From IMG/VR virus record IMGVR_UViG_3300031274_000003, positions 1-50,476 of that record: a DNA stretch of 50,476 nt; one strand, written 5' to 3'. Every line of letters starts with the position of its first letter. Within the stretch, counting starts at the first letter, position 1. Below are positions 1 to 50,476 of the stretch, one piece after another. Made by a program: the position numbers and the translations under genes. The stretch comes from a virus. Its lineage: Duplodnaviria; Caudoviricetes. The notes below the pieces were generated by a model that saw nothing but the letters and a program-made list of their open reading frames with translations, had not been told where the DNA came from and searched no databases.

Positions 1-174
1 CGCGACAGTGCTTTCTACTGCTTTTGCGGCGGATTCCAGTGCGCTGTCGTTCACGGTGACTATTGCCGGGTTTGCCGTGCAGACTGTCACTATGCCCGCG
101 GGCACTACGTCTCTGGCCGCTGCTGCGACTCAAATCAACCTCCAAATTGCGGGAGGCTATGCGCAGGTTGTGGG
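1..174. repeat. Terminal direct repeat (assembly circularisation overlap), left copy
   Basis: 1-174 matches 50303-50476 except A128 vs G50430; lies inside a CDS. Confidence 0.95.
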
Positions 175-439
175 TTCTCAAATTCAGCTCGTAACTTATC
201 AGATCGGTAGCACTATGACCATCGCCGCCACAGATTCTACTACTGATATTACGTGGGATACGCCCGTAGCCGGTACCGGAGATCCGGCAATTTACGACTG
301 GAATGCGCGCGGCACTTTCCACGCTTCCACGGCGGCCACTCCAGTTGCCGGATACACAGAAGTCACTGCCTACAGTGAATGGCAGGCGGCTAAAACAGTC
401 AACGGGAGGTACTACGGCCTCCTCGAAGTGAAACTGTAA
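1..439 (+). CDS. 3' part of head decoration/cement protein (begins at 49911 across the junction; about 276 aa in total)
   Basis: In frame with ATG 49911 through the overlap; between DUF2213-like gene and major capsid; Ala/Thr/Gly-rich. Confidence 0.75.
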   Translation, partial: ATVLSTAFAADSSALSFTVTIAGFAVQTVTMPAGTTSLAAAATQINLQIAGGYAQVVGSQIQLVTYQIGSTMTIAATDSTTDITWDTPVAGTGDPAIYDWNARGTFHASTAATPVAGYTEVTAYSEWQAAKTVNGRYYGLLEVKL

Positions 440-449
440 GGAGGCAACA

Positions 450-1409
450 GTGGACAACCTTTATGATATTATGATCGCTATCGGTGCTCTCCCTGCGCAC
501 GTAACACGCGCTGACGCAGGGGGATACACCAAAAATCTTTACGATCAGTTGACGGCAGTGAAGACCACCACATACGATCAGAGGTATGTGGCATTCAAGG
601 CCCGGCGCCTGATCCCTATCGCCAACGACACGTCTCCCGCGGCCGAGAAAGTCAAGTACTACAGCTGGTCTGAATTCGGTATGAGCCAGATCATCGCGAA
701 GTACTCGGATGATCTTCCGCTCGTTACTGCTCTGCGTCAGACGTTCGAGGCCGATATTGTTCCGTTCGGACAGGCCTACGAATATACCGTTCAGGATGTT
801 ATTCGTGCGGCGATGTCGGGAGAAAGTCTCTCTTCAAGAGACGCTATCGCATGCCGGACCATTTTCGAGCAGACTGTTGAGGAAGTTGCGGCAGTCGGCA
901 ATTCGAAGACCGGCTTGACGGGTCTCGCCAATCACCCGAATGTTACGATCTATGTACCTACCACGGGCACTTGGTCGACCGCTACCGGAATTCAGATGGC
1001 TTTGGACGCGATTGGGTTCATGAATGCTATCGTGATCGCCTGCAAAGAGGTGTTCATGCCGAACACGCTTGTGTTGGATATCACGAGTCATCGCTTGTTC
1101 ATGACCACGCCTGTGTCCACTACGGGTGATTCCATGAACACCGCGGCGCGGTACTTCCAGAACCACGCGGGCCAGACTGTTACAATCGAGTCGTGGAACA
1201 AGCTCCGAACGGCCGACGCCGCCGGCACCGGGCCTAGAGCGGTTATGTACCCGATGGATCGAATGGTTCTGGAGATGGAAATTCCGCTCGAATATACCGA
1301 GCTGCCGCCGCAGGCCAAGAACTTGGCGTTCATCGTCAACACGCACGGCCGTATCGGCGGCGTGAACATGTACTACCCGCCGGCAGTGGGTTACATGGAC
1401 GGTCTGTAG
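450..1409 (+). CDS. Major capsid protein (DUF2184/encapsulin-like HK97 fold)
   Basis: 319 aa; GLTGLANHPN and GGVNMYYPPAVGYMDGL-type motifs; strong RBS AAGGAGG; synteny. Confidence 0.9.
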   Translation: MDNLYDIMIAIGALPAHVTRADAGGYTKNLYDQLTAVKTTTYDQRYVAFKARRLIPIANDTSPAAEKVKYYSWSEFGMSQIIAKYSDDLPLVTALRQTFEADIVPFGQAYEYTVQDVIRAAMSGESLSSRDAIACRTIFEQTVEEVAAVGNSKTGLTGLANHPNVTIYVPTTGTWSTATGIQMALDAIGFMNAIVIACKEVFMPNTLVLDITSHRLFMTTPVSTTGDSMNTAARYFQNHAGQTVTIESWNKLRTADAAGTGPRAVMYPMDRMVLEMEIPLEYTELPPQAKNLAFIVNTHGRIGGVNMYYPPAVGYMDGL

Positions 1410-1412
1410 AAT

Positions 1413-1904
1413 ATGAGCCGCAGGAAAGGAGCAAAAATCGTGCAACTATCAATTAGCGAAAATCAAGAGAACAAAAGAGTGAAAACCTTGGTGGTGGCAA
1501 ACAAGACGAAACACGCCTTCTGTCTGCCGCCGCAGAAGGGCGATACCGATCTACTTCTCAATGGCGAAGAAGAAGGAAAATTCCTGACGCCCGGCGAGAA
1601 TACGATATCTGTGGAGCTGTGGGATCGGCTTACGAAAGGTGAAAAACCGAACAGAGGTGTCACTATCGCTCTTCGTTCTGGCAGCCTTGAAATGGTCCGG
1701 TTGGGGGAGGCGCATCCCGACAATTTGTCTTGGGCTTCCCGTCCCGAGAGTGAGTTTAGGGCGTTTCTGAGTCAGATAAAAGCAGTTGACAAGGTAGTTA
1801 CCATCAAAGAAGGCCTCGACGGTAACAAAAAATTGCTGGGTCTGTGTGAGGAGCGTATCGATCAAATTCTAGATGAAGCTTCGAAGATCACTGCCGGTGA
1901 GTAA
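1413..1904 (+). CDS. Hypothetical protein following the capsid gene
   Basis: 163-aa ORF tightly coupled to both neighbours. Confidence 0.7.
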   Translation: MSRRKGAKIVQLSISENQENKRVKTLVVANKTKHAFCLPPQKGDTDLLLNGEEEGKFLTPGENTISVELWDRLTKGEKPNRGVTIALRSGSLEMVRLGEAHPDNLSWASRPESEFRAFLSQIKAVDKVVTIKEGLDGNKKLLGLCEERIDQILDEASKITAGE

Positions 1905-2182
1905 TGGCGGTCACGGTCACAACTTTTCTGCGGGATTATCCCGAATTCAGTAACGCGTCTCCGGATTTGATCCGCAGAAAAGTTGCACTGGCCTCCAGTT
2001 TCGTAAGTGCTGCTGTTTTTGGCGATAAGCTCGACGATGCTGTAAAGCTGAGAGCCGCCCACCTGCTTTCGATATCCCCGCCTGGCGAAGAAGCCAAATC
2101 GGAGCCTGGTGAGACTTTTTACTGGATTGAATTCATGCGGTTGGTAAAAGTGGCTACCAGCGGAAAGAGCAGAGTGTCATGA
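1904..2182 (+). CDS. Head-tail connector (DUF4054-like)
   Basis: FLRDYPEF...LRAAHLL...TFYWIEFMRL motifs; position. Confidence 0.8.
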   Translation: MAVTVTTFLRDYPEFSNASPDLIRRKVALASSFVSAAVFGDKLDDAVKLRAAHLLSISPPGEEAKSEPGETFYWIEFMRLVKVATSGKSRVS

Positions 2183-2622
2183 TTCTCGGCCCGGGTTGGA
2201 GATCTGTTTTTTTGCGGTTGATGCGAAAAGCTGAGATTCACGTAACGGTCGGCATTCATGCTTCTGATGCGGATAGATCGGCGGGAGATATTACCAATCC
2301 CGAAGCTGGCTACTATCAAGAGTTTGGGCGCCCCGAGCGGTCGTTTTTGCGTGAGCCTTTCGATAGAAAACGAGCCGAATACATACGAGATGCTGCACAG
2401 TGGTACGGTCAGGCGTTGAGAGGTATTAGGCCTATAGATGTTGTGCCGGAGCTTATAGGCATTAAAATAAGAGACGACATAAAAAGCAATTTAAAAGACG
2501 GTATTTCCCCGCCTTTAGCGCGGTCCACACAGAGGCAGCGCGATAAAAAGGGTCAAGGGTCTACGCCCCTGTTGGCTACGGGCCAGCTGGTGCGGGCTGT
2601 TGATTACAAAGTAAAAGAGTGA
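2179..2622 (+). CDS. Neck/virion morphogenesis protein (HK97 gp10-like)
   Basis: QEFG..PERSFLR and PPLARST...KG.STPLLATGQL motifs. Confidence 0.8.
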   Translation: MILGPGWRSVFLRLMRKAEIHVTVGIHASDADRSAGDITNPEAGYYQEFGRPERSFLREPFDRKRAEYIRDAAQWYGQALRGIRPIDVVPELIGIKIRDDIKSNLKDGISPPLARSTQRQRDKKGQGSTPLLATGQLVRAVDYKVKE

Positions 2623-2628
2623 GGCAAC

Positions 2629-3042
2629 ATGGCAACACTATCGACTGACGCAAGAAACACTGCTTGTGACGCTGTTACGGCGCTGCTAAACGCCGGCGCC
2701 GGCGCGAACCCGCAGCTGATTATACGGACGGCAGCGCAAGCAACGCTATGCACTATAGATTTGGACAGCACAGACGCTGTCGGAGATGCTGTAGCGGGAG
2801 TTGCTACAGTGGCGGCACCGGACGGTGAAGCCAGTTGGGTCGGGTATCAAATCAACCCATCTGCCGATGGTGTGGCTGCCGACGCGGTAGTTGTTGATAA
2901 GGATGCGACCGTTGTCTATACGTTGACGGTAGGCATCACTGCGAGTGTGGATTTGCAGCTGGCTACGCTGACACTGCAAACCGCGGTTCCCATCACATTC
3001 AGCGCCGCGCCGACCATTACACAACTGGCCGCCCCTGCATGA
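2629..3042 (+). CDS. Small Ala/Thr-rich virion structural protein (probable fibre subunit)
   Basis: 137 aa, beta-rich composition, inside the neck module. Confidence 0.65.
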   Translation: MATLSTDARNTACDAVTALLNAGAGANPQLIIRTAAQATLCTIDLDSTDAVGDAVAGVATVAAPDGEASWVGYQINPSADGVAADAVVVDKDATVVYTLTVGITASVDLQLATLTLQTAVPITFSAAPTITQLAAPA

Positions 3043-3045
3043 TGA

Positions 3046-5586
3046 ATGGCGGATGTATTCGGCCACTTTGGCCTTGCCACAGGCAACAATGACGGAACCT
3101 CGTGGGAAGATGCTTATCAGACGCCTGCCGCGTTCACAGCAGGCCTGTCTGCGGATGATGTAGGCCTAGTTAAAAAAAATAAAGGCTACGACATGTCCGC
3201 AGTGTTTACGGTAGCCGTAAACTGCACAATACATTTTGGGTTTGCCTCCGCACTGACAGGCACAAGCTATGATATAGGCGCCAGGACGGATGTTACTAAA
3301 CTGAACGGAAATGCCGGGGCTTATAGGGCTTTAGACTTATCGGCAAATATAACCATAACCAGATTAGAAGTATATAATTATTCGTTTTCTACAGCGCCTA
3401 TAGGAAATTTCACATCCGGCGTTCTGGAATTTTCTGACTGCGTGTTTAGAAATTCTGTATCGACCGGATCGGACGATGTGTCTGGTATGAGAGTGGCTGA
3501 CCCAGCTGAGCTTACTTTAACCAACTGTCTGCTGCACGATTTAACTGGGGGTGCTTTTGGAGCGTTACGCATAGAATATGCGGCTGTAACTATCAGCGGC
3601 TGTTCTATTTACGATAATGAGGGCTCTTTCGGTGCCGGTCTTGCTATATACGCTAGCGGCAGTGAAACTATTACTATAGAAGACACGTTATTAGCTACCA
3701 ATGTAGGCGCTTTGGGGGGTGCGGTTTTTGATTTAGGATCGGACGGGCCCGTAATATTTAACCGGTGCAGGCTAATCAATAATACCGCGTCTTACGGGGC
3801 GGCTATTTATATAGATAGTGGCGGCGGCGCTATTACAATAAATAACTGCGTAATAGCAGACAATAACAGCAATTATTCGGGGGCGGTTCGCTTTGATTCA
3901 TCTTCTGGATATTTGAATATCACACAAAGCATTATCGCTAATAATGACAGCACAGATACGGTGTGCGGGGGCGTAGATACAAATCAGGACCCCTATATAG
4001 CAGATTGTATTTTATGGGGAAACACAGGAACGGCGGGTTCTGGGTCTCAATTGTTATCTGCCGACACTGCCGGCGTTGCGGAGTACTGCGATATAGAAGA
4101 TTTGGCTTCTACGGGCGTTTCCGGTATTGCCTCAGTAAGCAACTGTGTTGATGCGGACCCACTTTTTATAGGCACAGGAGATGATCCGTATAATTTCACA
4201 GGATCATCTCCTGCCTCAGTTACCGAAGGTGGATCTGTAAGCGTAACCGGCTATCAAGATTATGACATTTTAGACGCTGATCGGCCTGGTTCTGATCCTT
4301 CGATGGGCGCTTATCAAGTAGCGGCCGCGTCTACCAACCCGTGCTCAATATCAATAACAGTATCTGCACAGGAGTGGGATGCTTCTGGTAGCCAGGCGAA
4401 CGATGCGTCATTAGGTATCACAGTTGCTGCTCAGCGCTGGTTTGCTCAAGGGAGTCAAGAAAACGCAGCGGCTATAGCTATTGAAGTGGCTTCTCAAGAG
4501 TGGGCCGCCGCCGGCAGCCAAGCGAATGACGCCGCTATCGCTATAGAGATAGGCGCTCAGCAGTGGGAAGCTGTAGCGAATCAGGCAGGCACCAACGCAT
4601 GCACGATAAATATAGAAATACCGGCCCAAGAATGGACCACTGCCGGCAGCCAAGCGAATGACGCCAGTATAGCTATAGAAGTTGCTTCGGTTGAGGTATC
4701 GGCTGTAGGCGCTCAATATAACACAGCTTCTGTTGCGATAGAAGTTGCGCCGCAAGAGTGGAGCGCTGCCGGCAGCCAAGACAATCAAGCTATTTTAAGC
4801 ATAGAGGTGCCGGCTCAAGAGTGGTCGATGTACGGCAGCTCTCCCACCAATCCGTGCACTATAGCTGTACAGGTAGCGCCGCAGCTTTGGTCAGCTAGTG
4901 GCTCGCAGGCAAACAGCGCGGTTTTGAGTGCCGTTGTCGGGCCTCAAATCTGGACCGCTGCGGCCGGCGTTGTTTTACCGGAAGACGCTTTTAACCCGAC
5001 GCTAGACGTTAAAATGGACGCACTCCAACGTGCACTAGAGTGGGCTTTTGGCTGCCGTATCCGTTTCGGTAGAAGTCCAGAAGGTAACGAATATGAGCCT
5101 TACGGCAGCGTATGGGGCGATTTGGTTTTGATGTTTGCCGGCGACGCCGAAAATTGTGACGTAGAGATTAGAGATGTGGACATATCGGCCTACGATGGGG
5201 TGACGCCTCGTCAGGAAGTGGCGATAAGGCAAACTCAGTTGAGATTTCAGTTAACTCTGCGATCGCGTAGCCAAAAACCATCCAAGAGCGCGTGGGCTGC
5301 TGGTCTTACCGGCATGAGTCGCGTTAAACTGCCGTGGTTTATGGAAGAATTTTTGACTCCCTATAATTTGGCGATAGGTGAATTCAGGCAGTTGACAGAT
5401 AGCGGGTTCACTTACGATAACAGAGTCGAAGATATGGCAATATTTGAAATTTTAGTATACACTGTGATGGTAGAGTGTGACGAGGCAGCTCGGGGAACGT
5501 GGATTGAGCGAGTTGAAGTCACTTCTAATTTGGGTCTACCGTCTAGCCTAGAGTGGTCTGACGAGACCATTCCGGAAGAGGAGTAA
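3046..5586 (+). CDS. Fusion protein: right-handed beta-helix + ten 21-aa repeats + C-terminal neck/tail terminator-like domain
   Basis: GGA(I/V), NC.IA.N and CILWGN beta-helix motifs; QEW..GSQ.N repeats; C-terminal EDMAIFEI...GTWIERVEV directly upstream of the sheath gene. Confidence 0.75.
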   Translation: MADVFGHFGLATGNNDGTSWEDAYQTPAAFTAGLSADDVGLVKKNKGYDMSAVFTVAVNCTIHFGFASALTGTSYDIGARTDVTKLNGNAGAYRALDLSANITITRLEVYNYSFSTAPIGNFTSGVLEFSDCVFRNSVSTGSDDVSGMRVADPAELTLTNCLLHDLTGGAFGALRIEYAAVTISGCSIYDNEGSFGAGLAIYASGSETITIEDTLLATNVGALGGAVFDLGSDGPVIFNRCRLINNTASYGAAIYIDSGGGAITINNCVIADNNSNYSGAVRFDSSSGYLNITQSIIANNDSTDTVCGGVDTNQDPYIADCILWGNTGTAGSGSQLLSADTAGVAEYCDIEDLASTGVSGIASVSNCVDADPLFIGTGDDPYNFTGSSPASVTEGGSVSVTGYQDYDILDADRPGSDPSMGAYQVAAASTNPCSISITVSAQEWDASGSQANDASLGITVAAQRWFAQGSQENAAAIAIEVASQEWAAAGSQANDAAIAIEIGAQQWEAVANQAGTNACTINIEIPAQEWTTAGSQANDASIAIEVASVEVSAVGAQYNTASVAIEVAPQEWSAAGSQDNQAILSIEVPAQEWSMYGSSPTNPCTIAVQVAPQLWSASGSQANSAVLSAVVGPQIWTAAAGVVLPEDAFNPTLDVKMDALQRALEWAFGCRIRFGRSPEGNEYEPYGSVWGDLVLMFAGDAENCDVEIRDVDISAYDGVTPRQEVAIRQTQLRFQLTLRSRSQKPSKSAWAAGLTGMSRVKLPWFMEEFLTPYNLAIGEFRQLTDSGFTYDNRVEDMAIFEILVYTVMVECDEAARGTWIERVEVTSNLGLPSSLEWSDETIPEEE
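4345..4970 (+). repeat. About ten tandem coding repeats of about 63 bp (21 aa; SIAIEVAxQEWxAxGSQANxA)
   Basis: Visible in the translation; GGCAGCCAAG recurs in the DNA. Confidence 0.85.
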
Positions 5587-5588
5587 TC

Positions 5589-6935
5589 ATGGGCCTGGAA
5601 TCAATTATCAGCGGCACGATAACATCCGGCACGTTGACCGGCACCGCTAAGTCATTCAAAATAGGGATGGTTTTTGGGCACCACAACGCCTATTCAGACG
5701 CCGCGCGAGTCTACACTACTGCGACAGCGTTGGACCAGTTGATAACGGACGGCATACCGGCAACAGACCCAATCTACCGTGGCGTAGCGTCCATGGTGTC
5801 GGCTCCTACCGGCAAGCCGGACAAGATTGTCGTAGGGAAGCAGAACGGTACGTTCACTCAAGCCGGAGAGATACAGGTCATCGGAACTCCCTACACCGGG
5901 CAGGTCTATTCGTTCGTGGTGCGAAACCCGTCCGGGGTGCCTACCACGATTTCCCACACCGTCACTATAGGTCAGACCACCACGGATATTGCCACGGCGC
6001 TCAATGCGCTGTTGACGGCGGTATCCGGGATAACTTCGACCTCCGCTACCGATACCATTAGTTGGGATTCTGACTCTGACAATGTTATGTGGACGTTCGA
6101 GAGCATGAATAAGCTTCAGTTTCAGTTTTTGGACACCACCCCCGCGCCTACGGATATCACTTTGGCTACAGATTTGGCGGCAGTTCGCGGCGCCAATAGG
6201 TTGTGGTACATGTTCACATGGGCAGGCCCGACGAGCGCGGCTATCAATCTGGCCAACGGAAATTGGGCTGAAAGCTATGAGCTGATGTATTTCGGTGTTT
6301 CATACAATAACAATGATGAGGATCCGGCATCAACCACTTCAGCTTCTTACTTATGTGCGGCGGCTAATTTGTTCAGAACCGCTATTTTATTCAGCGGCGA
6401 CCAGACAAAGAACTTGTCGGCGGCGGATATCGGTAAAATGCTGCCTTATGATCCGGGCAGCGCTACGTTTAACTTCAAGACAGTGGCTGTTACCGCTGAC
6501 TCGGTTAGCGGCGATGCCGAAACGGCTTTCGAACAGAACAATTGTGTGTACTACGCGGCACTAGAGGGGGGTTTCGATTGGATATTGAACACAAAAACAT
6601 CCGGAGGTGAGTGGATTGATGTTATCGTGTTCAGAGATTGGTTGTTTGCTCGTATTCGCGAAGCTGTCGCCACGCTGCTCGGAAACGCTCCAAAAATACC
6701 TTACACGCGCGGCGGCGAAGAGATGATCGCTAAAGAAATGCGGTCGGTGCTTCGTTTAGGCGTGACTAGAGGAGGTCTGGACGATACTGAAGAAGCGCCG
6801 GCCGTGACTTACCCCGAGATAGCCGATATTCTTCAAGCGGATCGTATCGACAGAATTTTGCCTGACATAGCGTTTAGCGGGCGTTTGGCCGGCGCTATCC
6901 ATGCGATTAGATTCACCGGCATTTTGCGGGTGTGA
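5589..6935 (+). CDS. Contractile tail sheath protein (DUF3383-like)
   Basis: 448 aa; DPGSATFNFK, GEWIDVIVFRDWL, KIPYT, LAGAIH motifs. Confidence 0.9.
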   Translation: MGLESIISGTITSGTLTGTAKSFKIGMVFGHHNAYSDAARVYTTATALDQLITDGIPATDPIYRGVASMVSAPTGKPDKIVVGKQNGTFTQAGEIQVIGTPYTGQVYSFVVRNPSGVPTTISHTVTIGQTTTDIATALNALLTAVSGITSTSATDTISWDSDSDNVMWTFESMNKLQFQFLDTTPAPTDITLATDLAAVRGANRLWYMFTWAGPTSAAINLANGNWAESYELMYFGVSYNNNDEDPASTTSASYLCAAANLFRTAILFSGDQTKNLSAADIGKMLPYDPGSATFNFKTVAVTADSVSGDAETAFEQNNCVYYAALEGGFDWILNTKTSGGEWIDVIVFRDWLFARIREAVATLLGNAPKIPYTRGGEEMIAKEMRSVLRLGVTRGGLDDTEEAPAVTYPEIADILQADRIDRILPDIAFSGRLAGAIHAIRFTGILRV

Positions 6936-6947
6936 TAAGGAGCGGTC

Positions 6948-7391
6948 ATGTTTGAACCAAACGTAAAAGTATATAACCCCGCTGATCACGATTTTTCGTG
7001 GGGCCATATCATTATCAAGGGTTTTGCCAAAGGTACTTTCATCAAAGTAACGCCCGCGGCCGACGACACCGAAGATGAGAACGGTGTCGACGGGGAGGTC
7101 ATGGTAGCCATGACCAATGATCAGAGAGCGGATATCGAGTTTACACTCATGAAGTCCTCCGCGACAAATTTGGAGCTGTCTTTGGCGCGTAACCAAGGCG
7201 TTCAAGCCGGTCGCGTTCTGATCATGCCTATGTCACTTAGAGACGGCAATGGCAACGCTGTTTATGAGGGTGACAACACGTGGATAAAGGCGCGGCCTGA
7301 GAATGAAATAGCCTCAGGTGTCACCAGTATCAAATGGATGCTCAGGGTGGCGCATCTCAACAGCATCGAGGGCAATTTGACGCTGCCCTAA
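6948..7391 (+). CDS. Tail tube protein (DUF3277-like)
   Basis: YNP, GVDGEV, FTLMKSSATN motifs; follows sheath. Confidence 0.85.
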   Translation: MFEPNVKVYNPADHDFSWGHIIIKGFAKGTFIKVTPAADDTEDENGVDGEVMVAMTNDQRADIEFTLMKSSATNLELSLARNQGVQAGRVLIMPMSLRDGNGNAVYEGDNTWIKARPENEIASGVTSIKWMLRVAHLNSIEGNLTLP

Positions 7392-7413
7392 CAGGTAATC
7401 GGAAAGGAGCAAA

Positions 7414-8028
7414 ATGATGATCACGCCTGTAAATACCGTAATAGACGGTGAAACCTATGAATTCATGCCTATGGGCGCTACAGAAGCGCGCAATTGGTTG
7501 ATGGTCCTGCAACAGACTATTGGACCTTCTGTAGCAGAGGCGTTTGCCGGTGTCAAAGGCGCCCAGATTCCCGATGAAGCGCTTGAGCTTGACCAAAACG
7601 ATCCGAAACTTTTGGTCGCCATGTTGGGACCCATTGCTGGATCTATTTCGGGCCTAATCAGTGGGTTGACCAGATCATTAAATGCCTCCATGTACGAAAA
7701 ACTGGTAGAGGCATTTTTGTCTAGGACCACAATAGAGACGCCGACCGGCGGTAAAATCTCTCTCAAAAAAGCATATCGAGAGACTGAGTTTTACAACAAG
7801 CTGGCGCTGGAGGGGCGCATACTCTTTTGGTGTCTCCGGGAGCAGTATGCCGATTTTTTCGGATATTGGGAGACGGCGCACGTCTTCCTAAGCAAAGCCA
7901 AGGAGGCGGCGGGATCTCTGTTGAAATCCCAACAAGCGTCGACTGGTGGATCTTCAGAATCGCGTCATCTGACAGATTCACAGCAGGCGTCACCGAAATT
8001 CAACGTGAATGGTCCCTTGCCGACATAG
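7414..8028 (+). CDS. Tail assembly chaperone (gpG-like)
   Basis: Between tube and tape measure; RBS AAAGGAG; QYADFF slippery site. Confidence 0.8.
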   Translation: MMITPVNTVIDGETYEFMPMGATEARNWLMVLQQTIGPSVAEAFAGVKGAQIPDEALELDQNDPKLLVAMLGPIAGSISGLISGLTRSLNASMYEKLVEAFLSRTTIETPTGGKISLKKAYRETEFYNKLALEGRILFWCLREQYADFFGYWETAHVFLSKAKEAAGSLLKSQQASTGGSSESRHLTDSQQASPKFNVNGPLPT

Positions 8029-8111
8029 CGTCTGCCCATGTCGTTCTAGATGCTTTTGAGGCGGCAGAGGCCCGGGCTAGAGCAGAAGCGGCGAAATCGA
8101 GGAAGAGATGA
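7854..8111 (+). CDS. -1 frameshift extension of tail chaperone (gpGT-like)
   Basis: T TTT TTC at 7854-7860 leads into the -1 frame FFRILGD...WSLADIASAHVVLD, whose TGA overlaps the tape measure ATG. Confidence 0.7.
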   Translation, partial: FFRILGDGARLPKQSQGGGGISVEIPTSVDWWIFRIASSDRFTAGVTEIQREWSLADIASAHVVLDAFEAAEARARAEAAKSRKR

Positions 8112-9928
8112 TCGTTAGAGACCTACTTATTGATTTCGGCGCTAGACTGAACAAATCAGATTTAAGTAAAGTCGATAAGCAATCCCAAGGTTTTGCGACC
8201 AAAACCGGCGGGCTCATGACTACTTTGTTGAGCTTAGGTTTCCTTAAGTTCTTCAAAGATGCAACTATCGGCGTGTTGAGCTTAGCCAGCTCTGTTGTTG
8301 AAAACATGAACGTCATGAATGCCGCTTTCGGTGAGAATGTGGGCGACGTTCAGGCGTGGGCAAAATCGTTTGGCGATGCGGCAGGTAGAAACAGGTATGA
8401 ACTAGAGCAGATGGCAGGCAGCTTGGGCGCCATGCTCAATCCGATGTTGAAAAGCGCCGATGCCGCTGCCGATATGTCTAAAAAGCTTACTGAGCTGGCA
8501 GTGGATTTAGGCAGTTTCTATAACGTCGCTGATCAAGATGCTCTTGTTGCGCTTCGTGCAGGTTTAGTTGGCGAAACTGAACCCATGCGCAAATTCGGTG
8601 TCATCATGACCGAAGCGTCCATGAAAGCATGGATGTTGGAAAACCGAATAAAGGGCAACATAAAAACCATGTCGGTAGCGGATAAAACCATGCTCCGCTA
8701 CCGGTATATGTTAGAGCAGACTTCGCTTGCTAATGGTGACGCAATAAGAACGGCCGACTCTTTGGCCAACGCCGGTAAAGCGCTTAAAGCTAAATTCATG
8801 GAGCTGGTTACCGGTGCCGGTAGTAAACTGATACCCTTCGCCGGAAAAGTAGTTTACGCACTGTCTCGTGTTGTGACGCTGTTTAAGCAAGTATCGGCTG
8901 ACTCTAAAATAGTAGAGTCTGCTTTTGCCGTGTTGGGTGCCGCTGCTGTAGCGCTTGCTATAAAAATGCTGCTCCCGTTCCTGCCCATTATTTTAGCTAT
9001 AGGCGCGCTTATTCTTGTTATCGATGACCTGTGGACAATGTTCGAAGGCGGCGAATCAGAAATAGGTAAGCTCATAGATTGGTTATGGGGCCCTGGCAGT
9101 GCGCAAGCCGCGGTGACCGCGGTGAAGCAGGCATTTGCCGATTTCGTCGCTTGGATGAGAACGGATGGGCTTGCTATATGGCACGAAATAACCGCCGTAA
9201 TTCGAAACTTTATTAGAGCTGCCGCACCTTACATAAAGAGCTTTCTAGTAGGGATAGGCGATGCTTTTGTCTGGACTTTAGACAATGTTATTGAGCCATT
9301 TTTTACCTGGTTAATTGACTCAGCTATACCCGCAGTAGCCGATTTTGTTGAGGCTGCTACACCTTATATAAAGTTTTTCCTAACCGTAATAGGAGACGGT
9401 CTAGGTTGGGTTTACGATAATGTTCTTAAGCCTTTGTTTGGATTCCTTATCGATACCGCCATACCTATAATAGGCAAGGTGGCGAAAGCAATAGGTGAGT
9501 TTTTCGCGCCCGCTGTAGATAATCTAATTTGGTTTTTTGAGAAGCTGTTCGGAGTTGTCGGTAAGGTAATTGACGAGATAGGCAACTTTATCGACATGGT
9601 TGCCGAGGGTGTAAAAGCAGCCGCAGATTTGTTTGGGATAGATTTGAGCACTGAGCCTAAAAGCGGGATAGGCGGCACCAGAGTAGGTGGAGGGGCCGCT
9701 GCTTTTAACAAGGGCGTGCAGGCAGGCAGTTATTTAACTACCAGCATACCCTTGTCCGCGGTAGGCGCTGGCAATTACGGCGGCGACGAGATAAATCAAA
9801 ATGTTGAGATAAAATTCGACAACGCTCAGAATATTTCTCCTGAACGGGTAGGGTCAAATGTAGAAGACGTTATGAAGCGCGTCAATAAACGAGCGCTTGC
9901 TGCACTGAAGCAGCGGAAGGGTGGCTGA
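8108..9928 (+). CDS. Tape measure protein
   Basis: 606 aa; helical, Trp/Phe-periodic repeats, hydrophobic segment; position. Confidence 0.9.
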   Translation: MIVRDLLIDFGARLNKSDLSKVDKQSQGFATKTGGLMTTLLSLGFLKFFKDATIGVLSLASSVVENMNVMNAAFGENVGDVQAWAKSFGDAAGRNRYELEQMAGSLGAMLNPMLKSADAAADMSKKLTELAVDLGSFYNVADQDALVALRAGLVGETEPMRKFGVIMTEASMKAWMLENRIKGNIKTMSVADKTMLRYRYMLEQTSLANGDAIRTADSLANAGKALKAKFMELVTGAGSKLIPFAGKVVYALSRVVTLFKQVSADSKIVESAFAVLGAAAVALAIKMLLPFLPIILAIGALILVIDDLWTMFEGGESEIGKLIDWLWGPGSAQAAVTAVKQAFADFVAWMRTDGLAIWHEITAVIRNFIRAAAPYIKSFLVGIGDAFVWTLDNVIEPFFTWLIDSAIPAVADFVEAATPYIKFFLTVIGDGLGWVYDNVLKPLFGFLIDTAIPIIGKVAKAIGEFFAPAVDNLIWFFEKLFGVVGKVIDEIGNFIDMVAEGVKAAADLFGIDLSTEPKSGIGGTRVGGGAAAFNKGVQAGSYLTTSIPLSAVGAGNYGGDEINQNVEIKFDNAQNISPERVGSNVEDVMKRVNKRALAALKQRKGG

Positions 9929-10556
9929 TATGCCCAACGCCGATTTTAAAAGCCAACGCGGCGCTGCTCCTGTCGTTACAGTAGGGGATGTGCAAGTTTC
10001 TGCTTCACTGAACGAGATTCACGAGCTTAGTGCGGACGTAACGTCAGCACCGGTTGAGGGTAAGATCGATAATGATGATCACATCTACAGGAAGCCCAGA
10101 GAGGTGTCTATAGACGGTGTTGTATCGGACGTGTTCCTAGAGGTAGGCTTCCCTGGTAAATCGCTTATAGAGAGCTTTCGAACAGGCAACGAAGACAACC
10201 CGGCTGTTGAAGCGTGGCACACTATCAAGAGCTACTGGGAGACATCCAAGATTGTTGACGTAGAGACCTCGCTGGAGACAATACCATCGGTCGGTATTTT
10301 GAGTTTTAGAGTGCAGCGTGGCCCCGGAAATAAAAAAGGAGTGCTTTATTTTTCGATAAAATGCCGACAGATAAATGTGGTATCAACGCAAACTACAGGC
10401 ACTGTAAAATTACCTAAAGACAACGTTGTAAAAGGCAAGGCGGAAGGCAAAGGTAGTAAGGGTAAGAACGACGGCACGCAGGCACAAGACACAAAAGCGA
10501 AGCAGTCTACACTGTCTAGATTAGCGGGCGGCGTGTCCGGGTTTTTAGGTTTTTGA
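9921..10556 (+). CDS. Baseplate/tail tube initiator protein (Dit-like)
   Basis: E.HE...VTSAPVEG...DHIY..P motif; follows tape measure. Confidence 0.75.
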   Translation: MADMPNADFKSQRGAAPVVTVGDVQVSASLNEIHELSADVTSAPVEGKIDNDDHIYRKPREVSIDGVVSDVFLEVGFPGKSLIESFRTGNEDNPAVEAWHTIKSYWETSKIVDVETSLETIPSVGILSFRVQRGPGNKKGVLYFSIKCRQINVVSTQTTGTVKLPKDNVVKGKAEGKGSKGKNDGTQAQDTKAKQSTLSRLAGGVSGFLGF

Positions 10557-10557
10557 T

Positions 10558-10905
10558 ATGTTAGAAGTTATTCAAACAGAGACCGACGGCACTTTGCACT
10601 ACGATATTGAGCGAGAGCTTGACGGGACCAGCTTTATCTTGCGCTTTATATTCAACTCATACGATCAGCACTGGTTTTTGTCTGTGTTGACAGATGCAGG
10701 TGAGGAAATAGCAGGCGCGCAGTCGTATAGACTGGTTAACGGATGTTACCCACTAAACAGCGTTAGAGACTCCAACAGACCTGCCGGAGAGCTGTATTTA
10801 CTGCCTCAATCGGATCAAGACCCTACTCTTAAAACTTTGGGCATATCGTCCATACTGACATATCTGCCAAGAGCGGATATTTTAGAATTAAGGGCGCAGC
10901 TGTGA
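10558..10905 (+). CDS. Baseplate plug-like protein
   Basis: 115 aa, LDG..F.LRF.FN...WFLSV; synteny. Confidence 0.7.
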   Translation: MLEVIQTETDGTLHYDIERELDGTSFILRFIFNSYDQHWFLSVLTDAGEEIAGAQSYRLVNGCYPLNSVRDSNRPAGELYLLPQSDQDPTLKTLGISSILTYLPRADILELRAQL

Positions 10906-11723
10906 GTTTGATTTTTGACAGGCGTTATGAGCTGATAGTTGGGGATATGCTGTTTACAGACTTGGAGATAGGTTTTACAGCGGTCCGTTCTCTGAAAGAC
11001 ACCTCGCCCAACTCGCTAGAGCTTACAATCACTAATGTGGCGGAAAATAGAAGGTTATCGATGTCTTTAAGCAAAGCACCTACTGTACAGCTTAGCGCAG
11101 GTTATAAAGAAAATATGGGAGTGATATTTTTAGGTGAGGCTCGTGAGATAACGCATTCCAAACAGCAGACTGAGTGGGTAACGTCAATATCATCGGCAGA
11201 CGGTGAAAATGCTATGGCCAAATCTAGGATAAATAAATCTTTTGCCCCCGGTGTATCTTATGAAACGGTAGTTCTAGAGGTGGCTGAATCTATGGGCGGT
11301 ATAGGCTTAGGTAATCTGAAAAAACTACTTAAAAAAGGCGCGCTGCCGACCAAACGAAAAAAATTTGTAAAAGGCGTGACGGTAAGTGGACCGTCTAAAA
11401 AAGAATTGCGCAGGTTGATGCTCGCGTCAACTTTGGAGTGGAGTATTCAAAACAGCAAATTTCAGGTTTTAGAAGCCAATAAAACGCTGCAAACCGTGGC
11501 TTATGTTCTGTCAAAAGATACTGGATTACTTGGGTCGCCCATTTCCGATAATAAAGGTAATTTAGAGGTTACGTGTAATCTTAACCCTCAGATAGTTCCG
11601 GGTAGACAGATCGAGGTTCGTTCAAAGTACGTGAAAGGTTTCTACAGATGCGTTAGAGTGGAATATAGAGGCTCTTACCCGGGCGGTGAGTGGCGAAACA
11701 GCATAGAGGCAACTCGGATATGA
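10902..11723 (+). CDS. Baseplate hub protein
   Basis: LSAGY, IFLGE, WSIQN, TGLLGSP, LNPQI.PG motifs. Confidence 0.8.
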   Translation: MSLIFDRRYELIVGDMLFTDLEIGFTAVRSLKDTSPNSLELTITNVAENRRLSMSLSKAPTVQLSAGYKENMGVIFLGEAREITHSKQQTEWVTSISSADGENAMAKSRINKSFAPGVSYETVVLEVAESMGGIGLGNLKKLLKKGALPTKRKKFVKGVTVSGPSKKELRRLMLASTLEWSIQNSKFQVLEANKTLQTVAYVLSKDTGLLGSPISDNKGNLEVTCNLNPQIVPGRQIEVRSKYVKGFYRCVRVEYRGSYPGGEWRNSIEATRI

Positions 11724-12286
11724 TAACACCCGATGAAATAGAAGTTATAGAGGCCGCTATCGAGTCTGATAGGTTGGACTTACACACATTTCAGGTAGGT
11801 TCTGTGCAGGCTGTTCACGGGGCGTATGTGGATGTTCGGCTGGGCGTGAAAAGGTTGATTCCTACAGATGAAGGTGGCTTAGAAGAAGAAGAGATTTGCG
11901 TACTGAAAAACCTACCTGTGTGGTGTTACAGAGATGCTACTTTTCACGCGAGTTTTCCGGTTCAGGTAGGCACTGAAGGAGCTGTCCTGTTTGCTGAAAC
12001 GTCATTGGCGCAGTGGCGCGCAGGCTCAGGCTCTGAAGTCCCGGATGATGTGGGCCGCCATACGTTAACAGGCGGTGTGTTTTTTCCGGGAGTTGTTCGA
12101 GATAATGACGCTGACGCACTGACTAGGCCGAATAATGGGATTACAGTCGGCACTGTTGACGGAACGGTATCGGTATCCGTACAAGCCGACGGCACGATAA
12201 CTGCCGAAAACAACGCAGGCAGCTTTGACTTGGCACCTACCGGCAGGTTTTCGGCAAACGGCAGCAATTTTACGGTTGACCCATGA
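11720..12286 (+). CDS. Baseplate central spike (Gp138/gpV-like)
   Basis: LPV...FPV..G.EG.VLFAE...RH.L..GVFFPG; ATG 11720 overlaps upstream stop (ATGA). Confidence 0.8.
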   Translation: MITPDEIEVIEAAIESDRLDLHTFQVGSVQAVHGAYVDVRLGVKRLIPTDEGGLEEEEICVLKNLPVWCYRDATFHASFPVQVGTEGAVLFAETSLAQWRAGSGSEVPDDVGRHTLTGGVFFPGVVRDNDADALTRPNNGITVGTVDGTVSVSVQADGTITAENNAGSFDLAPTGRFSANGSNFTVDP

Positions 12287-12693
12287 CATATTTCGCCAAT
12301 GAAAGCGCTCAAATAGAGCTTACAAACACCGCAGGGCCCGCCGATCTGGTTTACGGCGGAGACGTTCCGATATCTGATACTAATATCATAAAGACTTATG
12401 ATGCGAACGTCCGTGCGGGAGGCTCTAGAGTGGCTGTCACTTCCGTTACGGCGGTATGGACACCTTCTTGCCCTTATACCTCAGCGGGCACTCACACATT
12501 TGTCAGCGGCACAGGCACCGTAACTGCTCAATCGACTAGGTGTAGGTTGTCTGGACAGCCTCCTATGAGGCAGGATGACGTAGGCGCATGTGCGGGCGTG
12601 TGGAACCTAAGTTCAGCGCCGTATACGCCTATGGCATGTGCGTGCACGATGAGCGTTAGTAATGCCGGCCAGAATAGAGCGAGAGGGCTATGA
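12283..12693 (+). CDS. Cys-rich putative spike tip protein (PAAR-like)
   Basis: Follows spike; GQPPMRQDD, several Cys, C-terminal AGQ. Confidence 0.5.
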   Translation: MTYFANESAQIELTNTAGPADLVYGGDVPISDTNIIKTYDANVRAGGSRVAVTSVTAVWTPSCPYTSAGTHTFVSGTGTVTAQSTRCRLSGQPPMRQDDVGACAGVWNLSSAPYTPMACACTMSVSNAGQNRARGL

Positions 12694-15581
12694 CAAACAC
12701 TATTGCATCGTTCAGCGGCCCTAATAATGACTGGGTTTGGCGTAACGGCCGACGCGTGTTTGTTACCGGCGCCGATCTTATACGGCAGCGTTGGGGTATC
12801 CGGGCCCGGTCTATAAAAGGCGAATGGATTATCGATAAAAATGCAGGTATCCCCTACTGGGAAGAGATTTTTATAAAAAGATACTCCAACCAGCGCATAC
12901 GCGAGATATTCAGAGAGATGTCGCTCGCCACGCAGGGCGTTATCCGGGTAATCAGCATAAGCCCGGGGAAGGTCAATCCGGCCACTCGAAAACTGGAAGA
13001 CTTGGTGGTCAACTGCCTGATTGAAGGCGAGGAAGGTGAGGAAGCAGCCACATTCAGGTTCTTATCTGATGTTTATGATATAGGCACTCCCGGTAATATA
13101 ATATCAGTAACGACGCCTGATACAGGCGTCACGCCTACTTATTTTTCGTATGTCGCCAGAGACGGCGGCACCTTGTGGGCAGACTACGCCATATTCTACG
13201 CGGGCCCTGGAATAACTCTAGCCGACGGCGCTCACGGCATATCTATATCGGCTTCAGGAGTAAGGTCTATCGGTGTTTTGGGGCAGACGCCTTTAACCGG
13301 TGAGCCTACAGTATCGGCCGGCGACGGCATCGAACTCACTCAGGCCGCGGGCAACATAGAGATAACAAATATCGGAGTGTTGTCGCTATCATCAAACTCT
13401 AACGGTGAGGAGATCGCAGGCGGTGTCCGTGTCGTTGAGGGTAATGGTATTGTGGTAGATGCTCTAGATTCCGGTGACGGTTTCAAAGTAGCGCGGATAA
13501 CCGGAGGGCCCTGGCTTTTGGCAGACTCTATATCTACGGTGACCGGCACTCTGAACAGCGGCAGCGTAACCAGTACTCAAGACTATAGAGACTCTGATAT
13601 TTACGATGTGCAAGAGGTAGCGGCATCCCCCGGCCTAGACATACAAGTTATATTTGCCGGTGTAGATGCCTTCAGAAAGGTCATAAATTACCTTAAATAT
13701 GAGGGTGCCGGCACATTAACCATCTCTTTGTGGAATTTTTCTACAGTTGGTTGGGACACTATTCATAGTTTCACGTTGTCGGAAGCTTGGGAAGTTATCG
13801 AAATACCTGTAGCGGATACTGCGGACTATATAGACGGGTCAGGCGAGGTTAGAGTGCGCTACTACCGTGCAACTACTGGCAGCGCGGCCAATAACCTAGA
13901 GATAGATCTGTGCGTGTTGGAACGAGACACTGTGGGCGGTTCTGCGGGGGTCACTGACCACGGGGCCCTGACCGGTTTGCCTGATGTAAATGATCACGCT
14001 TATGCTTTTCTGCACAACGGCGCTAGAGCGATGTCAGGCACTTTTAATCTGGCTGCGCAGCGGATAACAGACTCCAACAGAAGCAGTAGCTCTTGGGCTT
14101 CTGCGGGTATACCATGGACGAGTAACCCTGCCGAATGGACGGCTATTCGAGATTTAATAGGGTATGAAGGGTCTATAGCGCTTGCGATTATACAAGCGGC
14201 AGCATCAGGCGCCGGCGTCACTTCTCTTAATTCATTGACCGGGGATTTAGGTGTAGCGGCCGGAGATAATATAGCGATTGATGTAACCGATCCAGATATA
14301 ACGGTGTCTGTAGCCGGTTTAGCTGATCGTCAAGTAGTGTTAGGCGACACAGACGGGTCTGTTTTACAAACCAACTTACTAGAGTTTACAACCGATAATC
14401 AGTTGGTGATTTCCGGAGGTTTTCCCGGTCAATCTTTGCTGGGAACAGGCTTTGTATCTCCCGGTGTAGTTGCTATAGGAGGCACAGGAACTTTATATTT
14501 AGGCGCGGCGGCCGCTCTTACTGATGCTAATAAAGCGGGGAGCACGTGGGCATCTAATGGTATACCTATCTCTAACAGTGCATCCGAATGGTCTGATATT
14601 GAAACGCTCATAGGGTCAGAAGGTTCATTATTTGAAGCTATTTTAACAGCAAACACAGGCAACACGCTGGGCGAAGCTTATAACCAGGGCGGTGCCGGGG
14701 TAGGCGCATTGATTCAAGCGACCGATGGCGGTGTAGTTATCCAAAACACCGGCCAAAATAATCTACTTCATATTCAACAGCTCGGCACGGCTACCTCAGG
14801 CATAGATGCCGCTATTAATTTTGTTAACCACAGCACTGCTCCAGAAGCCTTTGCGGCACTTTTTTCAGGCCTAGCCGGAGACTATATAGGAGTAAGTGAT
14901 TATGACGATGAAGAGTACCTGTCGGGCCATAGGCTGTATTGTAACAATCAGATTCTTTCGATGGTTTGTGAAGAAGACACTGCTGACCACGAATCTCATA
15001 GTTTAGTCTCGGTTCGGCGGTTTGCCACCAATCCCGATAATTATTTAACCAAGGCTATGCTGCTGTCTTCGCATTATGATGCAGACGCAGTACCGCCTGT
15101 TTACCATGAGGCCCGGGTTGAAACCAGAATAAGATGTACCACGGCCAACGATTGGCACACAGACATCTTCATGACCGTGTCAGGGGACGGCGCCGTAGAT
15201 GTCAACAACACGGATATAACTTTTGCTAAAACAGTATCTTATGGTTCGGCGCCTACTGACGCGTCTTATGCCGCGGGCACTTTAGTAGTGGATTGGACTG
15301 AAGGAGCGGTCCAAAAAGTCAGCATCACAGGCAACATAACGGCCGTGTCGTTCACACCACCTAGAGGCGTTACACCCAATCTGTTCATAGATATAGCTTC
15401 GCCTAGCGGTGACTATACCATATCCGGCTTTCCGGCAAACGTTCAATGGCAAGGGTCTATTGATCCAGATTCATCGGCGATGACTATTTATTCCGGAACA
15501 TCTGCCACTATATCTCTTGTCTATCTAGGCACGTCCATGGGCTATCGAGCAACTATTTTGCCTCAGGTGCCGACGCCATGA
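12690..15581 (+). CDS. Baseplate wedge/sheath initiator-like N-domain fused to a long fibre
   Basis: N-terminal GADLIRQR...GEW..D...GIPY...GV; then AGDGI/VTSLN fibre repeats, DHGALTGL, internal duplication, C-terminal VDW..G..Q.V...GN..FPANVQW. Confidence 0.75.
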   Translation: MTNTIASFSGPNNDWVWRNGRRVFVTGADLIRQRWGIRARSIKGEWIIDKNAGIPYWEEIFIKRYSNQRIREIFREMSLATQGVIRVISISPGKVNPATRKLEDLVVNCLIEGEEGEEAATFRFLSDVYDIGTPGNIISVTTPDTGVTPTYFSYVARDGGTLWADYAIFYAGPGITLADGAHGISISASGVRSIGVLGQTPLTGEPTVSAGDGIELTQAAGNIEITNIGVLSLSSNSNGEEIAGGVRVVEGNGIVVDALDSGDGFKVARITGGPWLLADSISTVTGTLNSGSVTSTQDYRDSDIYDVQEVAASPGLDIQVIFAGVDAFRKVINYLKYEGAGTLTISLWNFSTVGWDTIHSFTLSEAWEVIEIPVADTADYIDGSGEVRVRYYRATTGSAANNLEIDLCVLERDTVGGSAGVTDHGALTGLPDVNDHAYAFLHNGARAMSGTFNLAAQRITDSNRSSSSWASAGIPWTSNPAEWTAIRDLIGYEGSIALAIIQAAASGAGVTSLNSLTGDLGVAAGDNIAIDVTDPDITVSVAGLADRQVVLGDTDGSVLQTNLLEFTTDNQLVISGGFPGQSLLGTGFVSPGVVAIGGTGTLYLGAAAALTDANKAGSTWASNGIPISNSASEWSDIETLIGSEGSLFEAILTANTGNTLGEAYNQGGAGVGALIQATDGGVVIQNTGQNNLLHIQQLGTATSGIDAAINFVNHSTAPEAFAALFSGLAGDYIGVSDYDDEEYLSGHRLYCNNQILSMVCEEDTADHESHSLVSVRRFATNPDNYLTKAMLLSSHYDADAVPPVYHEARVETRIRCTTANDWHTDIFMTVSGDGAVDVNNTDITFAKTVSYGSAPTDASYAAGTLVVDWTEGAVQKVSITGNITAVSFTPPRGVTPNLFIDIASPSGDYTISGFPANVQWQGSIDPDSSAMTIYSGTSATISLVYLGTSMGYRATILPQVPTP

Positions 15582-16291
15582 TGGGTATACACTATATCGG
15601 TGAAACATTGGGCGGTACTTCGGTACCTTGCTACGTACAACCTAACGCGCCCGGTGACCTGATTTTGGTCTGTGTAATTATCATAGGGACGACTTATGAC
15701 GTTGCTATACCCAGTCTTAGTGTGGACGCGCTCCGCAATGGGGTATCTCTAAATTCTGCTGGTGTTCCGTACTACCGAGACATAACCGGATCGCAATCAG
15801 GTGAAACCACTATAAGATTTAGGTACCAAGTAAGAATAATCAGACAAACAAATCCGGAAGTAGGTAACTACCCTGTGACTTTGTCGGCGTCGACAAATGG
15901 CGATCCGATCAGGCGTCGCTCTATGCGGGTTTATCTGCTAACTAGAGCCGTGTACGCCTCTATAAGTACCGCTTCAGGTAGCGGCACCTCTAACACTAGA
16001 ATTTTTTCGCCCAACGCTAGGTGGGGTTCAATGCAGATAGGGGGAGCGCTGGCAGTAGGTAATCTTCTCACAGGCCAGTGGTTTGATACAGTCAACATAT
16101 CTACAGACGTAATCGATAACTGTTCGTGGCGATCTGACGCTACTTATGGGTCATATTATAGGATTGCAGGGAGTGCTAATAGTGCTATACTGGCCACTAG
16201 AGCGTCGTGGTCACCGACTACCAGCTATGTTCACATGGCGATGAATTTTGACGCCGAAGAGTTGATGATCCCGCTAAACTCACAAGGATAA
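15578..16291 (+). CDS. Probable fibre-tip/receptor-binding subunit
   Basis: 237 aa beta-rich (GDLILVCV); ATGA-coupled to fibre gene. Confidence 0.5.
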   Translation: MMGIHYIGETLGGTSVPCYVQPNAPGDLILVCVIIIGTTYDVAIPSLSVDALRNGVSLNSAGVPYYRDITGSQSGETTIRFRYQVRIIRQTNPEVGNYPVTLSASTNGDPIRRRSMRVYLLTRAVYASISTASGSGTSNTRIFSPNARWGSMQIGGALAVGNLLTGQWFDTVNISTDVIDNCSWRSDATYGSYYRIAGSANSAILATRASWSPTTSYVHMAMNFDAEELMIPLNSQG

Positions 16292-16302
16292 GGAGCAAAA
16301 CA

Positions 16303-16815
16303 ATGGAAAAAACATTCACAGTAGAAGAAGCACAGGTTGTTTATACCACGGGTTCAACCCTGAGAGGTATGGGCAACCAAAAAATGAATTACGCGTTGGA
16401 GCGTAATTTGGAGGCAGTACGGAAGATTATCGAGACCAGTCGGAAAGAATCCAAGCTCGATTCTTCGGAAGAGTTTCAGGCTTTGAAAAAAGCCGAGGAC
16501 GAGATCATAACTGCTGCCAGGGCCCTCCCTCAAACCATGTCGGAAGACGATAAAGACGCATGGTTTGCTGAGGAGTACAAAAAGATAAAACCAGCGCAAG
16601 ACGCTTTTAACGCGCTGGTCGAAAAATGGCGCAAAGAAAACGAAGTTACTGTGAGTGTGTATCACATTCATGAGAATGATCTCAGAGAACTGGAATTGGC
16701 CGAGTTGGACGGTGCTCCGAGAGATCCCAAGCATACCGACGCTCAATTTCTCAACCAATACCGCGCTCGGTATAACTGGATTATGGTTATGCTCGACTGC
16801 GTCAAAACTGACTAG
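16303..16815 (+). CDS. Hypothetical charged helical protein (possible fibre chaperone)
   Basis: RBS AAGGAG; 170 aa, Glu/Lys-rich. Confidence 0.65.
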   Translation: MEKTFTVEEAQVVYTTGSTLRGMGNQKMNYALERNLEAVRKIIETSRKESKLDSSEEFQALKKAEDEIITAARALPQTMSEDDKDAWFAEEYKKIKPAQDAFNALVEKWRKENEVTVSVYHIHENDLRELELAELDGAPRDPKHTDAQFLNQYRARYNWIMVMLDCVKTD

Positions 16816-16827
16816 AGGCAGAAAACA

Positions 16828-18000
16828 ATGGCCGGTGTATCAAGTTCGGGCTTCACGACAAAGACGTTTGAGGAAATCAGGGAAAGCGTAAATAACAGAG
16901 TTTACACTAATGTCAGCCCCGAGCTTGATTTAAGCGATGATTCTCTAGACGGTGTAGAGATAGCCGCGGTATCTGTAGAGCTAGCTGATATGTGGGAAGT
17001 GCTGCAAGCTCTACAAGCTTCCTTCGACCCCTCTCAAGCCTCAGGTTGGACGCTTGAGCAGCGATGCGCGATAACAGGCACGTATAAGTCTACCTACACC
17101 TACACGCGTGTATACGGTACCGTCGAGCTGGACGCAAACACCAGCTTGCCCGCAGGCAGTGTAGCGAACCTAACCGGCAAGCCCAACACTCGTTTTGCCA
17201 CGGAGACAGAAGTGCCGGGAGACGCTACGGGAGGCTTTTTCGATGTCTGGTTTGTGGCGCTTGAGCCGGGCCCGACCGCGGTTGATGTTGGCGAGCTGAG
17301 TGAGATCAATGTTGCTGAGCCGGGTTGGTTATCTGTAGATAACTCTGTTGAGCACGATACACTCGGCACTGTTCCGGAAACAGATGAGGAGCTCCGCGAC
17401 AAGCGTGTCAGGGAGTTGGCTGGAGCCGGCTCAAGTACGCTGGCGTCCATAAAAGCTGCCGTCTCTAGAGTCGCCAATGTGATAGACGTTGTCGGTTTTG
17501 AAAACACATCGCTGGTACCTCAAGGGCTGCTGCCTAGGAACTCCATTCAGCTAATCGTGCGTGGTGGTGACGATGACGACATAGCCGCCGCGATTTTCGA
17601 CAAACGGGCAGGGGGAGGCGCTGGCACTGTAGGCGCTACCGCTGTAGATGTAATTGACAGCGCCGGTGTCCCTCAAACAATACGCTTCGACCGAGCAAAC
17701 GAGCGCGATTTTTACGCATCGATTACGGTAGAAGTCACTTCGGCTTGGGAGGGCGCCGACGGTATTACCAAAGTGAAGGAAGCGGTAAAAGCCTATATCG
17801 ATTCACTCCACACAGGAGATGAAATTATTTACGAAAAAGTAATAGGGTCGTTTATTTTCGTGACAGGAGTATATGATTTAAGCTCCTGCGCAATTGGATT
17901 AAGCAGCCCTCCTGCAACGTCTACTGATATCGCCGTTGCTTTTGACGACGCTATATCGTGCGATATTGCCGATATATCGGTAACTACTATACCGGTGTAA
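16828..18000 (+). CDS. Baseplate J-like protein
   Basis: GF..KTFEEI, FDP..ASG, ETDEELR, V.DV..FEN, IRFDR motifs. Confidence 0.9.
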   Translation: MAGVSSSGFTTKTFEEIRESVNNRVYTNVSPELDLSDDSLDGVEIAAVSVELADMWEVLQALQASFDPSQASGWTLEQRCAITGTYKSTYTYTRVYGTVELDANTSLPAGSVANLTGKPNTRFATETEVPGDATGGFFDVWFVALEPGPTAVDVGELSEINVAEPGWLSVDNSVEHDTLGTVPETDEELRDKRVRELAGAGSSTLASIKAAVSRVANVIDVVGFENTSLVPQGLLPRNSIQLIVRGGDDDDIAAAIFDKRAGGGAGTVGATAVDVIDSAGVPQTIRFDRANERDFYASITVEVTSAWEGADGITKVKEAVKAYIDSLHTGDEIIYEKVIGSFIFVTGVYDLSSCAIGLSSPPATSTDIAVAFDDAISCDIADISVTTIPV

Positions 18001-18002
18001 AT

Positions 18003-18599
18003 ATGCCGCCTCCTGAAGTACATGGAAACCGAATAAACAAGGCAATCGCCAACCTGAAGGTTCAGTACAGCAATGCCGCGGGTATTCAGCAGGTTTTGGC
18101 CGCTGAGGTGGAAGAGGTAGCCGAACTTGAAACGGCTATTATCGATGTCTGGGTGAAGTACACTATAGAATACGGCGAAGGCTATGCTTTAGACTTGATA
18201 GGCGCTATTTTAGACGCCCCCAGAGGCGGGTTAACAGATACCAACTACAAAGCACTGCTTAGAGCGCAGATCCTCACATTAAGGTCTACCGGCAAAGTGG
18301 AGGAGCTGTACACGATACTGAGGACCATAGAGGATAGAGAATACAGGATATACCCCAAAGTCAATATGACTCTGATAGTGGAGGCTCGGGAGGCGTGGGG
18401 CGCTGTGTCAGTAGATACAGTGATAGATATTTTAAACAGAGCCAGAGAAGCGGGGTGGGATCTTATTTTTGTTTATTTCGAAAGCTATGCACCCCTCAGG
18501 TTTGCTTCTCAAGACACTACGCCGGAATACAGCACAACAGAAGGCTTAGCAAACGCGGCCGGAACTGAAGGCGGAAGGTTTGCGAGGGATAGACGATGA
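18003..18599 (+). CDS. Baseplate wedge protein (DUF2612-like)
   Basis: GYALDLIGAIL...LTDTNYKALLRAQI; follows baseplate J. Confidence 0.8.
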   Translation: MPPPEVHGNRINKAIANLKVQYSNAAGIQQVLAAEVEEVAELETAIIDVWVKYTIEYGEGYALDLIGAILDAPRGGLTDTNYKALLRAQILTLRSTGKVEELYTILRTIEDREYRIYPKVNMTLIVEAREAWGAVSVDTVIDILNRAREAGWDLIFVYFESYAPLRFASQDTTPEYSTTEGLANAAGTEGGRFARDRR

Positions 18600-19834
18600 A
18601 GACTTTTTGTGACGCACAGGCGTTTTTCGAGTACGGCCCCGCATCGGTTATGACTGAGGCACCGGACGGAAATATAAATTCCGGTTTTGTCTATGCGCAG
18701 TTACTGCCGCCAGGGATACTGAACTGGTTTTTTAACCAACTTACCTTGAACCAACTGAAGATGGCCCGACGGGCTGTAGGCACTCATGTGCTTGAGGCTT
18801 CGCAGCTGGCTACCGATTATATGGCCATAAAATGGCTCAATCTTCTGAATTTGTGGGTGGCTATACCCAATTCAACATCGGGATATCTTCGGTATTCTCC
18901 TGATGGTGAATACTGGTATCAAGGCGCATCTTTCGATTTCGGTGCTGATTCTCCGACAGCGCCTATAGATTATTTTAGAGCATCGCCTACTCAACTTTCG
19001 CTCTATGCGGCTTCTGATAACGCAGCGGCGGTAGAGGTATTGCACACACTGGACGTTACTACAGGAGCAATGGCCGCGCATCCCGGCGACACGTTGTCGG
19101 CAATAGGCCCCGCTCGGGTTTTCACAAGAAATTCAGAGCTGGCTTCTCAGAATCAACTTATCGTCACTACGGGCTCGCTATCGATGCCTGTGCTAGTGTC
19201 TCCTACGTATCTAGATGATTTTGCCGCCGTCACAGGTTTAGGATCTGTATTGTTCCGACACAGGCTTACGCACTATGTCGACGGTGGGGACAATGATCTG
19301 TGGTTCGGCATAGGCCACGGCGGCGCTGGATTCAGCCTGAAACGGTTTTCTGACACGACTATGGCCAGCGGAACGGAGCTTTACGACTTCGCCACAGAAG
19401 AGCCGGATTTTGTTCCTACAGCTATTGATATAAACAGCAACACGGGGCGCATAATAGTGGCGGGCACGGAGTCGGATACAGACGACCTGCTTAGGATCAT
19501 GTATAGTGATGATTTCGGCAGTACTTGGGCCGATGCCGTTGTTCCCACTGTAGATTTCGGAGCGGCGGCAACACAGGCTACATACGAGCGGATACAGTAT
19601 ATGGGAGGCTCTTTCTGGGTCGGGCACTTTCGGACGGTGGCGACCGCCGCAACGGCGCAGAGTATTTTCTTCTCTGTAGACAACGGTGTTACTTGGTACC
19701 GATCGCAACTTCTATTTGCCGCGTCAGATGAGCAGCAGCTCGCTTTTGCGGATTTTGATTTTTCAGGCAATTACTGGCTGGCCGCCCGCGGGTCTTATGG
19801 CGCGTTCCAGTTCAAAGGGAGTGTTTTGCCGTGA
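18596..19834 (+). CDS. Tail fibre/receptor-binding protein with Asp-box (BNR) beta-propeller
   Basis: N-terminal LNWFFNQL; Asp boxes SPDGEYW, SDDFGSTW, SVDNGVTW. Confidence 0.7.
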   Translation: MKTFCDAQAFFEYGPASVMTEAPDGNINSGFVYAQLLPPGILNWFFNQLTLNQLKMARRAVGTHVLEASQLATDYMAIKWLNLLNLWVAIPNSTSGYLRYSPDGEYWYQGASFDFGADSPTAPIDYFRASPTQLSLYAASDNAAAVEVLHTLDVTTGAMAAHPGDTLSAIGPARVFTRNSELASQNQLIVTTGSLSMPVLVSPTYLDDFAAVTGLGSVLFRHRLTHYVDGGDNDLWFGIGHGGAGFSLKRFSDTTMASGTELYDFATEEPDFVPTAIDINSNTGRIIVAGTESDTDDLLRIMYSDDFGSTWADAVVPTVDFGAAATQATYERIQYMGGSFWVGHFRTVATAATAQSIFFSVDNGVTWYRSQLLFAASDEQQLAFADFDFSGNYWLAARGSYGAFQFKGSVLP

Positions 19835-20184
19835 TAGTAGAAATTTACGATAAACGAGTATTTGTGTATAAAGCCGGCGAGGTACCCGAGCCGCTAAAGG
19901 TGCAGGTTGAGAGAGAAGAAACGCGGAAGCCGCTAAACCTGTCCGGTGCTTCCGCTATTTTCAGCCTGTTTACCGTCAACGCCGCTGGCACAAGAGCCAC
20001 TGTTATTGACAGCAGGGAGGCCGCAGTAGACGCCGGAAACGGTATTGTCACTCATACTTGGCAAGCGGGGGATCTGGTAAACGAAGACAAGTACTTCGGC
20101 GTCTTCTTCATAACACTGTCCGACTCATCTGTTATCTCTATTCCTAAAAGAAGGTATTTTGAATTTGAGGTGGAGGCGCTTTAG
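19831..20184 (+). CDS. BppU-like baseplate upper/Ig-like protein
   Basis: PLNLSGASA.F...G.V..TW..GDL...Y motif. Confidence 0.65.
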   Translation: MIVEIYDKRVFVYKAGEVPEPLKVQVEREETRKPLNLSGASAIFSLFTVNAAGTRATVIDSREAAVDAGNGIVTHTWQAGDLVNEDKYFGVFFITLSDSSVISIPKRRYFEFEVEAL

Positions 20185-20195
20185 GCGCAACGCCG

Positions 20196-20238
20196 GCCCC
20201 GGTCTTGTTTTTGGTTGCTCCTTTCACAAGACCGGGGC
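20196..20238. terminator. Hairpin between the convergent virion and replication arms (likely terminator)
   Basis: 13-bp perfect inverted repeat GCCCCGGTCTTGT (20196-20208) / ACAAGACCGGGGC (20226-20238). Confidence 0.6.
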
Positions 20239-20261
20239 GCTTCTGCTTAACACTAATGTTT

Positions 20262-20903
20262 CTAGAAGCAGGTTGCCGCGGTACTGATAAGTAGATCACG
20301 AAACGGAATAGGCGTTTCCTCTCGCTGGCGGTGTGTTAACCTTTTTACCGTATTATAGTGCCCCGTCCTAACTGCTCGGCGGCGTTCTTCAGAGGAGTGA
20401 AATCCTTCATCTAACCGTGATCGTTTACCGCTAGAGCCCCAATGTAAAACAGGCAGAGTAACGTGTGCCGCATATAACCAAGTCGCTTTTCGAGCAAGGT
20501 GGCCGTAATGCCCCTGCTCTACACAACACGTCCATCCAATACCGTCTCCTGCACTAACCCAGTTACCGGATTTAGGCGGTCGTATCAACCCAAAATGCCG
20601 CCACGCATGCGACGCTTCGGGATGTTCCAGTATGCCGCCGAATTGCCTCACTGCCCAAAGTGCGTGCTTAAAACATCCGCCGTCATCTCCCAGCTTCTTA
20701 GCCTTTGGGGTGCCAGCCAACATAGGGCCCCCGCTCCAGTAACGCCCCCATCTAGCACACGGTGGGTGAGCCACTACAGGCCACGGGCCGGTATAGTTGC
20801 GCGCGTCTCGTTCGGGCAAACCCCACGGCTCTACATTGGCTATCTCGTAATACGGCCCGCCTTGTAAAACATATAAAGCAGCTATTTTGTTAACTGTTTC
20901 CAT
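20262..20903 (-). CDS. Short C5 cytosine DNA methyltransferase-like protein
   Basis: AHPPC (motif IV), LEHP (motif VI-like), Q..YGH..RKATWL (motif VIII-like); no canonical FxGxG. Confidence 0.65.
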   Translation of the reverse strand: METVNKIAALYVLQGGPYYEIANVEPWGLPERDARNYTGPWPVVAHPPCARWGRYWSGGPMLAGTPKAKKLGDDGGCFKHALWAVRQFGGILEHPEASHAWRHFGLIRPPKSGNWVSAGDGIGWTCCVEQGHYGHLARKATWLYAAHVTLPVLHWGSSGKRSRLDEGFHSSEERRRAVRTGHYNTVKRLTHRQREETPIPFRDLLISTAATCF

Positions 20904-20930
20904 TTTTACTCTCTTCTTAGAAACCCAAGA

Positions 20931-21119
20931 TCAGCATCTACTCAAAGCTAATTCATGCTCAGTGATAGCTCTATATAAATAATCAGCAGCTACACCAAAA
21001 GCGTGCTTTGCTTCCTCTTCGCGATCACGGTGGTCGCTTTTCAGTAGGAGATCTCCATACGCTGCCCATAATTGAGATAGGTTTTCCAATTTAGCCACTT
21101 TATTTTCTATTTCATTCAT
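20931..21119 (-). CDS. Hypothetical protein
   Basis: ATG 21119 preceded by AAAGGA. Confidence 0.6.
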   Translation of the reverse strand: MNEIENKVAKLENLSQLWAAYGDLLLKSDHRDREEEAKHAFGVAADYLYRAITEHELALSRC

Positions 21120-21357
21120 TTGGTTGTTCCTTTCCAAGACCGGGACGCTTCTGTTTTTCAGGGTCGGTCTCTATCAAAAAATTCTTTTCTCCTTCGCTAA
21201 GCTCGCCGCCCCAACCGCTAAAAATGAAATCGGGCCACTCACCGGTTAGTTCATGGTAGGCGTTTTGGACTGCCACTCTCATCGGCAGATCAGCTCCTTT
21301 TGGGAGCTTTTTCCAATCAACCTCTCCAATTTTGCATTCCCAGATTTGTTTTTTCAT
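21112..21357 (-). CDS. Hypothetical protein
   Basis: 81-aa ORF, WECKIG...FIFSGWG. Confidence 0.7.
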   Translation of the reverse strand: MKKQIWECKIGEVDWKKLPKGADLPMRVAVQNAYHELTGEWPDFIFSGWGGELSEGEKNFLIETDPEKQKRPGLGKEQPNE

Positions 21358-21393
21358 TTTATTGCTACTTTCACAAGACCAGGTCGTCTTTAT

Positions 21394-21762
21394 TTACTCT
21401 AAACCTAGAACGCCTTTCACAACGGCCGTGAAAATGGTGTCTTTCATACGTTGAGCAATCGGAAGCTCCTCATATGAAACCATACACGGGTGCTCCTTCT
21501 TTTCCGGGTCTTTTACCGGTCCGTATTTCCACCCGGCTTCTTTCTTCTCTTTCATCCAACCTTCATGAGATGCCGACGGCGGTTGGTTTGGGTTCTTTAT
21601 GATGGCTTCTACCCCATGAATTACGCTATCTACTTGCCACTCCGGTGCTTTCTCAAATATCGGCTGAGACCGATCCCCTAAGTAGATACAATAAACTCGG
21701 TTTATTTCGTGCGCCGCCATAGCGGCATTCATAACTTGCATACTGACCGTTTTCATTTTCAA
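21394..21762 (-). CDS. RyR-domain protein
   Basis: HEGWMKEK..AGWKYGPVKD..KKEHPCMVSYEELP..QR.KD. Confidence 0.85.
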   Translation of the reverse strand: MKMKTVSMQVMNAAMAAHEINRVYCIYLGDRSQPIFEKAPEWQVDSVIHGVEAIIKNPNQPPSASHEGWMKEKKEAGWKYGPVKDPEKKEHPCMVSYEELPIAQRMKDTIFTAVVKGVLGLE

Positions 21763-21965
21763 AGTCCTCTCTCTGAGCTATCCCAGTATTCTGGCGCCAT
21801 GTCTTTCACCAAACTCGCCTTTACTGGCACTTCAAAAGTGATTTCGGCATACACCCTGCCGTGTCCTCTTTTGGTAAGTTTGGCAACTCCGTCTCTGAGC
21901 AAGTCGCTCAACGGCGCGGATTTTAAAACGACTTTGTCTCTGAAAGTTTCGATCATTTTTGGCAT
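21759..21965 (-). CDS. Hypothetical protein
   Basis: Overlap-coupled ORF. Confidence 0.6.
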   Translation of the reverse strand: MPKMIETFRDKVVLKSAPLSDLLRDGVAKLTKRGHGRVYAEITFEVPVKASLVKDMAPEYWDSSERGL

Positions 21966-22414
21966 TTTCTCTTCACCTTTCTTAGTTTGTTTCGCCTGTA
22001 GCGCAGCATGCGCTTAGCGCGCGGCGTTCCTTTGCATTTGCCTGACATGTATTTGTACATGCCTCTAGTCGAAGACCCGCCGCAGTCTTTTTTGAGCCTG
22101 TTCAACAGGTAAGCGGTGCACATGACTTGATCTTTTATACTGTGCAGCGAATACCCGTTTTTTGAACAAACATTTTTAGCGCGCCCATGAACTTGACCTA
22201 GTCCGTACTCTTTGAGTTTAGATTTCGACTCCGCTGTATAGTCGAAACTGCTTTCGAAATAGAAAACACCGGCAAGCTCAAATTTATCGATATCGAAAGT
22301 TTTGCTAGCCTCCTCTACCGCTCCCGTTATTTTAGTGCGGTAGCCTTTGTCTTTCATAACTCGAGAGTTAGGGGCCACGGACATCAGCGCGATTATAAAC
22401 AACTCTAGAGACAT
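21953..22414 (-). CDS. Lytic transglycosylase (SLT-like)
   Basis: FESSF...GLGQV...Y..G motifs; hydrophobic N-terminus. Confidence 0.7.
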   Translation of the reverse strand: MSLELFIIALMSVAPNSRVMKDKGYRTKITGAVEEASKTFDIDKFELAGVFYFESSFDYTAESKSKLKEYGLGQVHGRAKNVCSKNGYSLHSIKDQVMCTAYLLNRLKKDCGGSSTRGMYKYMSGKCKGTPRAKRMLRYRRNKLRKVKRKCQK

Positions 22415-22415
22415 A

Positions 22416-22715
22416 TTAAAACCTATCGTTAAATATCCAACGCTGTTCTTTTGGGATGCTTTTTAGCACTATAGCTTTTATTGATTTTAGCAGCGTTCTG
22501 GTGAACGCATAGGCATATGCTGTATAAACACGCTCAGGCTCAACTTCAACAGACACAGCAATTGTATCTCCCTTGAACTCGGTTGTGGCTTTTATTATAA
22601 ACAACGGACCGTATTTATTTGAGGCATCTACTATATCAATATTATCAGACCATATTCTGATCTCCTTTTTTACCTCTTCTATGAATAATTTACGCGATTT
22701 AACCTCATTTTCCAT
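22416..22715 (-). CDS. Hypothetical protein
   Basis: Coupled ORF in the - strand arm. Confidence 0.6.
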   Translation of the reverse strand: MENEVKSRKLFIEEVKKEIRIWSDNIDIVDASNKYGPLFIIKATTEFKGDTIAVSVEVEPERVYTAYAYAFTRTLLKSIKAIVLKSIPKEQRWIFNDRF

Positions 22716-23277
22716 TGGAGAGTCTATACCTTTCTGTTCTGAAGATACGGATACCGGGTATGTCCAACTTGCTCGGATCTGCGGATTCTCTTATTGCGAT
22801 ATTTACCGCACTGTTATCGATACATAGAAATTCTCTAGGTATCTTGCTGAAATCCTTTTCTTCCCACGCCCACACTTGTTGTGAAGACATCGCCGGTTTT
22901 GAAGCGGTCGTGGATAGCGCCGCCGCTTTGCTGAAGTCTTCGCTCTCAAGCGCTTTTCTTCGAGCGGCCTCTTGCTCTCTCTCCCACGACACAACCTTGC
23001 TTTTGGCGATGCTTTTAACCTTGGACAAAACGTCAAGTACGGGCTTGAACAGCGCGTCGACCTTGCGCTTTGCCTCAAGTTGAGGCCGTGTTATCTCCTG
23101 CCTCGCAGTATCGTATTCTTTGTGTTTGTTGTGGGCGTCCTGAGCGATCTCTAACATGATTTTAGCGGTGTCGCCGTCCACTACCTCGAACGTATTCAAA
23201 GCCTCTAGATACTCATCGGCCTCTGTTTTGGCCTCAACAACCATTTTTTCGATTATAGCTAATTCTGTCATGCCCAC
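22705..23277 (-). CDS. Coiled-coil phage protein of the recombination module
   Basis: R..IT.P..AK..VD..FKP; D.SKIPREFL..D...IPGIRIF. Confidence 0.7.
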   Translation of the reverse strand: MGMTELAIIEKMVVEAKTEADEYLEALNTFEVVDGDTAKIMLEIAQDAHNKHKEYDTARQEITRPQLEAKRKVDALFKPVLDVLSKVKSIAKSKVVSWEREQEAARRKALESEDFSKAAALSTTASKPAMSSQQVWAWEEKDFSKIPREFLCIDNSAVNIAIRESADPSKLDIPGIRIFRTERYRLSNGK

Positions 23278-23510
23278 TCCCCGTCTTTCACAATACCGCT
23301 AGGCTCGAAAACACCAGACAAAACATCTATCACAACACGCTTATCTGCGTTTTCCAATACCTCAACCAGATTATCGTATTGATCATAATCAATATCTGTG
23401 TGATCTTCTACCAAAGCTATAACAGCTTCTTCAAATTCTTTGATACTCGGCTTCTTTTCGAGCAGCTCTTTTAGGTCTTTTTCAAGCGCCCACGGTTTAG
23501 TTATTATCAT
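23268..23510 (-). CDS. Hypothetical acidic protein
   Basis: Coupled ORF. Confidence 0.6.
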   Translation of the reverse strand: MIITKPWALEKDLKELLEKKPSIKEFEEAVIALVEDHTDIDYDQYDNLVEVLENADKRVVIDVLSGVFEPSGIVKDGEWA

Positions 23511-23968
23511 ATTCGGCTCCTTACGATGCCGTACAGCGCCAAACCAAAGGCATCGATCACGTGATCGCTAAGCCCTAAAGGCAGCGATAACAGCTTCTCT
23601 ACTCGTCTGTTGTGCGGTTCTTTTTTAACGCTCCCTTTCCACTGCATCGGTGTCACAGTTTCAACGGTTGTGTATTCAGCAAGCTTACCTACTATAAGAC
23701 CGGTAAAATAAGCTAGGTCCAATATGTCGGACACTCTTATCGGCGATCCGGGTCGGTGCTCAGGCTTTTCTACTATCACTTTATCAGGAAACTTCAATAT
23801 ACCTATATTAATTTTATTTTCTATAGTATACAAGATTTGATTGGCGTGCGTTTCTAAGCTTTCATCTTTGTGCCTTTTTACTTCAGCGAAAACACCCAGA
23901 TAGTTCTTATTGTGATTTAGTATAGCAATTCCTGTGTGCCTGCCCGGGTCTATTCCCATTATTAGCAT
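23507..23968 (-). CDS. RuvC-like Holliday junction resolvase
   Basis: MGIDPG..TGIA, VIVEKP, P..WK, H..DA.GLA. Confidence 0.8.
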   Translation of the reverse strand: MLIMGIDPGRHTGIAILNHNKNYLGVFAEVKRHKDESLETHANQILYTIENKINIGILKFPDKVIVEKPEHRPGSPIRVSDILDLAYFTGLIVGKLAEYTTVETVTPMQWKGSVKKEPHNRRVEKLLSLPLGLSDHVIDAFGLALYGIVRSRI

Positions 23969-23984
23969 TGTGCAAACTCCTTGT

Positions 23985-24296
23985 TTAATGCATTTCAGGA
24001 TCTCTAAACATATCTAGAATAGCAGCACGCAATTCTGAAATATCTGAGCATAATACTCTACTTGTCAGATATTCAAGAATATAGCAGTCAAACCCTACAG
24101 CGATAGTAGCCGCGTATTCTTTGCTGTCTATATTTAACCTCCATATAAACGGTGAGTTTGAAGCTACTTCTATCATCCCAGGTTCTAAACTATTTTGTAA
24201 TTCCTCCATTAGTTTTCTGCAGAGTTCTATTCTATGCTCTAGTTTAGATGCCTTCGCCTTACCCTCCAAATACGCAGTCAAAAAATCATTTTCCAT
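23985..24296 (-). CDS. Hypothetical protein
   Basis: ATG 24296 overlaps polymerase stop. Confidence 0.6.
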   Translation of the reverse strand: MENDFLTAYLEGKAKASKLEHRIELCRKLMEELQNSLEPGMIEVASNSPFIWRLNIDSKEYAATIAVGFDCYILEYLTSRVLCSDISELRAAILDMFRDPEMH

Positions 24297-26164
24297 TACG
24301 GCACCCACACTTTCAGCCTACCGTTTTCGTCGAGTACACGTTTCGCTTTTTTAGACCACACCGACGACGCCACGGCTTCAGCATCAGTCGGGTAGTCTTC
24401 GCACATTCTGTTGAATTCTCTAGAGAATATTCGGTTGAGATCTTCTCCACACTGATGCAGATCGGATGTTATCGGCACTTCCAAAACAAGCTCATCGTGA
24501 ACCATGTTAACCGGGCGCGCGCCCAGCAATGCGCCGTTACCTGCATAGCACTCTCTAGTTATAGCTCTAGTGCCTGCCAGACACCCCGCGGCGGCGCCCG
24601 CTTGGAAGCGGTGATTGGCCAAGACCGTGTATTTGGCTACTGTCCTGAGCATGCCAGTAACATCTAGTTTAAGTTGCACCTGAGAACCGTCCGGGCCCGC
24701 CTCTCTCTGGCAATAGTCAAGATAATCGGGCATCTCCGGGAGCGCCTTCAGCCACGCTTTTCTGGTGGTGTCTATCTCTTCATAAGTCCACACGCGGCCG
24801 GTATTTCGAATCTGAGTCAACCTAAACGTATTGTGCATCATGCCGCCAGGAAACCCGAAGTTTGCCGCTTTAGCATTCTGCCTCGCTTTGGCCACAGTCG
24901 GATCGTCGTTAGCATACAAAGCTATGGCTTCTTCAAAGCTGATTCCCAAAAGCACAGAACCAACGTAAAGATGGACATCGACACCGTCATTAAGCAAGTC
25001 GCCAAGTACCGAGTACCCCAGAATATTTTTACAGGATTGCGCCAGCGTGTGCAGCTCAGCGCCGCTTATATCTGAAATCAGATACACAAAACCGTCTCTG
25101 GGGCGGTAGGTCTCACGGATACCGCCGTCTTTGGGGGCGTTCTGGAAATTGTTGCCTTCCAAGGGTTTTCTAGGCGTCGATGCGGAAGTCCTGCCTGTCG
25201 CCACGATATTGAAGCGCGTTGTTATCGGTACCACATACCCAAGTTCTAGCGTCTTGATATAGGTAGACAGCATTTTCTCTGCCGTTATGTACTCGGCACG
25301 TTTGAGCATCAATTCGTCGCCGCACAAGATGCACGCCACCTTATCGGTCGATATGCCTTTACCCGTCTTTGTTTTAGGTATATCGATACCTCGCTCTTCA
25401 CACGCCTGCCTAATTCGCTCCTGAGCGGGCTTCTGTTTTTTTGTGTAACCTTTTTTATCTTCTGCCAATAAACCGGCTTCGAGTAGGTCGGGAACCAGCT
25501 CACTCATTTTTGCTTCGAAACGCTCGCGGCACTCTTCTACTTTTTTCTGATCTGTCAACATCCCGCGCGCTGTCATCAATGTCAGGCAGAACGATGAATA
25601 CGAAAACGAATACTCTCCAACAATCTGATCTTGCCCCGCCATCTGTTCGGCAAAAATCTCCATTGTCGTGATTGAATCTTCTTTTGCATAGTCAATGGCT
25701 TCTTGCGGCCACTGCGATAGCGGCGTATCGATAAGCTCGCCGTAACGGAACCGCCAGCCTTGTGTCTTGCCCCACATGCGCTTATCGAGCACAAGCTCGG
25801 CCAAGTCGGCTAACGAGTACTCTTTCAAGGTATCGCTGTACAGCGCGCGGCCTACTGCTATGTCCCACAGTTTCTGCCTTATAGCGACGTCAGTGATTAA
25901 TCCTTTTTCATATTTTTCGAAAATGTACGGCAATAACTCGGGCCAAGTTGCAGCGGTAGTTCCTGCGTCATAGGCGAAATTAAGGCCTATCAACGTTATG
26001 TCATCGTTAGTGAGCTGCTCATACCACCAAGTGGCGAGGTAATCGCTATGCTTGAGTAAACCGGCGTCCCCCTCCCCGTCGTAATAGGAGGTGCATACGA
26101 CTTTAGGAAGGGGACGCCGCCGCGTGATTAAAAACGTCTCGTTATCTGCCGCACGAAAAATCAT
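24296..26164 (-). CDS. DNA polymerase family A with 3'-5' exonuclease domain
   Basis: Exo DNET, NFAYD, YAKED; TGRTS, NFQN, motif A DISGAEL, motif B RQNAKAANFG, motif C VHDEL; start ATG 26164 (ATGA overlap). Confidence 0.92.
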   Translation of the reverse strand: MIFRAADNETFLITRRRPLPKVVCTSYYDGEGDAGLLKHSDYLATWWYEQLTNDDITLIGLNFAYDAGTTAATWPELLPYIFEKYEKGLITDVAIRQKLWDIAVGRALYSDTLKEYSLADLAELVLDKRMWGKTQGWRFRYGELIDTPLSQWPQEAIDYAKEDSITTMEIFAEQMAGQDQIVGEYSFSYSSFCLTLMTARGMLTDQKKVEECRERFEAKMSELVPDLLEAGLLAEDKKGYTKKQKPAQERIRQACEERGIDIPKTKTGKGISTDKVACILCGDELMLKRAEYITAEKMLSTYIKTLELGYVVPITTRFNIVATGRTSASTPRKPLEGNNFQNAPKDGGIRETYRPRDGFVYLISDISGAELHTLAQSCKNILGYSVLGDLLNDGVDVHLYVGSVLLGISFEEAIALYANDDPTVAKARQNAKAANFGFPGGMMHNTFRLTQIRNTGRVWTYEEIDTTRKAWLKALPEMPDYLDYCQREAGPDGSQVQLKLDVTGMLRTVAKYTVLANHRFQAGAAAGCLAGTRAITRECYAGNGALLGARPVNMVHDELVLEVPITSDLHQCGEDLNRIFSREFNRMCEDYPTDAEAVASSVWSKKAKRVLDENGRLKVWVP

Positions 26165-26649
26165 GCCAGACCGCACTTTCTCAAATATGCTTCGGTCGGC
26201 TCGGGGAGCCACTTGTGAACGGTGAAGGGCTTGTCTTCTTTCGTCCTTGTGATGAAACAAGACAACCTGAGAACCAGATCTTTCAGCGCGTTGTCTTGAA
26301 TGGCCGCCGTAGCAAGCTCGTCCCACTCTTCATCACTCCGCTCTTTCGGATCGTCTGCGCCCGACGCCGCGCACAGAAAGCCCATCCAGTTTTTGATACC
26401 CATGAGCGCTTTTGTTTTGTCGCCTGACAGCTTGATCACGTGAGACGCTGTTGTACCGACTGGGGGCGCATCTTCGTCATCACTGTCTACATACAGCACT
26501 TCGGCTTCGATGATAACGCTGTCGCCTTTGAAGCCCTCTTTCACCATCTTGGTGTTTTCAATTCGGACGATATACTCGCCCTCTTTGAAATAACGGCCTG
26601 CGCCGACCAACTCAACTTGACTCAATCCATAATTCGCAAAAATGCCCAT
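26161..26649 (-). CDS. Putative ssDNA-binding protein
   Basis: EG.Y.VRI OB-fold-like start; between helicase and polymerase. Confidence 0.55.
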   Translation of the reverse strand: MGIFANYGLSQVELVGAGRYFKEGEYIVRIENTKMVKEGFKGDSVIIEAEVLYVDSDDEDAPPVGTTASHVIKLSGDKTKALMGIKNWMGFLCAASGADDPKERSDEEWDELATAAIQDNALKDLVLRLSCFITRTKEDKPFTVHKWLPEPTEAYLRKCGLA

Positions 26650-28268
26650 TATTGTTCTCCCATTAAGTCTGCCATTAGCAGCTTTTGTTTTTGAGCAGTA
26701 GTGCTCTGAATGTATTTTGCATCTCTATATGCTTTACCATAATCATCATACGCTAATTGTAAAGTACTAAGTATTTTTAGATCCACTGTATCGGCCAATT
26801 GGCCTGACCTATGGGTTCTACCAATTAGCTGCTCCCAAGTTCTACCGTTCGCAGGAGGCGATAGAATTAAGTTCTTGCTCCACTTTTGAAGATTGAAGCC
26901 TTCTGCACACGCGTTAATAGATGCTGCTATTGTTCGCTCAGCAGCTTGTGTAGTTATAGATAAGCCGTTGCGCACACAGCGCCCTTTAGAGCCAAAAGTA
27001 GGCATATAGTTTTTAAGTATTTCACCAATGGCTTTATGTCTATACCATACGATGTAGCTTTTTTCTTTGATAGCCCACTCTGCAACTCTTTCTATGACAC
27101 TCTTATCGAACCAAATCGGTATCGTCTCTGGTATGAATTCTTTTTCTACTCTCTTCCAATTCTTTACCGCCCATGCACCCGCATAAGCTTCATCAATTTG
27201 AGATGCCGTTTCGTATTTTCTTGAGTACCTAAGCTCAGAACGGATGAAGCTGCCGTATTCAGATCTAGCAGCGGCCCAATAAGCGGGGGCCGGATACTTC
27301 CAAACATAGAAAAACCCAAGCGCTATTTCTCTGGCGTGTCGGTAAAACTCCGGGCCGGTGCACACAAAATCCCCGTTCGGCAGCTGCCACATGTCTTCGA
27401 GCTGCTGCCATGCCTTTCTGATAGGCTCGCTGTCGACATCTATAAAATCGAGCGTTATGGACGCGCCTACATCCACACTGTCGGCTAAGATAACACCGGG
27501 CACTTTCCGAATAAAGCTGCCATACCCTTTTCTAGCGTTGTCCAAATCCGGTCCAAAGTAAGTGAGTGCACCCAAGCCGGCACGAGTGGGTGGGTTTACG
27601 TCAAGCGCCTGACACCATAATTCAGCTTCTTTATAATCCTCAGGCAGTATAGAACCTTTCGGTGGCAGCGCTATAAGTTGAAGGTGCCAGTAGTCGTAAA
27701 AGGAACGTGTGGCCACGGTTCCGGATAGAGGAACAAAACGGCAATTGCCTGATGTTCGCCAATATTTCAGCACGCGCTTTGTGCAACCGGCCGCCCGGTT
27801 TTTTAGGTTATGGGCCTCGTCAGCTATAATCAGATCCGCACCAACCTCATTAAGAAAATTCGGGTGAGTAGATACATACTCATAACTGGCTATTTCATAA
27901 TTTGTGTGTTTCACCCAGTGCTTTTCAAGCTCGGCAAAGTCATAGCACGTTTTATCTCGCAACGCGCCTGGGATCAATAAGAGCGCTTTTTTGGCGTCCA
28001 TCACAGTAGGCAGCAGAAATGTGACTATCGTCTTGCCTTGACCTACGGGAAGCCCGCAAAATATACCATCAAAAGCGGCCGCTTCGTACAACGCCAATGC
28101 TTGTAAAGGCCATAACGTCATGAGGCCTTTATCCGTTTTCAATATGGACGTAAGCGGGTTCACCAACTCTAACCCAAGTCGATCCGGGTTTCTTTGAGGA
28201 AGATTTATAATCCGCCTAAAATGGAAGCTCTCAAGCGGTCCCGGGCGCGCTGCGAAAGTGAAATTCAT
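26649..28268 (-). CDS. Superfamily 2 (SNF2-like) helicase
   Basis: PVGQGKT, DEAH, LSGT, EGFNLQ, EQLIGRTHRSGQ. Confidence 0.9.
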   Translation of the reverse strand: MNFTFAARPGPLESFHFRRIINLPQRNPDRLGLELVNPLTSILKTDKGLMTLWPLQALALYEAAAFDGIFCGLPVGQGKTIVTFLLPTVMDAKKALLLIPGALRDKTCYDFAELEKHWVKHTNYEIASYEYVSTHPNFLNEVGADLIIADEAHNLKNRAAGCTKRVLKYWRTSGNCRFVPLSGTVATRSFYDYWHLQLIALPPKGSILPEDYKEAELWCQALDVNPPTRAGLGALTYFGPDLDNARKGYGSFIRKVPGVILADSVDVGASITLDFIDVDSEPIRKAWQQLEDMWQLPNGDFVCTGPEFYRHAREIALGFFYVWKYPAPAYWAAARSEYGSFIRSELRYSRKYETASQIDEAYAGAWAVKNWKRVEKEFIPETIPIWFDKSVIERVAEWAIKEKSYIVWYRHKAIGEILKNYMPTFGSKGRCVRNGLSITTQAAERTIAASINACAEGFNLQKWSKNLILSPPANGRTWEQLIGRTHRSGQLADTVDLKILSTLQLAYDDYGKAYRDAKYIQSTTAQKQKLLMADLMGEQ

Positions 28269-28274
28269 GCGGCG

Positions 28275-29444
28275 TTACTTGGCCAAAGCCTCGTTAATTT
28301 TGTCGATAGCTCTCTTCACCAACGTCTGATCGGCAGGAGTGGTCATCGCACAACCCGCCAGAAAGCCCAACGCCGCGGAGACATCACCGTCAAGCACGTG
28401 AGTAGTCTTCTCTTCTTTGACGGCCGGTGCTTGTGCCACCGCGCGCGCTGCTTTTTTTGTCGACCCCTTCGGTCTTCCGGGCGACTTTTTCGATTTCTCC
28501 AATTCATCGGCTTCGGCTTTGGCGGTCTCGGGCACCTGCGACGCCTCTTCTTTTTCTTCGGGCGGATTTACCGATTGAGGCTTTGGCGCGCCTGCTTGTT
28601 TCTCTTTCGCTGCTTTGATTTTCTCCAAAATGCTCATATTGCTAGACATCAGTCCGACAATCCTTTCTGCGTTTGTCAAATTGCAAACGCCTTTTCTTTC
28701 GCACCCCAAAAACATATCACATGCGTGGGGTTCCGGCGGCAAGTCCAATGCTTTAGCTCTCGCTCTTTTCAGCCTTGCCATTTCCTTTATTACGGGCAAT
28801 AACTGCTCTACAAAATCTTTCCGTATTTGGTCATAGTCTGCTTCGTGTTTTACAATATAAGAGCCTGATCTTTTATATTTTGTGCTTGCGTAATTCAACC
28901 AAAATCGACAGCTAGAGCCTCTTGATTTTGCGACTATAGGAGCGCAGAATTCATACAATATACGCTGTGGATCTTCTTTGAGGTGCTTTTCTTTTTTACC
29001 CCATTTCGCCGGGTCCGAAGATGTTTTATGATCCACAATATTTACGCCACCGTATATCCAGAATACATCAAATATTCCTACCAAATTTATATCACCGGGT
29101 AAGTCAATATTGTAATAACGCTTTACTTCTTTAGGTGTGACTGTAAATTTAAGTTCGAACTCCGCATTATAATCATGAAGCGCATCTATTAAAAAAATAC
29201 TGTTCAAGCCTTGTATAAGCTCCACAGCTATTTTTCCGGGATAATAGTCTTTTTCGCCGTACGTCCACACAGAATCAACATTCGGCAAAACACCTTCTTT
29301 ACCGTAGTGCTCTACATGCGAGTGACACTCACTACCTAAGGCAGTGGCAGCACTATCGCCGCTTTTTAGTTTATCTAGGTATCGCCACCCCCATATGCGT
29401 CGACAGGTCAAAAAACTATTTATCTGTGAAGCTGAAATATACAT
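28275..29444 (-). CDS. PD-(D/E)XK exonuclease (Cas4/RecB-like) with C-terminal extension
   Basis: SASQI...C, G...H, GIFD..VDHKTS, Q..LY, C..F.GC...C; PGRPKGS AT-hook-like. Confidence 0.8.
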   Translation of the reverse strand: MYISASQINSFLTCRRIWGWRYLDKLKSGDSAATALGSECHSHVEHYGKEGVLPNVDSVWTYGEKDYYPGKIAVELIQGLNSIFLIDALHDYNAEFELKFTVTPKEVKRYYNIDLPGDINLVGIFDVFWIYGGVNIVDHKTSSDPAKWGKKEKHLKEDPQRILYEFCAPIVAKSRGSSCRFWLNYASTKYKRSGSYIVKHEADYDQIRKDFVEQLLPVIKEMARLKRARAKALDLPPEPHACDMFLGCERKGVCNLTNAERIVGLMSSNMSILEKIKAAKEKQAGAPKPQSVNPPEEKEEASQVPETAKAEADELEKSKKSPGRPKGSTKKAARAVAQAPAVKEEKTTHVLDGDVSAALGFLAGCAMTTPADQTLVKRAIDKINEALAK

Positions 29445-29459
29445 AGCTTGTATTTAAAT

Positions 29460-29726
29460 CTACTCTCCGCTATCGTCAAGCAGTTTGTCGCAAATATCGA
29501 AAATCATCATTGCGAAATTACCGATATCGGCGGCCTCTCTTTTAGCGTGATCAAACTGATCCGAAACCAGTGCTTCGCTAAGCTCTTCTAGCTCCTCCAG
29601 CAGCCTAATAAAAAAATAGTCAGGGTTATATTCATCCCAACCCCAACCGCTTACACCTCGATCTGCATCGTGCTCTTTTAGTTTAGCCTCCATAGCCTCT
29701 GCAAACTGTTTAACGGCTTTTCTCAT
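29460..29726 (-). CDS. MazG-like NTP pyrophosphohydrolase fold protein
   Basis: EELEEL...EAADIGNFAMMI. Confidence 0.65.
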   Translation of the reverse strand: MRKAVKQFAEAMEAKLKEHDADRGVSGWGWDEYNPDYFFIRLLEELEELSEALVSDQFDHAKREAADIGNFAMMIFDICDKLLDDSGE

Positions 29727-29728
29727 TT

Positions 29729-30004
29729 TTAATGCCTTTCACCCAACGATCCTTTATCGTCAAGAAGTTTGTCGCAGATATCGAAGATCATCCGCGAAGA
29801 ATTGGCTACATCAACCGCTATTTTTTTACCGACAGTGAAATCGCCTGAACCCACAGATTCTGCAAACTCATCTACCTCGTCAATTAGTTTAGACAAAAAA
29901 TAAGTGAGACTGTGTTCATTTGACCCCGCTACCTCGAGGTCTGAATCATATCCATTCAATCTTTGATTCATTGCCTCTGCGAATTTTTTAATCGACTGTC
30001 TCAT
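29729..30004 (-). CDS. Diverged paralogue of the adjacent MazG-like protein
   Basis: Shares MR...K.FAEAM and MIFDICDKLLDD; ATG 30004. Confidence 0.65.
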   Translation of the reverse strand: MRQSIKKFAEAMNQRLNGYDSDLEVAGSNEHSLTYFLSKLIDEVDEFAESVGSGDFTVGKKIAVDVANSSRMIFDICDKLLDDKGSLGERH

Positions 30005-30206
30005 CGTCCGATCCTTTCGTGAATTGTATACAATGAAAATGCCTCGCAATTCGATGAGGCATTTGATCATTTATTCTCAGTGCTCCGAATAGACGGCATC
30101 GACCGCCCATGCTTCGAAACATAAACGGACAGCTTACGTCACAATAGTCGCCACGAGCCGCTATCTCTAGCGTCAGTTTCAGATGCTTGACGTTTTCTAT
30201 TTTCAT
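29988..30206 (-). CDS. Hypothetical Cys-containing protein
   Basis: RBS AAGGAG; C...CPF...C. Confidence 0.55.
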   Translation of the reverse strand: MKIENVKHLKLTLEIAARGDYCDVSCPFMFRSMGGRCRLFGALRINDQMPHRIARHFHCIQFTKGSDDETVD

Positions 30207-30225
30207 GAAAAACTCCTTCTTATCT

Positions 30226-30432
30226 TTACTTTATATATGTGCAAGCGATCAGGTTCCACTGATCAACTACCTCTTTTTTAGTCAGTGCATGCAGCTTAGC
30301 GCAACCTAACTTACACTCAATTACCCACTTCGGTCTACCGTGGTTTCTGTTGATGTTTATAGGCTGCGGAGGCCACTGCCCGCATTTAGGGCAGGCTCTT
30401 AGATCTACCCAACGTACGCGTCCATTAGTCAT
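30226..30432 (-). CDS. Zn-ribbon protein (Lar-like)
   Basis: CPKCG...IEC..C...WN. Confidence 0.55.
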   Translation of the reverse strand: MTNGRVRWVDLRACPKCGQWPPQPININRNHGRPKWVIECKLGCAKLHALTKKEVVDQWNLIACTYIK

Positions 30433-30617
30433 TTTGCTCTCTCCACAAAAGCTTTTAGGATGGCCAAATGCCAATCCTTCAAAGGTCTGTCCGACTTTTT
30501 CATCTTCCTAACGATCTGAACCTCTAAATCGGTTAGCAATATAGTGCGCATCAAACTAGCATATAAAATACATTCGCACAGTGCTCTTTGCTCTATTATC
30601 GTATCGACTTTTGTCAT
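30429..30617 (-). CDS. Hypothetical protein
   Basis: ATG 30617 after GGGGGAG. Confidence 0.55.
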   Translation of the reverse strand: MTKVDTIIEQRALCECILYASLMRTILLTDLEVQIVRKMKKSDRPLKDWHLAILKAFVERAK

Positions 30618-30688
30618 AACTCCCCCTTTGATTAACAAACACCTTATGAGCGCTTCCTGTCTCACCAGAAAGCGCCGAAAGAAATTCG

Positions 30689-30856
30689 TTACTTCACCGA
30701 CTCGCCGATCTCCTTTCCGAGCGCTTCCGCGCACAACCGGCCCAGCTCCGCGCGCTCTGCGGTAGACAGCTCGCGCATCTCCGCCATCGTGACCGGCCTG
30801 CCGTCGTTTGCTTCAAAAAACTTCTTGATTGCTTTTACGTTCGAGATCTTTTCCAT
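30689..30856 (-). CDS. 55-aa hypothetical protein (absent from ORF track)
   Basis: MEKISNVKAIKKFFEANDGRPVTMAEMRELSTAERAELGRLCAEALGKEIGESVK; RBS AAAGGA. Confidence 0.7.
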   Translation of the reverse strand: MEKISNVKAIKKFFEANDGRPVTMAEMRELSTAERAELGRLCAEALGKEIGESVK

Positions 30857-30891
30857 TTTGCTGATCCTTTCTGTGGCCGAAATCGGCCGGT

Positions 30892-31074
30892 TTATTCGTC
30901 AACGACCTCGTAATCAAAACCTTCTTCCAGGCAGTCAGCTATCTCGTCTGTGGTGCTGTCGTTTCCGCACGCGGCCACTGCTTGCGCCATTTGGATAACC
31001 GCCTCCTCAACTGTAGATGCCTCAAAAGTGATCGGCATGCCAAGGTCATCATTGATATTTTTTATTTTTGCCAC
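30892..31074 (-). CDS. Small acidic early protein
   Basis: Directly downstream of the repeated promoter; AGGAG RBS. Confidence 0.7.
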   Translation of the reverse strand: MAKIKNINDDLGMPITFEASTVEEAVIQMAQAVAACGNDSTTDEIADCLEEGFDYEVVDE

Positions 31075-31086
31075 CTCGCATCTCCT

Positions 31087-31137
31087 CTGATACTAGGTTT
31101 AAATCGCATTTAAATAGCTGTCAACCGAAAAACGACA
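31087..31137 (-). promoter_or_regulatory. Repeated promoter/operator, copy 1
   Basis: 51 bp identical to 31609-31659; TTGACA followed by TTTAAA-N5-TTTAAA, then RBS. Confidence 0.75.
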
Positions 31138-31351
31138 ATATTTTTTGAGCGAGCTCATATATTTTGTCTATCTGTTCGGCAGTAGGGATTGCCCGCACCT
31201 CAAAATCCGGAAATTCAGATCGGTATGTTTCTATATCCATATCTTCCTCAAAATCTATCTCCGGGAAATAAATGCTGTCTCCTCTATCTATTGCAATATA
31301 CCAACGTGATCGGCCTTCTATATTAGCGTTAATCCAAAATACTTTATTCAT
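31121..31351 (-). CDS. Hypothetical protein
   Basis: 76-aa ORF ending inside promoter copy 1. Confidence 0.6.
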   Translation of the reverse strand: MNKVFWINANIEGRSRWYIAIDRGDSIYFPEIDFEEDMDIETYRSEFPDFEVRAIPTAEQIDKIYELAQKILSFFG

Positions 31352-31358
31352 AGCGCGC

Positions 31359-31598
31359 CTATTCGCAATCTCCTAAAGCATTACGCGGCCGGCATCCTTT
31401 TATTTTTAAAAATTCGGCGACAACTGCTGACATTGTTTCGAAATCCTCGCCGAACGCTCTGAACATCCGCTTAACAGCCGGATAAGGATCAACAGGCTTA
31501 TAGTACCTTATAAAAGCGCCTAACCGCTTAGTGCAGTCGTATACTCCATAAGCGTTGTCGTCTTCTGCAATAACTTTCAGTCCTTTAATTAACATCAT
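31359..31598 (-). CDS. Hypothetical protein
   Basis: ATG 31598 after AGGAGG. Confidence 0.65.
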   Translation of the reverse strand: MMLIKGLKVIAEDDNAYGVYDCTKRLGAFIRYYKPVDPYPAVKRMFRAFGEDFETMSAVVAEFLKIKGCRPRNALGDCE

Positions 31599-31608
31599 CT
31601 CGCACCTC

Positions 31609-31659
31609 CTGATACTAGGTTTAAATCGCATTTAAATAGCTGTCAACCGAAAAACGACA
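31609..31659 (-). promoter_or_regulatory. Repeated promoter/operator, copy 2
   Basis: Identical to 31087-31137. Confidence 0.75.
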
Positions 31660-31681
31660 GAGAGTTTTTTTATTTTTGTGC

Positions 31682-31730
31682 TTGACACCGATTTAAACCT
31701 GATTTAAATATACTGGTAGGAGGTAACGAC
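31682..31730 (+). promoter_or_regulatory. Divergent rightward promoter/operator of the same family
   Basis: TTGACAccgaTTTAAAcctgaTTTAAAtatactggtAGGAGG before ATG 31731. Confidence 0.75.
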
Positions 31731-32045
31731 ATGACAATAACAAACGAAGATAGCATCTATCACATCGGTCTCATCAATAGCGCGGCCGACAGTGACGAGT
31801 TCATCGCCAATCTGGACGCCGAAACGGTCTATCCGTACCATCCGGACACCTGCCGCCTTTTGGTCGACAATGAGGTGTCTATAGGCACTGTAAGACGCTG
31901 GCGAGGCGATATTGACGACGCTATCGAGTGCATAATGGAGCGTGACCTGTTTCAACTGATGCTGTCTGCGGCTAGGCAGCGCCTCGACGCTCTGCAAGAC
32001 GCTGCATGGATAGAAAAATATGATGAACTTGGTTGTGGCTGGTAA
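31731..32045 (+). CDS. Acidic hypothetical early protein
   Basis: AGGAGG RBS; first gene of the rightward unit. Confidence 0.7.
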   Translation: MTITNEDSIYHIGLINSAADSDEFIANLDAETVYPYHPDTCRLLVDNEVSIGTVRRWRGDIDDAIECIMERDLFQLMLSAARQRLDALQDAAWIEKYDELGCGW

Positions 32046-32079
32046 TGGTTGAGATATTCGTAATAGGAGTATTGGTGGT

Positions 32080-32580
32080 ATGGATACTAAGCAAATTTTG
32101 ATTGCGGCAGTCCTTCTCTCGGCATGCTGCGAAGACGATAGGCTTTATATCGACCGCGACTGCACGCCGACAGAAAGGAGCCTGATCTATACGGCGGCGC
32201 ATAGAATAAACGCTGTCGCCGGTTTCGAACGGATAGAAATCGCCGGTTTGAAAACATTTACCGGCGATATCCTCAACGATGACTACGACTCTGTGACTTG
32301 CGAAAAAGCAAATCCGGGCACTGAGCCGCATACTGGCGAAGCTTACGATACGGACATTATTCTGTATCGTGCTTATATAGATAATGATAAAGTGTTTCTT
32401 AACGTAGTAATGCATGAAATGGTGCACTATATTGCGAGAGGGCATAAAATAGATCTAGATTTTGTCGATAGTGCAGGTCATATAGACGATGAGAATTGTA
32501 TAATGGCTGAATACGTCGACACGGACCCGCCTTTAGATTTTTGCGAAAAAGACATTCAATTTATAAGGAGCGTACTATGA
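32080..32580 (+). CDS. Putative lipoprotein zinc metallopeptidase (metzincin/matrixin-like)
   Basis: Lipobox-like LLSAC; HEMVH; downstream GH...CIM. Confidence 0.65.
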   Translation: MDTKQILIAAVLLSACCEDDRLYIDRDCTPTERSLIYTAAHRINAVAGFERIEIAGLKTFTGDILNDDYDSVTCEKANPGTEPHTGEAYDTDIILYRAYIDNDKVFLNVVMHEMVHYIARGHKIDLDFVDSAGHIDDENCIMAEYVDTDPPLDFCEKDIQFIRSVL

Positions 32581-32786
32581 AAGAAAGCGAAAAAGCAGCG
32601 GCTCTATTCGAGCTGTCGAAGCTGACTATACTGGTAAGAAAATTGAAAAAAAGCGATCTGGTACCAGCTGAGATATTAGAAGGCTTATCTGCCAGAATAG
32701 ACAAAATGAGAGCCGGTATTGATCCGGCAACTCTGGCCGCGTTCGACGCTGCGGCCGCTTTTGTGGAGAAAGAAGACGATGTCTAA
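32577..32786 (+). CDS. Hypothetical protein
   Basis: ATG 32577 after AAGGAG. Confidence 0.6.
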   Translation: MKESEKAAALFELSKLTILVRKLKKSDLVPAEILEGLSARIDKMRAGIDPATLAAFDAAAAFVEKEDDV

Positions 32787-33042
32787 ACACTATTACATAA
32801 CAAAATACGCGCTCTCCGAAGGTATCTCGTATGAAGAATGTACAGAAATGCCTAGCGGTGAGTACGTAAGTGCGAAACCTTTTCTTCAGCTTTTTAGAAT
32901 AGGTAGAGATGCTTTTGAGAATTTTGACGATGCTCATAAAAGAGCTGTCGAGATGCGTAACAAAAAGATAAAGTCTCTCAAAAAACAGTTGGTCCGCTTG
33001 GAAAAGCTAAGATTCGCCGATGCCAGAAAGGATAACGGATGA
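32779..33042 (+). CDS. Hypothetical phage protein
   Basis: YITKYALSEGI...KIKSLKKQL. Confidence 0.7.
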   Translation: MSKHYYITKYALSEGISYEECTEMPSGEYVSAKPFLQLFRIGRDAFENFDDAHKRAVEMRNKKIKSLKKQLVRLEKLRFADARKDNG

Positions 33043-33503
33043 AAATCGTAACAATACCGATTAAAATTGCGGTGCACGATAATGCGACACATATTGCCTT
33101 TGACAGCAACGGCGAAATAACAGAATTCGATCTAGAGCCTGAGATTTACGAGCCGTGCGAAAGCCCGGATGATGGTTTTTGGGTGGCTAGACATCCGTCA
33201 TCGTTTGCCGAAAAAATTGTCCCAATCAACTGGCGAGAGTCGCTTATAGAGGTGGATCACTACATCGCGAGAGAAGGTGGTGAAATAATGCCTCTCAGCA
33301 CGGTTCGGTTCGAGGATTTCGGCGATGAATTGCACATGACATTTATTTGCCCTCACTGCGGCAAGAGATCTTATATTGACGCGCCTCCATGCTGCTATGA
33401 TGACTATTCTGATGACGGCGCCGTATATCCAGATACTTTGGAATGCCCACTATGTCGCCGCGAATTTAGTGCCGATTTCTCCGAATATAAGTGGGAAGAC
33501 TAG
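33039..33503 (+). CDS. Hypothetical protein with C-terminal CxxC/CxxC Zn ribbon
   Basis: CPHCG...CPLC. Confidence 0.65.
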   Translation: MKIVTIPIKIAVHDNATHIAFDSNGEITEFDLEPEIYEPCESPDDGFWVARHPSSFAEKIVPINWRESLIEVDHYIAREGGEIMPLSTVRFEDFGDELHMTFICPHCGKRSYIDAPPCCYDDYSDDGAVYPDTLECPLCRREFSADFSEYKWED

Positions 33504-33567
33504 GTAGACGACCGTGATGATAAAACGTCATTATTGAAAGAGTACCCGTCTAGAGGAAGGTGGTGAA

Positions 33568-33879
33568 ATGATGAGACCCAATAAGCCCGGGCCTTGGTTA
33601 TTTGAGCCTGCGAAAGGTCTTGTGGTGAATTGCGCGTACATAACAAAATCTGGCCGCGTTCTTATGGCCGGATCGCCTGTATTGTGGACCGTAGAATCGT
33701 TCGAGAAAGATTCTTCGGTGTTTGTAAGATGGATAGGGCCCGCGCACCCTCCAAAGAAAGTCAACAGAAAACGTTTATCGGTTGATGATACTATGACCCC
33801 CTACATTATTGATGACCCGGAAGGGCATTTGGTATTTTATGATGATGTCAAAGAGTTTTTGATCGAAAGGTATGAATGA
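33568..33879 (+). CDS. Hypothetical protein
   Basis: RBS GAAGGTGGTG; coupled ORF. Confidence 0.6.
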   Translation: MMRPNKPGPWLFEPAKGLVVNCAYITKSGRVLMAGSPVLWTVESFEKDSSVFVRWIGPAHPPKKVNRKRLSVDDTMTPYIIDDPEGHLVFYDDVKEFLIERYE

Positions 33880-34124
33880 TGGGTAACAATATTTGTAACC
33901 AGAGACCAAATAATAACTGCTTACAAACGCGCAACGGTAAGTTTCATTGTACAAATCAAACGGACCGATGTTTAGGGTTCAAACAGGCTGATGGGATGTC
34001 AACCGGAAATTGTGAGTATTTCGTATGGACCGATAGCTTATGCTTATCTAAAAAAGCTAGGCTGGATTACGTGACAGTAGCCATTGAGTTAGGTCAAAAA
34101 TACCTGAATGAGGTAAAGCGATGA
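33876..34124 (+). CDS. Cys-rich hypothetical protein
   Basis: Coupled ORF with six Cys. Confidence 0.55.
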   Translation: MMGNNICNQRPNNNCLQTRNGKFHCTNQTDRCLGFKQADGMSTGNCEYFVWTDSLCLSKKARLDYVTVAIELGQKYLNEVKR

Positions 34125-34321
34125 ACCATAAAAAATGTCCTTTCTGCGCTCACGACAAACAACGTATTTGTTATAGAGAAACAGAAGGCTATGGCTGGTT
34201 TTCAGTAAAATATTACGAAATACGTTGTAGTAATTGTGGGGCATCCGGACCTGAAGATAAAACAGAAGAAGGCGCGTGGAAAGCTTGGAATAAACGCAAA
34301 AGAGTATTTAAGGCGGAATAA
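34121..34321 (+). CDS. Lar-family restriction alleviation-like Zn-ribbon protein
   Basis: CPFC...CSNCGASGP...AWNKR. Confidence 0.7.
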   Translation: MNHKKCPFCAHDKQRICYRETEGYGWFSVKYYEIRCSNCGASGPEDKTEEGAWKAWNKRKRVFKAE

Positions 34322-34551
34322 TGGAAAAATTCAGTGAGCGTTTTTGGGGTCACGTATTGGGATCGGACAAACCAAAAATACCGACATATAAAAAATACGA
34401 TGAAGATAACGAAACCGTCGACGGTATCAAAATTGTTGAGAAGCGCACTTTCGAAGATAAAGTATGCGGGGTGTCTGTCTGCATCGGCGTTCTTGAGAAC
34501 GGAAATATGGCAGTGTTGGAATTTAAAGTCGAAAAGAAGGCGGGTCGATAA
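34321..34551 (+). CDS. Hypothetical protein
   Basis: TAATG-coupled ORF. Confidence 0.55.
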   Translation: MEKFSERFWGHVLGSDKPKIPTYKKYDEDNETVDGIKIVEKRTFEDKVCGVSVCIGVLENGNMAVLEFKVEKKAGR

Positions 34552-34749
34552 ATGGGGTCACTAAAAAAGAAAAAACTGAAAAAAGGCGAAAATAAGATGT
34601 TCATGGTCCGGCTGACGCCGGAACAGTGGGACAACGTGTTGGAGTGGATTGAATCCGAAGAATCTTCGGGAATGACGGCAAATGGCCGAATGTACTTCAC
34701 TACCCTCATGAAAAATTTCCACAGCGAGTTTATGAAGTTGTCGAAATAG
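34552..34749 (+). CDS. Small basic, possibly DNA-binding (RHH-like) protein
   Basis: KKKK then FMVRLTPEQW. Confidence 0.5.
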   Translation: MGSLKKKKLKKGENKMFMVRLTPEQWDNVLEWIESEESSGMTANGRMYFTTLMKNFHSEFMKLSK

Positions 34750-34785
34750 GCAGAAGTGCCATAAGGTATGAGGGAAGGAGGTAAC

Positions 34786-37194
34786 ATGGATGTCTATTTA
34801 TTCGACAACTTCAACTCACCGCCAGCTGAGAAAGTAACAGGGGAACCAAGCGAGATACTTGACATATTTGGAGACGAGGCCGCGTGCCCCTCTGTCCTGT
34901 GTCCTACCGAAGAAGACAAGCTGGCAGGCAGTGGTTTTGTTGTGGCTCAGTACAAAGAAGGGGCCCGGTCCAGGAAAGGCAGCGATCTGTCTCCTACCTC
35001 TACCGTTCAGATTCTCGTTTTCGATGTAGACGATGTCACTATAGACCAACTGGCTGAAGCTTGGCCTATTATGTCGTCTTACGACTCAGTGCTTTATTCT
35101 ACTTGGCGCCACACGGCTGACGCGCCTAGATTGCGCTACATGTTGGCTCTAGATAAGCCGATCTCTAACGTCGACAAACGGTATTTTGCATCTATTTATT
35201 CGTACGTGTCTAAAAAATTGAGTCTTCCGTATGATAAACAGGCTTCTGACCATGTAAGATTCTTTTGCGGTCCTCAACATAAACCGGGAGGACAACAAGA
35301 ACGTTATAGGTTCAAAGGGTCCCCTTTCCCCATATCAAAGGCAAGCGTAGCCGCTTTATCGGCGGCTACTAAAGACGAAACTGAAGGTAACGACTTTGAA
35401 GTTACAGGAGACCGGCCAAAAAAGCAAGGAATAAAGAATTTAGCGAAAAAGCTGCGTAACTCTCTTCGACCAGATCACAAAAAAATCGCTACTGCCATAG
35501 AGGCTATTCTCCGCGGGGAGCCTTATGCGCCCGAAGGTAGCCGGCACGCTACCACGCTGAAAGTCACGATGGCATTGGTCCAGAAATGGCCGCAGCTTGA
35601 CGCAGATTGGTTTGCTTCAGAGTATCTTGTCGATAAGTGTTGGGTAGATATGTGGCGCGGCGAAGAAAGCGAGGCGATGACCGACTGGTTAGGGTGTGTG
35701 AACGGCGCCCGAGACCGAATAGTAGAGTCAGAAAGCCGCGCCGCCGCTATGGCTAAAGTCCTAGAGCGTGCAACAAAATCAGTGCCGTTAACCGACTTGG
35801 CCGAACAACTCGGGAAACTTATACTGGCGCACGGAAACAGCTTCTATGTGTGGAGCTTAGACCACAAAATATACACAGGGCCCTGGATAGGCGTGGTTCT
35901 GCCTACCGTGGTTCGTAATCAACTAGGCGCCGTCGACGGTGTTCAAGAATACAAAATCACAAAGCAGGGCCACACGCTGAAAAGTGCCGGCGAGTTGGTG
36001 CATGAATACGGCACTACGGTGAAGGATGTTATCTGGTACCCGGACGAGCCGCCGGCAGTGTATGATGAAGGCACCGAAACACTGTACATGAAGGCCTACA
36101 ATTGGGTGAACTGGGAGCCTAAGTATCACCCAATTGCTGAGGAGCTGCTGTGTGCGGTAGCGGGAAGCCGAATAGAAGACCTGAAAGCGTACTTGTATAA
36201 GTTCAGAGACCTGACACAACCGCTGCCGGCGCTGACTCTTGTGGGGGGCCCCGGTGTCTGGAAGTCTCGCATAATGGAAATACTCGGCCGATGTTGGACC
36301 GACAAAGACGTGAGCCATACCAACAGGGCAGAGCACGCTCTCGCTCGATTCAACACATGTCTTCTCCGAAACCCGACTTGTTGGTCTGATGAGCAGCTAG
36401 TCAAGCTCAACGGCAAAGATCAGCCGGAACTGTATCGAAACAGCATAACGGCTAGAGTGCAGTTCATAGAACCGAAGGGATTGCCCATCGTACCGCTCAA
36501 GTGCGCTATCAGGCACCTGGTATCGGTGAACCGAGACACGCACGTATTCAGTTCTGAGGTAGATGCCGACTCCATCACAGCAACGATGGAGCGCTTTTTG
36601 TTGATAAACGTGGACGAACCCGCCGTGGCCTCATTCGAAGCAAAGTGGCGAGGCACCGAAGAACTTAATGTATTACGTGAAGGTCAATCTTTGCTTGAAC
36701 ACATTAGATTTATTGAAGAAAACAACGCATATAAAAGCGGCGGGCGGTTGTTTGTAGCGCCCAAGGTCGATATGTCCATGCTCATGCGATCCAGATTCCG
36801 AAACGACATGATGAATTACCTGTGGCAGATAGCTTTAGACGCTCTAGAGCAAGAAACGCGGTTCTCTGTTAAGGGTAATCTAACACGGTTACCGCTGGTC
36901 GTAGACGACGAAGGGCGACTACGTGTTTCCCCCGGCAGGCTGCACGCTCTTTGGGCCACCTCCAAAGTTGTTGCAGGAAACGGACTGAAGAGGCCCACCA
37001 CACAAAAGATAGGACACCTGCTCACACAAGCAGGCTTCAAAAAGTACCGAGATGAGCGCGCAACAAAGGCGCCCACGGGCGGCTGGGAAGTCAATTTGAG
37101 CACGTTCAGAGACTTTATTGAGGTCTCTGAGGTTATGAGTTGGGGGGATTTTTGCAGCGCTTGTGAAAACGTGTTCGGACAAGGCCCAAAATAG
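34786..37194 (+). CDS. Primase-polymerase (AEP-like) fused to a P-loop helicase
   Basis: VFDVDD, YSTWRH, RLRYML; GSRH; Walker A-like GGPGVWKS, WSDE, ERFLLI; ATG 34786 after AAGGAGG. Confidence 0.8.
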   Translation: MDVYLFDNFNSPPAEKVTGEPSEILDIFGDEAACPSVLCPTEEDKLAGSGFVVAQYKEGARSRKGSDLSPTSTVQILVFDVDDVTIDQLAEAWPIMSSYDSVLYSTWRHTADAPRLRYMLALDKPISNVDKRYFASIYSYVSKKLSLPYDKQASDHVRFFCGPQHKPGGQQERYRFKGSPFPISKASVAALSAATKDETEGNDFEVTGDRPKKQGIKNLAKKLRNSLRPDHKKIATAIEAILRGEPYAPEGSRHATTLKVTMALVQKWPQLDADWFASEYLVDKCWVDMWRGEESEAMTDWLGCVNGARDRIVESESRAAAMAKVLERATKSVPLTDLAEQLGKLILAHGNSFYVWSLDHKIYTGPWIGVVLPTVVRNQLGAVDGVQEYKITKQGHTLKSAGELVHEYGTTVKDVIWYPDEPPAVYDEGTETLYMKAYNWVNWEPKYHPIAEELLCAVAGSRIEDLKAYLYKFRDLTQPLPALTLVGGPGVWKSRIMEILGRCWTDKDVSHTNRAEHALARFNTCLLRNPTCWSDEQLVKLNGKDQPELYRNSITARVQFIEPKGLPIVPLKCAIRHLVSVNRDTHVFSSEVDADSITATMERFLLINVDEPAVASFEAKWRGTEELNVLREGQSLLEHIRFIEENNAYKSGGRLFVAPKVDMSMLMRSRFRNDMMNYLWQIALDALEQETRFSVKGNLTRLPLVVDDEGRLRVSPGRLHALWATSKVVAGNGLKRPTTQKIGHLLTQAGFKKYRDERATKAPTGGWEVNLSTFRDFIEVSEVMSWGDFCSACENVFGQGPK

Positions 37195-38061
37195 TTCGGC
37201 CTGTACAAATCTGATATTATTAATAATTTAATTTCTGGGCCTATTCAATACCCTGTAATCATTAGCTTTATTCGTCGATACATTTTTTACAGTATTTCTG
37301 CGTTTGCATGTGAGGTATATATTGCAATTTATACAACACTAACAACACGTGAATTTTCTAAATTATTTTAATTTTATGAATTAATGTATAAATATAAAAT
37401 TACTATCAACACACGCCACACTTGAATTTTTTAATTTTAATAATTTTATTGACACACATAAGGCTACAGATAGGTTGTAATCCGTTAAGCATATATGTAA
37501 AGCTAATAATTTCAACATATTGAATAGGCCCGTAATTAATTCGGTAACAATATCGGATTTATAACAAGGCGATTTAAATTATAAAAAATTATATCGGGCC
37601 GATAATATATCTAAAAAAATATTCAATAGGCCCGGCCGATTCGATATACATATTAAGTAGTTACGGTACGATTTTGTAAAAAACTTAATATGCCAATTAT
37701 GCAATACGGCCTTACTTAACTTAAACGATTTCGGTATATTAGGAACATTCGGGCCGAAAGGCCTATTGATTTATAATTCGTGTGAGAAAGTATCAAAAAT
37801 TTTATTAAGAGAGGTGTGCGCGCGAGGCGTAAAAAAACGCGCGTACGTAAGGGGGAGTATGAAATCAATAGGCCTTTCGGCCTTTTTCCGCGTAATGCAT
37901 CGATATTGTTAATAAAAAGTTGGGCCGAACCTCGAATTTTCAATAGGCCCAATAGGCCAAACGGTTGAAATCATTACTTTTGCGTTAATATAGAAGTTTT
38001 TACAGTTATTCTGTAAGTCGATTTAAGTTGACTTTTAGGCGGCAGGACTTATGCTGATTGC
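37195..38061. other. AT-rich non-coding region, putative replication origin
   Basis: About 870 bp directly after the primase; seven AATAGGCC copies in both orientations and two inverted repeats. Confidence 0.6.
38028..38055 (+). promoter_or_regulatory. Sigma70-like promoter (TTGACT-16-TATGCT), possibly leaderless
   Basis: -10 ends 6 nt before ATG 38062. Confidence 0.45.
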
Positions 38062-38565
38062 ATGAGAGTTTTGTCTATTCGAAATCCATACGCGTACCTT
38101 CTGGCTTTCGGCCTGAAGGACGTTGAAAACCGTACGTGGATCACAGACTATCGAGGAACTGTCCAAATCCATGCGTCAGGTGATTACACGTTCAGGTGGC
38201 CGGATGCGGATTGGTTGCCTGAGAGCGTCCGTGAGGTCATTCAGGATGCTATCGACAGGCGAGTGCCTTACGATGACCTTCACCGATACGCAAAAGGATA
38301 TGAGGATATGTGCCGTCACGCTGAGGCTGTGCTCGGTATTGAAGAAGGTGTAACGGACGATTTCATAGACACCTTAAAAAACGTCGATTTTAGTCCTTTT
38401 GTAACTAGTGCAATAATTGGACAGTTCGATCTAGTTGATATTGTTAAGAATTCTGACTCGCCGTGGGCTGAGAAAGGCTGCTATCACTGGATTACTGAGA
38501 GCAATATTGCCTATGAGCAACCGGAACTAGGCGTTAAAGGTAGGCTTCGATTGTGGAGCCGTTAG
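38062..38565 (+). CDS. ASCH domain protein
   Basis: LSIRNPYA.L...GLKDVENRTW.T.YRG.V.IHAS; KGRLRLW. Confidence 0.9.
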   Translation: MRVLSIRNPYAYLLAFGLKDVENRTWITDYRGTVQIHASGDYTFRWPDADWLPESVREVIQDAIDRRVPYDDLHRYAKGYEDMCRHAEAVLGIEEGVTDDFIDTLKNVDFSPFVTSAIIGQFDLVDIVKNSDSPWAEKGCYHWITESNIAYEQPELGVKGRLRLWSR

Positions 38566-38576
38566 AAGGAGTGGTT

Positions 38577-38894
38577 ATGAGAGTTTTGTTGTTTGTATTG
38601 GTTTTGTCGTTTGTCGGTTGTTCCGGCTCTGTTGGTCCTTTTGAGATATCGCCCGCCAAGGCGGCGCCTACGTGCGACGCGGTTAGAGCTCATCTTGTCG
38701 ACATCGGGTGTATGAAAGTGCCTATGTGCGCTACTGCCGTAAACGCTGCTGTAGAGCAGTACATAACGGCGCGAATGCCGAAAGATGTGGATTTCAGCGT
38801 GTACTGCGATATCGCGCTTGTGTCGGGACTTTTGCCGGTTGATTGCGTTATGGAGGCGCAGACACCCCAAGCCGTGCTTGATTGTGGAAAGTAG
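38577..38894 (+). CDS. Cys-rich lipoprotein
   Basis: Signal plus lipobox FVGC; six further Cys; RBS AAGGAG. Confidence 0.65.
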   Translation: MRVLLFVLVLSFVGCSGSVGPFEISPAKAAPTCDAVRAHLVDIGCMKVPMCATAVNAAVEQYITARMPKDVDFSVYCDIALVSGLLPVDCVMEAQTPQAVLDCGK

Positions 38895-38929
38895 GCGCGG
38901 TAGTATTTAGATAGAAAGGAGGTGATCAC

Positions 38930-39004
38930 ATGGGCACTCGAAGTTTGCGTGCAGGAATTGCGGCTAGTGGTCAGGGCGGCACCGGCCGCGCTATGCGAAA
39001 GTAG
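38930..39004 (+). CDS. 24-aa Arg/Gly-rich micro-peptide A (MGTRSLRAGIAASGQGGTGRAMRK)
   Basis: Ideal RBS AAAGGAGGTGAT; absent from ORF track. Confidence 0.7.
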   Translation: MGTRSLRAGIAASGQGGTGRAMRK

Positions 39005-39013
39005 AGGAGTGGT

Positions 39014-39100
39014 GTGAATTTATTTAGAAGATTAAGAGCTGGCATATCTAGACTTTTCGGCCGCGGAAATCGCGGCCGGTCCCGATCTACTCGAAAATAG
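39014..39100 (+). CDS. 28-aa Arg/Gly-rich micro-peptide B (MNLFRRLRAGISRLFGRGNRGRSRSTRK)
   Basis: GAGGAG RBS, GTG start; stop 1 nt before next ATG; shares LRAGI and terminal RK with peptide A. Confidence 0.65.
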   Translation: MNLFRRLRAGISRLFGRGNRGRSRSTRK

Positions 39101-39101
39101 C

Positions 39102-39779
39102 ATGTCTTTTTTCTCTCCCCAAATGGCCGCAGTGCTGAAGGAAAAGCCTGCGGCCATCCTTTTTTCAGGCGGCAAAGACAGCATCGCTATGTCAGATATG
39201 CTGAATGAGGAAGGCCTGCTGCCTAAACTGTTTGTGTATTTTTATTTTGTGCCGGGTTTATCGTTTGTGGAGTCTGTGCTCAGGCATTATGCTAGACTGT
39301 GGCGGGTAGGTATACTTCGCTACCCGTCAGACGAATCGCTTAGTTTAATGGCACAGATGAAGGGGGCGCGCAAAACCAAATACAATGAATCGGATGTGCT
39401 TAAGGCGCTCCGAGAAAGTTTGTCGCTTCGAAAGGAGTTGGCAGACATTTGGCTAGTTTCGGGAGCTAAGAAAAAAGACAGCTTAGCTAGGCGCGGGATG
39501 TTGTCCAAACTATCGAACGGAATAGATCCTAAGCGTAAGGTGATATACCCGCTTATTGATTGGTCGGATCGGCAAGTGATGGCTTATTGTAAGCAGCGTA
39601 AACTGAGACTGCCTATAACTTATAGCATGGGCCTAAAGAATTCTATGTGGGTGCCGGATATAGAAGGCCTTATCTGGATAAAAGCTAATTTCCCTAGAGA
39701 TTATGACCGTATAATTGCCGTGTTTCCTATTTTAAGCAGCATGGTGTTTAAGCATGAGAGGCAGTATGCCCGCAAATAA
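39102..39779 (+). CDS. PP-loop/PAPS-reductase-family protein
   Basis: FSGGKDS; G.KK.DS..RR; YPLIDWS...V..Y; lacks the CysH C-terminal ECG(L/I)H. Confidence 0.85.
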   Translation: MSFFSPQMAAVLKEKPAAILFSGGKDSIAMSDMLNEEGLLPKLFVYFYFVPGLSFVESVLRHYARLWRVGILRYPSDESLSLMAQMKGARKTKYNESDVLKALRESLSLRKELADIWLVSGAKKKDSLARRGMLSKLSNGIDPKRKVIYPLIDWSDRQVMAYCKQRKLRLPITYSMGLKNSMWVPDIEGLIWIKANFPRDYDRIIAVFPILSSMVFKHERQYARK

Positions 39780-40545
39780 ATATGAAGCGTTTGAGACGGC
39801 GATTATTCACAGGAGTCGTATAGCGACGGCCGATTACAACCCTAGGATTATATCTGAAGAAGCCAAGAAAAAGCTTAAACGTTTCATGAAATCCAAGCAG
39901 TTCGGTTTGTTGGCTCCGTTGGTATGGAACGTGTTAACAGGCACCTTGGTATCGGGCCATCAGCGTCTGGAGGTGCTTGACGCGCTACATGGGCATCTTG
40001 ATTATGAGCTGACTGTAGCCCAGGTAGAGCTGTCTGAAGAAGACGAGGTAAAGGCTAATGTTTTTCTGAACAATCCGTCAGCACAAGGCCAGTGGGATTA
40101 TGATGTCTTGACGCAGTTGGCGGATTTAGGCGATTTCGATTTCGATTTCGAGAAAGATTTTGGTTTTTCGTCGGACGAAATTGAGCTTATTTTCGGCCCG
40201 CCTGAGGAGGAGCTTGATCAGATAACGGCCGACGGAATGGCGCAGCTGCACGATATGATCCCCGATAAACCGCAACAGGTAGAAGTTGACGAGACTGTTG
40301 ACAGCTCTTTGTCTGAAGAGGAGGCCGAAAAGTTCAGGCAGCTTAAAAAGGAAGCGCGAGAGAAAGCAAAGCTTGACAATTTAAATGGGGATGGCTATAG
40401 ATTGAGTAAGGCTGATGTTACGGTCACGGTGGTCTTCAAAGACGCCGAGACGAAACGGGGCTTCATGCGGTTGATTTCAAGGCCTGAGACAGAACGGAAT
40501 ATAACAGCAGAGCATTTGTTCGAATGCATAGAGAACGGGTTTTAG
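39766..40545 (+). CDS. ParB/Srx N-terminal domain protein
   Basis: ADYNPR.I, FGLL.PLVWN..TG.LVSGHQRL, LNNP..QG.WD. Confidence 0.85.
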   Translation: MPANKYEAFETAIIHRSRIATADYNPRIISEEAKKKLKRFMKSKQFGLLAPLVWNVLTGTLVSGHQRLEVLDALHGHLDYELTVAQVELSEEDEVKANVFLNNPSAQGQWDYDVLTQLADLGDFDFDFEKDFGFSSDEIELIFGPPEEELDQITADGMAQLHDMIPDKPQQVEVDETVDSSLSEEEAEKFRQLKKEAREKAKLDNLNGDGYRLSKADVTVTVVFKDAETKRGFMRLISRPETERNITAEHLFECIENGF

Positions 40546-40884
40546 ATGGTTTCATATAAAGATGCGGAAATTTTAGGTATTCCAGTTGATGCGACGCGCG
40601 TAGTAAATTCTACTTCGTTATACGATGACGGGTCTGATGAAATGCCTAAAGTTGCTAATATAGGTAAATTGGAGAAGCTGCTGAGCGACGAAGGTTCTGA
40701 TCACTATAAACGTGGGTCAATACAGCCAGCGTTGTTTATACGAGCTAATGATATGCCGTTTTTTGAAGGGTCGGCTGTAAAGTATATTGCTAGACATAGG
40801 CACTCTAAAAACGGGAAGCGAGATCTCGAGAAAGCTATCCACTATTTGAAAATGATTATAGCGTGTGACTACTCGAGTGATTAG
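40546..40884 (+). CDS. DUF3310 (T7 gp1.7-like) domain protein
   Basis: GSDHY...IQP...F.EGSAVKYIARH..KNG..DLEKAIHYL. Confidence 0.8.
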   Translation: MVSYKDAEILGIPVDATRVVNSTSLYDDGSDEMPKVANIGKLEKLLSDEGSDHYKRGSIQPALFIRANDMPFFEGSAVKYIARHRHSKNGKRDLEKAIHYLKMIIACDYSSD

Positions 40885-40894
40885 AAGGTTAAGT

Positions 40895-41482
40895 ATGACC
40901 ACTTTTCTACTGAATTCAGGGCATAGCATATACACCGCAGGCAAGCGTAGTCCATTAATACCCCCCGGTGTTTTGGAGTATGAGTTTAATTTTGCTGTGG
41001 TGAAGCGTATACGAAGCAAGGCGTTGGATCTGGGGCTTGATACTGTTTATATAAATCCGAGACCGGATATAGAGAACATGACACTGAGCGAGGTAGTTCG
41101 ACGAGCGAACAATTTTTATGCTGATAATCACGATTGTGTTTTCATGTCTATCCATGCCAACGCAGCTGAGCTTAAGGGCGATAGTAAATGGGCAAAAGCC
41201 AGCGGCGCTGCTGTGTTTATCGCAAAGAAAGCTTCTGAGAATTCTAAAAGATTAGCGAGGTTGTTGGTAAAAAGTGTTTCAGATTTGGCTATGCTTTCGA
41301 ATAGAGGCGTGAAAAGAGCTAATTATAGAGTGCTTGCGGAAACTAAATGCCCTGCTGTGCTGTCAGAGAATGGCTTCATGACCAATCACAATGACGCGAC
41401 TAAGCTAAGCAATTCTTATTGGAGAGATAAGATAGCCGATGCTCATATTTGGGCAATGATGGATTATTGCGGGCGCACATGA
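40895..41482 (+). CDS. Endolysin, N-acetylmuramoyl-L-alanine amidase (Amidase_3)
   Basis: GH...E; SIHANA; NRGVK; PAVLSENGFMTN. Confidence 0.9.
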   Translation: MTTFLLNSGHSIYTAGKRSPLIPPGVLEYEFNFAVVKRIRSKALDLGLDTVYINPRPDIENMTLSEVVRRANNFYADNHDCVFMSIHANAAELKGDSKWAKASGAAVFIAKKASENSKRLARLLVKSVSDLAMLSNRGVKRANYRVLAETKCPAVLSENGFMTNHNDATKLSNSYWRDKIADAHIWAMMDYCGRT

Positions 41483-41706
41483 GACTAGAGGACAAGAAAA
41501 GCAGACTGCTGAAGCTGATGAGTAAAAGCACTAGGTGGTATACGCCTACAGAATTGGGTATTGCCATGGGTAAACCCTATTACTCGGCGTCAGCTTTTAC
41601 TTGCCCTGTTCTTAAACTGCTTGTGGCAGAAGGTTGGGTAGAGTCTAACAGAGGTGTATATAGGTTGGTAAAATGGACAACAAAAAATGGTATCAGTCGA
41701 AGCTGA
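41479..41706 (+). CDS. Small winged-HTH-like protein
   Basis: TPTELG...L..LV..G.V...G.YRL. Confidence 0.5.
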   Translation: MRLEDKKSRLLKLMSKSTRWYTPTELGIAMGKPYYSASAFTCPVLKLLVAEGWVESNRGVYRLVKWTTKNGISRS

Positions 41707-41858
41707 TTTGGTTGGGTGTTGCTATGACGGTGTCCGGCGTTTATAAAGCGCTGACAGGCGGCGACGACAGTATGGACATAGATAAACTTCAGCAGCTTGT
41801 CGAAGGAATTACGGTTCTTGTGCTCCGAGTTGCTACTACAAAAGGCCTGACTAAATGA
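41673..41858 (+). CDS. Holin-like small membrane protein
   Basis: KKWYQSKLIW plus two hydrophobic segments, LR..T end; near amidase. Confidence 0.6.
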   Translation: MDNKKWYQSKLIWLGVAMTVSGVYKALTGGDDSMDIDKLQQLVEGITVLVLRVATTKGLTK

Positions 41859-42052
41859 AATTGTCGGACATACAAGCGGGAAAGCAGTATAGAGTTTGCT
41901 CAGATAGTGTGTGCGGTAATTTTATAATCGGCGATGTAGTTCAGAAGTATGTCGACGGCAGTTTACGTAACTACATGGTGGCGGATTTAGTGAGTTTGAC
42001 ACCTAAGGGCGAGTGGGAACATCTAGATTGTGAAGTGGAGCCGGTTGAATGA
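41855..42052 (+). CDS. Hypothetical protein, tandem paralogue 1
   Basis: 41/65 residues identical to next ORF (manual count). Confidence 0.75.
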   Translation: MKLSDIQAGKQYRVCSDSVCGNFIIGDVVQKYVDGSLRNYMVADLVSLTPKGEWEHLDCEVEPVE

Positions 42053-42246
42053 AGCTAGCTGATATACAAGAGGGCAAGAAGTACAGAGTATGCTGGGGCA
42101 GTGCTTGCGGCACTTTTGTGATAGGCGATGTAGTTCAGAAGTATGGCGATGGTTGTTTGGGTAATAGTATGATTGACGGTTTAGGCGGCTGGTTAGAAAA
42201 AGGCCAGTGGGAGAATATCGATTGTGAAGTGGAGCTGGTTGAATAG
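42049..42246 (+). CDS. Hypothetical protein, tandem paralogue 2
   Basis: Paralogue of 41855-42052; ATGA overlap. Confidence 0.75.
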   Translation: MKLADIQEGKKYRVCWGSACGTFVIGDVVQKYGDGCLGNSMIDGLGGWLEKGQWENIDCEVELVE

Positions 42247-42253
42247 GCAATTA

Positions 42254-42444
42254 CACCGACCTGCGTTTCTTAGGCCTAAACCCTAGGATTGGTTGCACGT
42301 CGGTGCTTGTGCCCGCCTGCACCTGTAGAAGATAAGTACGGTCGAATGCAACGTACTAAGTCATTTGGACGAAAGTGCATACCGCAAAGTGATTGACAGC
42401 TTTAGGTGCCTGAAGAATAATGTAAGGTGCAGGCGGGCTTTTTT
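42254..42444 (+). ncRNA. Candidate structured RNA/regulatory element
   Basis: Long hairpin 42254-42305; 14-bp closing stem 42311-42324/42425-42438 enclosing sub-stems, followed by T6. Confidence 0.45.
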
Positions 42445-42462
42445 AAAAGGAGATAATCTAAA

Positions 42463-42510
42463 ATGGCGTGCGGCGGCAAGAAAAAAGACAGAGGGAAGAA
42501 GAAAAAATGA
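42463..42510 (+). CDS. 15-aa Lys-rich micro-peptide (MACGGKKKDRGKKKK)
   Basis: AAAGGAG RBS; stop overlaps next ATG (ATGA). Confidence 0.5.
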   Translation: MACGGKKKDRGKKKK

Positions 42511-42689
42511 AATGCTTAAAGGGCAGCCATATTCCCGTTATAGAGGTAGATTCTACGCGGTCTATTTTTGTGGAAAAGTGTCTTATATGCGGCATAGAGC
42601 TGTCTAGAGGAGAGCCTACGCCGTGGGTACATCTTATTGAGCCTAAATTTTTTCCAAGTACTGAGGGCAGTGATGGGCAAGGACGATAA
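42507..42689 (+). CDS. Small hypothetical protein (C..H, CLICG)
   Basis: ATG 42507 coupled to micro-peptide stop. Confidence 0.5.
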   Translation: MKCLKGSHIPVIEVDSTRSIFVEKCLICGIELSRGEPTPWVHLIEPKFFPSTEGSDGQGR

Positions 42690-43284
42690 ATTTTTGCCGG
42701 ACGGCTCTGTAGACTACAGGGCAAGAAGCGGGAAGAAGCGAAAGGATCTGCGCTACAAGCTGGCTATATGGAATAGGTCGACGGCCGAGACGGACAAAGA
42801 ATTTCATATCTATCGAGTGTTCAGAGATATGGAGCCCGATGACCGCGACTTTCAAGAGTATGTTTTTAAGAACGGCTATGATTTGGATTATGTTAACGAG
42901 CTGTACGAGAAACATAACTGGGAAGAGCGTATAGAGGCATGGGATTCATCGGCTCGCTCCAGATTAGCCGCAAGGCAGGCCATGGCCGCCCGCAAGATGA
43001 AGGACAATCACGCGGCTGTAGGGTCGGCTATGTTGGCGGTAGCCGCTAAGCAGCTCGGCAGGTGGAACAATCTTCCCCCCGATGCGGATCCGATGCCGGT
43101 AAACGCTCTTGTGAATTTGGCGCAGACCGGTGTGGCTATCGAGCGGTTGTCTAGGGATTTAGCGTCTGATGAGACCACGATAAACGTGAAATCGGATGTG
43201 GACGCCAGCAAATTATCCACAGATGATCTGCTAAAACTTCGCGAGCTGAGGAAAAAAGCGCGGGCTGTCAAGGATGATGAATGA
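42673..43284 (+). CDS. Terminase small subunit (probable)
   Basis: Immediately upstream of TerL; W.ER..AWD; D.SKLSTDDL..L. Confidence 0.7.
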   Translation: MGKDDKFLPDGSVDYRARSGKKRKDLRYKLAIWNRSTAETDKEFHIYRVFRDMEPDDRDFQEYVFKNGYDLDYVNELYEKHNWEERIEAWDSSARSRLAARQAMAARKMKDNHAAVGSAMLAVAAKQLGRWNNLPPDADPMPVNALVNLAQTGVAIERLSRDLASDETTINVKSDVDASKLSTDDLLKLRELRKKARAVKDDE

Positions 43285-44758
43285 GGCAGATCTGTTCTAT
43301 GACGTGCTTGACGACGAGGCGCTTGAAGCGGAATTAGGATCAAGATCTCTACACGAATACATAAAGCTAGCCTGGCCTGAAGTAGAACCCTCGAACGAGT
43401 TTGTCGATAACTGGCACATAGGCGCTATTTGTGAGCATCTAGAGGCAGTTATCGACGGTCAGATAACTCGACTGGTTATAAACGTGCCGCCCGGCACCAT
43501 GAAATCACTTACATGCTGTGTGTTTTTCCCTTCGTGGGTCTGGGGCCCCAGAAACCTGCCAGGCAAAAAGCTTATGTTCGGTTCCTATACCGATCGCTTG
43601 GCTTATCGAGACTCGCTTAGAACACGAAACTTAGTTAATTCAATATTTTATAGGCGTAGGTGGGGCAACAGAGTCAAACTCACTACCAGCTCTCTAAGTA
43701 AATTCGATACAGATGCCGCCGGCTGGCGCATGGCGACTACCGTCAGGGGCGGCGCCACGGGCGAGCACGCCGATATTCAGCTGGTAGATGACCCGCTTAA
43801 GCCATACGAGGTTACACGAGCGCTGACAGTCACCGGGACCGCTCTTGAGGATTGCCGGATATGGTGGTCGGAAACGATGGCATCTCGGCTTGTAAGCATT
43901 GTAAAATCCGCTAGAATTATAATTATGCAGAGACTACACGATGCGGATTTGGCCGGCGCCGTTTTGAAAGAGGGCGGGTACGAGCACCTTATGTTGCCTA
44001 TGGCTTTCGAGAGCAAACGAAAGTGCTTCACGTCAATCGGCTTTGAGGATCCACGTACAGAAGATGGAGAGCTTCTGTTCTCTGAGCGTTTCCCTCAAGA
44101 GGCTGTAGATAAGCAAGCAAAAGAGATGGGTTCTAGAGCGGCTCGTGCGCAGCATCAGCAAGACCCGATATTGCTCGAAGGTAACATCATTCATGGAAAC
44201 TGGATTCAGCACTGGGAGCAAGAAAAACTGCCGTTAAGGTGGCTGACCATGATCCAGAGTTGGGACTGCACCTTCAAAGATTCGGACGGTACCGATTTTG
44301 TCGCCGGTCAGGTATGGGCATTGGGAAGTGATAGCAATTTTTATCTTTTAGACCAGATTTGTGAGCGCATGGGGTTGGTAGATACGTGCTTGGCCATGAA
44401 GCGCATGTCTAAGAAATGGCCGAAAACATTCAGGAAACTTATAGAGAATAAGGCTAACGGGCCCGCTGTTTATGAGGTCATGAAAAAGCGGATAAAAGGC
44501 CTCAGATTGGTAGAGCCCGAGGGCGGTAAAATAGCGCGCGTGCATGCGATGGAGCCGGTTTGGGAAGCCGGTGAGGTGTTTATTCCGCCCGCTGATGTGG
44601 AGTGGGTAGGCGGCTATATTAGCGAATTGACAGGGTTCCCAGCAAAGGCGCATGATGATCAGGTAGATGCGACGTCACAAGCGTTGCTGTATCTCCAAAC
44701 CAAGAGCATAAAAATGCTTAAGGATGCTATGGCGAAACAGGAAAGGCTTTTCACATGA
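43274..44758 (+). CDS. terL: Terminase large subunit
   Basis: INVPPGTMKS, VDDPLK, IMQRLH..DL, QSWD..FK, IENKANG, FP..AHDDQVDA. Confidence 0.95.
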   Translation: MMNEADLFYDVLDDEALEAELGSRSLHEYIKLAWPEVEPSNEFVDNWHIGAICEHLEAVIDGQITRLVINVPPGTMKSLTCCVFFPSWVWGPRNLPGKKLMFGSYTDRLAYRDSLRTRNLVNSIFYRRRWGNRVKLTTSSLSKFDTDAAGWRMATTVRGGATGEHADIQLVDDPLKPYEVTRALTVTGTALEDCRIWWSETMASRLVSIVKSARIIIMQRLHDADLAGAVLKEGGYEHLMLPMAFESKRKCFTSIGFEDPRTEDGELLFSERFPQEAVDKQAKEMGSRAARAQHQQDPILLEGNIIHGNWIQHWEQEKLPLRWLTMIQSWDCTFKDSDGTDFVAGQVWALGSDSNFYLLDQICERMGLVDTCLAMKRMSKKWPKTFRKLIENKANGPAVYEVMKKRIKGLRLVEPEGGKIARVHAMEPVWEAGEVFIPPADVEWVGGYISELTGFPAKAHDDQVDATSQALLYLQTKSIKMLKDAMAKQERLFT

Positions 44759-46266
44759 TAGATTTCAAAAAACAGGCCGTAACGTTGGGGCGTATGGCAG
44801 CGCGTGAAATGCAGCGTAGGGCAGACGCATGGGTGAATACGCTGACCGGTGTCGGTACCTCTAGAGATGCCGATGAGTGGACGGCATTTATGCTAAGGCA
44901 GCATTTGGATGATAATACAGCTGCCGCTATCTACAGCGAAAACGATATCGCAGCTAGGGTTTGCGATACGTATCCGGAATATGCCATTAAAAAAGGCTTC
45001 AACATCAATATACGGGTCGGTGCTGACTATGATGCGGACGCGATAGAGGCTAAAAAGCGCGATGAGAAGTTGATGCGCGATGAGTTGGCCAGGTTGAAAG
45101 CTGTATCTAAGCTCACCTCGGCCGCTGTTTGGGGTAATGTATTTGGCAAGGGCGTTGCGCTTATCGGTATTGATGACGGTTCAGAAAGCTTAGACCAACC
45201 GGTAAATGAGGGCGGCATCAGATCAATACTGCACCTAACTGTGTACGACAAACGGCGCGTAACTGTAAAAGAGTATTACGAAGATTCCAACGAGCCAAAA
45301 TACGGCGACCCTAAAGTTTATACGCTGAGCGCCAAGGCCAGGCAGGGAGAGGCGATAGATGTGCACGAGTCTAGAGTGCTCACTTTTGAAGGAGTGCGCA
45401 CACCGGACGATGAAAAATCTAACAGAGGCGGTTTTGATTATTCTTTTTTGAACCGAGCGCACAAGATTGTTCGGCAAACGGCAATGAGCTGGGATACGCT
45501 GTCGGCATTGATTGCGGAAGCCAGTCAGGGCGTGTTCTATATAGATGGGTATATTGAAGCGCTTGCGGGAGATGAAGAAGAAGTTATCGAAAAGCGCATG
45601 ACGTTGATCGATATGATGCGGAATAGATTGCGATCTCTGGTATTGGACGCGCAGAGTGAACGCTTTGAGCGAGTGCCGGTTAATTTTGGAGGTATATCGG
45701 AAGCGTTTGATCAGCTTATGTATAGGCTGTCTTTGGCAACAACAATACCCGTAACTATTCTCATGGGTAGGTCCCCCGCAGGAATGAACGCTACCGGTGA
45801 GTCTGATTTAGAGATGTTCTATTCCAGAGTAGAGAACTTTCGAGACTTATTCGTAACGCCCGAAGCTGAAAAGCTCATAAGGTATATTTTTAAGGCTTCT
45901 GATGGGCCATTCACCGGCGAGCCCGACAACTGGCAAATCAAATACAAAGACCCGAGGTCTGTGTCTCCGGACAAAAAAATACAAGAAGATAAAACGAAAG
46001 CTGAAACAGATGCTATTTATTTGGATCGCGGGGTCATTACCGAAGAAGAGTGCGGTGTGTCTCGGTTCGGGCCTGATTCCGACTCTGATATTACCATAGA
46101 TATAGAAGCGCGAGCGCTGAAGGCAGAGGAGAAACCTTATGGGACGGAACAAGAGCCGGACGTTACGAGCGGCGAGGATGCGCTACAGAACGAAGGCGCT
46201 TCAGATAATCCGGGAGGTCAACAAGGCGCTACAGCGAGTAATACAGACCAGAACAGACGCCAGTGA
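44755..46266 (+). CDS. Portal protein (DUF1073-like)
   Basis: VHESRVL.F.G; IPVTILMGRSPAGMNATGESDL. Confidence 0.9.
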   Translation: MIDFKKQAVTLGRMAAREMQRRADAWVNTLTGVGTSRDADEWTAFMLRQHLDDNTAAAIYSENDIAARVCDTYPEYAIKKGFNINIRVGADYDADAIEAKKRDEKLMRDELARLKAVSKLTSAAVWGNVFGKGVALIGIDDGSESLDQPVNEGGIRSILHLTVYDKRRVTVKEYYEDSNEPKYGDPKVYTLSAKARQGEAIDVHESRVLTFEGVRTPDDEKSNRGGFDYSFLNRAHKIVRQTAMSWDTLSALIAEASQGVFYIDGYIEALAGDEEEVIEKRMTLIDMMRNRLRSLVLDAQSERFERVPVNFGGISEAFDQLMYRLSLATTIPVTILMGRSPAGMNATGESDLEMFYSRVENFRDLFVTPEAEKLIRYIFKASDGPFTGEPDNWQIKYKDPRSVSPDKKIQEDKTKAETDAIYLDRGVITEEECGVSRFGPDSDSDITIDIEARALKAEEKPYGTEQEPDVTSGEDALQNEGASDNPGGQQGATASNTDQNRRQ

Positions 46267-46855
46267 GGTAAATGCGTCCTTCATAGATAGACTAAAAGCC
46301 GCCGCGGTAGCGGTTTTGGCAAGGTTCGGTTTATACAACGTAGTATCGAGCACGTTTGCGGATTTTGATTTTGCGAATAGAAATTATTATTCGGGCATTG
46401 CCGGAACAAAGGCTTTAGGCCTCAACAAGATGGGCGTTCCTAACGAGATGCTTGAGAACTGGATTAAGCGGAATGTAGCTTTAATCACCAATACGTCATT
46501 TACCGAAGTGCAGCGCTTGGAAGGCCTGTTCAGAGACGCGGCTTTCTCCAATATTCGTGCCGATGAATTTCAAAAACAGATTTCGAGAGTGTTTAAGTTT
46601 GGCAGAAACAATGCCAAACTGATAGCGATGGACCAATCCGGCAAGTTGTGGGGACAACTCAACGAGTACCGCCAGACTAGAGCCGGTATAAAAGGCTATT
46701 ACTGGCGCACCACTCGAATTTGGAGCCGTGTTAGGCCAAAGCACGCGGCTAGAGAAGGTCAGTTTTTCTTGTGGTCAAGACCGCCTGATGGCGGCCACCC
46801 GGGACAGGAGATTCGCTGTATGTGCCACGCAGAAGCGGCTTTAGACCGGATGTAG
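46139..46855 (+). CDS. Head morphogenesis protein (SPP1 gp7/Mu F-like)
   Basis: AKLIA.DQ..K; GI..Y.W.T; RVRP.H; HPGQEIRCMC. Confidence 0.88.
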   Translation: MGRNKSRTLRAARMRYRTKALQIIREVNKALQRVIQTRTDASEVNASFIDRLKAAAVAVLARFGLYNVVSSTFADFDFANRNYYSGIAGTKALGLNKMGVPNEMLENWIKRNVALITNTSFTEVQRLEGLFRDAAFSNIRADEFQKQISRVFKFGRNNAKLIAMDQSGKLWGQLNEYRQTRAGIKGYYWRTTRIWSRVRPKHAAREGQFFLWSRPPDGGHPGQEIRCMCHAEAALDRM

Positions 46856-47115
46856 TCAGTTTTTAATACTGCTTAAAATATCTAGCACTAGTTGTTTGTT
46901 GTCTGTAAGCCAGTAAATTAAATCCTCTGCGTCTACTCTACCATTATTAGCGTATAAAGGGTGTTTATTTATTTTTTCGATTGCGACTAGATGCGCCTGA
47001 CGTGAAGTAGCTTCTTCTATATCTGTGAAAATTTTTCCGTCCGTAGTTTGATATGCTTTTATGGTTTTCATATATCCCTCGTGCCGCGCGGAAGCGGCTT
47101 TAGATCGGATGTAGT
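46822..47115. repeat. 35-bp direct repeat (46822-46856 and 47081-47115; 3 mismatches) flanking one gene
   Basis: GTGCC(A/G)CGC(A/G)GAAGCGGCTTTAGA(C/T)CGGATGTAGT. Confidence 0.85.
46856..47071 (-). CDS. Hypothetical protein
   Basis: ATG 47071; AYQTTDGKIF.D.EEA. Confidence 0.65.
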   Translation of the reverse strand: MKTIKAYQTTDGKIFTDIEEATSRQAHLVAIEKINKHPLYANNGRVDAEDLIYWLTDNKQLVLDILSSIKN

Positions 47116-47118
47116 TTA

Positions 47119-47379
47119 TTAGTATAATATTTTTAAACAAAGCAGGTCAGATAGCAAAGATTTAACATCTACTATATCGGGAGTAGTGCGTATATAGTGT
47201 GCTATTTCCGGTGAATTCATTTCAGGCAGCACTATTTCTATAAAAGCGAGTATTTCGATCCTGCCAAAACTACTACTAGCTGTGAGTTTATTTATCTGAT
47301 CTATTTTCGGCCGTTCTTTCTCTCTTTTCTGCCTAGCTGCGTCTAAACATTTATTGAACGTCATTCTCTGCCTCAACAT
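47119..47379 (-). CDS. Hypothetical protein
   Basis: ORF in the - strand island. Confidence 0.5.
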   Translation of the reverse strand: MLRQRMTFNKCLDAARQKREKERPKIDQINKLTASSSFGRIEILAFIEIVLPEMNSPEIAHYIRTTPDIVDVKSLLSDLLCLKILY

Positions 47380-47382
47380 CTT

Positions 47383-47655
47383 TCATTTTAACAGCGTTAT
47401 TGGGTATACGGTGAAGATGTGTTTTACTGAGCTGTTTGAGTCAATTACGAGCAGATCGGATATGTTTTTATCGCTGCCGTAAAAATAGATCCACGGTTTG
47501 CATTTCGGCGAGCCTTCTGAGCCGCATAGCTTGAATACGATGTTTTTGTATTCGGCATACGTTATCTTGCTCCCAAGTGCTTCAAACTCGATTTCGGTTT
47601 TGTGTTTTTTGCACACTGCTTTCATTTTTTGTTTCATTTGTGGTCCTTTTGCCAA
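47383..47655 (-). CDS. Hypothetical protein
   Basis: ORF in the - strand island. Confidence 0.5.
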   Translation of the reverse strand: MAKGPQMKQKMKAVCKKHKTEIEFEALGSKITYAEYKNIVFKLCGSEGSPKCKPWIYFYGSDKNISDLLVIDSNSSVKHIFTVYPITLLK

Positions 47656-47891
47656 CTAAGCAACATGTTTATCTGCCTATGGATGGCTTGTTTTGTTTCG
47701 GAAATCGTTTTGTACAGATAATAGTCTGGCGTGACTATATCGGTGTTTGTTACCACGTGTTTTTTGGAGATTGTTACTGTGGTATACGATCCGTGTCTGT
47801 CTATGACTCGAGTGACTTTCACTTTTTCCGGCCATAGATCACCTCTGAAATAGTAGGCAGTGTCACCTACGTTGAAGTCTTTGCCTTCCAT
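47634..47891 (-). CDS. Hypothetical protein
   Basis: GAGG RBS; FNVGDTAYY start. Confidence 0.6.
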   Translation of the reverse strand: MEGKDFNVGDTAYYFRGDLWPEKVKVTRVIDRHGSYTTVTISKKHVVTNTDIVTPDYYLYKTISETKQAIHRQINMLLSWQKDHK

Positions 47892-47902
47892 TTTTTACCT
47901 CT

Positions 47903-48208
47903 CTAGAGCTTGTACGCGGCCACCACATTGGCCGGATTTCTGGCCATGTATTCGTCTGACCATTCGGTAGTGACTCGGACATTGTTTATGACTTCTCTTA
48001 TCCAGTCGAAGTCACTGTAGTGGTACGGATAGCAGTCACCGAAGACCGTTGCATGTCGTTTGAAGTAGTCATCGTTTTTGTTTTTGATCTCGAACAAAAA
48101 TGTCCGCAGGCTCAAAAACATTTTGGCGTCTATTTTCAATGTCCGCCACAGTGAGCCGTCCAGGTTGTAGATGGCTTCCTCTGTAAAAATTCGTTCCGCT
48201 CTTTTCAT
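47903..48208 (-). CDS. Hypothetical protein
   Basis: ATG 48208 after AGGAGG and a promoter copy. Confidence 0.65.
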   Translation of the reverse strand: MKRAERIFTEEAIYNLDGSLWRTLKIDAKMFLSLRTFLFEIKNKNDDYFKRHATVFGDCYPYHYSDFDWIREVINNVRVTTEWSDEYMARNPANVVAAYKL

Positions 48209-48212
48209 GTCG

Positions 48213-48258
48213 GCACCTCCTATCAATATATTTAAATCGCATTTAAATGGCTGTCAAC
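48213..48258 (-). promoter_or_regulatory. Repeated promoter/operator, distal copy
   Basis: TTGACAgccaTTTAAAtgcgaTTTAAAtatattgatAGGAGG on - strand. Confidence 0.75.
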
Positions 48259-48320
48259 TTTTTATTTGCGAAAACAGCGATTACAGTATATCTTAAAATT
48301 GATGAAATTGGAGGTTCGAG

Positions 48321-48668
48321 ATGGCCAATGAAATTTTAGATATCTGTAGAAGTATACAGGATATTGTCAGTAAACAGCCTACTAGAGACGAGGTACTGAG
48401 CATCGTAAAAGACGAGATAAAAGGACAGTTAGAAAACCATGAAAACGGCTGTCCGGCGCGTCAATCGCATAGCGATGTCAAAGAACGGTTGAACAATGTT
48501 GAGTCTAAGGCGATAAGCGCGGCCACTCAAATAGGCGTGCTGCAAGGTAGGTTATCAGGAGTGTCGGCATTTGCGCGGAATATGAGCCCCAAAGCGTTAA
48601 TAGCCTTAGGCACGATAATCGGCGCGGCTATCCCGGTAGCCATCGCTATTTTTAATGCGTTCAAATGA
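48321..48668 (+). CDS. Coiled-coil protein with C-terminal transmembrane helix
   Basis: GGAGG RBS; hydrophobic C-terminus. Confidence 0.65.
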   Translation: MANEILDICRSIQDIVSKQPTRDEVLSIVKDEIKGQLENHENGCPARQSHSDVKERLNNVESKAISAATQIGVLQGRLSGVSAFARNMSPKALIALGTIIGAAIPVAIAIFNAFK

Positions 48669-48669
48669 T

Positions 48670-48699
48670 TTGACAAGAACTGTTTTTTCTGTTCATAGT
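48670..48699 (+). promoter_or_regulatory. Sigma70-like promoter (TTGACA-18-CATAGT), possibly leaderless
   Basis: -10 ends 6 nt before ATG 48706; no SD sequence. Confidence 0.45.
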
Positions 48700-48705
48700 T
48701 AAAAT

Positions 48706-49911
48706 ATGGACGGATTTTATAACAAAACCCGCAGTTTACGCACAGATTCTAAAGAAGAGCATGAAGCTTCTGTAGAAAAGCGCTTTGATTTCGTAAAGTT
48801 AGGTTCTAAAGTCCACAAAACACGGCAAGGTTTTTTACGCGTTCCTGCTGCTTTTACGCGAGCGGGCGTTTTGAAGTATAGGCGCGCAGACGGCACCGTT
48901 GTCAGAGAATTGCGCCATCCCGATGATGTTTTTGAACAGGAAGCAATGGCTTCGCTGGAGGCTTTGCCCATTATCGTGGATCATGTGGTCACTGAGGTGA
49001 GTCCGGATAACCATAAACAAGTTCAAGTCGGTTTCACCGCTACAGAGGTCAAAAGAGATGCCCATGACCATGCGCTGGGCGAAGCCATTATCCAAGATTC
49101 TGACGCAATTAGGGGAGTCTCGGAAGGGAAGCTTGTTGAATTTTCGCCTTGCTATGAGTGCGTTATTGACCCAACGCCCGGTGTGTACAACGGTGAGCGT
49201 TACGATCAACGCCAGCGCCGAATAAGATACGATAATTTAGCTCTAGGTCCGTCCGGATGGGGCAGAAGCGGTCCCACAGTCAGTTTCAGAATGGATGGCG
49301 GAGCTTTTTGCGGTTTAGAAGAAGAGCAGCCAAAGGAAGGTATAAAGATGGAAGAGTTTGAAATCCGAATGGATGGAGTAACGTACAAACTCAGCACGGC
49401 GCCCGGGGCACAGGGGCCTTTTGTTGCTTCTGTGCAGAAACTCAGGCAGCGGGCCGATGCTGCTGATGAGGAGATAGCTCGCCTTAAAGGTGAAGTCGAT
49501 GCGCAGAAGCTCAAAAGCGAAGACCTCAAGAAGAGGCTCGATTCGGCGCTGGCGCCCGCGGCGATAGAGAAGGCGGCGAGAGAGCGGGCAGAGGTTATCG
49601 AAAAGGCCAAAGCTATCGTTCCGGATATCCGGACCGATGGGCTCACCGTATCGGAGATCAAACGCAAAGTTGTCGAAACGAAAGAGCTCCGTCTTGACAG
49701 CATTCCGGAAAATCACCTAGAGGGGTATATTTCCGGCGCGTTTGCCGGTTTCGACACTCCGAAAAAGGAAGAGAAAAAAACAGGCCCGGCGTACCCCGAA
49801 ATCGGTGCAAAGCCCATCAACCGCCAAGACGGCAATGCAGAGCTGCCGCCTGATGTCTTGGCACGTCAGCGCATGGTTAAAGCCGGGCGCGGAGAGGAGG
49901 TCAAATCCTAA
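48706..49911 (+). CDS. DUF2213-like prohead protease/scaffold protein
   Basis: GFL.VP...R.GV..Y, R.PDDVF, E.S..Y, G.Y.GE.YD..QR.I...LAL...GR.G; coiled-coil C-terminus. Confidence 0.88.
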   Translation: MDGFYNKTRSLRTDSKEEHEASVEKRFDFVKLGSKVHKTRQGFLRVPAAFTRAGVLKYRRADGTVVRELRHPDDVFEQEAMASLEALPIIVDHVVTEVSPDNHKQVQVGFTATEVKRDAHDHALGEAIIQDSDAIRGVSEGKLVEFSPCYECVIDPTPGVYNGERYDQRQRRIRYDNLALGPSGWGRSGPTVSFRMDGGAFCGLEEEQPKEGIKMEEFEIRMDGVTYKLSTAPGAQGPFVASVQKLRQRADAADEEIARLKGEVDAQKLKSEDLKKRLDSALAPAAIEKAARERAEVIEKAKAIVPDIRTDGLTVSEIKRKVVETKELRLDSIPENHLEGYISGAFAGFDTPKKEEKKTGPAYPEIGAKPINRQDGNAELPPDVLARQRMVKAGRGEEVKS

Positions 49912-50476
49912 TGATCACTTCTATTCTCGACGAAAGAGCGCCGGTATATTCCGGCATGGTTGTGGGACGCCCGCTTGAGCGCCGCACCGGTGTAGCGAGT
50001 GAGCGGATTTACTTCGGCAAAGGCGTATCCATTGCGCCGGCTAGCGATCTCACGCTAGACCCGGTTTTGAACCTGTTTACCGACACGCAGCAGTTTATGG
50101 GTGTGTCGGTTGCAGATACAACGCTGGAAGCGCTTGCCGATCCAGTTACCGGCATCCCCAACACCGCGCCGTTTGGTGCGCACAGCGCCAATAGACCGTT
50201 CGGCTATGTGCGGAAAGGGCTTATTTGGGTCCACTCCGACACCGCAATCACGTCCAGGGCGCTGGGTGTGTTTGTAAAGGATGAGGATGGTCTCGGCACG
50301 CCCGCGACAGTGCTTTCTACTGCTTTTGCGGCGGATTCCAGTGCGCTGTCGTTCACGGTGACTATTGCCGGGTTTGCCGTGCAGACTGTCACTATGCCCG
50401 CGGGCACTACGTCTCTGGCCGCTGCTGCGGCTCAAATCAACCTCCAAATTGCGGGAGGCTATGCGCAGGTTGTGGG
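49911..50476 (+). CDS. 5' part of head decoration/cement protein (continues to 439)
   Basis: TAATG overlap, GAGGAGG RBS; MITSILDERAPVYSGM...IYFGKGV...VRKGLIWV; open to the end of the window. Confidence 0.75.
   Translation, partial: MITSILDERAPVYSGMVVGRPLERRTGVASERIYFGKGVSIAPASDLTLDPVLNLFTDTQQFMGVSVADTTLEALADPVTGIPNTAPFGAHSANRPFGYVRKGLIWVHSDTAITSRALGVFVKDEDGLGTPATVLSTAFAADSSALSFTVTIAGFAVQTVTMPAGTTSLAAAAAQINLQIAGGYAQVV
50303..50476. repeat. Terminal direct repeat, right copy
   Basis: Matches 1-174 with one mismatch. Confidence 0.95.

Follow-up and report, generated by a model that had tools for sequence, protein, structure and literature searches.

Two small basic proteins encoded directly upstream of a PP-loop/ParB-like gene pair in a tailed phage, and their counterparts in distant phages

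The locus and its genes

The DNA analysed here, referred to as the window, is a stretch of 50,476 nucleotides from a tailed phage (Duplodnaviria; Caudoviricetes), corresponding to positions 1 to 50,476 of the IMG/VR record IMGVR_UViG_3300031274_000003. It contains a gene for a PAPS-reductase-like PP-loop enzyme, preceded by a gap of 207 nt which is filled by two micro-ORFs, A and B (Table 1). The initial annotation had described this arrangement, together with a stop codon of B (TAG) lying 1 nt before the ATG of the enzyme gene and an overlap of the enzyme gene with a ParB-like gene, and all of these features were recovered. The ParB-like protein likely starts at the ATG at 39766 (MPANKYE), as in the related phage L077. 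The module of small ORFs, enzyme gene and ParB-like gene opens the late/packaging block of genes, and the operon continues into an Amidase_3 endolysin gene and terminase genes.

Table 1. Features of the module and its upstream neighbour in the window.
Feature	Coordinates	Strand	Basis and remarks
ASCH-like protein	38062..38565	+	phrog_3193, E 3e-24
Shine-Dalgarno AGGAGG, 7 nt 5' of the ATG of A	38917..38922	+	sequence; 6/6 match
Micro-ORF A	38930..39004	+	ATG start, 24 aa, MGTRSLRAGIAASGQGGTGRAMRK
Shine-Dalgarno-like GAGGAG, 4 nt 5' of the GTG of B	39004..39009	+	sequence; 5/6 match
Micro-ORF B	39014..39100	+	GTG start, 28 aa, MNLFRRLRAGISRLFGRGNRGRSRSTRK
PP-loop ATP pyrophosphatase, PAPS-reductase-like, 225 aa	39102..39779	+	PF01507, SGGKDS; without own ribosome-binding site
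ParB/Srx N-domain protein, 263 aa, overlaps end of PP-loop gene	39754..40545	+	phrog_9353, phrog_620

Both predicted small proteins have a pI of 12. Protein A carries a net charge of +5, a glycine-rich centre (SGQGGTG) and the C-terminus GRAMRK, and protein B carries a net charge of +10 and an Arg/Gly/Ser tail with the end RSTRK. Residues 2-15 of B follow a strongly amphipathic helix pattern, with a hydrophobic moment of 0.72 (0.80 in L077). The pentapeptide LRAGI occurs in both proteins and is written in different codons, TTGCGTGCAGGAATT in A and TTAAGAGCTGGCATA in B, as had been noticed at the outset.

The Shine-Dalgarno sequence of A, initially called ideal, indeed scored best among the 34 starts examined, of which only two reached 6/6. 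The PP-loop gene, at 2/6, tied for the lowest score in the same set; because it combines this weakest of signals with a start 1 nt after the stop of B, its translation is probably coupled to that of B. L077 and L002 share this layout. Rfam gave no match inside 38930-39100 at E values up to 1, and Rfam together with promoter and terminator scans across 37-41 kb returned nothing above chance. Seven DNA sequencing runs and no RNA run are listed for the phage; of four DNA runs compared, one was identical to the window over 38787-39400 and three gave no cover, so that no population variation was seen.

The protein encoded upstream of the module resembles ASCH proteins, matching ASC-1 ASCH domains over residues 4-39 only (E 6e-4) and Pfam ASCH below the cut-off (E 0.085). 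Downstream, a DUF3310 gene (40546-40884) was considered as a further part of the module and set aside, as no relative of it was found in any other locus.

Evidence that A and B encode proteins

The window contains 776 ORFs of 15-100 aa, and two short ORFs in a 207-nt gap are thus not beyond chance alone; for this reason their presence is no signal, and the signal lies in their conservation. The comparison rests on a single pair of genomes, as L077 is the only close relative for which DNA is available. In L077, an orthologue of A (3834-3911, C-terminus GRASRK) and an orthologue of B (3914-4000, ATG start, C-terminus RSTRK) occupy the same place. Despite 27 nucleotide differences in 69, A keeps 16 of 23 aligned residues, and B keeps 20 of 27 residues despite 29 differences in 81 nt. 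When the same number of substitutions was placed at random, the observed identity was reached in none of 20,000 simulations for either ORF.

The distribution of the differences agrees with this result. Per codon position they number 9/4/14 in A and 11/4/15 in B; for A alone, pN is 0.27 vs a pS of 0.72. Counted by the NG86 method over both ORFs, there are 30 synonymous differences at 41 sites vs 26 nonsynonymous differences at 109 sites (Fisher P 4.6e-8), corresponding to a dN/dS of about 0.1 with saturated synonymous sites. Of the six frames, the annotated one gives the highest amino-acid identity (A 17/24, B 21/29), and two other frames that are likewise free of stops in both the window and L077 are far less conserved. 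In the upstream spacer, GAAAGGAGG, at the Shine-Dalgarno sequence of A, is the only stretch that can be aligned with L077. On this comparative evidence, A and B code for proteins, the sequences of which are kept by purifying selection, in line with what the shared pentapeptide had originally been taken to indicate. The pentapeptide itself, initially put forward as a recognition motif, stands in A and B of the window and fails as a fixed motif, since it reads LRAGL and LRQGI in the respective L077 proteins and is better written LR[AQ]G[IL]. The RK ending pointed out for both peptides is kept, directly before the stop, by both of them in both phages.

Additional close relatives were sought by several routes. 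Comparison by blastn with 50,697 phage records gave no match, and a single-protein scan of viral contigs yielded none with DNA. A specific back-translated pattern had the contig of L077 as its sole match among viral contigs, as did a pattern for the conserved N-terminus of B; among genome contigs, the former gave 21 matches, in which tblastn identified no relative. A metagenome scan, for which the patterns were too general, led to 16 distant loci and no close relative.

Small basic proteins precede the enzyme pair in distant phages

A pair of PAPS-like and ParB-like genes was found in 31 distant phage loci, and in 28 of these a strongly basic small ORF ends at most 150 nt upstream of the pair. 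The scan for small ORFs upstream of homologous pairs that the initial annotation had proposed is thus positive, and most of the ORFs it uncovers encode a different protein, namely an unannotated family of 40-90 aa with the end RRKSxGGxGG-stop. Under a stricter glycine-tail rule, such an ORF lies directly upstream in 16 of the 31 pair loci vs none of 48 PAPS-like loci without a ParB-like gene, and only one of the 17 ORFs satisfying the rule is located elsewhere. The association also holds when the search is reversed. The RRKSxGGxGG-stop pattern alone retrieved 35 loci, many of them nearly identical, so that about 18 peptide types can be told apart by eye, and five of them contigs already in the collected set; 33 of the 35 have a PAPS-like gene on the same strand, with the estimated enzyme start -6 to +13 nt from the stop of the small ORF in 31 of the 33, and a ParB-like gene is also present in 30 of the tail-pattern loci. 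Judged by gene order, the small basic ORF stays with the enzyme pair even between deeply diverged phages, and its stop usually overlaps the following start or lies a few nucleotides from it; the assignment of A and B to the pair, made beforehand from the window alone, is borne out in this sense.

The association has exceptions and variants. In Lactobacillus phage LR1, no small ORF of this kind accompanies the enzyme pair, and in two further loci (L011 and L016) the upstream small ORF is ambiguous. Among the members of the diglycine family, 53 of 58 end in GG, a count with some circularity, since the tail is part of the profile by which they were gathered. In other clades the small ORFs end in NGAI, GGRVV, NGSNG or ADHK; together with the ends of A and B, which lack a C-terminal glycine, these termini imply that a mechanism relying on a free glycine carboxylate would not be universal unless the ends are trimmed. 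In the tree, glycine-tailed small ORFs are found to either side of the midpoint root, and L002, inside the clade of the window, has one as well.

Proteins A and B lack both the RRKSxGGxGG-stop end and a C-terminal glycine. With an HMM built from 17 sequences of the diglycine family, B was found at E 1.6 (rank 2 of about 790), and with one built from 58 sequences B was at E 36 and the L077 counterpart of A at E 40. By these profile comparisons, A and B are positional analogues of the diglycine family and not detectably homologous to it. A motif, R[RSQ][ILV]x1-3[AT]G[IV], was considered as a link of homology and rejected, being defined after the fact and occurring also at two other places in the six-frame translation of the window and in only 13 of 58 family members. 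Searches of Pfam and PHROG with 10 of the small proteins gave nothing better than E 0.07. The module as a whole was found in about 60 contigs and is present in cultured Riemerella and Bacteroides phages; the small ORF is unannotated in Riemerella phage RAP44 and is listed as a 'hypothetical protein' in Bacteroides phage BS-TP2. In the literature searched, no paper was found on a small basic or diglycine-tailed protein accompanying this enzyme pair.

Of the further neighbours, relatives of the ASCH-like protein occur within 18 of the 31 module loci and 8 of the 35 tail-pattern loci, frequent and not constant, and a neighbour of the module in BS-TP2 is annotated as an ASCH domain protein. In L005 and L015, the enzyme gene is separated from the ParB-like gene by HNH genes, which were considered as components and are insertions.

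The PP-loop enzyme and the ParB-like protein

The 225-aa enzyme matches Pfam PAPS_reduct (PF01507) with E 1.7e-7 and 31.9 bits, above the cut-off of 22.5. Its SGGKDS motif occupies residues 22-27, and within 15 aligned sequences F21, S22, G24, K25 and D26 never vary; the relatives P0003-P0005 share the conserved N-terminus, and the enzymes of P0005-P0011 are 45-60% identical. The sulfate-assimilating CysH enzymes depend on a catalytic C-terminal cysteine in an ECGLH-type motif. The last 60 residues of the 225-aa protein hold no cysteine, and no cysteine is invariant across the 15-sequence alignment. The match to the NCBIfam cysH model TIGR00434 amounts to 23.7 bits vs a cut-off of 165.1, and that to the PAPS reductase model TIGR02057 to 17.7 bits vs 254.2. 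Because of the low cysH score and the missing C-terminal cysteine, the enzyme is, as far as its sequence tells, not a CysH of sulfate assimilation, and the early suspicion that this pathway was unlikely proved well founded. PADLOC reported no DndC, SspD or BrxP match for it and a local QueC match only, and the nearest solved sequences are the PP-loop domain of GMP synthetase (E 9e-5), Cap9 (E 7e-4) and PAPS reductases. The enzyme is basic, with a net charge of +16. No fused forms were seen among longer proteins, which is weak evidence.

The ParB-like protein matches phrog_9353 with E 7.8e-53 and phrog_620, a 'ParB-like partition protein', with E 5e-22. Residues G68, H69, Q70 and R71 are invariant in 20 sequences and form a GHQR motif, corresponding to the GxxR nucleotide-binding motif. 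A profile of the family matches the N-domains of Spo0J/ParB (E 2e-4 and 3e-4), and this N-domain is of the type that is fused to phage DNA methyltransferases. Pfam ParBc was not reported at E values up to 5, and neither a helix-turn-helix nor any other DNA-binding domain beyond the N-domain was reported in Pfam, NCBIfam and PDB searches. The protein of the window is acidic (pI 4.7, net charge -21), and so is the family, with a median pI of 4.9, a net charge of -12 and a conserved acidic GFS..DVD.MFDGDE stretch.

Possible roles of the small proteins

Gene context supports a functional link of the micro-ORFs with the enzyme pair, and several accounts of this link, or of its absence, have to be weighed. 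It is scarcely credible that the spacer is non-coding and that A and B arose in it by chance. Small ORFs are abundant in the window and gene callers missed both; yet both are kept in L077 in the best-conserved frame at an identity that the simulations never attained, A has a perfect Shine-Dalgarno sequence, and the region has no Rfam match. It is also very improbable that A and B serve as regulatory upstream ORFs, the translation of which would deliver ribosomes to the enzyme gene or tune its expression, the peptides being dispensable. This account draws on the contrast between the strongest ribosome-binding signal, in front of A, and the weakest, in front of an enzyme gene starting directly behind B. 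Coupling, however, needs no particular peptide, yet residues are kept although synonymous sites are saturated, and distant relatives keep a defined protein family of 40-90 aa at this position.

Rather improbable, in our estimation, is that the small proteins share only a late operon with the enzyme pair and act independently, as DNA-condensing packaged peptides, as a membrane-active lysis helper or as a decoy for host ubiquitin-like conjugation defences. The cationic amphipathic helix of B, the continuation of the operon into endolysin and terminase genes and the lack of homology between A/B and the diglycine family would all fit such roles; however, across very different phages the small basic ORF tracks the PP-loop/ParB-like pair and not lysis or capsid genes, the stop and start lie so close in 31 of 33 loci, and no diglycine-tail ORF directly precedes any of the 48 PAPS-like genes that lack a ParB-like neighbour. 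Somewhat less unlikely is a function as DNA-binding adaptors, in which the unmodified small basic proteins would supply a DNA-binding surface or neutralise the acidic ParB-like linker and thereby load the pair onto phage DNA. The strict gene linkage fits this account equally well, the opposite charges of the two partners (-21 for the ParB-like protein of the window vs about pI 12 and +10 for the small proteins) suit it, and a ParB-like protein in which the N-domain is the only DNA-related domain detected might need such help; ParB-like activators that show no obvious DNA-binding domain have been described from phages (PMC13229309). Left unexplained by an adaptor are the GG ends of most family members and the RK-stop of A and B in both phages.

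The reading which we tentatively favour, at somewhat short of even confidence, is that A and B are translated into small basic proteins, their cistrons being the first of a conserved phage module working on phage DNA, and that the small protein serves as a co-substrate of the enzyme. In the order of its genes, the module comprises one or more small basic proteins, a cysteine-less and putatively adenylating PP-loop enzyme and an acidic ParB-like protein, the three products of which would cooperate on phage DNA; this points to an undescribed three-part system, the probable target of which is the DNA of the phage. The ParB-like protein may be the DNA-engaging activator, by analogy with phage ParB-dependent thymine dioxygenases, and the PP-loop enzyme would spend ATP on the adenylation of a carboxylate or carbonyl group. 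If the small protein is the co-substrate, its conserved C-terminal end (GG in most relatives, RK here) could form an acyl-adenylate, from which it would be transferred to an amine on DNA or on a protein. The clade of the window would then be derived, its two shorter peptides with RK ends having taken the place of a single diglycine-tailed protein. Peptide activation and peptide-DNA conjugation are chemistry that we infer, and the charge pattern counts against the co-substrate view, favouring binding of the peptide to the acidic ParB-like protein (-21) or to DNA over the basic enzyme (+16).

Carried further, the co-substrate reading leads to a 'peptidylation' of phage DNA, which we regard as unlikely. 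In such a so far unrecognised conjugation system, a disordered basic peptide made on the ribosome, with a diglycine tail in most lineages and in two RK-ended copies here, would be adenylated at its C-terminus by the cysteine-less PP-loop enzyme, and a ParB-like clamp would guide its covalent joining to DNA, for example to an exocyclic base amine, protecting or marking the genome before packaging, and the ASCH-like protein might read or reverse the mark.

Comparison with known systems and significance

The E. coli proteins IbrA and IbrB are a PAPS-reductase-like and ParB-like pair, IbrA carrying the C-terminal domain DUF3440. The genes of the present pair are likewise adjacent, and DUF3440 is not reported for the 225-aa protein, for which Pfam gives PF01507 only. 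In the biosynthesis of microcin C, the peptide MccA ends in Asn and the adenylating enzyme MccB is ThiF-like; as in the window, a very short peptide gene lies directly 5' of the gene for the adenylating enzyme, which would here too act on the C-terminus of the peptide. In type IV CBASS, the QueC-like PP-loop protein Cap9 reportedly helps to join a nucleobase to a protein, and is said to work with a TGT-like partner on the CD-NTase. Neither microcin C nor Cap9/Cap10 is known to involve a ParB-like protein or Arg/Gly-rich peptides. Modifiers with a C-terminal glycine act together with adenylating enzymes in several systems, such as ubiquitin-like proteins with E1, ThiS/MoaD, TtuB with the PP-loop enzyme TtuA, and Pup with PafA. 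In most relatives of the module, the small protein likewise ends in an invariant GG after basic residues and is encoded beside a predicted ATP-dependent adenylating enzyme, but A and B end in RK, the 24-90 aa of these low-complexity proteins leave no room for a beta-grasp fold, the enzyme is of the PP-loop and not of the E1-like or PafA-like kind, and conjugation is only proposed here. Pfam searches reported no RiPP recognition domain in either enzyme, and the placement of a short, precursor-like gene beside a putative tailoring enzyme is shared with RiPP loci.

DNA phosphorothioation likewise brings together a PAPS-reductase-like PP-loop enzyme and a ParB-superfamily protein (DndB) on DNA; as described in two papers, the PP-loop enzymes DndC, SspD and BrxP are marked by a cysteine dyad and an Fe-S cluster, and their partners are a cysteine desulfurase, an ATPase and DndE/SspB (PMC10853773, PMC12839542). 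The present module differs in that the enzyme has no invariant cysteine and no match to the PADLOC families, and such partner genes were absent among the ORFs examined. In the 5mYOX system, a phage thymine dioxygenase requires a neighbouring ParB-like activator without an obvious DNA-binding domain and acts on double-stranded DNA; it is an Fe/2-oxoglutarate dioxygenase, whereas the enzyme here is a PP-loop ATPase, and a small basic third component is not described there (PMC13229309).

Close counterparts are the PAPS-reductase-like/ParB-like pairs of RAP44, BS-TP2 and LR1, which belong to the same families, are adjacent or overlapping and lie just upstream of terminase genes; the ParB-like protein of the window is 32-43% identical to theirs. 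The phage enzyme of such pairs has been treated as a sulfur-metabolism auxiliary gene, and the accessible text of this literature makes no mention of a small basic partner ORF (PMC10434257, PMC12323421). The enzyme described here fails every CysH-specific test and is tied instead to two partners, one of them ParB-like and the other a small basic protein mostly missed by annotation, and the case of A and B illustrates that comparative data alone suffice to recognise functional genes as short as 24 and 28 codons. If the three products act together, a widespread phage gene set would have been misread as sulfur-metabolism auxiliary genes, its true role perhaps being a peptide-dependent, ATP-driven reaction at the stage of DNA packaging. 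PP-loop chemistry would then gain a small-protein partner of a new type, and a DNA or protein modification of a new kind, relevant to phage-host conflict, might come with it.

Organization of the locus

With its 50,476 bases, the window represents a complete virus record. Its products include a DNA polymerase, helicase, exonucleases and resolvase of its own, together with a primase-like protein of 808 aa, an Amidase_3 endolysin and a large terminase. A 207-nt gap between a lipoprotein-like gene and a 225-aa ORF is filled by two micro-ORFs, A and B, which precede the genes of a PP-loop enzyme and a ParB-like protein (together, the module). Inspection of the sequence agrees with the initial annotation, which had described an LRAGI motif written with different codons in A and B, RK ends on both and a spacing of 1 nt between B and the enzyme gene.

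Features of the module and its surroundings in the window and in related loci
Feature	Locus	Position	Size	Basis or remark
AT-rich stretch	window	37195-38061	870 nt	no long ORFs; from primase-like to ASCH-like gene
ASCH-like protein	window	38062-38565		phrog_3193; weak ASCH match over residues 4-39 only
Lipoprotein-like gene	window	38553-38894	113 aa	ORF listing
ORF A	window	38930-39004	24 aa	ORF listing
ORF B	window	39014-39100	28 aa, GTG start	ORF listing
PP-loop protein	window	39102-39779	225 aa	Pfam PAPS_reduct, E 1.7e-7
Insertion in PP-loop protein	window	39402-39422	6 residues	residues about 107-113, segment SLRKELADI
ParB-like protein	window	39754-40545	263 aa	phrog_9353, E 7.8e-53; phrog_620, E 5e-22
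Paralogue 1	window	41855-42052	65 aa	MKLSDIQAGKQYRVC...
Paralogue 2	window	42049-42246	65 aa	MKLADIQEGKKYRVC...
Extra ORF	L077	2831-3436	201 aa	between ASCH-like and lipoprotein-like genes
Lipoprotein-like counterpart	L077	3446-3775		54% identity to window protein
Second small basic ORF	L013	2666-2809	47 aa	MPLKKGKSKKVISKNIAAEIRAGRPQKQAVAIA…
HNH-like gene	L005	4084-4569		Cys/His-rich
HNH-like gene	L015	3732-4199		Cys/His-rich

Several neighboring features deserve mention. The protein encoded directly 5' of A carries a lipoprotein-type signal (…LSFVGCSG), is without a match in Pfam, PHROG and NCBIfam, and is absent from the module loci other than the window and L077, the one close relative with DNA. 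Both strands of the AT-rich stretch carry an identical 24-nt hairpin-plus-tail, GGGCCGAAAGGCCT ATTGATTT, at 37751-37764 and 37883-37870; the stretch may be a regulatory or origin region. The tandem overlapping paralogues are found in the interval from a holin-like ORF (61 aa) to the terminase region.

Coding status of A and B

L077 is a viral contig of 51,307 bases whose enzyme and ParB-like protein are 64% and 74% identical to those of the window. It carries both micro-ORFs at the same place, namely A' (MDRNRSLRAGLAAIGQGSSGRASRK) and B' (MNLFRRLRQGIARLFGRGRGQTARSTRK), the end of the latter directly abutting the enzyme ATG, while the spacer upstream of A is unalignable except for the ribosome-binding site GAAAGGAGG. 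Over A and B combined, 30 differences were counted at 41 synonymous sites (pS 0.73) and 26 at 109 nonsynonymous sites (pN 0.24), giving a dN/dS of ~0.1 (Fisher P 4.6e-8). When the number of substitutions was kept and their placement randomized (20,000 trials per ORF), 10.6/27 residues of B and 8.0/23 of A stayed identical, versus 20/27 and 16/23 observed, values reached in 0/20,000 trials for each ORF. Furthermore, none of the other five frames is as well conserved as the named one. This single pairwise comparison leads us to regard A and B as genuine protein-coding genes.

Signals for translation are in keeping with this, although no RNA run turned up among the sequencing runs listed as containing the phage. 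The SD match is 6/6 (AGGAGG) for A and 5/6 for B; that of the enzyme gene, 2/6, is tied for the lowest among 34 starts, which argues that its translation would depend on ribosomes finishing B. In the window, A and B share a reading frame and are separated by TAG and three codons, TAG being the stop of all four micro-ORFs. In L077, A' and B' lie in different frames, and thus a read-through fusion is not conserved.

The enzyme pair

A classical PP-loop (SGGKDS) is present in the 225-aa protein, and no cysteine is invariant in its alignment; among solved sequences, the closest to it are the GMP synthetase PP-loop domain, Cap9 and PAPS reductases (E 9e-5 to 6e-3). A role in sulfate assimilation, already considered unlikely in the initial annotation, was rejected on a CysH score of 23.7 bits against a cut-off of 165.1, as was one in phosphorothioation, since searches for DndC, SspD and BrxP gave no match. 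Taken together, these features make it best described as a putative Cys-less adenylating PP-loop enzyme. Two relatives of 88-96% identity (P0002 and P0003) are without its 6-residue insertion.

The ParB-like protein has an N-domain with an invariant GHQR, which resembles Spo0J/ParB N-domains and matches the N-domain that phage DNA methyltransferases carry as a fusion. The protein has a pI of 4.7 and a net charge of -21 and is thus strongly acidic; the enzyme (net +16) and the peptides (net +5 and +10) are basic.

A small basic ORF before the enzyme gene in distant phages

More distant PAPS-like genes were gathered from 59 viral and 16 metagenomic loci, and three cultured phages were added; a ParB-like gene lies downstream of the enzyme gene in 31/79 loci. 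By reading, 28 of these 31 have a strongly basic ORF (23-86 aa, net charge +5 to +19) on the same strand that ends no more than 150 nt upstream of the enzyme gene. The ORF is ambiguous in L011 and L016, and Lactobacillus phage LR1 has the enzyme pair without it. Seventeen ORFs passed a stricter, mechanical rule, which was applied to both strands over entire loci and required 4 or more Gly among the final 6 residues and a K+R content of 15% or more. Of these, 16 immediately precede the enzyme gene in loci with a ParB-like gene and one lies elsewhere; none precedes any of the 48 PAPS-like genes without a ParB-like neighbor. A plain net-charge rule is less clean, as basic short ORFs also occur near the start in several ParB-less loci. 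In the cultured phages the gene order is ASCH-like, small ORF, enzyme, ParB-like, small terminase, large terminase and portal; RAP44 has no annotation for the small ORF, and in BS-TP2 it is labelled a 'hypothetical protein'.

The majority of these proteins belong to a single family, the diglycine family, with the consensus MAT..[IV]Q.RI...TGV.R ... RRKSxGGxGG-stop. Ten members tested had no match in Pfam or PHROG, and the database relatives (17 matches at E <=1e-3; 29 cluster representatives) are all unnamed. The GG end is present in 53/58 distinct members, a count that is partly circular because the collecting profile contains the tail. Stronger evidence comes from the reverse search of viral contigs with a DNA pattern that encodes RRKSxGGxGG and a TAA or TAG stop. 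This gave 35 loci, of which 5 are contigs of the first set and many are near-duplicates (~18 peptide types by eye). A same-strand PAPS-like gene is present in 33/35, with its estimated start -6 to +13 nt from the small-ORF stop in 31/33, and a ParB-like gene is also present in 30; of the remaining two loci, one contig stops at the motif and the other is a chance match.

In the distant locus L013 the second small basic ORF lies directly 5' of a diglycine-tailed one, so the window is not alone in having two small basic cistrons ahead of the enzyme. In the closely related loci L005 and L015, the HNH-like genes that separate the PP-loop gene from the ParB-like gene resemble insertions of mobile endonucleases into the module. 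An ASCH-like protein is encoded near the module in 18/31 module loci and 8/35 tail-pattern loci (including the window, L002, L077, L078 and L080), often convergently and immediately past the ParB-like gene. Domains of the ASCH/PUA-like type are known to bind modified bases, e.g. N4-acylcytosine, or to hydrolyse them. The extra L077 ORF ends in ~20 residues that duplicate the C-terminal end of the ASCH-like protein (…NPVAYDEPEIGVKGKLRLWNR), a pattern resembling gene insertion accompanied by target duplication.

Homology of A and B to the diglycine family was not detectable with HMMs of 17 and 58 sequences: B ranked second among ~790 short ORFs with the former, yet at E 1.6, and the latter gave E 36 for B and 40 for A'. 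A pattern search of the viral collection with the B N-terminus found only the L077 contig. In the enzyme tree, the window, L077 and P0005 (one of the 45-60% identical enzymes P0005-P0011) form a clade with 100% support, nested in a clade of nine sequences. The first to branch off in the latter is L002, in which a 28-aa ORF ends with RGGGVSG and, as in the window, a single nt separates its stop from the ATG of the enzyme gene. ORFs with a glycine tail are seen to either side of the midpoint root. Most simply, the ancestral module would have had a small basic partner with a glycine tail, and the window lineage would be derived, with two shorter RK-ended peptides.

Possible roles and relation to known systems

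Three points are established: the coding status of A and B, the operon coupling and the deep linkage of the genes. For their function we tentatively prefer, at somewhat short of an even chance, a model in which the small protein is a co-substrate of the PP-loop enzyme. Its conserved C-terminal end would be adenylated by the enzyme and then transferred, and the ParB-like protein would engage DNA. The main argument is that the diglycine ORF ends exactly after the invariant GG. Such an end is a hallmark of C-terminal carboxylate chemistry, as in ubiquitin-like proteins, ThiS/MoaD, Pup and microcin C. The RK-stop ends are also conserved in the window clade. However, the C-terminal ends vary among clades, A and B are without a terminal glycine, one phage wholly lacks the small ORF, and the charge pattern is at least as compatible with the small protein being an adaptor to the acidic ParB-like protein. 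In view of these counter-arguments the co-substrate model is kept as tentative, with the adaptor model, though unlikely, next in rank.

Of the further readings, an independent role of A and B as packaged, membrane-active or decoy peptides appears rather improbable, and a function as pure regulatory upstream ORFs very unlikely. That they are chance ORFs is hardly credible.

The PAPS-like/ParB-like enzyme pair is already known and annotated. The small partner protein is undescribed in the profile libraries searched and in the main texts of the papers, whose supplements may hold gene-neighborhood tables. A preprint describes bacterial operons in which a PAPS reductase and a ParBc protein accompany a large nucleoid protein of the YejK-like type; these are only loosely similar to the phage module.
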